From contig JANJGN010000012.1 of NCBI GenBank assembly GCA_026770705.1, positions 45,880,001 through 45,944,000 of the forward strand: 64,000 nucleotides of DNA, in the 5' to 3' direction. This stretch comes from Isurus oxyrinchus. Its lineage: Eukaryota. Below are positions 1 to 64,000 of this stretch, piece after piece. The notes under the pieces were generated by a model. That model worked only from the letters and a program-made list of their open reading frames with translations. It searched no databases and was not told where the DNA came from. Each line of letters opens with the position of its first letter. Within the stretch, counting starts at the first letter, position 1. The translations under genes and the position numbers were made by a program.

Positions 1-1612
1 CCACAGCAGGAACTCATCCATGGCTATTGTGATGGAGTGCAGGTGTGCACACATCCCTGCATTCTGCTGGACCAGGGTCTCCATGGTGCCTGCCACCCTC
101 CCCATGGAGACCTCCATACGCACACATGTGGGCACCACTTCATCAGAGAGCAGGCAGACGCACTCCTCCGAATTGCTTGCCATTATTTTGAGGGCTTCCA
201 ACAACTCTGTATGATGTTCACTCCAATACTGCTGATTATACAGGATGCGTTGGATAGCCGAATCCAGAGGCTCATCATCTGACCCGGACCTTTCAGATGC
301 CTTTTCCCAAGCAATCCTTTGAGCACCAGGGAGTTTGGCTGAAACAGCTTCCTCCTGCTGTGGACATGTCTATGTGGTAACCATCAAATTGTGAACCCAA
401 ACCTGCTCTAGATCTAGGTCCCATCGAGGTATGTATCTCCGCGCTCATGAAGGGTATGGGTAAGCACCGTGATGGGTCCCCCAGGCTGCTTATTTCCAGC
501 TCTTCAATGGAGGAGGTGTCTTCTTGTCTGAAGGTGAGGCCCTGGATGGAGTTGAGGGACTGGCTGGCTGAAGGTGTCAGTCACTTGGCAGATCTCCCTG
601 TGAACCAAAGTAGGGATGATTAGTGCATGTCAGCAGAATCAGGGGCAGGACAGAGAGCATTCGCAGTTGTGTTGAGGGAGCAATGATGTGGTGCAGGACC
701 CTCATGAGGATGTTCACCACCGACTTCACCATCACTGCAGGCACAGTCCACATCCTCACTAGTCAGCACGATGGCACATTCCTAAAACCTGAGTGAGGGG
801 ACTAATGTGGGCCACTCCATCCCCAGTCTGGGACCTCCCCCTGCTGTTGTGAGCCAGCTTCTCCTGCATGAAAACAGATGGAGAGAGTGGGAGCAGGACA
901 TGTGGCACTGTTACACACTGTTGGCATAGCGTGGAATGTTTGTGTGGTGAGTGGAGACATGATTGGGATGATGGAGGTGAACTCCAGAGGATATGAGCCT
1001 GAGGAAGACCTGAGGGTGTGTGTGAGAGTTAGGGGTGTTGTCCCTTGAGGCATGAGATCCCTGTAGATGTGTGATGGGTTTGTGAGTGTGTGAGTTGAAA
1101 TTGATGAGAAGAGTGATTTACCCTGGAGGAACAGATGAGACCATTCATCCTGTTGTGGCACTGGGTGGTTGTCCTTTTTTGCAGGGCACTGGCACTGACT
1201 ACCGCTGCCACCATGCTGGATTAGTAATGTGGCTTCCCATCCTGTGGCCAGAGCAAGGGTAGAGGACATCACAGCAGGCCTCCACTGTGTCTAAAAGGCA
1301 CTTGAGGGATGCATCATTAAACAGGGGCAGCTGCAGTTTTTTTGCCTTTTGGTGCCATGTCCTCTTTGCAGCAGTCGTGGGCTTGAAGCACTGAGAAGTG
1401 TGTGTGCCCGGCTTGAGGAAGCGGCACAGTGATAGTGTGGCGGGTAAACGAGAGCACACCCACCATCGAACCTGTCTGTTTCCCAGGAATGCATAATTAA
1501 TAAGGTGGGATTGAGACAATACAGCGAGAAAAGCTGCCATTGCGTCTGGTGGATAAAATGTCCTTTTCCTGCCCTTTACCGCACTTAGTGCAAAGCTGGG
1601 ACAATTCCGCCC
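1..1612 (-). mobile_element. PIF/Harbinger-like DNA transposon remnant carrying a decayed, spliced Myb/SANT-like DNA-binding gene
   Basis: Minus strand ~1120-1335 reads (with frameshift) PLFNDASLKCLLDTVEACCDVLYP..HITNPAW..VAAVVSASALQKRTTTQCHNRMNGLICSSR, then a GT donor. The next exon reads EKLAHNSRGRSQTGDG. This resembles the Harbinger-associated Myb/SANT protein. The terminus GGGCGGAATTGTC (revcomp, ending 1612) is TIR-like. The left end lies outside the window. Confidence 0.65.
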
Positions 1613-1844
1613 AATATTTCAGATACTTCTTGTGGTAGGGAACTACTAGTACTGTCAGTGTGTGGTTCAGTAAAGTGAAATTCAGTTTTATAATGTTTCT
1701 ATTAATGAGAGAACCACAAGCTAAGAGTATTGCATCAACATGTGGTTGTTATTGGACATATAATCTGCAATTTACACTCCAGCCCAGGACAGAGGGAGCA
1801 GTCACTGTTATGAAGTTTCTTGAAAATCCAAATCTTTGAAGCAC

Positions 1845-2430
1845 AATCTACATAAGACGCTTGTTAGGCTTTATCTGAAGTACTGCGTCTAGTTCTGGGC
1901 ATCATACTTGAGGAAGGATATGAAGGCTTTGGAGAGAGAACAGAGGAGATTCACAAGAATGATTCCAGCAATAAAGGACTGTAGTTATGAGGATAGATTG
2001 GAGAAGTTGGGACTCTTTTCCTTGGAGAAAAGAAGGCTGAGAGGAGACTTGATAGAGGCATTCAAGATCCTGAGGGGTATGGACAGGATAAATAGTGAGA
2101 AACTGTTCTCACTCAAGAGGACATCAAGAACTAGAGGGCACAGATTCAAAATAATTGGCAAAAGGAGTAAATGTGATTTTGGGATTTTTTTTTTCACCCA
2201 GAGGGTGGTTGGAGTCTGGAACAGACTTCCTGAGAGGGTGGTGGAAACAGGTTCGATTGAGGTATTCAAAAGGGAATTGGATTGCTACCTGAAAAGAAAG
2301 AGTGTGAAAAGTTACAGGGATAAGAAGGAGAGTGGGACTAGGTGGAATGCTCTTTCAGAGAGCCAATGCAGACTCGATGGGCCAAACGGCCTCCTTCTGC
2401 ACTGTAACAATACAGTGATACTGTGAATCC
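1845..2430 (+). mobile_element. CR1-clade LINE, 5'-truncated 3' end
   Basis: ORF 1908-2426 has the CR1 ORF2 C-terminal motifs LERxQRRFTRMIP, YEDRLEKLGLFSLEKRRLRGDLIE and FFTQRVVGVWNRLP, followed by a CR1-type 3' UTR. Confidence 0.9.
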
Positions 2431-2642
2431 ACAGAATCTTGTGAATTATGGAGTGAAATGTTTTTCGTCAGGCAAACATTAGTAGGAGAAGTGATACAGG
2501 GCCATATTCTAAAGGGCTCAATAAAGATTGTGAAAGTCGCCACAAAGTCTCAATGGGGAAAGGCGCTAAGGCCTTTGGTCATAGATACCAAGTGGCTGGA
2601 AAATTGTAAAACCCCTCGGGATACATGAGACGAATATAGCAA

Positions 2643-3600
2643 TTTTTTTTCTCTATTGATTCATGAGATATAGGTGTCGCTGTCTAGGCTAGCATTTATT
2701 GCCCATCCCTAATTTTCTTTGAGAAGGTGGTGGTGAGCTGCCTTCTTGAACTGCTGCGATCCATGTGGTGTAGGTACACCCACAACACTGTTAGGGAGGG
2801 AGTTCCAGGATTTTCTACAGGGACAGTGAAGGAACGGAAATATAGTTCCAAGTCATGATGGTGTGTGGCTTGGAGGGGCACTTCCAGGTGGTGGTGTTCC
2901 CATGTGTCTACTGTCCTTGCCCTTCTAGATGGTAGTGGTCATGGGCTTGGAAGGTGCTGTCTGAGGAATCTTGGTTCCTGCAGTGCAGCTTGTGGATGAT
3001 ACACACTGCTGCTACTGTGCGTCAGTGGTGGAGGGAACAAATGTTTGTGGATGGGGTACCAATCAAGTGGGCTGCTTTGTCCTGGATGGTGTTGAACTTC
3101 TTGAGTGTTGTTGGAGCTGAACTCATTCAGGCAAGCGAAATGTATTCTATCACACTCCTGACCTTGTCGATAGTGGACAGATTTTGGGGAGTCAAGGAGT
3201 GAGTTACTCACTGCAGGATTTCTAGCCTCTGCCCTGCTCTTCCAGCCACAGTATTTATATGGTTAGTCCAGTTCAGTTTCTGGTTAATGGTAACCCCCCT
3301 AGGATACTGATAGTGGGGGATTCAGTGATGGTGATGCCATTGAATATCATGGGGTGATGGTTAAATTCTCTCTTGTTGGAGGTGGTCATTGCTTGGCACT
3401 TGTGTGGCATGAATGTTACTTGCCATTTGTCACCCCAAGCCTGGATATTGTCCAGGTCTTGCTGCATTTGGACATGGACTACTTCAGTATCTGAGGAGTC
3501 GTGAATGGTGCTGAACTTTATGCAATCATCAGCGAACATCTCCACTTCTGACCTTATGATGGAAGAAAGGTCATTGATAAAGCAGCTGAAGGTGGTTGGG
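2643..3600 (-). mobile_element. APE-RT LINE (second family), 3' fragment
   Basis: RT motif MFADDC..QQDLDNIQAW..KWQVTF on the minus strand. Its 3' tail (gggatgggcaataaatgct...) is shared with the copies at 19410 and 46140. Confidence 0.85.
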
Positions 3601-4011
3601 CTATATTACAGATATAATCTGTAATTGAAAGTGACGGACCTCAGAGTAACACACACTGTATTGAAGGAATGTGATCTGATATGCACTTCATGTAAAATCC
3701 AATTTGAACTATTATATAATGTACATTTACAAATTTTATGAATAAAATATATTTTTGAACAAAAATGGGGAAATAGGAAATATCAGAAGATAAACTATGT
3801 TCTGTTTAAAATGTAAGAGTTTCTAATAGGACTGAGGTATCTCTACATCAACCTGTGTTTCTAACATTCAGACATTCCAGTCTGAGAAGGAAGTGTCTGA
3901 TAGGTAATACTGCAGAGTTGTGAAAGCATTTATGGCAATTGGATAGGTATATCAGAATATTCAAATTAAATTGCTAGGGAAGAACATAACTGCATAGATT
4001 AAACTAGTAAA

Positions 4012-4032
4012 ATATATATATATATATATATA
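4012..4032. repeat. (TA)n microsatellite
   Basis: Direct reading: about 10 TA units at the junction between captured DNA and PLE sequence. Confidence 0.9.
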
Positions 4033-4381
4033 TGGCACCACCCCATGCCCACGCAAAAGATGTAACACCTGCCCCTTCACTTCCTCTCTCCTCACCGTCC
4101 AAGGGCCCAAACACTCCTTTCAAGTGAAGCAACATTTCACTTGCATTTCCCCCAACTTAGTCTACTGCATTCGTTGCTCCCAATGTGGTCTCCTCTACAT
4201 TGGAGAGACCAAACGTAAACTGGGCGAACGCTTTGCAGAACACCTGCGGTCTGTCCGCAAGAATGACCCAAACCTCCCTGTCGCTTGCCATTTTAACACT
4301 CCACCCTGCTCTCTTGCCCACGTCTGTCCTTGGCTTGCTGCATTGTTCCAGTGAAGCCCAACGCATACTGGAGGAACAACA

Positions 4382-4614
4382 GATATAAGAACGGGGAAGC
4401 TGCGGATGCTGGAGGTCCAAGGCAGGGGCAGGGTTGCCTGGAGGGGCTCGGCGGGTCTGGCAGCATCGGCGGAGAGGAGTTGGCGTTTCGGGTCCTCGTG
4501 GCCCTTTGACAGAAGTTCTGTTGGGGGGTCGTGGGGGCTTGAAGCGTCAACTCTTTTCTTCTCCGCCGATGCTGCCGGACCTGCTGGGTTTTTCCAGGCA
4601 ATTCTGTTTTTGTT
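4382..4614 (+). mobile_element. Nested fold-back (inverted) PLE pLTR insertion with A>G hypermutation
   Basis: 14-bp TSD CTGGAGGAACAACA at 4368-4381 and 4615-4628. Arms 4421-4514 and 4515-4614 are reverse and forward copies of 5088-5187. Confidence 0.88.
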
Positions 4615-5086
4615 CTGGAGGAACAACACCTCATCTTCCGACTAGGCACCTTACAGCCTTCCGGAGTGAATATTGAATTCAACAACTTTAGGTCGTGAGC
4701 TCTCTCCCCCATCCCCACCCCCTTTCTGTTTCCCCCTTCCTTTTTTTTCCAATAAATTATAAAGATTTTCCTTTTCCCACCTATTTCCATTATAAAAAAA
4801 ATAAATAAAAAAAAAACACACCCCCACTAGAGCTATACCTTGAGTGCCCTACCATCCATTCTTAATTAGCACATTCATTTAGATAATATCACCAACTTTA
4901 ACACTTATGTGTTCTATTGTACCATTGTCGTTGACATCTTTTGATGATCTGCTTCTATCACTGCTTGTTTGTCCATACAACCACACCCCCCTCCCCCCCA
5001 CCTCTCTCTCTCTCTATCTCTCCGCCCCCCACACACACACACCTTAAACCAGCTTATATTTCAACTCTTTCTTGGACTTGAACTCA

Positions 5087-5125
5087 AGTTCTGTCGAAGG
5101 GTCATGAGGACTCGAAACGTCAACT
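5087..5125 (+). ncRNA. Minimal (Penelope-type) hammerhead ribozyme motif, variant core
   Basis: AGTT-CTGTCGA-A-GGGTC-ATGAG-GACTC-GAAAC-GTC-AACT. Stem I is AGTT/AACT, stem II is GGGTC/GACTC, palindromic ACGT sits at stem III, and the cleavage triplet is GUC. The core has U in place of the canonical A6. Confidence 0.6.
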
Positions 5126-5232
5126 CTTTTCTTCTCCGCCGATGCTGCCAGACCTGCTGAGTTTTTCCAGGTAATTCTGTTTTTGTTCTGTGTTTCTAAC
5201 GCTGAATGGGAGGGTTTCAGATCCTTGCTCTG

Positions 5233-5278
5233 ATTGGTCAGTGTGAATCACTCTAATTTGCATGGATTTCCTTCCTGA
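5233..5278 (+). promoter_or_regulatory. Ig light-chain V1 promoter: inverted CCAAT, octamer ATTTGCAT (5256-5263), Ets-like CTTCCTG
   Basis: Perfect light-chain-orientation octamer. The block is homologous to 36063-36100 upstream of V2. Confidence 0.8.
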
Positions 5279-5291
5279 TGTGAATGGGTCT

Positions 5292-5770
5292 TGAGAAAGA
5301 AAAATCACCTAAAGGGTTAAATTATAAAGGGAAGCAAGAACAGAAAAATAAGAAGAACAAGCCTGGACATGTGAAATGACCTGAGATCAAAGGTTAGGCA
5401 AAGAGTGGATAAAAAGGATACATGCCACAATAAACACAGATGTCGTTTCATGGAATGAATAGTACATTGTTAGAAGAGATAAGGGATTATCAAGAAACTG
5501 TATGGGTAAGCAAAATCAATTACCTAACATAGATATAATTATAAGAGAATAAAGAAGGGCAAGTTAATAAGATCACTCAAGTTAATAAGATCACTGTGTA
5601 AATATGCTGGAGTCACGTAATTGTACTGTATAAATACTGCTTGTTGAACACTGTAACTTCGAGCAGATCCGTTGTGATCTCCACCCAATGGCCATCGTAT
5701 GGTTCAGCGCTTAATAAATTGTACTTTTTTTACTGAAGTAACCTGCATTTGCTGTATTTATTCTTTAACA
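5292..5770 (+). mobile_element. Solo LTR inserted between the octamer and TATA-like box of V1
   Basis: Starts TG and ends CA, with a 4-bp TSD GTCT (5288-5291, 5771-5774). Internal TATAAA at 5629-5634, AATAAA at 5713-5718 and an 18-bp tandem repeat at 5560-5595. It is absent from the homologous site in cluster 2 (gtgaatgggtttataactggg). Confidence 0.85.
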
Positions 5771-5857
5771 GTCTATATCTGGGTTCAATGGGCAGCTGCT
5801 GTCAAAGTCTGTCACAGGTACACTTGGTGAAGGGAGCCTGGAAGCTCACTGGCAGAA

Positions 5858-5906
5858 ATGATGCGCACGTTGTGTTTTTTCCGGTCTCTGATGCTGTGGC
5901 TAGGCT
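5858..5906 (+). pseudogene. Ig light-chain V1 leader exon (splice donor mutated GT>AT)
   Basis: MMRTLCFFRSLMLWLG + 1 nt, followed by ATAAGT where cluster 2 has GTAAGT. Confidence 0.8.
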
Positions 5907-6019
5907 ATAAGTGCAAACACTGAACTTTGCTCCCACCACAGCAGCAGATGTGGGGTCGGGGACTTAGAGTCATTTTTAAAGACTCAATGAACAATGTTTA
6001 ATTCTTGCTGTTTTTATAG

Positions 6020-6342
6020 ATGGACAGTCTCAGACTCTGACTCAGCTTCCAGACCTGACCGTGAAACCGGGAAACACAGCCACACTGGACTGCAACATTG
6101 GAACAGATGATAATAAGGTTGTAATCTGGTCCAGACACCAGGAGCAGCTCCTCAAGGGATCCTCAGCTTTTACCATTCATGGGACACCCCTAAATATGGT
6201 TCCGGATTTAGCAGTGACCGTTTCACATCAAAAGCCAACAGCGGCCACAACATTTACCAGTTAATCATAAAGAACGTGTAAGTGAATGATGCTGCCGTCT
6301 ATTACTGTGGAAAGAGGGTTGCATCGAGCAGTACTTATGTGC
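6020..6342 (+). pseudogene. Ig light-chain sigma-like V segment pseudogene (V1)
   Basis: Acceptor TTTATAG, then QTLTQLPDLTVKPGNTATLDCNIGT..W / QTPGAAPQGILSFYHSWDTPKYGSGFSSDRFTS..YQLIIKNV*VNDAAVYYCGK. The long CDR2 with YGSGFSS is typical of sigma V. A ~4-nt deletion follows Trp at ~6130, and there is a TAA at 6279-6281. Confidence 0.92.
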
Positions 6343-6370
6343 CACAGTGACAGAAGGTAAAACAAAATCT
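6343..6370 (+). promoter_or_regulatory. 12-bp-spacer RSS of V1
   Basis: CACAGTG-acagaaggtaaa(12)-ACAAAATCT. Confidence 0.92.
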
Positions 6371-6678
6371 GGGAACAGCAAATGTTATACAGTTAATATC
6401 TTTATATCTGAAAACATTCCAATTGTTTGCATTTCATAAAATCACTTTAATTTTGTCCTTTGTACAATATTTTAAAATTAATATCATTTCTTAATGATAA
6501 CATTCTGAATCTCACTGCCCAGTATTGGGTGTTGATATTTTAATGTCAGTGTGTGGATGTTGCTATGAGTTCATTCCTTACTGTCCCTCACCAGCAGGAA
6601 CACTGGGAATACATGAAGTCTGATTAATGCTGGGACTGGAGAATCTGAATGTGTTTTCTGTCTGATTCCAGGATCCTG

Positions 6679-6717
6679 GATAACTGTATGGACTGAACCC
6701 TAGAACATCACACTATG
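6679..6717 (-). promoter_or_regulatory. 23-bp-spacer RSS of J1 (heptamer mutated in the invariant CAC)
   Basis: GATAACTGT-23 nt-CACTATG. Read from the coding flank the heptamer is CATAGTG. Confidence 0.8.
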
Positions 6718-6754
6718 TGGGTGTTCGGCCAAGGGACCAAACTCTTTGTTGCAG
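6718..6754 (+). CDS. Ig light-chain J segment J1
   Basis: WVFGQGTKLFVA-G|GTAAGT: FGXG motif and an intact phase-1 donor. Confidence 0.93.
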
Positions 6755-6924
6755 GTAAGTGGCTGGAAATTCCTTTCTGCAGAAACCAGCTGTGTGAATT
6801 TAAATATTTGGAAATTAATCGATAATTCAAATTCAGTTATTTCCGAGCGCCTATTTTTTAAATGTCAATTTTACATTGAACATGCTGGTGACATGTTTAG
6901 TCTCCAGCACCAGTTCAGTTAATT

Positions 6925-9900
6925 CACAGAATCACAGTGCAGAAGGGGCACTTCGGCCCATCGATTCTGCACCGATATGTGAGAAACACCTGACCTACCT
7001 ACCTAATCCCATTTACCAGCTCTTGGCCCATAGCCTTGAATGTATGACGTGCCAAGTGCTCATCCATGTACTTTTTAAAGGATGTGAGGCAAGCCGCCTC
7101 CACCACTCTCCCAGGCAGTGCATTCCAGACTGTCACCACCCTCTGGGTAAAAAAGCTTTTCCTCACATCCCCCCTAAACCTCCTGCCCCTCATCTTGAAC
7201 TTATACCCCCTTGTGAATGACCCTTCAACTAAGGGAAACAGCTTCTCCCTATCCACCCTGTCCATGCCACTCATAATCTTGTACACCTCGATCAGGTCGC
7301 TCCTCAGTCTTCTCTGCTCCAACAAAAACAACCCAAGTCTATCCAACCTCTCTTCATAACTTAAATGTTTCAGCCCAGGCAACATCCTGGTGATTCTCCT
7401 CTGCACCCCCTCCAGTGCAATCACATCCTTCCTATAATGTGGCGACCAGAACTGCACACAGTACTCCAGCTGTGGCCTCACTAAGATTCTATACAACTCC
7501 AACATGACCTCCCTACTTTTGTAATCTATGCCTCGATTGATAAAGGCAAGTGTTCCAAATGCGTTTTTCACCACTCCACTAAGGTGCCCTTCTGCCTTCA
7601 GAGATCTATGGACACACACGCCAAGGTCCCTTTATTCCTCAGAACTTCCTAGTACCATGCCGTTCATTGAATACTTCCTTGTCAAATTACTCCTTCCAAA
7701 GTGTATCACCTCACACTTTTCATGGTTAAATCCGCCACCTATCTGCCCATTTGACCATCCCGTCTATATCTTCCTGTAGCCCAAGGCACTCAGCCTCACT
7801 GTTAACCACCCGGCCAATCTTTGTGTCATCTGCAAACTTACTAATCCTATCCCCCACATGGTCATCTATATCTTTTATATAAATGACAAATAATAGGGAA
7901 CCGAGTACAGATCCCTGTAGTACGCCAGTGGACACTGGCTTCCAGTCACTAAAACATCCTTCTGTCATCACCTTCTGCCTCCTACAACTAAGCCAATTTT
8001 GAATCTACCTTATCAAATTACCCTGTATCCCATGTGCATTTGCCTTCTTTATAAGTCTCCCTTGTGGGACCTTGTCAAAGGCTTTGCTGAAATCCATATA
8101 AACTATATCAACTGCACTACCCTCATCTACACACCTGGTCACCTCCTCAAAAAATTCAATCAAATTTGTTAGGCATGACCTCCCTCTGACAAAGCCATGC
8201 TGATTATTCCTGATCAAACCTTGCCCCTCCAAGTGGAGATAGATACACTCCTTCAGAACTTTCTCCAATAGTTTCCCTACCACTGACATGAGGCTCACTG
8301 GCTTGTCATTCCCTGGCTTATCTCTACTAACCCTTCTTAAATAGCGGAACCACATTAGCTGTTCTCCAGTCCTCTGGCACCTCCCCCGTGGCCAGAGAGG
8401 AATTAGAAATTTGGGTCAGAGCCCCTACAACCTCCTCCCTTGCCACCCTCAGAAGTCTGGGACACAAATCTTTCGGACTTGGAGTTTTGTCCACTTTTAA
8501 GCCTGCCAACACCCCCAATACCTTGTCACTCCTCATATCAATTTGCTTAAGAACCTCGCAGTCTCTCTCCCTGAGTTTGATACCTTCATCCTCATTCTCT
8601 TGGGTGAAGGCGGATGTGAAGTATTCATTCAACACTCTAGCGATGTCCTCTGGCTCCACCCATAGATTGTCCCCTTGGTCCCTTATGGGCCCTGGTTCCC
8701 TGGTTATCCTCTTCCTATTGATATACTTATAGAATATCTTGGGATTTTCCCTACTTTTACCAGTGAAAGCTTTCTCATCCCCTCCTTGCTCTCCTAATTG
8801 CTTTCTTAAGCTCCACCCTGCACTTTCTGTACTCCACTAATGCCTCTGCTGATTTGCTTCCCTTGTGTACCTGCTAAAAGCCTCTCTTTTCCTTCTCATA
8901 GTATCCTGAATATCTCTGGTCATCCATGGTTCTCTGGGCTTGTTACTCCTTTCTATCACCCTAGAGGGAACGTTGAGTCTGTACCCTCCCCATGTCCTTT
9001 TTGAACACCCCCCCACTGTTCCTCTGTAAATTTCCCCACAAGTAACTGTTCCCAGTCTGCCTTGACCAGATCCTGCCTTATTTTACTAAAATCCACTCTC
9101 CCCCAATCCAAAACATTTTTTGCAACTTGTCGATTTCCTTGTCCATAACAAACTTAAACTGTACCATGTTGTGGTTGCTATCACTAAAATGCTCGCCCAC
9201 CACCATCTCAGCCATCTGTCCGGCTTCATTCCCCAGAATTAGGTGCAGCAATGCACCGTGCCTTGTTGTACCCTCTACATACTGACCTAAAATATTCTCC
9301 TGTACACATTTCAAGAAATCCACTCCATCTAAACCCTTAACACTATGTCTATTCCAATTAATGTTGGTAAAGTTGAACTCACCTAATATAATTACCCTAT
9401 TATTGTTTTTACACACCTCCACAAATTGTGCACATATTTGCTCCTCAATTTCCCACTGACTATATGCGGCTCTATAATCAACACCTAATAATGTGGTTGC
9501 CCCTTTTTTATTGCTTAGCTGTACCCAAAAAGCTTCATTCAATGCCCCCTCCAAGTTTTATTTCTCCTTACTGCCGTAACTGATACCTTAATTAATAACG
9601 CAATGCCTCCTACTCTTTTACCCCCTCCCCTGTCTCGCCTGAAGATTCTATATCCCGGAATGTTGAGCTGCCAATCCTACCCTTCCCTCAACCATGTCTC
9701 AGTGATGGCTACTATATCACAATTCCACATGTCAATCCTCACCCTTAACTCATCCATTTTACCTGTAATACTCCTGATATTAAAGTAGAGGCCATCCAGC
9801 CTTGCCTTACTCCCTTGAAGCTTATTGCAGCTGTAATCCCTCTGACCTGATTGTTTTACTGTATTATCATGTGTCCCTATTCTGCTAACATTCTGTGTTC

Positions 9901-10862
9901 CCTCCCCCTGCCGAATTAGTTTAAGCTCCTCCCAACAGCACTAGCAAACATGTCCGCAAGGATGTTAGTCCCACTCTGGTTCAGATGTAGACCATCCCGT
10001 TTGTACAGGTCCCACCTTCCCCAGAAACGGTCCCAGTGATCCAGGAAACTAAAACCCTCCCTCATGCACCAAATCTTAAGCTATGTGTTTATCCGTGCTA
10101 TTCTCCTATTTCTGAGCTCGCTAACACGTGGCACTGGGAGTAATCCAGAGATTACAACCCGAGAGGTTTCGCTTTTTAGTCTACTGCCTAACTCCCTGAA
10201 TTCTTGATGCAAGACCTCATCCCTCTTTCTACCTATGTCATTGGTACCAACATGTACCATGACCTCTGGCTTATCACCCTCCCCCTTCAGGATGCCCTGC
10301 AGCTGTGCAGTGACATCCCGGACCTTGGCACCAAGGAAGCAATATACCATCCTGGAGTCACTTTGACGGCCACAGTAGCGCCTATCTCTTCCCCTGACTA
10401 TAGAATCCCCTATTACTATTGCTCTTCCTCCCTTCCTCCCCTCCTGTACAGACAGGCTGCTTGTGGTGCCAGAAGCTTGGCTCTGTCCACACTCCCTGGA
10501 GGAACCTGCGCCCTCATCAGCCTCCAAAACAGAATACCGATTGGCGAGCGGTACCCCAGGGGATTCTTGAACTACCTGACTGTTTCTCTTGGACTGCCTG
10601 TTGGTCACCTATTCCCTTCCTTCCTCAAGTTCCTTCATCTGCGGTGTGACCACCTCTCTAAATGTGCTATCCACGATGCTCTCAGACTCACGGATGCTCC
10701 ACAGTGTCCCCAGCCACCATTTCAGCTCTGAAACCCGAGCTTCCAGGAGCTGCAGCTGGACACACTTGCTGCACACATGCTGGTCCTGGGCACTGGAAAT
10801 GTCCCCGGCTTCCCACATGGAGCACACCATGGCTTTGAGTGCTCCTGCCATGACTTATCCCT
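6925..10862 (-). mobile_element. Near full-length CR1 LINE (ORF1 zinc-finger + SGNH esterase; ORF2 APE-RT, disrupted) in the J1-C1 intron
   Basis: ORF1 pieces VCSKCVQLQLLEARVSEL and IVIGDSIVRG..VMVHVGTNDIGR. ORF2 pieces include the APE region, [25 protein letters not shown] and the CR1 C-terminus. Confidence 0.95.
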
Positions 10863-11559
10863 TTAAATTAAACCTTTAAATTATCACTGTATTTCTTGAT
10901 GCTGGTCCTGGATGTCTCAATTTGTGCTGCTTCTGACACCAGTGTTTCTATATATTATTACTGTTTTATTTAATAAGTGCACTCATTTATAATGCCTTTC
11001 TAAAATTTTCTATGAAAGTTGATTTTCCTTTTCTAACAGTTGGTGCAAATAGATTTTTGATCCATATGTGGTGCGGTTTTTTCAAACCGTAATGGAGGGC
11101 AGTCCTGGAGAAAGGGATAAATTCTCCCTCATGGTTGAGCTGTTTTGTTTAACAATTGTGGAATGTTTTCACTATGCGGTACACTGGGATGAATTAAATC
11201 TAAAGAAAGAAATTGCATTTGTATAGCACTTTTTATGTCTTGAAGTCTTTCACACTGAATAGATTTATTTTTAAAGGGCTGTCATTTATAAGCAACTAAA
11301 CACAGCAGCTAATTATCACACAAAGCACCAATGAGATCAATGACTGTGATATTTTATGGTAGTATTGCTTTAAGGATATTGACCTGGACACTGGGGCAAC
11401 AATGTCATGGGGTCATTGCATCCACCTGAACAAGCAGTCTTTTGAGAAAAATTGACTGCTACTGTACTCACTTAGTATTCCACTGAAGTGTTTTCTAGAC
11501 CTATTTCCAGATTCCATATTTCTGTAGTCTGCTCCCATCCCTCACTTGTTTTTCCAGTA

Positions 11560-11850
11560 TGTTCATGACAGTTTTAGTTCCATTTCCTACTCCACTGATG
11601 AACTGGAAAATTTCATCAACCTTGCTCTCAATTTTCTCCTTTCCCTCATCCATACATGACCCATCCATATGTTACTTTGTTTCCCTGTCTCCATTTTTGG
11701 GTACAGACCAATATCCACCATAAAACCACTGCCTCTCACAGCAACCATGACCACAGTTCTTGCTACCCTGCTTTCTGTAAGGGGTCCATGCCAATCTTCC
11801 AGTTTCTCAAGTTCCGAAGAAGAGTCATCTTGGACTCGAAACATTAGCTC
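11560..11850 (+). mobile_element. Degenerate PLE fragment with hammerhead-like motif (~11812-11848)
   Basis: Similar to the RT region of 36331-38403. Motif CCGAAGA-A-GAGTC-ATCTTG-GACTC-GAAAC. Confidence 0.55.
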
Positions 11851-12185
11851 TGGGCAGAATTTTCGGATTGGCGAGCGATGGCGTGCCCGCTGAACTGTCA
11901 AAGGCCTATTTAGGCCATTAAGAAAGTAATTAAAGTTGTTAAGAATGCTGCCCATCCAACCTTAATGTTGGCGGGCAGGCAAAGAGCCCAAGTGGCCTTC
12001 GCATTTATCATGAAACCTCATCCACAGGCGGATGAGGATTATTAATTAAATAAAAAATTTTGAAAAACTTAATGGACATGTCCCAGCTCATGTGACAGTT
12101 TCACATGAGGGGGCATGTCCTTAAATTTCTTTTTTTCCCTTTATTAAATTTTTCTGAACTTAAACTAATCTCCCTGAGGCATAGA
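11851..12185. mobile_element. Harbinger-like non-autonomous element fragment
   Basis: Begins GGGCAGAATTTTC, the same TIR type as the 1612 and 23090 termini. No coding capacity seen. Confidence 0.45.
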
Positions 12186-12186
12186 G

Positions 12187-12760
12187 GTTGCCCCATAGTC
12201 TTTGCACTATCCAGTGCCTTCAGCCATTTCTTGATATCATGTGGAGTGAATCGAACACCGGCATCTGTGATGATGGGGTCCTCCGGAGGAGGCCGAGATG
12301 GATCATCCACTTGGCACCTCTGGCTTAAGATTGTAGCAAATGCTTCAGCCTTATCTTTTGCACTGGCTGTGCTGGGCTCCATCATTGAGGATGAGGATAT
12401 TTGTGGAGACTCCTCATCCAGTGAGTTGTTTAATTGTCCATCACCATTCACGACTGGATATGGCAGGACTGCAGAGCTTAGATCTGACCTGTTGGTTGTG
12501 GGATCGCTTAGCTCTGTCTCTCACTTGCTGTTTTTGCTGTTTGGCATGCAAGTAGTCCTGTGTTATAGGTTCACCAGATTGTCACCTCATTTTTTGGTAT
12601 GCCTGATGCTGCTCCTGGCATGCCCTCCTGCTTTCTTCTGGTTTGATGATAATGCTAGAGTGGGGTTACAGATTGAGTTTGAGTACAATTCTGCTGCTGC
12701 TGATGGCCCACAGCGCCTCATATCCAGTCTTGAGTTGATACATCTGTTTGAAATCTATCT
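12187..12760 (-). mobile_element. APE-RT LINE (second family) internal fragment
   Basis: SAKDKAEAFATILSQRCQVDDPSRPPPE..FTPHDIKKWLKALD, matching 29510-29700 and 44140-44310. Confidence 0.85.
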
Positions 12761-12824
12761 GAAATGATCCTAAGCTTTTCTCTAACTTGATACAAGCATG
12801 TGTTTTGTCTGGTTTTGATTGCAG

Positions 12825-13147
12825 CTCAGCAACTCCCTGATCCTTCGGTAAAACTCCTTGGACCTTCAGCTAATGAGGTGTCCATAAAAACAGCTGGCAT
12901 GTTAGTTTGCCTGGTCAGCAAACGGTCCATGGGCTTTACTCTGGTCAGCTGGACAGTCGATGAGAGCCTGACGAGAAGTGAGGTCCAAACCAGCATTGTG
13001 TCGCAGAAATCAGACAACACTTTCAGCCTCAGCAGTTACCTGACAGTCCTTGGCAGAGATTGGAGCAGTGGGAAGGTGTACTCCTATACAGTTCAACAAG
13101 GAACAGCTTCAAAAACAACTGCAACTGCCTCACAATCCAATTGTTAA
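12825..13147 (+). pseudogene. Ig light-chain constant exon C1 (open frame, second intradomain Cys>Tyr)
   Basis: Acceptor TTGCAG, then AQQLPDPSVKLLGPS..LVCLV..VSWTVD..FSLSSYLTV..DWSSGKVYSYTVQQG..SNC*. TAT at 13085-13087 where C2 has TGT. The terminal Cys is retained. AATAAA at 13499-13504. Confidence 0.92.
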
Positions 13148-13604
13148 ATAGATCAAAGTTTCGCTTGTGTCTTTTGCCTGAATAGTGAGAATATGTCACT
13201 TTGACTTCCTCCACCTTTATCCACCCTCTACCCTGGCAACTGCCACATTTTGTGTTTCTGTTTTGCTTTGTGTGATTCTGCTGTATCATTTGAAGTGTTT
13301 GCACCTGAGGTAGGTTTTGTTCAGTCTCTCTGATTGCAAGAACTACACCAGGGTTAAAGTGACCAGGTATTTGGTTCCAATCAGGAATTTCAGTTCAAAT
13401 GGGTGGTTTACAAAGCACCAGTGCTGGATTTAATGAAAACAGTTTATGATCAGCCAATAGCATCAGATTAGTAATGACTGTCACTGAGTGTAATATTCAA
13501 TAAAGAGAATCTGTGCAAGAAATATTTCTGTGTGTATGTTATGTCACATTTTGTGATCATTCCCATCCCCATCCCTCACCCCACCAAATGGTTTAGATCT
13601 GAGC

Positions 13605-13975
13605 AGCACAATGGCAGCGGTGTATACCATCTAGCCGATGCACTGCAACAACTCGACAACACCTTCCAAACTCAAGACTCCTATCACCGAGAAGAATAAA
13701 GGCAGCAGATGAATGGGAACATCACCCATCTGCAAGTTCCTGTCCAAGTCAACACCTCATCCTGACTTGGAACTATTTTGTCATTCCTTCACTGCCACTG
13801 GATCAAGATCCTGGAACTCCACTCCTAACAGCACTGTAGGTATATCCACACCACATAGACTTCAGGGATTTAGGAAGGTGGCTCAGCAGCACCTTCTCAA
13901 GGACAATTAACATTGGAAAATAAATGTTGGCCCAGCCAGCGATGCTCGTGTCCCATGAAAGAATTTTTAAAAAAG
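13605..13975 (+). mobile_element. APE-RT LINE (second family) 3' end fragment
   Basis: Matches 45770-46145, including the tail ...ccagcgatgctcgtgtcccatgaaagaat. Confidence 0.8.
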
Positions 13976-14519
13976 ATTCAACACTTTGCTCCAGTCCTGA
14001 TGCAGTTCCACATATTCAGGAACGTTTTGGGAAGTCAGACAGGATGTAATCAAAATCTTTCAAAGGTCCTTCCTTGGATATGGGAGTTGGGTCAGATGCC
14101 TGGAAAGTGGCTACTAGAGCATTTATTTATAAACGAACAAACTAGGGAATTATAGAGTGGTCAGAGTGGTCAGCAGGTGTGGTAAACTTCTGGATCCCAC
14201 AATATAAGATGAATTAATGTTCACCTGGAGATACAGGCTCATTAGCCAGATATCTTTCATAAAAGTCAAGTCGCATCTGACACATGTAAATATATTTAAT
14301 GAGGAGACAGCCTATTGACAAGGAAATACAGTAGACGCTCTGTAAACAGACTTTCAAAAGGGGTTGATAAGGTGCAATATACAAGACATAGTAAACTTAG
14401 AGTGAGTGTGGCAACATTAAAACGACAGAAGAGATTTGTGGCTAATGGGTGTTTATTTCCCTGGAGGAAGAAATGAACTGTAGTGTTTAGCTATTGGTCC
14501 AATAAATAGATACACGGCA

Positions 14520-15620
14520 GGGCATCTCAGTCCCATTGAATCATGTGTCATGTGGGAATTCTAGGACATTTCGCATGTCTTAGACTGCCACAAGTGCCAT
14601 CAGCTGGAGGCAATTGACCTCCTGGGTGTAGCATCATTACAGTGCATCTGTGAGGCTGAGAGCTACATGGATGGCAAGTTGCAGGAGGTGGTCAGCATAC
14701 AGCTTAAGACTGTGCATGTAGAGAGGGAATGAGCAACCACCAGGCAGGCAAGGAGGACCAAGCAATTGATTAGGAGTTCTTTGAGTTCATCTTGCCTTCC
14801 AACCAGTACTCAGTTCTGAATACTGGTGAAGGCAATGTTTCCTCTCGGGAGTGCAACCGGTGCAAAGTCCGCAACACCATGGGTAGCTCAGTGTACAGGG
14901 GGTGGGTGGAAGGTTAGAAAGAAGATTCTATAGCTAGGGGAACAGACAAGCTTTTCTTTGGCTGCAGTTATGATTCCAGGGTGGTATGTTGACACATTAG
15001 GTTATAAGGACAAAGATGCCACTGAATGGCAGCAGAGCATTCTGAGGGGATGTGCAAACTGCCAGAGGTCATGTTCCATATCAGTGCCAATGACATAAGT
15101 AGAAAGAGGGATGAAGTCCTGCAGGCAGATTTTAGGGAGCTTGGAGATAATTAAATAAACTGGAGCTCAATGGTGATAATTTCTGGATTACTCTTGGTGC
15201 CATATGTTAATGAGTGTAGAAGTTGGAAGATAGTGCAAATGAATGCATGTCTGGAGAGATGGTTCAGGAAGGAGGGATTCCTTGGACATTGGGACAGGTT
15301 CTTGTGTTGGTGAAACCTATACAAGACTGACAGGTTACACCTCAGCAGAGCCGGGAACAATTTCACTGCAGGGAGGTTTGCTCATACTGTTGAATATGAT
15401 TTAAACTAGCTTGGTGGGGGTTGGGAACCTGAGCAAATATTCAGAAAGGAGCTGGAAGCAAAGCTGGAAATGGAAGGCAGAGAATTGGTAAGTGAATATG
15501 GAAGACAATGGGAACAAAGCAAGGGAATAGACAGCAAAGGATCTGGGGATTACTTAATGGTATGTATTCCAATGCAAGGGATCTGGTGAATAAGACAAAT
15601 GAGCTGAGGGTGCAGATAAT
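14520..15620 (+). mobile_element. Old CR1 ORF1 fragment
   Basis: Nucleotide similarity to the ORF1 of 9900-10860 (e.g. aatgacataagtagaaagagggatgaagtcctg; ataatttctggattactc). Confidence 0.7.
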
Positions 15621-16297
15621 ATTGCAACTGAAATTTATTTCTTTTAATTTCAAGAAATAAATATATAGGAAACAAGTTGTATCAGCAGAGGAAATACCAA
15701 CAGCGTGTTTAATTCTCAGATACTTATAAGTTCTCCCTGAGACTAAAAGATCAAAGAGCTTTGAGATTCTTAAATCCTTTGTCTTAGTCCTCTACATGAG
15801 TTTTGCTGATTGAATGAATGGAGTAGTTTCACAACACATTTCAATTTTGTGTCAGCCATAAGGGGAGATTTGCTAGGGTCTGCAACAGGGCACACTGAAA
15901 TCTTGGGCTATCCAGAAAGCTGGGAAGGTCAAAGCCCACACCTGTAAAGCAACTTCCTCTCGCTGTCCCCCATAACTGCACTCCCACCCCCACTTAACCC
16001 CCCTTCATCTGGTTTTCTTCTGGCTCCATCTATTTCTGATATTTAGGGTCTCCAGCTGACAATTGCCTCAATCTGACTCGAAATGACCTCAACTCAGTGT
16101 GCAGAGGCAAAATCAGACCTCTGACCTCTCTGAATTAAGCAAGAGCTCATTAAATGCCAATGAAAGCTATTACCTTGATTGAGAAACTGCTTTCTTTGGC
16201 TTGGAAACCTGGGTCACAGTATGACCCACATCACCTATATTGTATTGGGATTTAGTTCCTAAGAGGCTTTGGTTTGCTTATGGAAACCATTGTGAGC

Positions 16298-17371
16298 TGT
16301 CATGACTGTGGATCCTATCCCCAAATTATTTATGGACATATTAGACTTTTAAGTGAGATGTGTTTTTTTTTTAAAAAGGACATACGAACAAAAACTGGCT
16401 GAGACTGTAAGGTAACCACTTGCAGGGAAATTCTTATGCAATTACTTGACCAACTAGTTCAGAGAGGTTGGAATGTCACACTTAAAAGGTGTGACATGAT
16501 CTACTTCAGACAGAGGCACTTCAAAGGAAAAGATATAAAGCAAACAGAACTGTAATCTTCTGTGGTTGCAGAGATAATAGAAAATGATTACCATCTCAAC
16601 CAAAACCACCTTCTGTTGAATTATATGCCAGAGTATGAATGTGAACTGTGTTGAAAATAAAGCAGATCTGGGTGGAAGATATGTTTGTTTTTCCCTTCCA
16701 GGGCTACTCAAGGAAAGGGGTATAAAAAAGCCAATTGCAACCCTAATTCTGCGTGCTAGACTGTTGTTCTGTTCTGGTGTGTTTGTGCTTTGAAGGTCAC
16801 AGCTGAAGAACACCAATTGGGCATCCCTGTGCTTGCAGGTAAAAAAGTCCTCTCTTTCTCTGATTGCTGGAACCAAGTCACAAGTCAGCAAAGCCACAGT
16901 CAAAAAGGAAACAGGGCAACTCCTTTCAGCTAACCTGCAGAACCAAGAATCTCCAAACCAACTGCCAAAGTCAGCTCTACCGGAATCATCCCAACTTAAT
17001 GGCCATAAAATGCCACCATCTCCTCCTCACGGACAAAGCAAAGGACTAATTGGTATATCTTTTTAACTTTTATTTTTGGACTCAATTTCTCATTTCTAAT
17101 CTGTATGTGAAGGTGTGTTGTGTTTTTTAAATCATTTTTCCTTGTGTTTAGTAACTAATAAACTCACTCTTTTGACTCAGGACAGCCTGGTTAAATTGGT
17201 TCCTTTTAAAACATAAATACATTTGGACTGAGAAAAGGTATCTTCCTGGGAAAGGATCCCATTTCAAATTAATCTTGTTGCGACTGAGGAGGTTGAATAA
17301 AAAAGGGAGCCAGTTCATCCCCCCTCACCCGGGAGCACAACAATTTGGGGTACTTCGGTCAGATCATAACA
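16298..17371 (+). mobile_element. Probable LTR of an LTR retroelement
   Basis: Inverted termini TGTCATGA...TCATAACA, a TATA-like GTATAAAAA at ~16720 and AATAAA at ~17157. It is followed by AATTTGGG (degenerate PBS-like) and purine-rich internal-type sequence. No TSD verified. Confidence 0.5.
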
Positions 17372-18669
17372 AATTTGGGAAACCTCACCTGGGCACTGGT
17401 TGTAACAGAGCAAAGGACAATGTTTTGTCAGAGAAAGCCTGAACAAAAACAGTGTGCACCATGGGAAAGGAATCCGCACTCCCTGTCTGTCCAACTCAAA
17501 GTGCATTTTGGTAAAATGAAACAATTTGAGAAACTTTGGAGAAGGAAAAGAGTACCGTGGGGAGAGGAAGATAAGGTAACTCAAAAAATGTAGATAACGT
17601 TGGGCTTAAAACTAATGGATTATAGGAGGAAGGAGAGACTTAGGAGTTTCACATTTCTGAAATGCTGGAAAGGAAGAGTTAAAATGGGGGATATTGTGAT
17701 GAATTTTGATTTTGGCAGGGTGACAATGCAGGAAGAATCATTGGAATGTGTGATAAGACAATTTGGATACAGTAGTGTTCCAGTCTATCTTAATGACATG
17801 GATGACTCCAAGACTGAATTAGTGACCTCAGATGGGCCCTGCTGTAATAAGGGAATGATTTTCAATCTAAGCTTTTTATAGTCAGGCCTATGAGATTAAC
17901 CCCCATGAGGCTGGAAAATGCTATATTTTGCTCTGCTCTTTTCTTTGAGCTCACCCAAGAGGATGCTGACACTGATTTCGGTGTCAGTGATGTATATAGT
18001 CTAACCTCAGAGATATGCTGATCTCAAGCCCTCGAGCCAGCGTACAATTCTCACTTCTTCATAATTGCGGTGTCAAACAGGATGTGGATTTTTGGCCCAG
18101 GGTATATTTCTATAGGTTTGTTTTGGGAATTGTTCATTTATATCCAACTACCATAAAGAACCAGTTTGGAAAAACTGACCAAATTAAATTCCACTACCAG
18201 ATATATTTTCTTTAAGGGAGCTGACAGAGATGGTGGATTGGAAAATGTGATGTATGTAGAACTTTCAGAAAGCCTTTGATATATTACCACATAGGAGACA
18301 ATGGATAAGATTAGAGGATAATGGAATTCATGAGAGGATAGCAAATTGGATGAAAACTAATGAGAAGGATGGGAACTGACATTGAAATTATTCCCTCTCT
18401 GGCCACTTAGGAAGCAGAGGCAGCAGTGGAAGCTGGTAAATCAGAGCAGGGAAAGAGCGCGGTGCTTCCATAGTGTATTCGAGGTGCCTGACTCCAGACA
18501 CACAGCAATATGGATGATTCTTAGCTTCCCTCTGAAATGACCTAGCAAACCATTCAGTTGTACTCACAAATACTTCTCAAAGGCAATAGGGATTGGCAAT
18601 AAATACTGGCTTTTTCCTGTGAATATACTAAAATGCTACTTATTGTTATTATTGAGATATATAACATAA

Positions 18670-21600
18670 GGGGCTAAAGTTTTGTAAAGTTGGGAAACTC
18701 AGCAGAGATTTAATAATGGCGAGCAGGACCCTGATGTGGAAGCACCACCCCATTTCCAACAGATCCAATTTTTGCCAGTGGGGGAAAAGTGGATTGGTGT
18801 GAATCACATAAGAGGGAAACCTGAACTCAGCAGGACCATTTTAACTTAGTGCTGAGTTCAAACAGACCCTAGTTTGGCTGTTTCAAGGGTCTTAACCTAC
18901 AGTGTGGGAGTCACAAATTGATGGAGTAGATGTCAACATTCTTGAGGGGCCAATAAGGTCTGTTTAAGTGTCATGATCTGAAGTTTTTTAAAAGACCTGC
19001 TTTTTAAACATTAAAAAAACAGGCTCCAGCTGTCTGTGAAAGTTTAAAAAAAACCTCTGCTCTGACTGCTTTGATTAACAGGCATAGGCTAGAAAGAAAA
19101 GTAGCATCTGTTTGTGCAGTTTCAATAGTGCTCTTTGTTGACATTTCTCCAAGAGCTATCATTATATCATTAGGAATGGCTGAGTTTCAAAAGCTACAAT
19201 TATCTCAGCAGCAGTTCCTGAGTTCACATTTTGATCGATAGTTTAAAGCATCTGTTAAAGGTTTATCTGTTTTTGATGTGGGGTCTGATTAGAAGTTTGT
19301 TTCTTTTTATAAGAGAATAACCACTTGAGGAGATTTAAAAGCTTTGAATGCCTTTATGAATGGGAATTTTTTTCGTTATCAAGTGCGTGGGAGTGAGAGC
19401 TGTGTTAAATTTTTTTACTATTTGTTCACAGGATGTGGATGTCGCTGGCTAGGCCAGCATTTATTTCCCTTCCCTAATTGCCCTTAAGGAGATGGTGGTG
19501 AGCTGGCTTCTTGAACCGCTTCAGTTCATGTGGTGTAGGTACATCCACAGTGCTGTTAGGAAGGAACTTCCAGGATTGTGTCCCAGCGACAGTGAAGGAA
19601 CGGCGATATGGTTCAAGTCAGGAAAGTGCGTGGCTTGGAGAGGAACTTGGAGATGGTGGTGTTCCATGCATCTGCTGCCCTTGTCCTTCTAGGTGGTAGT
19701 GGTCACGGGTCTGGAAGGTGCTGTTGAAAGAGTCGTGGTGAGTTTCTGCAGTGCACTTGTAGATGGTATACACTGCTGCTACTGTGCATAAGTGGTGGAG
19801 AGAGAGAATGTTTGATGTGGTGGATGGGCTGTCAATCAGGCGGGCTGCTTTGTCCTGGATGGTGCCGAATGTCTTGAGTGTTGTGGGAGCTGCACTCATC
19901 CAGGCAAGTGGAGACTATTTCATCGCACTCATGACTTGTGCCTTGTAGATGGTGGATAGGCTTTGGGCAGTCAGGAGGTAAGTTACTTGCTGCAGGATTC
20001 CTAGCCTCTGACCTGCTCTTGCAGCCATAGTATTTATATGGCTAGTCCAGTTTCTGGACTAATGTAACCCCCAGGATGTTGATAGTGGGGGTTCAGTGAT
20101 GACAATGCCATTGAATGTCAAGGGGTGATGGTTAGATTCTCTCTTGTTGGAGACGGTCATTGCCTGGTACTTGTGTGGCATGAATGTTACTTACCACTTA
20201 TCAGCCCAAGCCTGAATGTTGCCCAGGTCTGCTGCACATGGACATGAACTGCTTCAGTATCTGAGCAGTCGCAAATGTTGCTGAACATTGTGCAATCATC
20301 AGTGATCATCCCCACATCTGACCTTATGATCAAATGAAGGTCATTAATGAAGCTGCTGAAGATATTTGAGCCGAGGACGCTACTTGAGTAACTCCTGCAG
20401 TGATGTCCTGCAACAGAGATGATTGACCTCCAACAGCCACAACCATCTTCCTTTGTGCTAGGTATGACTCCAACCAGCAGACAGTATTCCCTCTGATTCC
20501 TTTTGACTTCAGTTTTGCTAGAGCTCTTGATGCCACACTCGGTCAAATGCTGCCTTGATATCAAGGGCAGTCACTCTCGCCCCATCTCTGGAGTTCAGCT
20601 CTTTTATCCACGTTTGAACCAAGGTTGTAATGAGATCTGGAGCTGAGTGGTCCTGGCAGAACCTAAACTGAGTGGCAGTGAGCAGGATGTTGCTGAGTAA
20701 GTGCCGCCTGATAGCACTGTCCATCACCCCTTCCCTCAATTTACTGATGAACAAGAATAGACTCATGGGCCGGTAAATGGCCAGGTTCAATATGTCCTAC
20801 TTCTTGTGTACAGGACATACCTGGGCAATTTTCCAAGTTGTCAGGTAGATGCCAGTGTTGTAGCTGTACTTGAACAGCTTGGCTAGAGGCAAAGCGAGTT
20901 CCGGAGCACAAGTCTTCAGTACTATTGCTGGCATGTTGTCAGGGTCCGTAGCCTTTTCAGTATGCAGTGACTTCAGTTATTTCTTGATATCACATGGAGT
21001 GAATTGAATTGGCTGAACACTGGCATCTATAATGCTGGGGACCCCAGGAGGAGGCCCGAGGTGGACCATCCACTTAGCACTTTGGCTGAAGCTTGTAGCA
21101 AATGCCTCAGCCTTGTCTTTTGCGCTGATGTGCTGGGCTCACCCATCATTGAGGACAGAGATATTTGTGGAGCCTCCTCCTCCTGTTAGTTATTTAATTG
21201 TTCACCATTGTTCATGACTGGATGTGCCTTAACTGCAGAGTTTAGATCTGTTTGGCATGCAAGCAGTCCTGGGTTATAGCTTCACCAAGTTGACACCTCA
21301 TTTTAGGTATGCCTGGTGCTGCTCCTGGCATGTGCTCCTGCACTGTTCACTGAACCAGGGTTAATCCCCCAGTTTGATGGTAATGGCAGATTGGGGGATA
21401 TGCCAGGCCATGAATTTACAGATTGTGGTTGAATACAATGCTGCTGATGGCCTACAGCGCCTCATGGTTGCCCAGTTTTGAGTTGCTAGATCTGTCTGAA
21501 ATTTATCCCATTTAACACGGAGGTGGTGTCACACACATGATGGAGGGTATCCTCAATGCGGAGATGGTACTTCAGCTCCAGAGGACTGTGTGGTTGTCAC

Positions 21601-23090
21601 TAACACCAATAGTGTCATGGACAGATGCATCTTGGACAGGTAGATTGATGAGGATGAGGTCAAGTAGGTTTTCCCTCTTGTCATCACCTGTCACAGCCCA
21701 GTCTAGCAGTTATGTTCTTCAGGACCCTGCCAGCTCCTTCAGTAGTGGTATTACCAAGAAACTTTTGGTGATGGACATAGAAGTCCCCCACCCAGAGTAC
21801 ATTCTGTCCCCTGGCCGTCCTCAGTATTTCTTCCAATTGCTATTCAACATGGGGGAGTACTTATTTATCAGCTGCAGGAGTGACGGTACGTGGTAATCAG
21901 CAGGAGGAGTCATTGCCCACGTTTGACTTGATGCCCTGAGACCTCATGGGGTCCAAAACCAATTTTGAGGACTCCCAAAGCAAATTGCATTTGACTATAT
22001 ATTACTGTCCTATCACTTCTGGTGTGTCTATCCTGGCGGTGGGATAGGACATACCCAAGGATGGTGATGGTGCTCTCTGGGGCCTAGTCATGCTTGTGGA
22101 ATCAGACCTTGTAGTCAATGTCATGCTGTTGCTTGACAAGTCTGTGGGCAGCTTTTCCAATTTTGGCACTAGCCTCCAGATATTAGTAAGGAGGACTTTG
22201 TGAGGTTGCTGAACATTCTGTTGTTGTTTCTGGTGCTTAGATCAATGCTGGACAGTTCATCAGTTCCATTCCTTTTAGACTTCATAGAGGTTTGATACAA
22301 CTGAATGGTTTGCTAGGCCATTTCAGAGGGCAGTTAAGAGTCAATCTGACTGTTGTGGGTCTGGAGTCACATGTAGGACAGGCCAGGTAAGGATGGCAGA
22401 TTTCCTTTCCTAAAGGCATGAGTGAACCAGATGGGTTTTTACAACAATAGGTGATAGTTGTCATGGTCACCTTCACGGAGACAGGCTTCTAATTCCAGAT
22501 TGTTTTTATTGTTGAATTCTAATTCCTTTGATTGTTAGAAGTTAATACTTTTCAATTGCACATGCCTCCTGAGCTTTGCCCATGGTGGATAGTGGATGAG
22601 TGGCTATGGAGGTGACATGGAGGGTATGAGGGACCATGATGATGGGAGGTGGGGCATGAGTGGGCATTGAATTGGCATGGAAGGTATTAAGTGCCATGGG
22701 GATAGATGGGGGCTTGAGTTGGCATGGAGGGTATGAAGGGGCATGACGGTGGGTGGAAGGGTTAAGAGGTGTGAGGGGTGAAGGTTAAGGGGTAAAGGGA
22801 GGCATGGGAGCTGGGTAGGGGGTAAGGGCTAAAGGGCTGAACAGCTTTAAAACAACTGGGATGAAGCCCCAGAGAACCAAGGCAAGCCTTGTAACCAGCC
22901 TGCCTAGGCACTTGCCCAACTCCCATGCTCTGCCTCCAAGGTCAGCGGGCCCAACTCTATCCAACAGCTGCAGCCCCCACCACCCCTGGGAGCATAAATT
23001 GTGCATTTTGGGATGCTTTTTACCCAGGTGGGTCTGACGAGTTGGGAAATTTCCCACCTGGATCTAGTGGGAATATCCAAAATCCGGCCC
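18670..23090. mobile_element. Non-autonomous Harbinger-like element copy A (interrupted by LINE 19410-22522)
   Basis: TAA|GGGGCTAAAGTTTT ... AAAATCCGGCCC|TTA. Internal blocks are homologous to 23091-23666 and 24845-25300. Confidence 0.5.
19410..22522 (-). mobile_element. APE-RT LINE (second family), near full length, degenerate
   Basis: VTALDIKAAFDRVWH, WLESYLAQRKMVVAVGGQSS. SINE-like 5' region at 22280-22520 and 3' tail at ~19420. Confidence 0.9.
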
Positions 23091-25300
23091 TTAGTGTTCA
23101 AACAGACCCCATTTTGGCAGTTCCATGGCAGTGTGGGAGCCATGAATTTCTGGAGTAGGCCTTTGTGCTCTTGAAGGGCAAAATAGGATTTATTTAAGAG
23201 TCATGATCTAGAGATTTTTAAAATCCCCTGCTCTATTAGCTTGAAAAAAAGGCTTAAACAATTAGCGAGAGTTCAAAAAACACTGTCTTCTGGACTGCTT
23301 TGAGTGAGTGAGTGACAGGCCATCTGATGTAGATTAGAAAAACAACATGATCACCTGTTTTACAGTTTCAATAGAGTTCTTAGTTGACATTTCTCAAAGG
23401 CTGTTAATATGCCATTGTGAATGCTTGGCCAAGTTTCAAAAGCTAAAAAAGCACTATCTCAGTGGGGGTTCTGAGTTCACAGTTTGATTGTCAGGTTAGA
23501 AGGCCTATTAAAAGATTAGCTGCCTTTGATGTTGCTGCTGAATAGTTGTGTTTGTTTTTATAACAGTTTAACCATTTCAGGAGATTTAAAAGCTTTGAAT
23601 GGTTTTCATGAATGTGACTTTTCTCACTACCTAGTGTGTTATGACTGAGGGCTGTATTAGATTCCAAATATACAAACAAGGAGCAGGAGTAGGCCAATAA
23701 GCCCCTCGAGCCTGCTCCACTATTTAATAAGATCATGACTGATCTGATAGAAACCTGAAATCTGCATCCTACCTACCCCCAATAACTAATCACCCCCTTG
23801 CTTACCAAGAATCTATCCGCTGCTGCCTTAAAAATATTCAAAGATGCTGCTTCCACCACCTTTTCAGGAAGAGAGTTCCAAAGACTCATGACCCTCGGTG
23901 TGAAAAAAATTCACCTCATCTCCGTTTTAAATGGGTAGCCCTGTATTTTCAAACAGTGACCCCTAGTTCTAGATTCCTCCACAAAGGGAAATATCCTCTC
24001 CACATCCACCCTATCAAGACCCCTCAGGATCTTATATGTTTCAATCAAACTACCTCTTACTCTTCTAAACTCTAGTGGATACAAGCCTAGTCTGTCCAAC
24101 CTTGCCTCATAAGACAAATTAGTCTGGTAAACCTTCTCTGAACTGCTTCCAACACATTTACATCCTTCCTTAAATAAGGTGACCAATACTGTACACAGTA
24201 CTCCAAATGTGGTCTCACTAAGTGCTCTAGTACTGCCGCTGAAGCATAACCTCCATACTTTTTTATTCAATTCCCCTCACAATAAATGATAACATTCTAT
24301 TAGCTTTCCTAATTACTTGCTGTGCCTGCATACTAGCCTTCTGTGATTCATGCACTAGGGCACCCAGATCTCTCTGTACCTCAGAGCTCTGCAATCTCTC
24401 ACCATTTAGATAATATGCTTTTCTTTTATTCTTCCTGCCAAAATGGACAATTTCACATTTTCATGCATCATACTCCACTTGCCAGATCTTTGCTCTCTCA
24501 CTTAACCTATCTATATCTGTTTGTAGCCTCTTTATGTCCTCTCCACAATTTACTTTCCTACCTTTCTTTGTGTCATCAGCAAATTTGCCCCTTCAATCCC
24601 TTAATCCAAGTCATTTATATAAATTGTAAAAGTTTGAGTTCCCAGCACTGATCCCTGTGGCACACCGCTTGTTACATCTTTCCAACCTGAAAAAGACCCA
24701 TTTATACCTACTCTCTGCTTCCTGTTAGGCAACTAATCTTCTTTCCATGCTAATATGTTACCCTCTGTACCATGAGCTTTATTTTCCGCAATAACCTTTG
24801 ATGTGGCACCTTATCAAATGCCCTCTGGAAATCTAAGTACACAGTTAGTGTTAGAAGTTAACATGTTTTCATCACCACATAGTTCCTGAGATCTGCACAT
24901 GGTGGATACTGTGTGAGTGGCTATGGAAGTGACGTGGTGGGGAGGGGGGGCGGGGGGAGAGAGATGAAGGGGCTTGGGTGTTTGAGGGGGCATGAATTAT
25001 CATGGAAGTGGCAATTGGGGTGTGAGGCCATAGAGGTTGGTTGTGGGGGTGAGGGGCTAGAGTGCCCTACAGCTTCCAAAACAACTGGGGTGACACTCCA
25101 GAGAACCCAGGTGGGCCTTCTAACCAGTCTGTTTCAGCGCCTGCCTGCATCATCAACCATCTACAATCTGCTTCTGGGGTCAGCCTCCCCACCTCTCTGG
25201 AGTAAAATTTGGGTCTAATGGGGCTCCTTAAACTCAGGTGGGCCTGCCAAATTGGGAAATTTTCCAACTTAAACTACCTGCCTCAATAGCAAAAACATTG
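23091..25300. mobile_element. Non-autonomous element copy B (interrupted by CR1 23667-24843)
   Basis: Collinear similarity to 18846-19410 and 22522-23085. Confidence 0.5.
23667..24843 (-). mobile_element. CR1 LINE 3' fragment
   Basis: [36 protein letters not shown], with RT remnants toward 24840. Confidence 0.88.
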
Positions 25301-26474
25301 TTTTAGTTACCTACATTAGAGATGTCAAAACTGTAGCCAAGGGTCAGGTTGCATTCTTGCACAAGTGGTCCAGGGAAATCAGTCCTATTTGTGTTTACCT
25401 TACAGTAATTCCTAGCTTAACATGGTGGTTGCATTCCTAAGAAGTGCAACATTAACTGGAACAATGCTGATTTGCTGTCCTATTGAGTGAGATAACGTTC
25501 CTAATTAACGCTGCTGCACTAAGCACATCATTGATATTCATCTCCTACAGAATGTGAACCTACAGCATAAAACTGCATAGATTCTACTGACCAGGAAGGT
25601 TCAAGGGCTTATTCCTGTTCAGGATGGGATAGCTGATCTTCCCTGGCAGTGAAATGAGAGCTACAACCACCTTCATTGTTCCTGGGGCTACATCAGCCTA
25701 AATCCCCTGATTACTGTCACTCACCTTGATTCCTGGATGTGATAAGAGGACAGGATTGGGTTGGTTTGTGTCTACACTTGTCTGTCTACATTCACTGTGT
25801 AGGGTCCCATATGAAGTATGGTCACTATGACAGTGTGACTGATTTCTGCTGACATCATTACCAGCTTCAGTCTCAGCCAGCAAAAAAGGAGCAAAAATTG
25901 GACCAAAGAAAGAATAAAATCACATATTTGGGTCATTCCGTATCCCCAGAGCATTACCCTAGGCTTCTGGATTATTCGTCCAATGACGTTACCATTACAT
26001 CACCGCCTCTTCCCACATCAAAGCTGCCCGCTTGTCACCTCTCCCCACTAAGTCGCTCCCTTACCCTGCCCTGTATCGACTTCCTCACCATCTGTCCCCC
26101 TGCCATAGCCTCCTGGACTACATGTGTTTCCAGATCCACTGCAATGTGGTTGACTCTTAAATGCCCCCTGAAAGTGCCTAACAAGCCACTCAGTTGTATC
26201 AAACCACTACAAAGTCACAAAAGAGGAATGAAACCGGACAGACCACCAGGCATCGACCTAGGCACTGGAAACAACAATGGCCATCTCAGCCTTGTAGACC
26301 CGAGTCAAACAATAGCCTGACATAGTCACCCTCACGGAATCATATCTTACAGATAACGTCCCAGACACCACAATCGCCATCACCATCCCTGGGTATGTCT
26401 TGTCCCACTGGCAGGACAGAGCCAGCATAGGTGGCAACACAGTGGTATACAATCGAGAGGGAGTTGCCTTGGGA

Positions 26475-28596
26475 GGAGCAGTGAGGGGCGTTCAAAAAGG
26501 AAATGGGGAGGGTACAGACTCAATATGTTCCCTCTAGGGTGATAGGAAGGAGTAACAAGCCCAGAGAACCATGGATGACCAGAGATATTCAGGTTATGAT
26601 GAGAAGGAAAAGAGAGGCTTTAAGCAGGTACAAGGGAAGCAAATCAGCAGAGGCATTAGTGGAGTACAGAAAGTGCAGGGTGGAACTTAAGAAAACAATT
26701 AGGAGAGCAAAGAGTGGATATGAGAAAGCTCTGGCTGGTAAAAGTAGGGAAAATCCCAAGATATTCAATAAGTATATCAATAGGAAGAGGATAAACCAAG
26801 GAAAGAGTAAGGCCCATAAGGGAGCAAGGGGGCAATCAATTGGTGAAGCCAGATGACATCGCTAGAGTGTTGAATGAATACTTCACATCCGTCTTCACCC
26901 AAGAGAATGAGGATGAAGTTATGGAACTCAGGAAGAGAGACTGCGAGGTTCTTAAGCAAATTGATATAGGGAGTGACAAGATATTGGAGGTGTTGGCAGG
27001 CTTAAAAGTGGATAAATCTCCAGGTCCAGATGATTTGTGTCCCAGACTGCTGAGGGTGGCAAGGGAAGAGATCGCAGGGGCTCTGACCCAAATTTCTAAT
27101 TCCTCTCTGGCCACGGGGGAGGTGTCAGAGGGTTGGAGAACAGCTAATGTGGTTCTACTATTTAAGAAGGGTTGTAGAGATAAGCCAGGGAACTACAGGC
27201 CAGTGAGTCTCAAGTCAGTGGTAGGAAAACTATTGGAGAAAATTCTGAAGGAGAGAATCTATCTCTACTTGGAGGGGCAAGGTTTGATCATCAAGGGATC
27301 GTCAGCATGGCTTTGTCAGAGGGAGTTCATGCCTAACAAATTTGATTGAATTTTTTGAGGAGGTGACCAGGTGTGCAGATCAGAGTAGTGTAGTTGATGT
27401 AGTTTATATGGATTTCAGCAAAGCCTTTGACAAGGTCCCACATGGGAGACTTATAAAGAAGGCAAATGCACATGGGATACAGAGTAATTTGATAAGGTGG
27501 ATTCAAAATTGGCTTAGCTGTAGCAGACAGAGGGTGATGACAGAAGGATGTTTTAGTGACTGGAAGCCAGTGTCCAGTGCCATACCACAGGGATCTGTGC
27601 TGGGTCCCCTATTATTTGTCATTTATATAAACGACATAGATGACCATGTGGGGGGTATGATTAGTAAAGTTGCGGATGACACAAAGATTGGCTGGGTGGT
27701 TAACAGTGAGGTTGAGTGTTTTGGGCTACAGGAAGATATAGACGGGATGGTCAAATTGGCAGATAAGTGGCAGATAGAATTTAACCCTGAAAAATGTGAG
27801 GTGATACACTTTGGAAGGAGTAATTTGACAAGGAAGTATTCAATGAATGGCATGGCACTAGGAAGTTCTGAGGAACAAAGGGACCTTAGCGTGTGTGTCC
27901 ATAGATCTCTGAAGGTGGAGGCGCATGTTAGTGGAGTGGTGAAAAAGGCATATGGGACACTTGCCTTTATCAATCGAGGCATAGATTACAAAAGTAGGGA
28001 GGTCATGTTGGAGTTGTATAGAATCTTAGTGAGGCCACAGCTGGAGTACTGTGTGCAGTTCTGGTCGCCACATTATAGGAAGGATGTGATTGCACTGGCG
28101 GGGGGTGCAGAGGAGATTCACCAGGATGTTGCCTGGGATGAAACATTTAAGTTATGAAGAGAGGTTGGATAGACTTGGGTTGTTTTTGTTGGAGCAGAGA
28201 AGACTGAGGAGCGACCTGATCGAGGTGTACAAGATTATGAGTGGCATGGACAGGGTGGATAGGGAGCAGCTGTTCCCCTTAGTTGAAGGGTCATTCACAA
28301 GGGAGCATAAGTTCAATGTGAGGGGCAGGAGGTTTAGGGGGGATGTGAGGAAAAGCTTTTTTACCCAGAGGGTGGTGACAGTCTGGAATGCACTGCCTGG
28401 GAGAGTGGTGGAGGCAGGTTGCCTCACATCCTTTAAAAAGTACATGGATGAACACTTGGCACGTCATAACATTCAAGGCAATAGGCCAAGTGCTGGTAAA
28501 TGGGATTAGGTAGGTAGGTCAGGTGCTTCGCATGTGTTGGTGCAGACTCAATGGGCCGAAGGGCCTCTTCTGCACTGTTTGATTCTGTGATTCTGT
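26475..28596 (+). mobile_element. CR1 LINE, 5'-truncated 2.1 kb, nested in the second-family LINE
   Basis: RT ORFs 26840-28509 and a GATTCTGT-repeat tail. Nearly identical to the reverse complement of ~6930-9020. Confidence 0.95.
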
Positions 28597-31234
28597 GAGT
28601 CCTCAACATCGACTCTGTGTCCAACGAAATTTCGTGGGATATGGTCAAAAATGGGCAAGGATACCTCCGGCTGATTACCACGTATCGCCATCCCTCAGCT
28701 GATGAATTAGTGCTCCAATATGAAGGAAGCATTGTGGGTGGCAATGGTGCAGAATGTACACTGGAGGGTTGGGGGGATGGGGGTGGTGGTGGGGATGGGG
28801 TCTTCAATGTTCATCACCAAGAGTGGCTCAGTAGCACAGTAGTACCACTACTGACCGAGCTGGCTGAGTCCTAAAGGACATAGCTGCTAGACTGTGTCTG
28901 CAGTAGGTGCTGAGGGAACCAAAAAGAGGGAAAAACATACTTGACCTCATCCTCACCAACCTGCCTGCCGCAGATTCATCTGTCCACAACAATATTGATC
29001 GGAGTGACCACCTCACAGTCGTTGTGGTGACAAAGACCCACCTTCACAGTGTGGATACCCTCCATTGTGTTGTGTGGCACTACCACTGTGCTAAATGGGA
29101 TAGATTTCAAACAGATCTACCAACTCAAGACTGGGTATCCATGAGGCGCTATGGGCCATCAGCAGCAGCAGAATTGTACTTGAACACAACCTATAACCTC
29201 ATGGCCCAGCATATCCTCCACTCTACCATTACCATCAAGCCAGGGGATCAACCCTGGTTCAATGATAAGTGCGGGGGGCATGCCAGGAGCAGCACCAGGC
29301 ATACCTAACAATGAGGTGTCAACCTGGTGAAGCTATAACCCAGGACTACTTGTGTGCCAAACAGCATAAGCAGCAATTGATCCCACAAGCAAAGGATTAG
29401 GTATAAGCTCTGCAGTCCTGCCACATCCAGTCATAAATGGCCGTGGACAATTAAACAACTTATTCGAGGAGGAGGCTTCACAAATATCCCTATCCTCAAT
29501 GAAAGAGGAGCCCAGCACATCAGTGCAAAAGATAAGGCTGAAACATTTGCTACAATCTTCAGCCAAAAGTGCCAAGTGGATGATCCATCTCGGCCTCCTT
29601 TGGAGTGCCCCAGAGTCACAGATGCCAGTCTTCAGCCAATTCACTTCACTCCATGTGATATCAAGAAATGGCTGAAGGCACTGGGTGCTGCAAAGGCTAT
29701 GGACCCTAACAATATTCTGGCAATAGCACTGAAGACTTGTGCTCCAGATGTTACCGCATCCCTAGCCAAGCTGTTCCTGTATAACTACAACACTGGCATC
29801 TACCCAGCTAAATGGGAAATTGCCCAGGTATGTCCTATACACAAAAAGAGGGACAAATCCAACCCGGCCAATTACCACCCCATCAGTCTACTCTCAATCA
29901 TCAGTAAAGTAATGGAAAGGGTCATCAACAGTGCTATCAAGCGACACTTGTTTAGCAGTAACTTGTTCACTGATACCCGGTTTGGGTTTTGCCAAGGCCA
30001 CTCAGGTCCTGACCTCATTACAGCCTTGATTCACACATGGACAAAAGACCTGAACTCCAGAGGTGAGGTGAAAGTGACTGCCTTTGACATCAAGGCCGCA
30101 ATTGACTGAGTGTCATCAATGTGCCCTAGCAAAACTGGAGTCAACGGGAATCAGGGGGTAAACTGCAATTTAAAAAAAAATTTCAAGCAACAAATATATA
30201 CAAAGCAAATTAAATCAGCAGAGAAATTACCAACATGGTGTTAATTTCTTAGATACTTTTAACTTTTCTTTGACTCTAAAAGAACAAAGCATTTTGAGAT
30301 TCTCACAGTCCTTTACCTTGGCCATTTATGTGAGTTGTTGCCATACATGAATATCTTGGCAATCCCAGAGTTAAGTCTCGCCATGGTAATCTGAAACGGG
30401 TTATTCGAATGGTCATGAGCAGCCATTACAAGGCCTTTTCGCCAGAAAATCCTCTCAAATCATAAGTACTAATTTTGAGATCCCCTCACTATTCTCCTGA
30501 CATAATGCACCCCTCATGAGGATTGCCATTACAGAGCAATAACCTGCCCACCAATACTCAGTTTAGATTCTGCCAAGGCTACTTGGCTTGTGACCTCATT
30601 ACAGCCATGATTCAAACATGGACAAAGGAGCTGAACTCAAGAGGTGAAGTGAGAATGAATGTCCTTGACAGCTAGGCAGCATTTGGGAGCCCTCGCAAAA
30701 TCAGGGAATCAAGGGGAAAACTCTCCACTGGTTGGAGTCATACCTAGCACAAAGGAAGATGGTTGTGGTTGTTGGAGGTCAATCAGTTGGACATTGCTGT
30801 AGAGGTTCCTGAGGATAGTGTCTAGGGCCCAACCATTTTCAGCTGCTTCATCAGTGACCTTCCTTCCATCATAAGGTCAGAAGTGGAGACATTCACTGAC
30901 GGTTGCACAATGTTCAGCACCAGTCGCAACTCAGATACTGAAGCAGTTGGGCTGATAAGTGCCAAGTAACATTTGTGCCACGCAAGTGCTAGTCAATGAC
31001 CATATCCAAAAGACGGATTCTAACCATCTCCCCGTGACATTCAATGGTATTAACATTGCTGAATTCCCCACCATCAACAACCTGGGAGCTACATTTGACC
31101 AAAAACTGAACGGATCTAGCAATATAAATACTATGGCTAGAAGAAAAGGTCAGAGGCTGGGAATTCTGTGGTGAGTAACTTGGTCCTGACTCCCCAAAGT
31201 CTGTCCACTGTCTAAAAGGCACAAGTCAGGAGTG

Positions 31235-31336
31235 AAACAAAAGCAGAAAATGCTGGAAAGATTCAGCAGATCTAACAGCATCTGTGGAGAGAAAAACAGA
31301 GTTAACGTTTTGAGTCCGTATGACTCTTCTTCAGTG
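31235..31336 (-). mobile_element. Short PLE pLTR insertion containing a hammerhead motif
   Basis: Minus strand CTGAAGA-A-GAGTC-ATACG-GACTC-AAAAC-GTT-AAC. TSD CAAGTCAGGA(G/A)TG at 31222-31234 and 31337-31349. Confidence 0.7.
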
Positions 31337-31349
31337 CAAGTCAGGAATG

Positions 31350-32275
31350 ACTTGGGCCCCAGCTATTCACAATCGATATCAATGTTTTGGATGTGGGGAC
31401 CAAATGTAATATTTCCACGTTTGCTGATGACACAAAACTAGGTTGGAATGTGAGTAGTGAGGTGGATGCAAAGAGGCTTCAAGTGGATTTAGACAGATTA
31501 ACTGAATGGGAAAGAACATAGCAGATGGAATGTGAAAAAAATGTGAAATTTTCCAATTTGGTAGAAAAAACAAAAATGCAGAGTATTTTTTAAATGTTAA
31601 GAGATTATGAAGTGTCAATGTCCAAAGAGACCTGGCTATCCTTGTTCATGAGTCACTGAAAGAATTAGGGCACACTGTCTCAGAATAAGAGATGGTGATT
31701 TAGGACTGGGATGAGGAGGGATTTATTACACTTAGAGGTAAATCTTTGGAGCTCTCTACCCCAGAGGGCTGTGGAGGCTCAATCATTGAGTATGTTCAAA
31801 ACAGAGGTCATACAAACATATGAATAAGGAGCAAGAGTAGACCATTCAGTCTCTAGAGTCTGCTCCACCATTCAATAAGACCATGGCTGATCTGATTGTG
31901 GCCTCAACTCCACAATTCCACCTATCTGTGATAACCTTTGACTCCCTTGTTAGTCAAGAATCTATTTACCTCTACCTTAAAAATATTCAGACTCTACCCC
32001 CATCGCTCTCTAGGAAGATAGTTCCAATGATTGACGACCCTCTGAGGGAAAGAATTTCTTCTCATCTCCATCTTAAATGGGAGGCATCTTATTTTTAAAC
32101 TGTGTCCCCTAGTTCCAGTAATCAATAGATTTCTAGATAGTAAAAACGTCAAGGGATATGCAGATAATGTGGGAAAATGTCTTTGAAGTAGAAGATCAGC
32201 TATGATCTAATTGAATGGTGGATCACGATCAAGGGCCGAATGGCCTACTCCTGCTCCTATTTCCTATGTTCCTAT
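31350..32275 (+). mobile_element. Rearranged CR1 fragments (with an inverted CR1 3' end at ~31810-32118)
   Basis: tttgctgatgacacaaaacta (FADDTK) and a CR1 3' UTR ending ttcctatgttcctatg. Confidence 0.7.
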
Positions 32276-33449
32276 GATGTAATACTCCCCACTGGATGAG
32301 CATGGCTCCAACAACACTCAAGAAGCTTGACACCATCCAGGAAAAAGCAGCTCACTTGATTGACCCCCCCATCCACCACCTTAAACCTTCAACTCCCTCT
32401 ATCACTAGCATACCATGGCACTGGTGTGTACCATCTACAAGATACACTGCAGTAACTTACCAAAGCTCCATCGGCAGTCCCCTTCATAGCTATGATCTCT
32501 ACCACCTAGAACAAGGTCACCAGTACACCATCCTAACATGGAACTATATTGCTGTTCCTTCACTGTGGCTGGGTCAAAAATTTAGAACTCCCTTCCTAAC
32601 AGCACTGTGGGTGACAGTACATGGATGCCAGTGGTTCAGGAAGGCAACTTATCACCACTTCTCAAGGGAAATTAGGGATGGGGAACAAAAAGTCTCCACT
32701 CCAAACTCTTATTAGTCATTGCCTCATTTTTGCTTTCTCTGTAATCTCCTCCAGGCATACAATCCTGCATTCTCTGGAATCACCATCCCTCTGACTGGTC
32801 TTTTTTGTATTCTGTCCTCCCTTTGCCCCACCTTTGACAGCTGTGCCTTCAGCCTACTAACCCCATTGCTCTGAAATTCCCTCTCTAAACCCTCTTCACT
32901 TCCCTCTCTGCCTAGAAGACTTAGGTTGAAACCCTTTCTTTGACCAAGTTTTTGGTCACCCCTTATAATATCTCCTTCCTTGGCTTGGTGTCCTTTCAGT
33001 CTGATTACATTTCTAAAAATCATCATGGGTGTTTGAGGAATTTTATAAAGACAATTTTTTGCTGATGGGAATGGTGGAGGATGTGATCTAATTTGTGACT
33101 CCTGATTTCCTTCTTTGGAAATCAAAGTCTGTACGATTTTATCTGGTAGATTTTAATCCCATGTAGTGTTTCCCAGCACTTTATTATTTTAAGTCAAATT
33201 GACTCTTGCTGGGTGAAGGTGAAGTAGATTCAACTGTAGTGGGATAGAGCTCTTAAGTGATCTGCTGTACTCAGCACATCATCAATAATCATCTCCTGGA
33301 GTGAGAGAATTTACAGCATAAAACTGCTAACTTTTAAAACAAGATCAATTTCCCAAATGATCAACGGAAATAATCGAAGAGCAAAATTTTAATTTTAAGG
33401 CTTTTGTTGTAACAGACAAGCTAAACTCAATAAGTATTTTTGCTGAAAA

Positions 33450-34230
33450 AGAGGCATTTTGTCAAAGCTTCTCATCTTACACTCATCAGGACAATTTGCA
33501 AGAAAATGCTGCTGTATGAAAAGAGAGTGGATTCAATTGGTAGAGATGTTGCCATGGAGAATGTGCCAGTTGATGGTGACTGACAGTTAACTACCAAGCA
33601 TTGCTTGAAATTTAAACCAGGCAGCCTGACTCTGATTGGTCAAGAATTACCCTGGGGAATGAATCAGCGAAAGGCTGTCACTTATTTTGTTTAGTTGAAA
33701 CAGGTGCAATGTGTGTACATGTTCTTTTTGTCTGCAAAGAACAGGGCCCTGTGTATTAATATATGTAGCTTCCAATGTGCCACACCGCGAGCCCAACTAA
33801 AAACGTTAAATTGGTTGTCAGCATAATTCTTAGGGCACTGAGGATTATTTAGCAAACGTTGTCCAATTGCAGAATCATATCTAATGTTGGATATTGTGTT
33901 TTGAGTTTTGCAAGTGAGGGTTGGTTGGGTATGGCCCATACCTTGCCTGTTGTGAACAGCGGAAGGGACATGTTGTTTGATATGATCTGCCATTCTTTGG
34001 AACATACAGCCTACATACCTAGCATCACACCAGCACTGAAATTCTTGTACCACATTATTCATTTGTGTGGCAGGAAGAATGTCTTTTTGGCTTGACCCTG
34101 TTAGTGGTGAATGCCACTCGTGTTGCTACAGCACAGTAGCAGCGTGAAACAATGAGCTTCACCTGATGCTCAAATTTTTGAGGTATCTTGTCCTTACAGG
34201 ATAATCTGAGGTAGACAGGGCACTTTTCAT
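33450..34230 (-). mobile_element. Penelope-like element of a second family, 3' fragment
   Basis: GIY-YIG-like NVVQEFQCWCDARYVG..QRMADHIKQHVP (ORF 33691-34062). CTGATGAGTG motif on the minus strand at ~33480-33489. Confidence 0.75.
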
Positions 34231-35332
34231 GGCTACACTAGGTCAAATATTCCAGTGTCCCTTAAAAATTGTTCTCTCAACCTCAGTTTTCCAGATTCAA
34301 TTTTTACCAGCAAGGCCCACCTCAGCGATTTCTTGTTCCTTAAATCCCCAAACGTGCTTTCTGTTCTCTCCACTTCCTTTCAAACAAAAAAACTCTCACA
34401 AGCATCCTACTTGGTTGTTAACACAAGTTGGTCCTTCTGCTTCTCCACATCAGTAGCTGCTTTGTCTTGCTCTCTATAGCATAATCTTCTTTGTCTCTCT
34501 CTGTGTATTAAACGCACATGTCCCTTTTCTGTGAGATAATGTGTAAAGCTGTGAAAACTGTCATTTGATATTTCAATATATTTCTGTTTGAGTTTCTCCT
34601 CCCATGGCAACCAGATCCCATGGGCCTGTCTCTGAGCTAAAGTGTTTCCAAAATTCTCAATCTCTCCTTAAGTTAAAGGGAACATTTTAGAACATAACCA
34701 TCTTATAAAGGCTAGCTCCATAACACACTCTACACTAACTGTATAGGATCTCACATGAAGAATGGTCACTAGGACATGTAACTGATTGCTGACACCCTCA
34801 CCAGTCTGTGCCATAGCTTCCATAAAAGGAGGGAGATCTGGAGAAAAAAAAAATCATAGTTGGGCCATTTTACCTTTGGTGGAAGTATAAAATGGATAAC
34901 GAAGGCCAGAAATGCAGTTTAACTTCATCCCAATCCTCTTCAACATTTAAATAAGGTGCAATTAGCTCACAATGTTCTGATTCTAGGAAAATAACATCAT
35001 CAGATAATAGAATTTACCCAGATGTTAGAATATGTTTAACAGTCTTAATAGTCAATTATTATTTGATAGCAGGTTAGTATCTGATAGTCAGGTAGCTGGC
35101 AAGTTAGGACATTTGTAGCTAGTTTGAACTCCAGCCCCTTGCCTGTTGACCATGTCACTCAATGTTGAAACAGCGAAAACACACGTGACGAAATTATCCA
35201 ACATGAACTGAGGGGGTTCACCAATACATTGTACCGAGACTCCAAGAGTCACTCACTAAGTACCCTACAGTGATGAGCTTGTTTTACAGAGAATGTTTCC
35301 ATTGGTTTCTCTGCTATGAAGCTATAGTAACA

Positions 35333-35477
35333 AAATAAAAGCAAAATACTGTGGATGCTGGAAATCTAATATAAAAACAGGAAATGCCGGAAAACTCAGC
35401 AGTTCTGGCAGCATCTGTGGAGCGGGAAACAGAGTTAACATTTCGAGTCCAAATTACACTTCTTTAGAGCTGAAGAG
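35333..35477 (-). mobile_element. Short PLE pLTR insertion
   Basis: pLTR sequence as in 38270-38403, reversed. 13-bp TSD AGCTA(T/C)AGTAACA at 35320-35332 and 35478-35490. Confidence 0.75.
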
Positions 35478-35694
35478 AGCTACAGTAACATGTGCTGTAT
35501 CAATGTGTGGTACAGAAATGTGTCACTGGAATCCAGTTTTATTAATGAGAAAACCACAAGATAAAATTATGTCCTTGTTTAAAGTTTCTTGCCCAATATA
35601 TCCCATGGGAGTTTTTATGTTTGCCTGCTTCTTCTATCCAGGGCTGGAGTTTAAATTGCAGGTCAATTAAAACAAGAACTCTGCTATACCACAT

Positions 35695-35940
35695 TCAGAG
35701 TGCTAGTAATAGAAGATCCATTGAGGAGCTGCTCCTGGTGTTTGCTTGTATGAATAAACATAATTGTCATCATCCATTCCAGTGTTGCAGTCCAATGTGG
35801 CTGTGTTTCTCAATTTTACTGTCGGGTCTGGAGGCTGAGTCAGAGTTTGACACTGTCCATCTGTAAAAGAGCAGAGATTAAAATTTTTAATCAACTATTT
35901 AAAAGGAATCCCAAACCCCCACCCCCATGTGCTGCTGCAG
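35695..35940 (-). pseudogene. Inverted, truncated Ig sigma-like V fragment (V3) with the 3' part of its leader intron
   Basis: Acceptor TTTTACAG, exon start at 35860: GQCQTLTQPPDPTVKLRNTATLDCNTGMDDDNYVYSYKQTPGAAPQWIFYY*HS. No FR3, RSS or leader. 35861-35940 is homologous to the V1 intron 5937-6019. Confidence 0.88.
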
Positions 35941-36062
35941 TCGTTTCTTATACAAGAAACTATCTTCTGTTTAAAATGCAAGTAGTATCTAACAGGACTG
36001 AGGTGTTACTACATCAGTCTGAATCTCTGATGCTGAATGGGAGGGTTTCAAATCCTTGCTCT

Positions 36063-36118
36063 GATTGGTCACTCTAACTTGCATGGATTTCCTTCCTGAT
36101 GTGAATGGGTTTATAACT
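36063..36118 (+). promoter_or_regulatory. V2 promoter: inverted CCAAT, mutated octamer (ACTTGCAT), TATA-like TTATAAC
   Basis: Homologous to 5233-5291 + 5775 onward, ~80-130 bp upstream of the leader ATG. Confidence 0.7.
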
Positions 36119-36195
36119 GGGTTCAATGGGCAGCTGCTGCCACAGTCTGTCACAAATACACTGGGTGAAGGGAAGCAGGAAGCTCACTGGCAGAA

Positions 36196-36244
36196 ATGAC
36201 ACGGATGTTGTGTTTTTTCTGATCTCTGGCACTGTGGCTGGGCT
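36196..36244 (+). pseudogene. V2 leader exon with in-frame stop
   Basis: MTRMLCFF*SLALWLG|GTAAGT, with TGA at 36220-36222. Confidence 0.85.
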
Positions 36245-36330
36245 GTAAGTACAAACACTGAACTCTGCTCCTGGAGCAGAGGGAGGGAAACTTGGGGTCT
36301 TTTTTTAAAGGGTCAATGAACAATGTTTAA

Positions 36331-38403
36331 AATCCACAAACAGGACTGTCCTGGCAGACCAATTATGTCAGCCTGTTCCTGCCCCACAGAACTCATTTCT
36401 TGCTATCTTGACTCCATCCTCTCTCCCCTTGTCCAGTCTCTTCCCACCTATATCCGCGATTCCTCTGATGCCCTACATCATATCAACAATTTCCAGTTCC
36501 CTGGCCCCAACCGCCTCCTTTTCACCATGGACGTCCAATCCCTCTATACCTCGATCCCCAAATGGGATGGCGGGAGGGCACTCCACTTCTTCCTTGAAGA
36601 GGCCCAAACAATCCCCATCCACCACCACTCTCCTCCATCTGGCTGAACTTGTTCTCTCACTTAACAATTTCTCCGTAAACTTGTCTCTCTTTCTCCAAAT
36701 AAAAGGTGTGGCTATGGGTACCCGCATGGGCCCCTGTTATGCCTGTCTCTTTATGGATTATGTGGAACATTCCTTGTTCCAGTCCTACTCCAGCCCCCTC
36801 CCACAACTCTTTCTCCAGTACATTGATGATTGCTTCGGTGCCACTTCATGCTCTCGTCTGGACCTGGAAAATTTTATTAATTTTGCTTCCAATTTCCACC
36901 CCTCCATCACTTTCGCATGGTCCATCACTGACACTTCCCTTCCCTTCCTTGCCCTCTTTGTCTCAATTTCTGGTGATAGACTATTCACCAATATCCATTA
37001 CAAGCCCACCGACTCCCACAGCTACCTTGATTACAGCTCCTGCTTCCAGTAAGGACTCCATCCCTTTCTCTCAGTTCCTTCACCTCCGCCGCATCTGTTC
37101 TGATGATGCCAATTTCCAAAACAGTTCTTCTGACATGTCTTCCTTCTTCCTTAAACGAAGTTTTCCACCGATGGTGGTTGACAGGGCCCTCAACCACATC
37201 CAACCCATCGCCCACGCATCTGCCCTCATATCTTCCTCTCCCTCCCAGAACCATGATTGGGTCCCTCTTGTCCTCACTTATCACCCCATCAGCCTCCGTA
37301 TTCAAAGGATCATCCTCCACCATTTCCGCCAACTCCAGCATGATACCACCACATCTTCCCTTCACCCCTCTCTGTCAGCATTCTTTAGGGACCATTCCCT
37401 CCAGGACACCCTGGTCCACTCTTCCATCACCCCCTACACCTCAACCCCCTCCCACAGCACCTTCCCATGCAACTGCAAAAGGTGCAACCCCTGCCCCTTT
37501 ACTTGCCCCCTCCTCACCGTCCAAGGGCCCAAACGCTCCTTTCAAGTGAAGCAGCACTTCACTTGTACTCCCCTCAATTTAGTCTATGGCATTCACTGCT
37601 CCCAATGTGGTCTCCTCTACACTGGAAGACCAAACGCTGACTGGGTGGCTGCTTTGTGGAACAGCTTCGGTTTGTCCGCAAGCATGACCCATACCTCCCT
37701 GTTGCTGGCCATTTCAACACACGACCCTGCTCTCATGCCCACATGTCCGTCCTTGGCCTGCTGCAATGTTCCAGTGAAGCTCAATGCAAACTGAAGGAAC
37801 AGCACCTCATCTTCCAATTAGGCACTTTACAGCTTTCTGGACTTATCATTGAGTTCAACAACTTCAGATCATGAATTCTTTTCTGCATCCTCACCCCCTT
37901 TTGGATCCCCTTTTTTCTAATAATTATATATTTTTTATAAAAATAGTTTTCTTTTCCCACCTATTTTGATTATTATTTTTAAAATTTATTTCCATCCATT
38001 GTTTTATCTCCACCTTTTAGCCTATTTCAATCCCTTCCCCCCACTAGGACCATCTGTCACTTGCTCATCCTGCTTTCTACCCTTAATATCACCATTAGCA
38101 CATCCTTTAGCTAATATCATCACCATTAACACCCCTTTGACCTTTTTGTTTATGACATCTTTGGCAATCTCTCCTTTGCCTCCACCAATCACTGACCCTC
38201 CATCCAGATCCACCTGTTTCCCCTCCCCTTAAACAGCTTATATTTCACCACATTTCTATTTCTCTTTCGTTCTGATGAAGAGTCAAATGGACTTGAAATG
38301 TTAACTCTGTATTCCTTTCCACAGATGCTGTCAGACGTGCTGAATTTTTCCAGTTATTTTTGTTTTTGTTTCAGATTTCCAGCATCTGAAGTATTTTACT
38401 TTT
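36331..38403 (+). mobile_element. Penelope-like element (RT + GIY-YIG + pLTR) in the V2 leader intron
   Basis: KIHKQDCPGRPI, FTMDVQSLYTSIP, GVAMGTRMGPCYA, QYIDD. 12-bp TSD AACAATGTTTAA at 36319-36330 and 38404-38415. Hammerhead core CTGATGA at 38272-38278. Confidence 0.93.
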
Positions 38404-38432
38404 AACAATGTTTAATCCCTGCTCTGTTACAG

Positions 38433-38759
38433 ATGGACATTGCCAAACTCTGACTCAGCCTTCAGGCCTGACTGTGAAACTAGGAAACATGGCTACACTG
38501 GACTGCAACATTGGAACGGGTAATGGCAATTTTGCTTATTGGTACAAGTAGACACCAGGAGCAGCTCCTCAATGGATCCTCTATTACTATCACTCTCTCA
38601 ATGCACCTACCTATGGTTCTGGGTTTAGCAGCAACCATTTCACATCAAAAGTCAACAGTGGCCATGACATTTACCAGTTAATCATAAAGAATGTGGAGGT
38701 GAATGATGCTGCCATCTATTACTGTGGAAAGTGGTTTTCATCGAGTAATACTTATGTGC
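38433..38759 (+). pseudogene. Ig light-chain sigma-like V segment pseudogene (V2)
   Basis: QTLTQPSGLTVKLGNMATLDCNIGTGNGNFAYWYK*TPGAAPQWILYYYHSLNAPTYGSGFSSNHFTSKVNSGHDIYQLIIKNVEVNDAAIYYCGKWFSSSNTYV, with a single TAG at 38549-38551. Confidence 0.93.
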
Positions 38760-38787
38760 CACAGTGACATAAGGTAAAACAAAAACT
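38760..38787 (+). promoter_or_regulatory. 12-bp-spacer RSS of V2
   Basis: CACAGTG-acataaggtaaa(12)-ACAAAAACT. Confidence 0.93.
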
Positions 38788-39089
38788 GAGAGCAACAAAT
38801 ATTATAGAGCTAGACACAAATATATTGATTATATTGTAATGTTTTAAATTTCATAAAGTCTGTGTTCCTTATTCAATATTTTCAAATTAATATCATTTCA
38901 TAATTGATAACATTCTGAATCTCACTGCCCCGTATTGAGTATTAATGACATTTTGATGTCAGTGTGTAGGTGTTGCTGTGAGCTCATTCCTTATTGGCCC
39001 TCACCAGCTAGGAACTGGGAATACATGAAAGTCTGATTAATGCTGGGACTGGAGAATCATGAATGCTTTCTGTCTGATTCCACGATCAG

Positions 39090-39128
39090 GATAACTGTAT
39101 GGACTGAACCCTAGAACATCACACTGTG
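39090..39128 (-). promoter_or_regulatory. 23-bp-spacer RSS of J2
   Basis: GATAACTGT-23 nt-CACTGTG: consensus heptamer, atypical nonamer. Confidence 0.85.
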
Positions 39129-39164
39129 TGGGTGTTCGGCAAGGGATCAAGCTCTTTGTTGCAG
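39129..39164 (+). pseudogene. Ig light-chain J segment J2 (1-nt deletion)
   Basis: TGGGTGTTCGGCAAGGGATCAAGCTCTTTGTTGCAG|GTAAGC: 36 nt versus 37 nt for J1. Confidence 0.9.
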
Positions 39165-39569
39165 GTAAGCAGTTGGAAGTTCCCTCCTGCAAAAACTAGC
39201 TATGTGAACTTGTAAATTTAGTAACTGATTTTTAATTTAAACTCGGTTTCTCTGAGCACTTGTTAGATACTAATTATACTCTGTGAAACTGCAGATTTCA
39301 GTACTATCGTATTTAGTGTCCAACACAATTTCTGCAAATTAGTGTTGTCTTTCTGCACTAGATGTGTTCATTACTGCTAGGTTTCTCTTAATTTTTGCTT
39401 TATTTCTAGTGCTAGCTGTTAATTAGTATTGTTTCTCTAAATTAATGTATGTTGCTAGCTTAGAAGGTGCTGTTTCTGTGAATTAGAGCTATACTCTGTG
39501 GTGCTTTGAAGCTTTATTTATCACTGCATATGTTGCTGTCTGTTAATTAACACTATTTTTGTGAGTGGT

Positions 39570-39840
39570 GGGAAGTCTTGTGGTGCAGTTGTAGCATCCT
39601 TCTCTCAGGGGAAGAAGCTCTGGGTTCAAGTCCCACTTTAGGACTTGATGACCGTAGAAAGCATGTTTGTAATGTGGCCAAGCAAGTTGATTATCAACCG
39701 ATAAATCTTTCCAGTCAGCAATACTGCAGAATGCAATAGCAAACCACTGCAGTACTTTGCCAAACATAATCATGGACCAATCCAATGAAAGTCCATGGTT
39801 GACAACACCCTTTTAGGGCATGGTACCTGAAGTAGGTGAA
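39570..39840 (+). mobile_element. tRNA-derived SINE-like repeat
   Basis: A-box-like TGGTGCAGTTG and B-box GGTTCAAGTCC. The family was not identified. Confidence 0.5.
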
Positions 39841-40386
39841 GGAATTTTGAGAGTACAGTTAATTCCGTTAAGTCTTATTCATTAATTAACTAATGCAGAG
39901 TTTTTTCTGAAAATTACTTCTGTTTTTTAAAAGCTGTGAATTCCAACCACCTCATTCTCAAAATTCTGCATGAACATGGAATTGCTTTTGAAACTAAATC
40001 AGTGCAGAGAAAATCTGATATATCTGTACATCTGTTTCTGTCTCTACAGATGCTGCCAGACCTGCTGAGTTTTTCCAGCATTTTCTGTTTTTATTTCAGT
40101 ACATCTGGTTTGTTTAAACATAAATGGAGGGGTAGTGCTGGAAAAGGTAAAATTGAATTGTCCAGGTGAACCTGTGCTGTTTAATTTTAACAGTGGATGC
40201 ATGGAGGCCTACAGGCACATGAATGTGAAACAGGTTGAAACATTTAAAAGAACCCAAACTGAGGAATGTTGTGCAAGGCTTTGGGAAAAGCAATTCTGGT
40301 CTTAGCCACAGAGGCAGAGATCACTAATTCATGGTGAAAATTAGACAGCCTGGATCACTTTTATCCTTAACCAGTCAATTTAGGTT

Positions 40387-40676
40387 GTGGCATAGTGGTA
40401 TTGTCACTGACTTATATTCCAGGGACCCAGGGCAATGCTCTGGGATTTGAATCCCACCACAGCAGTTATGAAATTTGTATTCAATAAAAACTGGGGATTG
40501 TCATAAAAACCCATCTAAGGAAGGAAATCTACCATCCTTAACTGGTCTGGCCTACTTGTGACTGCAGTCCCACAGCAATATGGTTGACTCTTAAATGCTG
40601 TCTAAACAATGGCAATTAGGGATGAGCAATAAATAATAAACAAATGCCCACATCCCATGAATGAATTAAAAAAAAT
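40387..40676 (+). mobile_element. tRNA-headed SINE sharing both ends with the second LINE family
   Basis: The head matches 42615-42880 and the tail matches 46075-46145, ending in an A-run. A second, degenerate copy lies at ~40820-41145. Confidence 0.8.
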
Positions 40677-41396
40677 TGAGGCCAACTGAATTATCCAAGA
40701 CACACTTGTTCATCAGCTATAGCCACAGTCTAGGGCTGGAATCTTGGAGATGGCAGTGAAAGAATGAGAAGGAATTGTAGTTAATCTTGTAATTCAGATT
40801 TCTGTACTGATAATCTAAAGGATTAGAATTTGAATTCAACTTATTCAAAAAATGTATTCATAAAGCTGATTGTTGTACGAACACATCTTGTTCAATAATA
40901 TCCTTTAGGAAAGGAAATCTGCTGTCTTTGAAGTTTAGCCTAAATGTGACTCTAGTCTCACACCAGCATGATTGACTCTTAACTGTCCTCTAAAATGGGC
41001 TAACAAGCTACTCAATTGTATCAAACTACTATTGTGATACAACATGTAGATCCCAAAATAGCCTTCTCACGGTGGATAAGGAGAGACTATAAATGTTGAT
41101 GTTGCCAGTGATGCCCACATCCTAAGAATGAATCGTGGCAAAAAAATTGCAGCATGTGATACTTTTAGCCACTGAACCATCAGGATAGTCTTCACAACAG
41201 TCTATCAAAATTGTTGCTACTGTTTTGACAAAGCCAAAACAATCTAAAAAAGGCAACTGCCTGTCACTCTCCGTAAACTTCTGGGGTCCATGGTAGGAAA
41301 CTAAGGCCTTTCACAGCAACTTCTATTAAACTCTGAAATGATCCTAAGATTTTCTCTAACTTGATACAAACAAAGTTTCTCTGGTTCTGATTGCCG

Positions 41397-41719
41397 CTCA
41401 GCAACTCCCTACCCCTTCGGTAAAACTGCTTGGACTTTCAGCCGATGAGATGTCCACTAAAGGAGCCGGCACATTAGTTTGTCCCGTCAGCAAACTGTCC
41501 ATGGGCTTTGCTGCGGTCAGCTGGACAGTTGACAGGAGCCCGATGAGCAGTGAGGTCCAAACCAGCATGGCGTCGCAGAACCTGGACAACATCTTAAGCC
41601 TCAGCAGTTACCTGACAGTCCCTGGCAGAGATTGGAGCAATGGGAAGGTGTACTCCTGTACAATTCAACAAGGAACAGCTTCAAAAACAACTGCAACTGC
41701 CTCACAATCTGGCCGTTAA
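41397..41719 (+). pseudogene. Ig light-chain constant exon C2 (acceptor AG>CG; terminal Cys>Arg)
   Basis: QQLPTPSVKLLGLSADEMSTKGAGTLVCPV..SWTVD..LSLSSYLTVPGRDWSNGKVYSCTIQQG..SGR*. TTGCCG replaces the TTGCAG of C1 and C3. AATAAA at 42046-42051. Confidence 0.92.
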
Positions 41720-42609
41720 ATAGATGGAAATTTCACTTGAGCAGTCTGAGTTGTGGGAAAATATCACCCTTTTCTTCCCCAACCCACCATTTTCCACCCT
41801 CTACCTTTGGTGTCTATTACATTTTGCGCTTCTATTTTGCTTTGTGTGGTTCTGCTGTATTTGAAGTGTTTGTACATAGTTTTCCCCTAATTCAGAAGGC
41901 TCCATGAAGGTCAATATGGCCAGTAACTTGGTTCTAAAAAGGGTGGCTTGCTCAGTACGAGTAATGGATTTAATTAAGGTCACTTCTGATATCCCAGCAG
42001 CTTCAGCCCGGCAATGAGTCATTGTCCATGAATGTAAAGTGAGCCAATAAAGAAAATCTGTGCAGGAAACGTGTCCAAGCGTAGGTTTTACTTTGTTGCA
42101 GAGTGAATCATTCTGAGGGGAGACAAAAATTTGTAGCATATTCTTCACACACTTAACTCCAAACTAGAAGAGAACAGTAGGTAGAATGAATACCCTGCAG
42201 CCTCTGCATTATTTCAACCTCTTTTTAACCAGCTCACTGGGCCTGCTATGGAGGCACACTTAAAAAAAAACTCAGACTCTGTAAAATAGGGGTACTTTAG
42301 TCTACAGCCGCCTCTTTTAACTCTGGGATGAAACCAACCTAGTCAAATGCCACAAAAGTCCCCTGGATGTTGGCAGATTCAAAAACAAAGAGCAGAGGGA
42401 GTGACAAATATTACCCTATAGAGACCAATAACTTAAAAAAAATAGTTTCCAGCGACTGATAGAAATAACCGAAGGACAAGGTTTCACATTTTAAGACTTT
42501 TACTGTAACAAACCAACTAAAATCAACCTAGATCAAATATTACTTAAGAAACTAATACACCAAAATAAGGAAAGGGTCCTTTTAGATTAACTAATTAATG
42601 CAATTGAGA

Positions 42610-45600
42610 GGGGAGGCACTGGCAGTAGTGGTATTGTCGCTGGACTAGTAATCCAGAGACCCAGGGTAATGCTCTGGGGACCCACATTTGAATCCCACCA
42701 TGGTAGATGGTGGAATTTGAATTCAATAAAAATCTGGAATTAAAAGTTTAATGATGACCAAGAAACCATTATCGATTTTTGTAAAATTCCACCTAGTTCG
42801 CTAATGTCCTTTCGGAGATCTGCCGTCCTTACCTGGTCTGGCTACATGACCCACAGCGGTTTGGCTGACTCTTAAATACCCCTGAAATGGCCTAGCAAGC
42901 CACTCAGTTGTATCAACCCACTACAAATTCACAAAAAAGGAATGAAACCGGACGGACCACCCGGCATTGACCTAGGCACCGGAAAAGACAATGGCAATCT
43001 CAACCCTGTTGACCCTGCAAAGTCCTCCTTACTAACATATAGAGATGAGTGGTAAAATTGGGAGAGCTGTCTCACAGACTAGTCAAACAACAGTCTGGCA
43101 CAGTCATCCTCACAGAATCGTATTTTACAGACAATGTCCCAGACACCACCATCACCATTCCTGGGTATGTCCTGTCCCACTAGCAGGACAGACCTAGCAG
43201 AGATGGTGACACAGTGGTACACAGTTGGGAGGGAGTTGCCCTGGAAGTTTTCAACATCGACTCTGGACTCCATGAAGTCTCATGGCATCAGGTCAAATAT
43301 GGGCAAGGAAACAAGGATTACCATGTACCACTTTCCTTCAGCTGATGTATCAGTACTCCTCCATGTTGAACAACAGTTTGAGGAAGCACTGAGGGTGGAA
43401 AGGGTGCAGAATATACTCTGGGTGGGGGACTTCAATGTGTATCACCAAGAGTGGCTCGGTAGCACCACTACTGACTGAGCTGGTCGACTGCTAAATGACA
43501 TAGCTGCTAGGGTTTGTGACAGGTGGCGAGGGAACCAACAAAAGGGAAAAACATGCTTGAACTTGTCCTCACCAGCCTACCTGCCGCAGATGCATCAGTC
43601 CATGACAGTATCAGTAGAAGTGACCACCGCAAAGTTGTTGTGAGGACGAAATCTCACCTTCACATTGAGGACACCTTCCATCGTGTTGTGTGGCACTACC
43701 AATGTGCTAAGTTGGATAAATTTTGAACAGATCTAGCAACTCAAGACTAGCCATCCATGAGGCACAGTGGGCCATCAGCAGCAGCAGAATTGTACTCGAA
43801 CACAACCTGTAACCTCATGGTCCGCATATCCCCCACTCTACCATTGGTTCAACCCTGGTTCAATGAAGAGTGCGGGAGGGCATGCCAGAAGCAGCACCAG
43901 GCATACCTAAAAATGAGGTGCCAACCTGGTGAAGCTATAATATAGGACTACTTGCGTGCCAAACAGCATAAGCAGCAAGTGATAGACAGAGCTAAGCGAT
44001 CCCACAACCAACAGATCAGATCTAAGCTCTGCAGTCCTGCCACATCCAGTTGTGAATGGTGGTGGACAATTAAACAACTCACTGGAGGGGGAGGCTCCAC
44101 AAGTATCTCCATCCTCAATGGAGGAGCCCAGCATATCAGTTCAAAAGCTAAGGCTGAAGCATTTGCTACAATCTTAAGCCAGAAGTGACAAATGGATGAT
44201 CCATCTCGGCCTCCTCCAGAGGTCCCCAGCATCACAAATGCTAGTCTTCAGCTAATTTGATTCACTCCACGGGATATCAAGAAAAGGCTGAAGGCACTGG
44301 ATAGTGCTACGGCTATGGACCCTGACAATATTCCGGCAATAGTACTGAAGACATGTGCTCCAGAACTTGCCACGACCCTAGCCAAGCTGTTCCAGTACAG
44401 CTACAACACTGGCATCTACCCAGCTATGTGGAAAATTGCCCAGGTATGTCCTGTACATAAAAAGTAGGACAAATCCAACCCATTATTAATGAAGCAGCTG
44501 AAGATGGTTGGGCCGAGGACACTATCTTAAGTGACACCTGCAGTGATGCCCTGGAACTGAGATGACTGACCTCCAACAACCACAACCATCTTCCTTTGTG
44601 CTAGGTATGATTCCAGCCAGTGGAGAGTTTACCCCCTGATTCCCATTGACTTTAGTTTTGCTAGGGCACCTTGATGCCACACTTGGTCAATTGCAGCCTT
44701 GATGTCAAGGACAGTCACTCTCACCTCACATCGGGAGTTCAACTCCTTTGCCCATGTTTGAACCAACCCAAATCCAACCCAGCCAATTACTGCATCATCA
44801 GTCTATGCTTGATGTAAAATAATGGAAGGGGTCATCAACAGTGCTTTCAAGCTGCACTTGCTTAGCAATAACCTGCTCACTGATGCCCAGCTTGGGTTCT
44901 GCCAGGGCTACTCAGCTCTTGACCTCATTACAGCTTTGGTTCAAACATGGGCAAAAGAGCTGAACTCCTGAGGTGAGGTGAGAGTGACTGTCCTTGACAT
45001 CAAGGCCGCAATTGACCGAGTGTGGCATCAAGGTGCCCTAGCAAAACTAAAGTCAATGGGAATCAGGGGGTAAACTCTCCACTGGCTGGAATCATACCTA
45101 GCGCAAAGGAAGATGGTTGTGGTTGTTGGAGGTCAGTCATCTCAGTTCCAGGGCATCACTGCAGGTGTCACTTAAGATAGTGTTCTCGGCCCAACCATCT
45201 TCAGCTGCTTCATTAATAACCTTCCTTCCTTCATAAGGTCAGAAGTGGAGATGTTCGCTGATGATTGCACAATGTTCAGCACCATTCACAACTTCTCAGG
45301 TACTGAAGTAGTCCATGTCCAAATGCAACAAGACCTGGACAATACCCAGGCTTGGGCTGACAAGTCACATTCATGCCACACAAGTGTCAGGCAATGACCA
45401 TCTCCAACAAGAGAGGATCCAACCATCACCCCTTGATGTTCAATGGCATTATCATCACTGATCCCCCCCCACTGTCAACATCCTGGGGGGTTACCATTGA
45501 CCAGAAACTGAACTGGACTGGCCATATAAATATTTGGCTACAAAAGGAGGTCAGAGGCTAGGAATTGTACGATGAGTAACTCATCGCCAGACTCCCCAAA

Positions 45601-46145
45601 GCCTGTTCACCATCTACAAGGCACAAATCAGGAATGAGATGGAATACTTCTCACTTGCCCGGATGAATACAACTCTCACAACACTGAAGAAGCTTGATAC
45701 CGTCCAGGACAAAGCAGCCAGCTTGATTGATACCACATTCACAAACATTCACTCCCTCCACCACCGATGCACAGTAGCAGCAGTGTGTACTATCTACCAG
45801 ATGCACTGCAGGAAGTCACCAAGGCTCCTTTGAAAGCACCTTCAAAACCCATGACCACTACCATCTAGGGGGAAAGGGCAGCAGATAGATGGGAACGCCA
45901 CCACCTGGAACCTCCCCTCCAAGTCACTCACCATCCTGACTTGGAAATATTTTGCTGTTCCTTCACTGTCACTGAGTCAAAATCCTGAACTCCCTTCCTA
46001 ACAGCACTGTGGGTGTACCTGCACAACATGGACTGCAGCGGTTAAAGAAGGCAGCTCACCACCACCTTCTCAAGGGCAACTAGGGATGGGAATTAAACGC
46101 TGGCCTAGCCAGAGAAGCCAACATTCCGTGAATGAATAAAAAAAA
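42610..46145 (+). mobile_element. APE-RT LINE (second family), full length with tRNA-SINE-like head and internal inverted duplication
   Basis: Pol III A/B-box-like head, APE motifs (VILTES, WVGDFNVYHQEW), RT (LDIKAA.DRVWH, MFADDC) and an A-rich tail. Many stops. Confidence 0.9.
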
Positions 46146-47869
46146 TACATTTTACAACCCCATTTGGGGTGCACTGCACTCTGGCAGATGTGTAACTTAC
46201 AAGAACAAATTGCAAGTTACTTCCAGCATTCTAGCAGGTTCACTTCTACAACAGGTTGAAACTTCTGGTGCCCTTTGGAAATTATTTCACTCAGCCTGCA
46301 TATTTCAGCCCTAACTTTCACCAGCAAAGCCAACCACAGCTACTCCTGTTTCCTTAAATCTCAAAGTCTGTCGGTCTGTCCCCCTCATTTCAAACAGTAA
46401 ACCAACTCTTACAAGTATTCTAAATGGTTACTCACATAAAGCACTGCTTCTCTGCTCCTCATAGCAGCAACGGCTTTGTTCCTCCACACTACAGGAATTA
46501 CGTTATCTCCCTGTATCTTACAAAGCAGCTGTCCTTTTACTGCGAGTTACTCTGAAAAAGTTTGGAAAATGTCACCTGATATTTCAATAGGGTTCTGTTC
46601 AAGGTTCTTGCTCATGGTAGTCAGATCACATGGGCCAGTCTCCAGACAGAGATTTTTAGTATGACCTCACCACCCCCCCCCGAATCCAAAACATTGTTTC
46701 ACCTTCAGTTAAAGAAGACATTTTAAAACAAAACCATCTTGTAAATTTCAATATTCATAACACAAAATATCAATAGTTGACTGCAGAAAGATAATTTGTG
46801 AAACCATGAGTAGAATTGGAAGATGATGGAGATGAAGAACATGCCAATGGCAGGGATTTTTTTCCCCCAAAATCCTTGTTCATTTATAATATGGAGGGGT
46901 GGGAGTTTGATTGAGTCATCTTACCCAAACAGAGCTCTACTATATCATGTCTCCTCACTTCTATACCAAGGATTCACAAACTTTTTATTTGAGGCTCCCT
47001 TCCATGATATAAAAATTCCAATGTAATTATTCCCCCGTAATAAGTATTTTTCTCTACAAAAAGTTTATAATTAAATGTATACATTTGTTATTTTTGATTT
47101 GCTTACCACTTGAACGCTACCCTCCAATCCCTTCTTGAGATTCTCTTTTCTCCACACTCCAATTTACCAGACATCTCATAATTCTCCTTCCAATTTGAAA
47201 CTTCTTAGTACCTTGGGCAAGCACTTTAAAAAAAATGTATGTATTGTATAAATATGGTAGTGGAGACAATTATAACTCCCTATGGTATGGCAGGCAGGAA
47301 TTCTTTAGGGAGTGAAATTACATGCATTGGGTGGAACTAAGGAGAAATCAAAAGCATGAAGAAAACATGGACACTCAGAGAATTTTGCCAATGGATTTGA
47401 TGCACAAAGTTTTAGGCTATGCTCTCTCTCTGGCATTGAGTCTCAGTGTTGTTTTCCAGGCAAAGGCACAGTCCTTGTGCTGCCAATTCCTTCTGGGGTC
47501 TCCTTCTGCTCGCTGGTCCAAACACCAACCAGCACTGCTGCCTCAAACATGGGACAATTTGCTTTTTCTCTCACTCTCTCCACATTTCAACTTGTCTGAA
47601 CAGAGGCCCCACCTCTGATTCACTCTCATTGGATAACATACATTGATTTACAAAACATCAGCACCACGCACCCACCCCTTCAAACTCTTGCTTATCCTGA
47701 CTCATATTTGGGTTATTACCTATTATTTCATAAGTATTCTTATCTGCAAATACTTTGTCCTTTTTTATGGCAGATTCTTCCAAACCTTCTCATGGGCCCC
47801 AAGAGGGCCACAACCCCCGATTGAGAGCTACTGCTCTAAACCGCTCCAATAATGTGGCAAGATGTTTGA

Positions 47870-49520
47870 ATGTCATAGAGGTCTACAGCACAGAAAAAGG
47901 CCCTTCGGCCCATCAAGACTGCGCCAGTCAAAAAAGTACCTAACTATTCTAATCCCATTTTCCAGCACTAGGCATCACAAGTGCACATCCAAATACTTCT
48001 TAAATGTCATGAGAGTTTCTGCCTCTATCACCCTTTCAGGCAGTGAGTTCCAGATTCATACCCTGGGTGAAAAAATTCTTCCTCACATCCCCTCTAAATC
48101 TCTTGCCCCTTACCTTAAATCTATGACCCCTGGTTATTGGTCCCTCCACTAAGGGGAAAAGTTCCTTCCTGTCTACCCGATCTATGCCCCTCATAATTTT
48201 ATACACCTCAATCATGTCCTCCCTCAATCTCCTCTGCTCCAGGGAAAATAACCTCAGTCTATCCAATCTCTCCTCATAACTAAAACTCTCCAGCCCAGGC
48301 AATGTCCTGGTAAATCTCCTCTGCACTCGCTCTAGTGCAATCACATCCTTCCTATAATGCGGATTCCAGAACTGCATGCAATACTCCAGCTGTGGCTTAA
48401 CAAGCGTTTTATACAGTTCCAGCATAACCTCCCTGCTCTTATATTCTATGCCTCGGCTAATAAATGCAAGTATCCCATATGCCTTCTTAACTACATTACC
48501 TACCTGTCTCGCTACCTTAAGGGACCGGTGGACATGTACACCAAGGTTCCTCTGATCCTCGATACTTCCCAGGGTCCTACCATTCATCGTGTATTCCCGT
48601 GCCTTGTTTGTCCTGCCCAAGTGCATCAGCTCACACTTATCTAGATTAAATTCCATTTGCCACTGATCAGCCCATCTGACCAGCCCATCTATATCCTCCT
48701 GTAATCTAAGGCTATCCTCCTCACTAATTACTGTCCCACCAATGTTCATATCTTCCATGAACTGACTGATCAACCCTCCTACATTTGGGTCTAAACCATT
48801 TATATATACCAGAAACAGCAAGGGACCCAACACCAATCCCTGTGGAACACCACCGGATACAGGCAACCAGTCACAAAAACACCCCTGGTCCATCACCTTC
48901 TGTTTGCTGTCACTCAGCCAATTCTGGATTCAATTTGCCAAATTGCCTTGGATCCCATGGGTCTTACCTTTGTTATCAGTCTCCCATGTGGGACCTTATC
49001 AAAAGCCTTGCTGAAATCCAAGTAGACTACATCAAATGCATTGCCCTCATCTACACACCTGGTCACCTCTTTGAAAAATTAAATTAAACTGGTCAAACAT
49101 GACCTCCCCTTAACAAAACCATGCTGACTGTCCTTGATTAATCCCTGTGTTTCCAAGTGTAGATTAATTCTGTCCCTCAGAGTTGCTTCCAAAAGTTTCC
49201 CCACCACTGAGGTTAGACAGGCCTGTAGTTCCTTGATTTATCCCTTCCTCGCTTCTTGAATAAAGCTACCACATTGGATGTCCTCCGGTCCTCTGGCACC
49301 TCTCCTGTGGCCAGAGAGGTATTGAAAATTATTGCCAGCACTCAGCCTCGCGGATGCACCTCAATGCCTCCAGCTCTAAAACTTGGAGCTCAAGTAGCTG
49401 CAGCTGGCAGCACTTCCTGCACATGTGGTCGATCAGTGCTCAAGGAGCATCTAGGACTTCCCACATGTTGCAGGCGGTACATAACATGGGACTGAGCTGC
49501 CCTACCATACTTCTAGTTGA
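47870..49520 (-). mobile_element. CR1 LINE, internally deleted (ORF1 start joined to RT half)
   Basis: ORF 48036-48896 encodes the RT/C-terminus. 49340-49500 resembles the ORF1 zinc-finger region (10690-10850). Confidence 0.88.
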
Positions 49521-52500
49521 AAAAACCCTTACTTTAAGTTAAATACAGAAAAAAAACTTTAAATTATTTGTGTACTTTAAATAAAAACTAGAACTCTTAC
49601 CTTTCCTTAGCCTAATCTATTTTAAACTGGAGAAAAACATTTGCCCACTACTCACCAATCAGCTCTCGTCTTTGTGCTGACATCACTTTTTGAAGTTTCC
49701 CCACACTCGCACAAGTTCTGATCTCTCCTCCACTCTCTCGCGCTGTCTTGTGATGTCATTTTTGTTATTTTCAACAAGAACTTACTGCAGGGCATTCTTC
49801 CCAGGAATGTAAATCAATAGTTGTGACTTGCATCTAACTGGGGGCTGATCTGGAGTCACAACACCCCAGGGAAATACTCTAATGGCTGAGTATGCTGCAT
49901 GCCCAGCTAGTGATGTGATCCATGTGAAATAGCTTGGGGTCTTCAGTTTCAGACCTTTATGGGATAAGGGAGCTTCTCCACATCTGTAACATAACTGGAG
50001 GGATCTACAGATGAGGAGATCCAACACTGTATACATGGAACAACATGAAAGGCATCTAAAAAAGCACTTGATCACATATTTTAAGGGTAGGTAGGACTTC
50101 ATTCCTTCTAATCAGCAATTTATTTCACATGTTATTCTATTGAATAGATCACCTCTTAGTTCAGTGAGTACTGACACATTTGGTGTACTCAAAGAAGGAA
50201 ATTGATTCCTGGTTGCTGCAGCAGGTTGGGAGAGTGCTCATTCACCTCTGGAAACTGGGTTTGAATCTAATTTGAGCTGATGCAATAAATAGGAGCTCTC
50301 TTGTGACAAGAGGTCCTCAAAGTCATGAGTTTGGACCAGTTTCTTGAAGCAGCTTCACAAGTTTCTTAATTTGTATAGATTCTCAGGTAATGGTAGATTT
50401 CAGAATATACATTCATTGGTTGGTTCCAGGCACCCTTCGGCTATGGAAAAGAGTGGAGTGGACTGTGCCCACAAAAATGGAACCAACACATCCTGGGTGA
50501 TTCCAATTCAAAGTGCTGCCTTTGTTTTGCCGTAACCTTTGATGAGAGACCTGGAACCAAAGGACAGGATACTGAGGTTGAAGAGAGTAGGAGATGAATA
50601 AGATAAACAGTGGCTGGGTAACACCATGATTAGAGGGGAAGTAGAAACTCAAATTTTGAGTTACCTGAGAAGAACGAATTAGTTGGAGGTGGTGTGATCA
50701 ATCTTGATTACAATGTATTGAGAATAAAGGGGGCAGGAGTCTATAAAAGGACCTACAATTTGGTTAGCTGAAGTTCAAATATACCTGGGCTCCAAATCAG
50801 ACAAATGGCACAGTGGATTACGCGAGCCTCAGCACAAGGATGAAAAAAATAACAACTTATTCCCATGAAATGGCCTAAAGCATTTAACTATAGAATTCAC
50901 TGTCAGTTAAAATAATCTGAGGCATTTTGGAGAGTAAATAGGGCAAAACTGTTTCCATTGGCAGGATGGTTATAACCAGAGTACAAAGATTTAACATAAT
51001 TGGCAGCGAATCACAGTCGTTTTGTATGGCAAGATATGATCAAGAAAACACTGGGTGATTGGGTGGTGGAAGCAGATTCAATAGTACCTTTCAAAGGAGA
51101 ATTGGATATACTCTTGAATAGGAAAAATTGAGAGCCATTGGAAAAGAGCAATGTGGCATAGGCATAATGGGCTGAATAACCACTTTCTGTGCTGGATCAT
51201 TCTAGTTGATGAAAACTCATCATCCTAGAATTGGATAATTTGGCTATTGGGTGAGTTTTTCACATAAATAGTTAAAAATGTATCATGAAAAATTTTCAGC
51301 TGAAAATTCCTTCTCTGCCATTTTTTGACCTAAAGTATTGCCCTAAATATGTGCTTTCATGAAATGCTGTATATTTCACAACATAAATAAGTTTGCCTAA
51401 TGAATTGCCCTTGCATTTTGTCATGCCTTTATCAAAGCCTTTGTCGGAAGCTCTCAACATCTCCCAATAATCTGGGCCTGGCCTTTTGCTCAAATTGTGA
51501 GCTAATGAGCTAAATTTGTTTTTTTCCGAAATGTTCTTAAACAAAGAGGCTGTGTGTGCATCTGTGGGGAAAGAAATACACATTGTATTGATGATGCATT
51601 TTTATAGCTTTTATTTATCTATAAATATCAGAACTTATACTAAGTTGGAGAAGAGAAAGAGTGCCTTCTCTTCATGTTAATGTAGTTAAAATCAAAATAA
51701 CCTGAATTTTGAGAATAATCATTTATTTTTGCTGACACAAATTTATTGTGTGAGACAGGTATATAAAGTATATCTTCCTTATTTTAATTTGATCTAAAGA
51801 GTTAAATTCTGAAAGAAAACAAAGCTTGAGAGAAGCAGAATAGGAGAGAGAGGACAAAGAAACCACCTTGAGAGTGAGGAGACCCGAGATGAGTGGCTAG
51901 CTCAAAAGGACAAGAGTGAAGGTATCGTGGTAGACAGGAAGGAGAGATGGTAGTGGGAAGGTGAATAAATGTGCAATGTAACGCAAGTGACAGGGTGAGA
52001 AGAGTATGTATGATGTGGAAGTGAGCTGCTGAGGGAAACATTTTTTCAACAATTCCACCCTATCATGCCAGACAATCATTACATACCACCCAGAAGGAAC
52101 CAAGAAAAATGCAAGCAGAGGAGAAGAGAGAATTAGGAAGAGAGAAGCATAGCAAGGGAGAAGCATGAGAAGAGCCAAAGAAAGAGGCAGAACAGAAGGG
52201 GAGAAAAAAGCAACGCAAAAATTACAGACACAGCTAAGAGATAATTCATATTCTCTAATTTATCATGTACAATGATGTCAGCGATCACACGATGAAGCAA
52301 TAATTTCACAAAACAATGCTGCAAATTCCAAGAGTGAAACTCTAGTACTATATTAATACAGCAGTTGTAGAGATTGAAGTACTACATTAACCTCACCATG
52401 AATAAGCTTTGAGGTTTGTTTGACTGGTTAGTGGACAGTGCAATGGTACAGTGTAGGTGCAAAATCAAGAAACCAACTGCTATCATGTGCAAATCATCCA

Positions 52501-52734
52501 GCGGCTCCAAACATCACAAGAAAGAAATGTAGTGGGCACAATGGCTTAGGTTAGAAGCCACATCCAAAGCTGGATGCTGATACTGGTGATCCAAATTTGT
52601 CTTGCTTAGTTGGGACACTTGTAAGCTATAAGGGAAGTGGATGGCAGGAAATGTATTGCAGATTGTAACATAACTTCACAATGTAAATGTGTTTTATTAT
52701 GTCATCACCATGTTTCCTCTGGTCTCGATTGCAG

Positions 52735-53031
52735 CTCAGCAACTCCCTGTTCCTTCAATAAGCTACTTGGGTTTTCAGCAGATATCCACTAAAGGAGCCA
52801 GCACACATAAGTTTGCCTGGCCAGCAAATTGCCCGTGGGCTTGGTTGGAGTCAGCTGGACAGTCGCTGGGAGTTCATGAGCAGTGAGGTCACATCCAGTG
52901 AAGTGTTGTGGTACAGTTTCAGCAGCCACCTGGCGGTCTCAGCAGACTGGAACAGTGGGAAGGTATACTTTTGTACAGTTCAACAAGGAACAGTTTTGAA
53001 AACAACCGCAACACTCACATAATCCGATTAA
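52735..53031 (+). pseudogene. Orphan degenerate Ig light-chain C exon (C3)
   Basis: Intact acceptor TTGCAG, then AQQLPVPS.., VSWTV, SSEV, FSSHLAVSADWNSGKVYFCTVQQGT, with several frameshifts and deletions. Confidence 0.85.
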
Positions 53032-53823
53032 GATTAAAGTTTCACAAGTTTGTACTGTCTGATTTGTGACATTAGGAGACACTGCACAACTGGAGCTTAC
53101 AGCAGGAAATGTTCATTTAAAGATCTAAAGCAGAGTTCTTCAAACTTATTTATTCTGTATTTTTCATTATTTCTATGGCCTTCTTTAATGCCTTGGAATA
53201 TTTAGTGGCTCCAAAATGGCAGGGGTTAAAAAAAATTAAGCTTTTCAGCAGACTGCTTCTTATTTTTCAGGCAAGTCTTCAGTTATGGAATAGTGACATT
53301 TGGGTGCCATCTTTGGTCTCTTGTGCCCCTCATTTAGGAAGGGCGGGGATGCCGAACTCACCCAGCGCTCTCGCTCCAGATGGCTAATGGAAAGGCAGGA
53401 TGAGGACAAGATCAGGCTCTGTAGGGATGGGCAAAGAGCCTGCTAATATTCACTCTCTGTCTCACACATAAATAGATAGCACTTGGCTGAAGTATTGCAA
53501 CTGGCACATTTGTAAGTCAGCAGGCTCGAGGAGAGGACAGGAGGGAAAGGAAGACATTGTTTAAAAAAACACAACCATATTTAAAAACAAAAGTGGATAT
53601 TAAATACACTGCATGAAAAGGTGGTGGGAGCAGATTCAACTGGAACTCTAAAAAGGAAAGTGAATACTTGAAAAGAAGAATCTCAGTGGGGTGTGGCTAA
53701 TTGCTTTGCCTTTCAAAGAGCCAAAACAGATGGATTGAATGGCCTCCTATGTATGTTTCTATTATCTGCAAAAGAGTATCAAAATGCAAGTTGTAAAGAG
53801 AATATCATTCTTTCCAATATTAC

Positions 53824-54716
53824 TGTGGAGGCTGTGTGTGTATTGAGTGTGCGTGACTAATTTAATTAAACTGAAGACAGACTTCAAGGTCTAAATCATC
53901 AAAGGGATAAGGTGTAAAAGCTGGTATTTTGAAAAGGAGAGAGATGAGCTGAGGTCCCAGTAGATACAGTATGAATAGGAATTTGCATTATGAGATAAGT
54001 GAGAAGTGATTTGTTATCTATATATTGAATTTCAAAGAGGCATAACAGGAAGTTTTACAACTGACAAAGATTGTAATTAAATGAGGCAAAGTTTTGTTTT
54101 TCCTGCAAGTGCTGACCACATGAAAAATTTTTATATTCTGGGAAAAAGAGTTAAAATAATGGGTTTAAAGATCAAAAGGAAGAAAATATTTTTAAGGAAA
54201 GATTGAAAGCTGTGTGGTAGGTGGCCATGTGAGATCTTGAGGAGTGGACGGTGTGAAGACTGGCCTGTAATAAGCACCTCAGAGAGGTGCTTGTATGTTC
54301 CAGAAAGCGATGTTTTGTTACAAGCCTTGGATTTCCATTCTCAAGTGAGGGGGAAGCTTGTGAAGTACCTCTTGTAGCAACAGTGGGTGCCTCATGGTAA
54401 TATTACTGGATGTTTTATAAATTAAGAATCTATTTGGAGTCTAGTTAACTAGAAGTCTTTTGGGAAATGTTGCAAGGCAAAACTTAACTGTGTAACTGTA
54501 ATCTTGTGTGTTTTAAGTTTTCTTTTGTTTTATTAATAAAGGTTTTAGTTTAATATTCAAAATCTCCAAATATGGTAGTGGAGTCTTTACTTCTGACTTC
54601 AGTGCACATACCTTCTCGTAATAAAATACAAATTTGCAAATTGTTTTGATAGCTCGGTCAAATTTCCCTTTGGGATTTGGTCAGCTTGGCAATTACCACC
54701 TGCCATATCATTAACA
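53824..54716 (+). mobile_element. Possible solo LTR
   Basis: TG...CA ends, AATAAA at ~54535, and weak similarity to the minus-strand repeats at 34255-34720 and 46240-46760. No TSD found. Confidence 0.35.
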
Positions 54717-56448
54717 ATGTGTTCAAATGGAATGTGCAACTATGAGAAAGTTTGAAACCCAGAATTTCTTATCTGTGCTCTGGTGTCAGGTGAGACACCA
54801 AGTGAATTGCCAAAGGATAGGAAAACCAAATGGGCTGAATTAACACAGGATACTATCCTACATTGCCTGGTGCGTGGTCTTGCAACAGGCCCATCTGCAC
54901 AGCCTATCCGTGGAGTTAGGAAGAGGGTGGACCTGAGAAAGGTAGCACTACTGACTCAGTTGATAAATGCAACATATAGATCAGAAGATGCGAAGTTTAC
55001 TGATTGATCCATGTTGAGTTAACTTATCACGGCCATCTTTATAAGTGGCTGCAACGTCCACAGAATAGGGGGAGAAATCACTGGGGATCTTGCTCTAATG
55101 GCAATCTTCTGACCCCTACTGAAAAATGTGTTTACAGATCTTAGGTGAAGCAGCTTTGATGGTGTGCACAGTAGGATTGTTCAGCCTACCATGCCTAAGC
55201 CAGCTTCTTGACAAAAGCTATCCAAATAGTCCCCTCATTCCCCTGATCTTTCCCCTTAGCCCTGCAACTGTTTTCCTTTGAATTATTTATCCCTTTCTCT
55301 TTTGAATCTGCTTCCACCAACCTTTCATGTAGCCCATTTGCTGCTTAAATGAAATCTCCCCACAGTTCTTATGCAAATTGTGTTATGTGTTCTCTAGTTA
55401 CCAACAACTTCCTTCCTACCACCCCCACCAGTAAAAACAAACAGTTTCTCCCTACTAAATCCCCCCATTAACAATCTCATTGGGATGGGATGAAAAGTCT
55501 CAGTGCCCATTTTGTAAGCTCACATTTGAGCAGTGTGCAGTCAGACAAGGTACCAGAGGGCTGCTTTTAACACTGACACCACACCCACCTTTCATGGTTT
55601 AGACAGGTCAAGAATGGCTACTTGGACAAGTTGCTTGATAACATCCTTGGCTAGTAATCAACATGAGTGAATGTGGTCAGAAGTTCAAGAGGGGCAAAAA
55701 TTATTTAACAACTTTGGTCTAAATACCAAAGGTGCTTCATGGACTGCTGGGGTTATGGATGAACGATCTACATGATGCAACTGGATTTCCAATGTACACT
55801 TATCATTAACCAAATTCAAAGGATTTGGGGATGGACGTGAGGCTGTTGTAATACCAAGATTGCTAATGCCAAAGCTTTTAGTTTGTAATGCTATATCCTC
55901 CCAGCCTGAATTAATTAAATGACATTTTTACTATTTCGAACTACATGTGACAGCTATCATGAATGCTACAATCATTCTTAGTAGATTTGAGAACAGGAAG
56001 AAAAAAAAATAAACCAGGATTCCTCCTCCTGCTGACCTTCGTTGGCCGATTGCATGTAAAAGGGATATCAAAGGAGCACTTTAGGTTCAGCTGTGATTTC
56101 TACAGCCATAGAATATCCTGGTGCTATTCACTATCTAGCTCAAAATAATAGACAGAATGATGCTCTTGTTCTCTCCTCTAGTGTCCCAGGCCTGTTAAAA
56201 AATTGCAGGATGGAGAAAAAGCTATATTTCAATTTCAAGTTAGGGAGACATCTGTGAATGGGGTCCTAGTGATCAACTAGTTGCAAATTTCTTAACACAG
56301 CAGGAAAGCCCAAGTTATCGGAACTGGATCTAGCAATGTAAACATTGTAATTTTAACTAAAAAAGGTATGAAAACATTACAACCATGATAGGTAATGCAG
56401 TAGCAGCATAGGACAATCTTTTTCGAAAGACTGGATCCTGTCCAGTTG

Positions 56449-59181
56449 AAAACAGAATTACCTGGAAAAACTCAGCAGGTCTGGCAGCATCGACGGAGAA
56501 AAAAAAAAGTTGACATTTTGAGTCCTCATACCCTTCAACAGAACTGAGTGAAATTAGGAGAGGGGTGAAATATAAACTGGTTTAAGGTTGTTGAGAGGGG
56601 GGGGGCGGGGTGCGGTGTGGTTGTAGGGACAAGCAAGCAATGATAGGAGCAGATAAACAAAAGATGTCACAGACAAAAGAACAAAGAGGTGTTGAAGGTG
56701 GTGATATTATCTAAACGAATGTGCTAATTAAGAATGGATGGCAGGACCCACAAGGTACAGCTCTAGTGGGGGTGGGGTGGAATAAGACTAACTGGGCATA
56801 AAAGGTATAGATTTAAAATAATGGAAATAGGTGGGAAAAGAAAAATCTGTATAAATTATTGGAAACAAAAGGGGGGGGGGAAGAAACAGATAGGGGGTGG
56901 GGATGGAGGAGGGAGTTCAAGATCTAAAGCTGATGAATTCAATATTCGGTCCAGAAGGCTGTAAAGTGCCTGGTCGGAAAAGAAGGTGCTGTTCCTCCTG
57001 TTTGCGTTGGGCTTCACTGGAACAATGCAACAAGCAAAGGACAGACATACGGGCAAGAGAGCAGGATGGAGTGTTAAAATGGCAAGTGACAATGAGGTTT
57101 GGGTCTTTCTTGCGGACAGATCGCAGGTGTTCTGCAAAGTGGTCACCCAGTTTGCATTTGGTCTCTCCAATGTAGAGGAGACTGCATTGGGAACAACAAA
57201 TGCAGTAGACTAAGTTGGGGGAAATGCAAGTGAAAGGCTGCTTCACTTGAAAGGAGCGTTTGGGCCCTTGGATGGTGAGGAGAGGAAAGGGCAGGTGTTG
57301 CATCTTTTGCATTTGCATGGGGAGATGCTGTAGGTGGGGGTTGAGAAGTAGGGGGTGATGGAGGTGTGGACCAAGGTGTCCTGGAGGGAACGAACCCTAC
57401 GGAATGCCACCGGTGGGGGGGCAGGGGGTGGTGTGAAGGGAAGATGTGTTTGGTGTTGGTATCATATTGGAGTTGGCGGAGGATGATCCTTTGAATATGG
57501 AGGCTGGTGGGATGGTAAGAACATGGGGGTCCCTCTCATGTTTCTGGGAGGGAGAACTCGTGAGGGCAGATGCACGGGAGATGGGCCTGACACGGTTGAG
57601 GGCCCTGTCAACAACCGTGGGTGGAAAACCTTGGTTGAGGAAGGAGGAGGACATGTCGGAGGAACTGTTTTTGAAGGCAGCATCATCAGAACAGACGACG
57701 GAGGCGAAGGAACTGAGAGAACGGGATGGAGTCCTTACAGGAAGCAGACTGTGAGCTGTAGTCAAGGTAGCTGTGGGAGTCAGTAGGTTTGTATTGGGAT
57801 ATTGGTGGACAGTCTATCACCAGAAATTAAGACAGAGAAGTCAAGGAAGGGAAGAGAAGTGTCAGAGATGGACCATGTGAAAATGATGGAGATTGGAAAC
57901 AAAATTAATAAATTTTTCCAGGTCCTGACAATAGCATGAAGCAGCGCCAAAGTAATCATCGAAGTACCGGAGAAAGAGTTGTGGGAGGGGGCTGGAGTAG
58001 GACTGGAACAAGGAATGTTCCACATATCCCATAAAGAGACAGGCATAGCTGGGGCCCATGCGGGTACCCATAGGCACACCTTTTATTTGGAGGAAATGAG
58101 AGGAGTTAAAGGAGAAATTGTTCAGTGTGAGAACAAGTTTAGCCAGACAGAGGATAGTGGTGGATGGGGATTGTTTGGGCCTCTGTTCGAGGAAGAAGCT
58201 AAGGGCCCTTGGACCATCCTGGGGAGGGGGGGGGGGGGGGGGGGGTGGTGGAGGTGTAGAGGGATTGGACGTCCAAGGTGAAGAGGAAGTGGTTGGGGCC
58301 AGGAAACTGGAAATTGTTGTTGTGACATAAGGTGTCAGAGGAATCATGGATGTAGTTGGGAAGGGACTGGACAAGGGGAGAGAGAAGGGAGTCAAGATAA
58401 CTAGAAATGAGTTCCGTGGGGCAGGAACAGGCTGACACGATTTGCCTGCCGGGACAGTCCTGTTTGTGGATTTTGGGTAGGAGGTAGAAGTGGGCCATCC
58501 AAGGTTGGGCGACTATCAGGTTGGAAGCTGTGGGAGGAAGATCTCCAGAGATGAGGTCAGCGACAGTCCTGGAAACGATGGCTTGATGTTTAGTGGTGGG
58601 ATCATGGTCCAGGGAGAGGTAGGAGGAAGCGTCTGCGAGTTGACACTCAGCCTCCGCAAGGTAGAGGTCAGTGTGCCAGACAGCGACAGCACCACCCTTG
58701 TCAGCGGGTTTGATGACAATATTGGGGTTGGACCTGAGAATGGAGTGCAGTAAGTTCAGAGAGAGACAGATTAGAATGGGTGAGAGGAGCAGAGAAAATG
58801 AGACGACTAATATCACACCAACAGTTCTCAATGAAAAGATCAAGAGAAGGTAAGAATCCAGAGGGTCCAGGTGGATGGAGAATACTGGAGGTGGGTAAAA
58901 GGATCCGTTGAACGGGGAGAGGACTCCTGCCCAAAGAAATGAGCCCGGAGATGAAGACAGCAGAAGATGAGTTCAGCATCGTTCCGAGCCCAAAATTCAT
59001 TGAGATGAGGGCGTAAGGGTATGAAACTAAGTCCTTTGCTGAGCACTGAACGTCCAGCATTGGAGTGGGGAAGGTCAGGGGGTATAGTGAATACACGGCC
59101 CGGGCTGGGATTGGAAGATGGGGTGGGGACGGAGGGACAGGCAGGGGTGGAAGGTCCTAGATGGGTGTTGGTGTCGATGAG
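56449..59181 (-). mobile_element. Penelope-like element (RT + GIY-YIG + pLTR), frameshifted
   Basis: IVIKPADKGGAV, LPKIHKQDCPGR, PMGTRMGPSYA, RYFDD, LLYIGETK. 13-bp TSD TCCTGTCCAGTTG at 56436-56448 and 59182-59194. Confidence 0.94.
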
Positions 59182-62100
59182 TCCTGTCCAGTTGGGTAGA
59201 TACTTGAGATGGATAGGATGTTAAGCATAGGAAAAATGCAAAAATCAATCCTTAAGCAGAGTTAGGATGTGTTTGTTTTAATGAATTTTGGCAAATATCG
59301 ATTCCCTACAGTCTTTCAAAAAGGAATTGGGTTTCTGGAAAAGGTGGCAGCATTTTACGAACCTATGCTGAAGGAGGGTCCCTGCCCAGCTGTTGGCAGT
59401 GCACATTACAAGACTGAGTGGAACCTAATCTGTCAGCAGCATAAACCTCAACACTTTTAAAGCAGCATTAACAGCATCCTGAACCATGGTACCAGAACTA
59501 ACAAGTGACTAAAAACTTTGTTAAAAAGACAGGTTTTGAGAGGATTTTTATTAAGTAGTTAGGTGAACAGACAGGTTTGGACAAAAATCTCCAGTAAATA
59601 CAGCAAGCTTAAAGCAGCTGAAATTTGTGCCACCAATTACGGGACAATAGGAAAAGGAAATGCATAAAAATAGGCCAAAGTCAGAGGACAGAAGCATGAG
59701 GGAGGAGCAGGCACATCTGGAGATCATGCAGACAGGAATGGAGTTTGGCCAGAAAAGGATTTAAAGACAAGGTCAAAAATTTTAAATTTAACGTTTTGGA
59801 AATAAGGGCTCAGTGTAGTAATTGTAAGACTTCTGACAAGTTGACCAGAAGTTAGGATCCAGCATGGTTAAGGAATGTAATTTGTCTGCTCTGCCCAAAG
59901 CTCAACTTTCATGCTTCTAAATGTCACATTCTCTTGACAACTTTATATTCCAGACTGGGATATGAATGGAATATGTCCAATGTTTTGTCCCCACACTTTT
60001 CAATGTGTATTTTGTGTACCAGTTAAAAATTAGTCTAGTGTTGAGAGGCCTTTTTCAGATATGAGTTACAATATTTACTGTAGAACTTCTTTGGTTAAAG
60101 CTGAATCTATTAGTTTCCCCAAAGGTGCAACTGCGTGCAACACTTTTAAGTCTCCAACATGATCCTGACAGTGAAATCACGCAGCCAGGTCATGAACGGG
60201 TACCACAGTGCATGAAAGGAAAGCAGGTGACCAGGAAGCCATCCTATCCTAATTAGGCTAGGCCCCATCTGGAGTAAAATTTCAGTGTTCCATGAAATGG
60301 ATTTTCAAAGTGCTTAGCACAATTGTCAAACCTGGGTGCAGAACAAAGACACTCAAAACGGAAAACACTGGCTAAGTAAAGGTCATTAAAAAAAGAGCCT
60401 AAACATTATTTCAAAGAGTATTTATTCCAGTCTACATACTTCAGGCCTGCTGTTTTTTTTCCACTGGACTGTACAGCAATTTTGTGAAAACTGGACATAA
60501 AAACAGTAACTTCTTATAAAAATCTGTACAGCAAAGTTCCTAAATACCCTAATACAAATTACTCCTATACAGATGACATACAATACGGAGCGATGATTTT
60601 TTAAAATAAAATCATTTTTCTATTATGTTTCATTTCATATTTTTGTTAAAATATAAAAACACATGACGTGTTATTCCTTTTTTGGGCACATTTTTGGTAC
60701 AGGTCGTCCAGATAGATGTGATTTGTCCACCATGTCTGGTCTGGCTTCTTGATATTATGCCATTACTGGAAAGTGTAAATGCCAAGAAGCGGAACAATGT
60801 TGAACTTGGCTTAAAACAAAAGCTAATTTTAAAAATTCTATTATTCGTTAGGAGCCAGAGTTGCCAGATCCAATCATTCCTGTCATAGTTAAGAATAAAC
60901 AAGCCAAGTTTCAGATTATTGAGATCAGAGCCTGCAGTCAGCCCATTGGCAAAGGCTCATATGTAACCCAGCAGCACAGATGAAAAGGACAAAACAAAAG
61001 AACTGTATTTACCAGCAATTTTGAACTGTATTTACCTACTTCAACTTACAGGGGAATGCACTTCTCCAAATTATGACCCATAGAATGTAATATCAAATAT
61101 CACACTAGCCACCTTGTTTCCTTCAATAATAACATTCACACTCGGCTTCCAGGCCATTTAAGATACGAATCTACAGGGCCACACAGTTTCATTTAAAAGT
61201 TCTCATTTATCCATTAATGAGGCATCAGCTGCGATATCCACCCTTTATGAACTTTCAGGGCCTCAATATCAAACTGGTCTAGCCATAAAAGTATAAGTAT
61301 GCACCCAAAGAGCACAAAGCCAAAATGTCAAATGTCTGATCTTTCCACACATTCAGACTTACTGGTTCTATGCTTCCAGTGTTTTCTGTTTTAGTTTCAA
61401 ATACAATCCAGTTCCCTAAACTTCATGGGTCAGTTTCCAGATGTGGCCCACAAGCCACACTTTTAATACCCCGAATTGGATCCAAATTAATATAGAAAAC
61501 TTAAGATTTTGGTTGGGCTGTTTTGGTTTTATTTAAGTGCCATATCTTATCTTTTCTAATCCAATTATTCAGGAGTACCATCTTGGGAAACTGTTCAAAT
61601 AACAGCCTATAGGTCAAATGCAACCCCAAGCCCCATCAAATTGAGCCAACTCAGCCTTAGTTTCTGTTGATTGGCTGGCATCCTGGAGTAGCCCTGGAGA
61701 TTTGTAAAGGGCTTTTTAAACACTGTTGTCACAATATTAGATAAATATTAATCTGAACACCAAGATCTATTACTCTCAGCAACTTCAGATTTACATAGGT
61801 TAACAGAAAGATGGGTTTAAACATTATATTTGGCCTCCCTAAGATTTGCTGTAACGCAAAAATTAAATGATGAACATCACAGACAATTTTTATTTAAGGC
61901 AAAAAAAAACTTATTACAGCCTGACTTTTATCATGTCATCCTTATTCAAAGATTAGGAACAGAATTTTTAACTGTTCTTTTAGCTGCAAGTTTGTGAGTT
62001 GGAGAGGGCGGGGGGGGGGGGGGGGGGTGCTGGTGGTGGATGCAGTGGAGAGCTGGTAGCGGCCAATAAAACATTTGTTCCCACAAATTCAACTAATTTG

Positions 62101-63583
62101 ATTGCCTAAACACTGGCACAAAATAATGACTGAAGATAACAAAGAGTACTCGCTGATTTTTGACCCAGTACAAAATACATTTGCATTAGTCAGGGGTTAG
62201 CCTTCTGCCTGCTTTGACACATGATTTCAAAATTCTAGGCTTCAAAGTTCCATTTGTCGTGCAAATGGCTGACAAGTGGCTCCAGCAGCTGTCTAAACGA
62301 ATACACTATAACTTGCAGTATTATTCCAGTGTCACTCATTGAAGTGCTATTTTCCCACTGACTGAAATAAAGATACTGTTTCAGCATGCTTGCCTCTGGG
62401 TCAGAAGTTAGTGAGCTAAGCAGTTAACTCTAGGGCAAGATTTCAGTGCTGTAGTGGCAAAAGTGTTGCATTGTCTGAAATGTCATCTTTTGGATATGAT
62501 TCACCAATGTTTCTCCATGTCTGATGAGTTATGGATGCAAAAGATCCCATGGCAGTACTTGAAGAGTAGAGAGCTCTCCATTGTCCTGGCCAACATTTAT
62601 CTTTCAACCATCATCACCAAAAATAGATGATTTTATCATTTGTTCATTTGTGCATCCTTGCTTTGCACAAGCTGGCTGTGTGTCCATCTATAACATGAGT
62701 ATATTTCAGAAAGATTCATTGCTTATAAAGCGCTGATATAGCGCCAGATAAATACAAATACATTTGTTTACCCGTTTTGAGGCAGATTGCCACGAGCAGA
62801 GAATTCTGTACCATTTGGAGACTCCTGCATATTAAACAGTAGTAGATATCACATCACTAACTCTTGGTACCAATTCAGTTTTTTGTAATTTCAATTTGTA
62901 TTTTTTTTTAAATAAATAAATCATAAAAAAACTACCACTCTGATTAATTCAGTTAAATATTGTGTGCTGCAATACAAAACTAAATTGGTACTAAGAACTA
63001 GACATTGCAGTATATCTCTCTGAACTACTGTAAGATAGGTACACAGAAAATTAATATACAAGTGTAACATAATATAAATCTGCTTGAATAATGGTAATTG
63101 TCACCTCCTAATTATTACCCAATGTTTGATCTTGATCTTTTCAAAATCCACAACGGCCAAACTGTAATCATTGTACACAGCAGGCACCATGCAATACCTA
63201 ATTATTTAGATAAGTAATTGAACGAAGTGGAAAGGGGCAAAAATGGCATCCAGATATAGAGGATTAATTTCCTAAAATTGATAAGCAAAAACACAACCAA
63301 TTATACAACCTGAATAAGATGTAATTGTAATCTTTGGTTGCTTATTGGTCAGTACCAAAAGGCCCTCTAGTGGTGGAAGTGATGCACAATGTTAGAAGAC
63401 ACAAGATATCTTCATTGAATTAGTCAATTTGCAAGATTAATTTAACCAAGTAGTCCATGCAGCTCTCCTGATGGTAAATACAAATTGCAGTGCTTTGTAA
63501 AAACAAAGTTTTGTTCTTGGAGAATCTCACTTTTATCAGCTGCTAGAGAGAAGGCACAGAGCAGTAGGAACCAGGTGAACACC

Positions 63584-63770
63584 TCATATGTAACTCAACA
63601 CTGGCACTTTTGAACCAGGCACAAGGACGTTGAAGGTTGTTCCTTCAACAAACTCAAACACGATATCAGTGTCAATGTAGATTGCTGGATGGAGATCCTC
63701 CTCAAATTCAGTAAGGACTCTCGTCATCATCTGGCTGAGAAGTCTATTCCAGGAACACACTTTCCAATAG
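63584..63770 (-). CDS. Probable terminal coding exon of an unidentified gene
   Basis: Acceptor TTTTACAG, phase 2, 61 codons YWKVCSWNRLLSQMMTRVLTEFEEDLHPAIYIDTDIVFEFVEGTTFNVLVPGSKVPVLSYI then TGA. It is followed by ~3 kb of repeat-poor AT-rich sequence with a minus-strand AATAAA at 60421-60426. Confidence 0.6.
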
Positions 63771-64000
63771 CTGTAAAATGATCAGGAGCTAAATACTTAT
63801 TGTACATTAATGACCCATGAAGCAAAATAATCTGTACCTGATGTCTTAGAGCCACACTAAACTGGTACCTCCTCTTCTGAGTTGCCTCTCACTCCCAATC
63901 ACCAAAAACTTTAGCAGCACTGATATAATCAATGAAGGTTCACACTTAGTGCACAGGGGACAGTAGCAAAATTACAATTCTCATTTCAAAGACTTCTTGT

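What the first reader, a model, noticed from the sequence alone, without database searches (positions are those of the whole stretch)
4382..4614. Genomic fossil of an ADAR-hyper-edited RNA hairpin retrotransposed into the germline
Seen: a 233-bp insert with a perfect 14-bp TSD is an almost loop-less inverted repeat of the Penelope pLTR end. By manual alignment to the unedited sister sequence 5088-5187, the left arm (4421-4514) has ~20 A>G changes (aacaaaaacagaattacctggaaaaactcagcagg -> ggcaggggcagggttgcctggaggggctcggcggg). The right arm (4515-4614) has ~8, all on the same (+) strand. The only other differences are 3 C>T at CpG, 1 T>C and one ~5-nt deletion. The flanking host element shows no such bias. 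In several A-runs the first A after G or C is spared. Known: ADARs convert A to I processively in long dsRNA, and RT reads I as G. Inference: a fold-back PLE transcript was hyper-edited and then integrated by the PLE machinery, making RNA editing heritable. The changes also destroy the hammerhead core (CTGTCGA>CTGTTGG, GAAAC>GAAGC). The unpaired 5' part 4382-4420 is also G-enriched relative to 35333-35370, suggesting the RNA duplex was longer than the integrated piece.
Basis: partly seen in the sequence, partly recalled or inferred. Interest (0 to 1): 0.9.

Follow-up and report, generated by a model that had tools for sequence, protein, structure and literature searches.

The report
A-to-G hypermutated Penelope hairpin insert
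A 233-bp hairpin-shaped piece of a shark Penelope-like retrotransposon carries about 28 A-to-G changes, all on one DNA strand, which is best read as RNA editing that became heritable when the RNA was copied back into the genome, though the enzyme is not proven.

Summary
Positions 4382-4614 are a TSD-flanked insert (14/14 bp) inside a decayed Penelope-like element (PLE). It consists of a 39-bp PLE "tail", an inverted arm and a direct arm of the PLE 3' end.

- **Changes.** Against the unedited copy at 5086-5187 the arms carry 20 and 8 A>G changes, all on the + strand. There is one T>C, which both arms share, so it is probably a source variant. There are also 3 C>T at CpG and a 5-nt deletion. The A>G versus T>C imbalance gives Fisher p=1.4e-9.
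- **Polarity.** The other copies in the window carry A or T at these sites, so G is the derived state.
- **Background.** No other repeat pair in the window shows such a bias.
- **Fold.** All arm-to-arm differences are G•U pairs in the + strand RNA: -169.5 kcal/mol, against -91 for the other strand.

This layout is a canonical PLE insertion product. However, priming on both DNA strands from edited sense RNAs would put T>C in the left arm, and that is not seen. One + polarity fold-back RNA is needed as template.

ADAR hyper-editing fits the 55% of A converted, the duplex and the sparing near the turn. The ADAR hallmark of G depletion 5' of edited sites is absent (8 of 28 sites). Short-read contigs of the likely source species show the G-rich arm at single-copy depth.

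The closest precedent is the A>G hypermutated avian retroviral proviruses of the 1990s. Other first-stage notes report unedited palindromic PLE mini-elements elsewhere in this genome.

The parts
4368..4381 (+). Left copy of the 14-bp target-site duplication CTGGAGGAACAACA, inside the host PLE reading frame
   Evidence: family D3, 100%. Joining 4381 to 4629 restores the frame ...SEAQRILEEQHLIFRLGTLQPSGVNIEFNNFRS*.
4382..4420 (-). 39-bp PLE 'tail', the stretch that follows the usual ...CTGTTTTTGTT end in other copies, in antisense orientation. It carries about five or six A>G on the + strand and has no partner inside the insert.
   Evidence: Alignment with the tails of copies at 38370-38404 and 35336-35373. 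The loose-end consensus behind 5187 in four runs begins TTGGATTTCCAGCATC, while the insert has TTGGACCTCCAGCATC. A 30-40 bp tail at one end is described in PMC8557442 and PMC11167929.
4421..4514 (-). Inverted (antisense) arm of the PLE 3' end: 20 A>G on the + strand, 1 C>T at CpG, a 5-nt deletion
   Evidence: In the other five copies in the window, 82 of 100 cells at the 20 sites carry the unedited base.
4515..4614 (+). Direct (sense) arm of the PLE 3' end, ending at the usual ...GTT: 8 A>G, 2 C>T at CpG, 1 T>C shared with the other arm
   Evidence: In the other copies, 35 of 40 cells at the 8 sites carry A.
4502..4523 (+). Turn of the hairpin, with its axis at 4514-4516. The six A within 11 nt of the turn are all unchanged.
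   Evidence: Site list; structure.
4615..4628 (+). Right copy of the 14-bp target-site duplication. Its letters 2-5, TGGA, are the same as letters 2-5 of the tail, so priming by microhomology at this junction is possible.
5086..5187 (+). Unedited sister: the 3' end of the host PLE copy itself, used as reference
4034..5187 (+). Host: a 5'-truncated, frameshifted PLE copy (GIY-YIG endonuclease end of the ORF plus 3' region) that starts at a (TA)n microsatellite
   Evidence: Pfam GIY-YIG PF01541, 24.6 bits against a cut-off of 22.6. Translation. Contig depth rises from about 50 to over 400,000 at 4004-4054.

Best explanation
A + polarity RNA that already held an antisense and a sense copy of the PLE 3' end folded into a stem of about 130 bp. 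It probably came from one of the many inverted PLE arrangements in this genome, in the order antisense tail, antisense arm, sense arm, sense tail. A double-strand-specific adenosine deaminase (ADAR) converted roughly half of its A to inosine on both sides of the stem.

A PLE reverse transcriptase, primed by a nicked target inside another PLE copy, started at the element's usual internal start site (...GTT). This left the 3' tail uncopied. The enzyme read inosine as G and copied through the turn to the end of the antisense tail. The product was integrated with a 14-bp target duplication and passed through the germline.

Shown: the anatomy, the strand-coherent A>G cluster, its polarity, its restriction to the insert, and its presence in genomic contigs at single-copy depth.

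Inferred: that the intermediate was RNA, that the enzyme was ADAR, and how the left end was set.
For: 1. 28 A>G against 1 T>C and 0 G>A on the + strand across both arms of an inverted repeat. The tail shows the same direction of change.
2. Edited sense RNAs copied from both target strands would give T>C in the left arm. Snap-back copying would mirror the changes. Neither is seen, so one + polarity strand carried all the changes (sequence logic, with the PLE mechanism from PMC11167929).
3. The changes stop at the TSDs and the host flanks are ordinary. The event therefore predates or coincides with integration.
4. 28 of 51 A (55%) are converted. This matches the 'nearly 50% of the adenosines' reported for an inverted repeat in avian retroviral RNA (PMC12925331, citing Hajjar & Linial 1995).
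5. Every arm-to-arm difference is a G•U pair in + strand RNA: 43 GC, 29 GU, 20 AU, at -169.5 kcal/mol (z -17). The - strand folds at only -91 kcal/mol.
6. The six A next to the turn are all spared (0.45^6 = 0.008). This is expected for an enzyme that needs flanking duplex and not for polymerase error.
7. The edited tail has no partner in the insert. This fits an RNA that ran on past the internal RT start site (PMC11167929).
8. A is the ancestral state in the other copies in the window.
9. In run X1 the G-rich positions 4421-4422 have depth 37, against 35-80 in the unique flanks, and all reads show G.
Against: 1. The ADAR neighbour motif is absent. 8 of 28 changed sites have a 5' G. That equals the no-preference expectation of 31%. 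It is far above the 6-8% seen in human and Xenopus edited clusters (PMC2873906); binomial p=0.001. There is no 3' G enrichment either.
2. The left end falls at the canonical tail end, which is an RT start site. That is what de novo priming on the top strand would give. Under the fold-back model it needs an extra assumption, namely an RNA trimmed to the duplex or a 5' end at that point.
3. No source locus and no second edited copy were found.
4. This is a single case of 51 informative sites.
5. Only assembled contigs were available, not raw reads or RNA of known type.
Confidence: 0.6

Rival explanations
1. The palindromic insert was made de novo by the PLE enzyme priming on both target strands, or priming on one and jumping templates. 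The whole top strand was laid down in one run that put G in place of A opposite U/T, through a strongly skewed dNTP pool or an aberrant enzyme, or its dA were deaminated. Replication without repair then fixed that strand.
For: The layout of tail at one end, inverted arm and direct arm, both arms ending near the ribozyme, is the known product of PLE integration. The anole PLE nicks and extends both strands from two internal start sites (PMC8557442, PMC11167929). The left end sits at the tail end. The lack of ADAR neighbour bias and the edited but unpaired tail both fit a process that does not depend on a duplex.
Against: No polymerase or pool imbalance is known to replace 55% of one base in vivo. 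dGTP is normally not in excess over dATP (general knowledge). The six A at the turn and most A in the GC-rich centre of the stem are spared, which a polymerase bias does not predict. ADAR action on the DNA strand of RNA:DNA hybrids (Zheng et al. 2017, cited in PMC12925331) would give T>C on the + strand in the right arm. That is not seen.
Confidence: 0.15
2. An ordinary unedited palindromic PLE mini-element inserted here. Later its own transcript was hyper-edited, reverse transcribed and used to convert the locus (RNA-templated gene conversion).
For: This explains canonical PLE ends together with a + strand-only pattern and changes confined to the insert. Reverse transcriptase is abundant in a genome with this many PLE copies.
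Against: The tail is changed as well, but at this locus it has no complementary partner nearby: the sister end at 5187 has no tail. cDNA-mediated conversion is very rare where it has been measured (general knowledge). This route needs more steps than direct retrotransposition.
Confidence: 0.06
3. There was no hypermutation event. The insert descends from a G-rich subfamily, or the sister copies lost G by G>A, or the differences accumulated gradually after insertion.
For: The family is enormous, with depths of millions, so any single variant exists somewhere. At 4577 most contigs placed on the right arm carry G.
Against: All other copies in the window, including ones about 78% diverged, carry A/T at the sites. 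The G-rich stretch 4421-4432 has single-copy depth in X1 and no cover in two runs of the related species. Flanks of the same age show no bias. Gradual mutation would not be confined to one strand in both arms.
Confidence: 0.05
4. Assembly or sequencing artefact in a palindromic repeat.
For: PLE inverted structures are known to trouble assemblies (PMC8557442). The best DNA holder, X1, may be the sample the assembly was made from.
Against: Independent short-read contigs in X1 show G at 4421 and 4422 with no alternative. They cover the tail at depth about 54. Sequencing errors do not give 28 A>G and no other class.
Confidence: 0.03

Closest known systems
[quoted passage not shown] 1994, Hajjar & Linial 1995, as summarised in PMC12925331)
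   Same: An inverted repeat in a retroelement RNA, nearly 50% of A replaced by G, all on the RNA-sense strand, and fixed as DNA by reverse transcription.
   Different: Those are exogenous retroviruses or vectors in cultured somatic cells. This is an endogenous Penelope-like element integrated by target-primed reverse transcription with a TSD, present in a germline assembly of a shark. Here the ADAR neighbour motif was tested and not found.
ADAR hyper-editing of inverted-repeat transposon RNA (Alu pairs in human, palindromic repeats in Xenopus; PMC4365171, PMC2873906)
   Same: The substrate is a long, nearly perfect duplex formed by oppositely oriented retroelement copies. The changes are clustered A>G on one strand.
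   Different: Those changes exist only in RNA and the DNA stays unedited. Here the changes are in the DNA. Those clusters show 5' G in 6-8% of sites; here it is 29%.
APOBEC-edited retroelement fossils (G>A clusters in IAP, HERV and Alu; PMC2873906 and Carmi et al. 2011, cited in PMC4365171)
   Same: A one-off burst of a single transition class, confined to one retroelement copy and inherited in the genome.
   Different: The base change is different (A>G, not G>A). The substrate is different (duplex RNA rather than single-stranded cDNA). The enzyme family is different.
Canonical PLE insertion architecture (PMC8557442; PMC11167929)
   Same: A 5'-truncated direct copy, an adjacent inverted 5'-truncated copy, a 30-40 bp tail at one end only, a TSD, and insertion into another PLE or near a microsatellite.
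   Different: Ordinary products are not hypermutated. The strand pattern here cannot come from two independently primed sense-RNA copies.

Membership tests
Retro-copy of an ADAR-hyper-edited RNA | Dense cluster of A>G on one strand, with the other three transition classes near background | tested here: met
   28 A>G, 1 T>C, 0 G>A and 3 C>T over 196 aligned nt; Fisher p=1.4e-9. Top outlier among 141 repeat pairs.
Retro-copy of an ADAR-hyper-edited RNA | The edited strand can form a long duplex, and the changes lie within it | tested here: met
   92-bp stem, -169.5 kcal/mol, z -17. All differences are G•U pairs on the + strand. The tail needs a partner outside the insert; that part is inferred.
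Retro-copy of an ADAR-hyper-edited RNA | About half of the A converted in a perfect long duplex | tested here: met
   28/51 = 55%. The benchmark 'nearly 50%' is from PMC12925331.
Retro-copy of an ADAR-hyper-edited RNA | G depleted 5' of edited sites and enriched 3' of them | tested here: not met
   5' G at 8/28 edited sites against 8/23 unedited (p=0.76). Against the 7.85% benchmark of PMC2873906, binomial p=0.001. 3' G at 8/28 against 7/23. The order 5' A 68% > G 50% > C 42% is not significant. The sample is small and editing is near saturation.
Retro-copy of an ADAR-hyper-edited RNA | A is the ancestral state and the G-rich form is a unique derived copy | tested here: met
   Other copies in the window: 35/40 and 82/100 cells unedited. 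Depth 37 at 4421-4422 in X1 against millions for the family. The genome-wide survey was not possible.
Retro-copy of an ADAR-hyper-edited RNA | Passage through RNA and reverse transcription (TSD, retroelement ends) | tested here: met
   14-bp TSD. The right end lies at the family's usual 3' end and the left end at the tail end.
Retro-copy of an ADAR-hyper-edited RNA | Hyper-edited RNA of the same kind present in germline or embryo, with ADAR expressed there | not testable with these tools
   The one reads call is used. Run X16, whose library type is only a guess at RNA, holds many contigs at least 85% like the G-rich arm, relatively over 200-fold more than in the DNA runs. This is suggestive only.
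Penelope-like element insertion | GIY-YIG endonuclease ORF in the element family | tested here: met
   Host copy: PF01541, 24.6 bits, above the cut-off.
Penelope-like element insertion | Inverted 5'-truncated copy next to a direct copy, with a 30-40 bp tail at one end | tested here: met
   39-bp tail + 94-nt inverted arm + 100-nt direct arm. Definition from PMC8557442.
Penelope-like element insertion | Hammerhead ribozyme in the pLTR | tested here: inconclusive
   A CUGUCGA...GAAAC motif is present in the sister, and CTGATGA...GAAA in the copy at 38269. Rfam gives no hammerhead match at gathering score or at E<=10.
APOBEC-type DNA editing of cDNA | G>A (C>T on the minus strand) clusters | tested here: not met
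   0 G>A and 3 C>T, all at CpG.

The most novel reading that the evidence does not exclude
Palindromic PLE mini-elements in this shark are transcribed into perfect hairpins and hyper-edited. Now and then they are re-copied into the germline. RNA editing would then act as a recurrent, heritable mutator of a retrotransposon family. It would also break perfect DNA palindromes into stable imperfect ones. The deaminase would show little neighbour preference, unlike mammalian and frog ADARs. The excess of G-rich-arm-like contigs in run X16 would be the RNA side of this process.
Probability: 0.3. Interest if true: 0.8.

Novelty: new variant of a known kind. Interest (0 to 1): 0.62.

Why it matters
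RNA editing is normally treated as non-heritable. Reviews state that a role for ADAR in the sequence evolution of retrotransposons is assumed but not demonstrated (PMC4982230). In six full-text searches I found no report of a germline transposon copy with an ADAR-type signature. The precedents are retroviruses in cultured cells.

A clean natural case would show three things. Edited RNA can be written back into a vertebrate germline. PLE reverse transcriptase can read through a long hairpin. One event can introduce about 15% divergence. That would distort age estimates and subfamily trees built from transposon copies.

It also gives a concrete search image for genome-wide scans: strand-coherent A>G in both arms of palindromic retro-inserts.

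Tried and rejected
- **Twin priming from ADAR-edited sense RNAs.** Rejected, because it predicts T>C on the + strand in the left arm.
- **Snap-back copying of one cDNA, or polymerase error followed by snap-back.** Rejected, because the changes would be mirrored between the arms. Instead every changed site faces the unedited partner.
- **ADAR acting on the DNA strand of RNA:DNA hybrids.** Rejected in its simple form, because it predicts T>C in the right arm.
- **Somatic-hypermutation-like or transcription-coupled DNA mutation.** Rejected, because the changes stop at the TSDs and the flanks are ordinary.
- **Reverse polarity (G>A in all other copies).** Rejected on the outgroup copies.
- **Rfam search for the hammerhead.** No match. 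The only hits on the insert are plant miRNA hairpin models far below threshold: MIR8670, 51 bits against a gathering score of 150. This is a generic hairpin artefact.
- **Three-letter (A=G) search of the window for further hyper-edited arms.** None beyond the insert. The long host queries gave only noise.
- **The search of earlier findings by sequence.** Blank, which means nothing.
- **Orthologous empty site in the related species.** Could not be decided. The skip joints at 4365-4378 to 4615-4628 come from the countless paralogous host copies.
- **Literature.** Six full-text searches found no prior germline example.
- **What was not built.** Only per-site states of copies were compared.

Full report
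**What is there.** The stretch 4382-4614 sits between two perfect copies of CTGGAGGAACAACA, at 4368-4381 and 4615-4628. Removing the insert and one repeat restores the reading frame of the surrounding sequence. That surrounding sequence is the C-terminal GIY-YIG endonuclease part and 3' region of a Penelope-like element (PLE). Pfam PF01541 scores 24.6 bits, above its cut-off. The copy is 5'-truncated at a (TA)n microsatellite near 4034 and is frameshifted.

The insert has three parts.
- 4515-4614 is the last 100 nt of the PLE in sense orientation. It ends at the family's usual ...CTGTTTTTGTT.
- 4421-4514 is the same segment in antisense orientation.
- 4382-4420 is the antisense copy of the 34-39 nt that follow ...GTT in some other copies, for example at 38370-38404 and 35336-35373.

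**The substitution pattern.** The reference is the host element's own 3' end at 5086-5187.
- The right arm has 8 A>G, 2 C>T (both at CpG) and 1 T>C.
- The left arm, read on the + strand, has 20 A>G, 1 C>T at CpG and a 5-nt deletion.
- With equal numbers of A and T positions available (55 each), 28 A>G against 1 T>C gives p=1.4e-9.
- The single T>C (GGTAA to GGCAA) occurs at the same element position in both arms. It is best read as a variant of the source copy, which would leave 27 A>G and no T>C.
- With A and G treated as one letter, the arms are 93% and 97% identical to the sister. In four letters they are 79% and 89%.
- Of 51 A that can be scored, 28 (55%) are changed.

**Polarity and uniqueness.** Five further copies of this 3' end lie in the window, at 56449, 38269, 31236, 35373 and 40035. 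They range from 91% to about 78% identity. At the 8 right-arm sites they carry A in 35 of 40 cells. At the 20 left-arm sites they carry the unedited base in 82 of 100 cells. G is therefore the derived state.

In a self-comparison of the whole window, the share of any one substitution class among 141 repeat pairs has median 0.15 and 99th percentile 0.51. The two arms score 0.73 and 0.86 and rank first. The host flank compared with its relative at 56987-57328 is ordinary. A three-letter search found no other hyper-edited arm in the window.

**The tail is changed too.** The contigs that run on past 5187 in four sequencing runs begin TTGGATTTCCAGCATC. The insert, in sense orientation, has TTGGACCTCCAGCATC. 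Further along, a run that is T in relatives is C in the insert. On the + strand this is again A>G, about five or six sites. The exact count is uncertain because no tail of the same subfamily is in the window.

**Structure.** The + strand as RNA folds into a 92-bp stem with a 3-nt loop at -169.5 kcal/mol (z -17). It has 43 G-C, 20 A-U and 29 G•U pairs, with G in the left arm in 20 of them and in the right arm in 9. The complementary strand reaches only -91 kcal/mol, because the same sites become C·A mismatches. Every difference between the arms is thus a wobble pair on one strand only.

**How this fits PLE biology.**
- PLE insertions often consist of a 5'-truncated copy with an inverted 5'-truncated copy beside it, and a 30-40 bp tail at one end only (PMC8557442).
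- The anole PLE protein nicks and extends both target strands in vitro.
- It starts reverse transcription at two internal sites of the RNA, and the tail is the stretch between them (PMC11167929).

The layout of this insert is therefore the canonical product. By itself it does not show that a fold-back transcript was integrated. Other first-stage notes, which are unchecked, report TSD-flanked palindromic PLE mini-elements elsewhere in this genome, as well as arms that end at the ribozyme motif. Contigs with strand-switch joints at 5090/5152 and 5096/5135 show that further inverted junctions exist.

**Why one + polarity strand is still required.**
- If both arms were made at this site by priming on the two target strands from sense RNAs, the + strand of the left arm would be first-strand cDNA. 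ADAR-edited sense RNA would then give T>C there.
- If one cDNA had snapped back on itself, or if an error had been made before copy-back, each change would be mirrored in the other arm. Instead each changed site faces the unedited partner.
- ADAR acting on the DNA strand of RNA:DNA hybrids, which has been shown in vitro (Zheng et al. 2017, cited in PMC12925331), would give T>C in the right arm.
- Mutation after integration would not stop at the TSDs.

What remains is a single nucleic acid of + polarity holding tail, antisense arm and sense arm, changed before its complement was fixed.

An RNA transcribed from a pre-existing inverted PLE arrangement fits this. So does hyper-editing in its stem, followed by copying from the normal internal start site. 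This also explains why the 3' tail is missing while the 5' antisense tail is present and edited. The weak point is the left end. It coincides with the canonical tail end, so I have to assume that the RNA ended at the base of the duplex, for example by trimming of single-stranded flanks. That step is inference.

**Is it ADAR?**
- In favour:
  - 55% conversion matches the 'nearly 50% of the adenosines' in an inverted repeat of avian retroviral RNA (PMC12925331).
  - The substrate is a long perfect duplex.
  - The six A within 11 nt of the turn are all spared (0.45^6 = 0.008).
  - The GC-rich centre of the stem is little changed, while the A/U-rich outer and inner thirds are heavily changed.
- Against:
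  - Edited clusters in human and Xenopus have a 5' G at only 6-8% of sites (PMC2873906). Here it is 8 of 28, equal to the no-preference expectation. Binomial p=0.001 against 7.85%.
  - There is no 3' G enrichment.
- Qualification: near saturation in a perfect duplex, selectivity should weaken, and 51 sites are few. The defining motif was nevertheless tested and not met. I hold the enzyme assignment at moderate confidence and keep a polymerase or pool-bias rival open.

**Reads.** Only assembled contigs were on offer.
- The window matches run X1 (organism A) exactly in the unique flank 3872-4002. Runs of organism B differ there at 2 of 131 positions.
- In X1, positions 4421 and 4422 have depth 37, all G, against 35-80 in the unique flanks and millions in the PLE body. 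The tail is covered at depth about 54.
- At 4432 two contigs of depth 37 (A) and 28 (G) look like two alleles. A 1-nt deletion at 4399 is seen at 17 of 54.
- Two DNA runs of organism B have no contig over 4421-4432. This may mean the insert is absent there, but a hole proves nothing.
- Run X16, whose library type is only a guess at RNA, has no cover of the unique flanks. It holds many distinct contigs at least 85% like the G-rich left arm, several with A at 4421, 4422 and 4432. Its depth ratio of left arm to right arm is about 10, against 0.007-0.05 in the DNA runs. That is what variably hyper-edited hairpin RNA would look like. I could not follow it up.

**The hammerhead claim.** The sister carries CUGUCGA...GAAAC, not the canonical CUGAUGA. 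Rfam reports no hammerhead in the sister, in the copy with CTGATGA at 38269, or anywhere in the window. The changes do alter the motif. Whether the motif was active before is unknown.

**Novelty.**
- A>G hypermutated proviruses arising from inverted repeats in retroviral RNA were described in the 1990s (PMC12925331).
- ADAR editing of inverted transposon pairs in RNA is commonplace (PMC4365171).
- APOBEC-type fossils in genomic retroelements are known (PMC2873906).
- A review of retrotransposon restriction states that a role of ADAR editing in retrotransposon evolution 'has not yet been determined' (PMC4982230).
- ADAR1 restricts L1 without editing it (PMC5224506).
- Six full-text searches found no germline transposon copy with this signature.

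I therefore rate it a new variant of a known kind. It is a real and unusually clean pattern with a plausible mechanism, but it rests on a single locus and the enzyme is unproven.

Noticed in passing
window 3853-3865 and 5188-5200: An exact 13-bp direct repeat, CTGTGTTTCTAAC, brackets 3866-5187 like a TSD of the host insertion. However, PLE homology and high-copy depth start only at about 4004-4034, beside a (TA)n microsatellite. 3866-4003 is single-copy. Either the inserted unit carried about 170 nt of non-PLE sequence at its 5' end, or the repeat is unrelated.
   Followed up: partly
window 4432 and 4399 (run X1): At 4432, one of the changed sites, contigs of depth 37 carry A and contigs of depth 28 carry G. 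A 1-nt deletion at 4399 is seen at 17 of 54. This looks like two alleles of the insert in one animal, one of them with the unedited base at one site.
   Followed up: no
window 4412-4513 (run X16): A small run of uncertain library type, guessed to be RNA, holds 68-85 distinct contigs at least 85% like the G-rich antisense arm. Relative to the sense arm this is over 200-fold more than in three DNA runs. This may be direct sight of variably hyper-edited PLE hairpin RNA.
   Followed up: no
window 5090/5152 and 5096/5135: Contigs in three DNA runs switch strand between these positions of the PLE 3' end. Other inverted PLE-end junctions therefore exist in the genome, some with arms of unequal length.
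   Followed up: no
window 4321-4322: The host PLE copy lacks two letters (AT) that part of the family carries after 4321. This shifts the GIY-YIG reading frame, so the host copy is dead.
   Followed up: partly
window 35336-35478 (-) and 38261-38404 (+): Two older PLE 3' ends, each with a 34-37 nt tail, face each other about 2.8 kb apart. This is a larger example of the inverted PLE arrangement that could give a panhandle RNA.
   Followed up: no
window 4427-4609: The + strand hairpin scores 51 bits (E 1e-8) on the plant MIR8670 model, far below its gathering score of 150. This is a generic long-hairpin match, not a microRNA.
   Followed up: yes
window 4522, 4539 and 4503: All three non-A>G substitutions are C>T on the + strand at CpG. 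Two of them hit the same CpG of the element on opposite element strands in the two arms. There are too few to test, but they are also coherent on the + strand.
   Followed up: no
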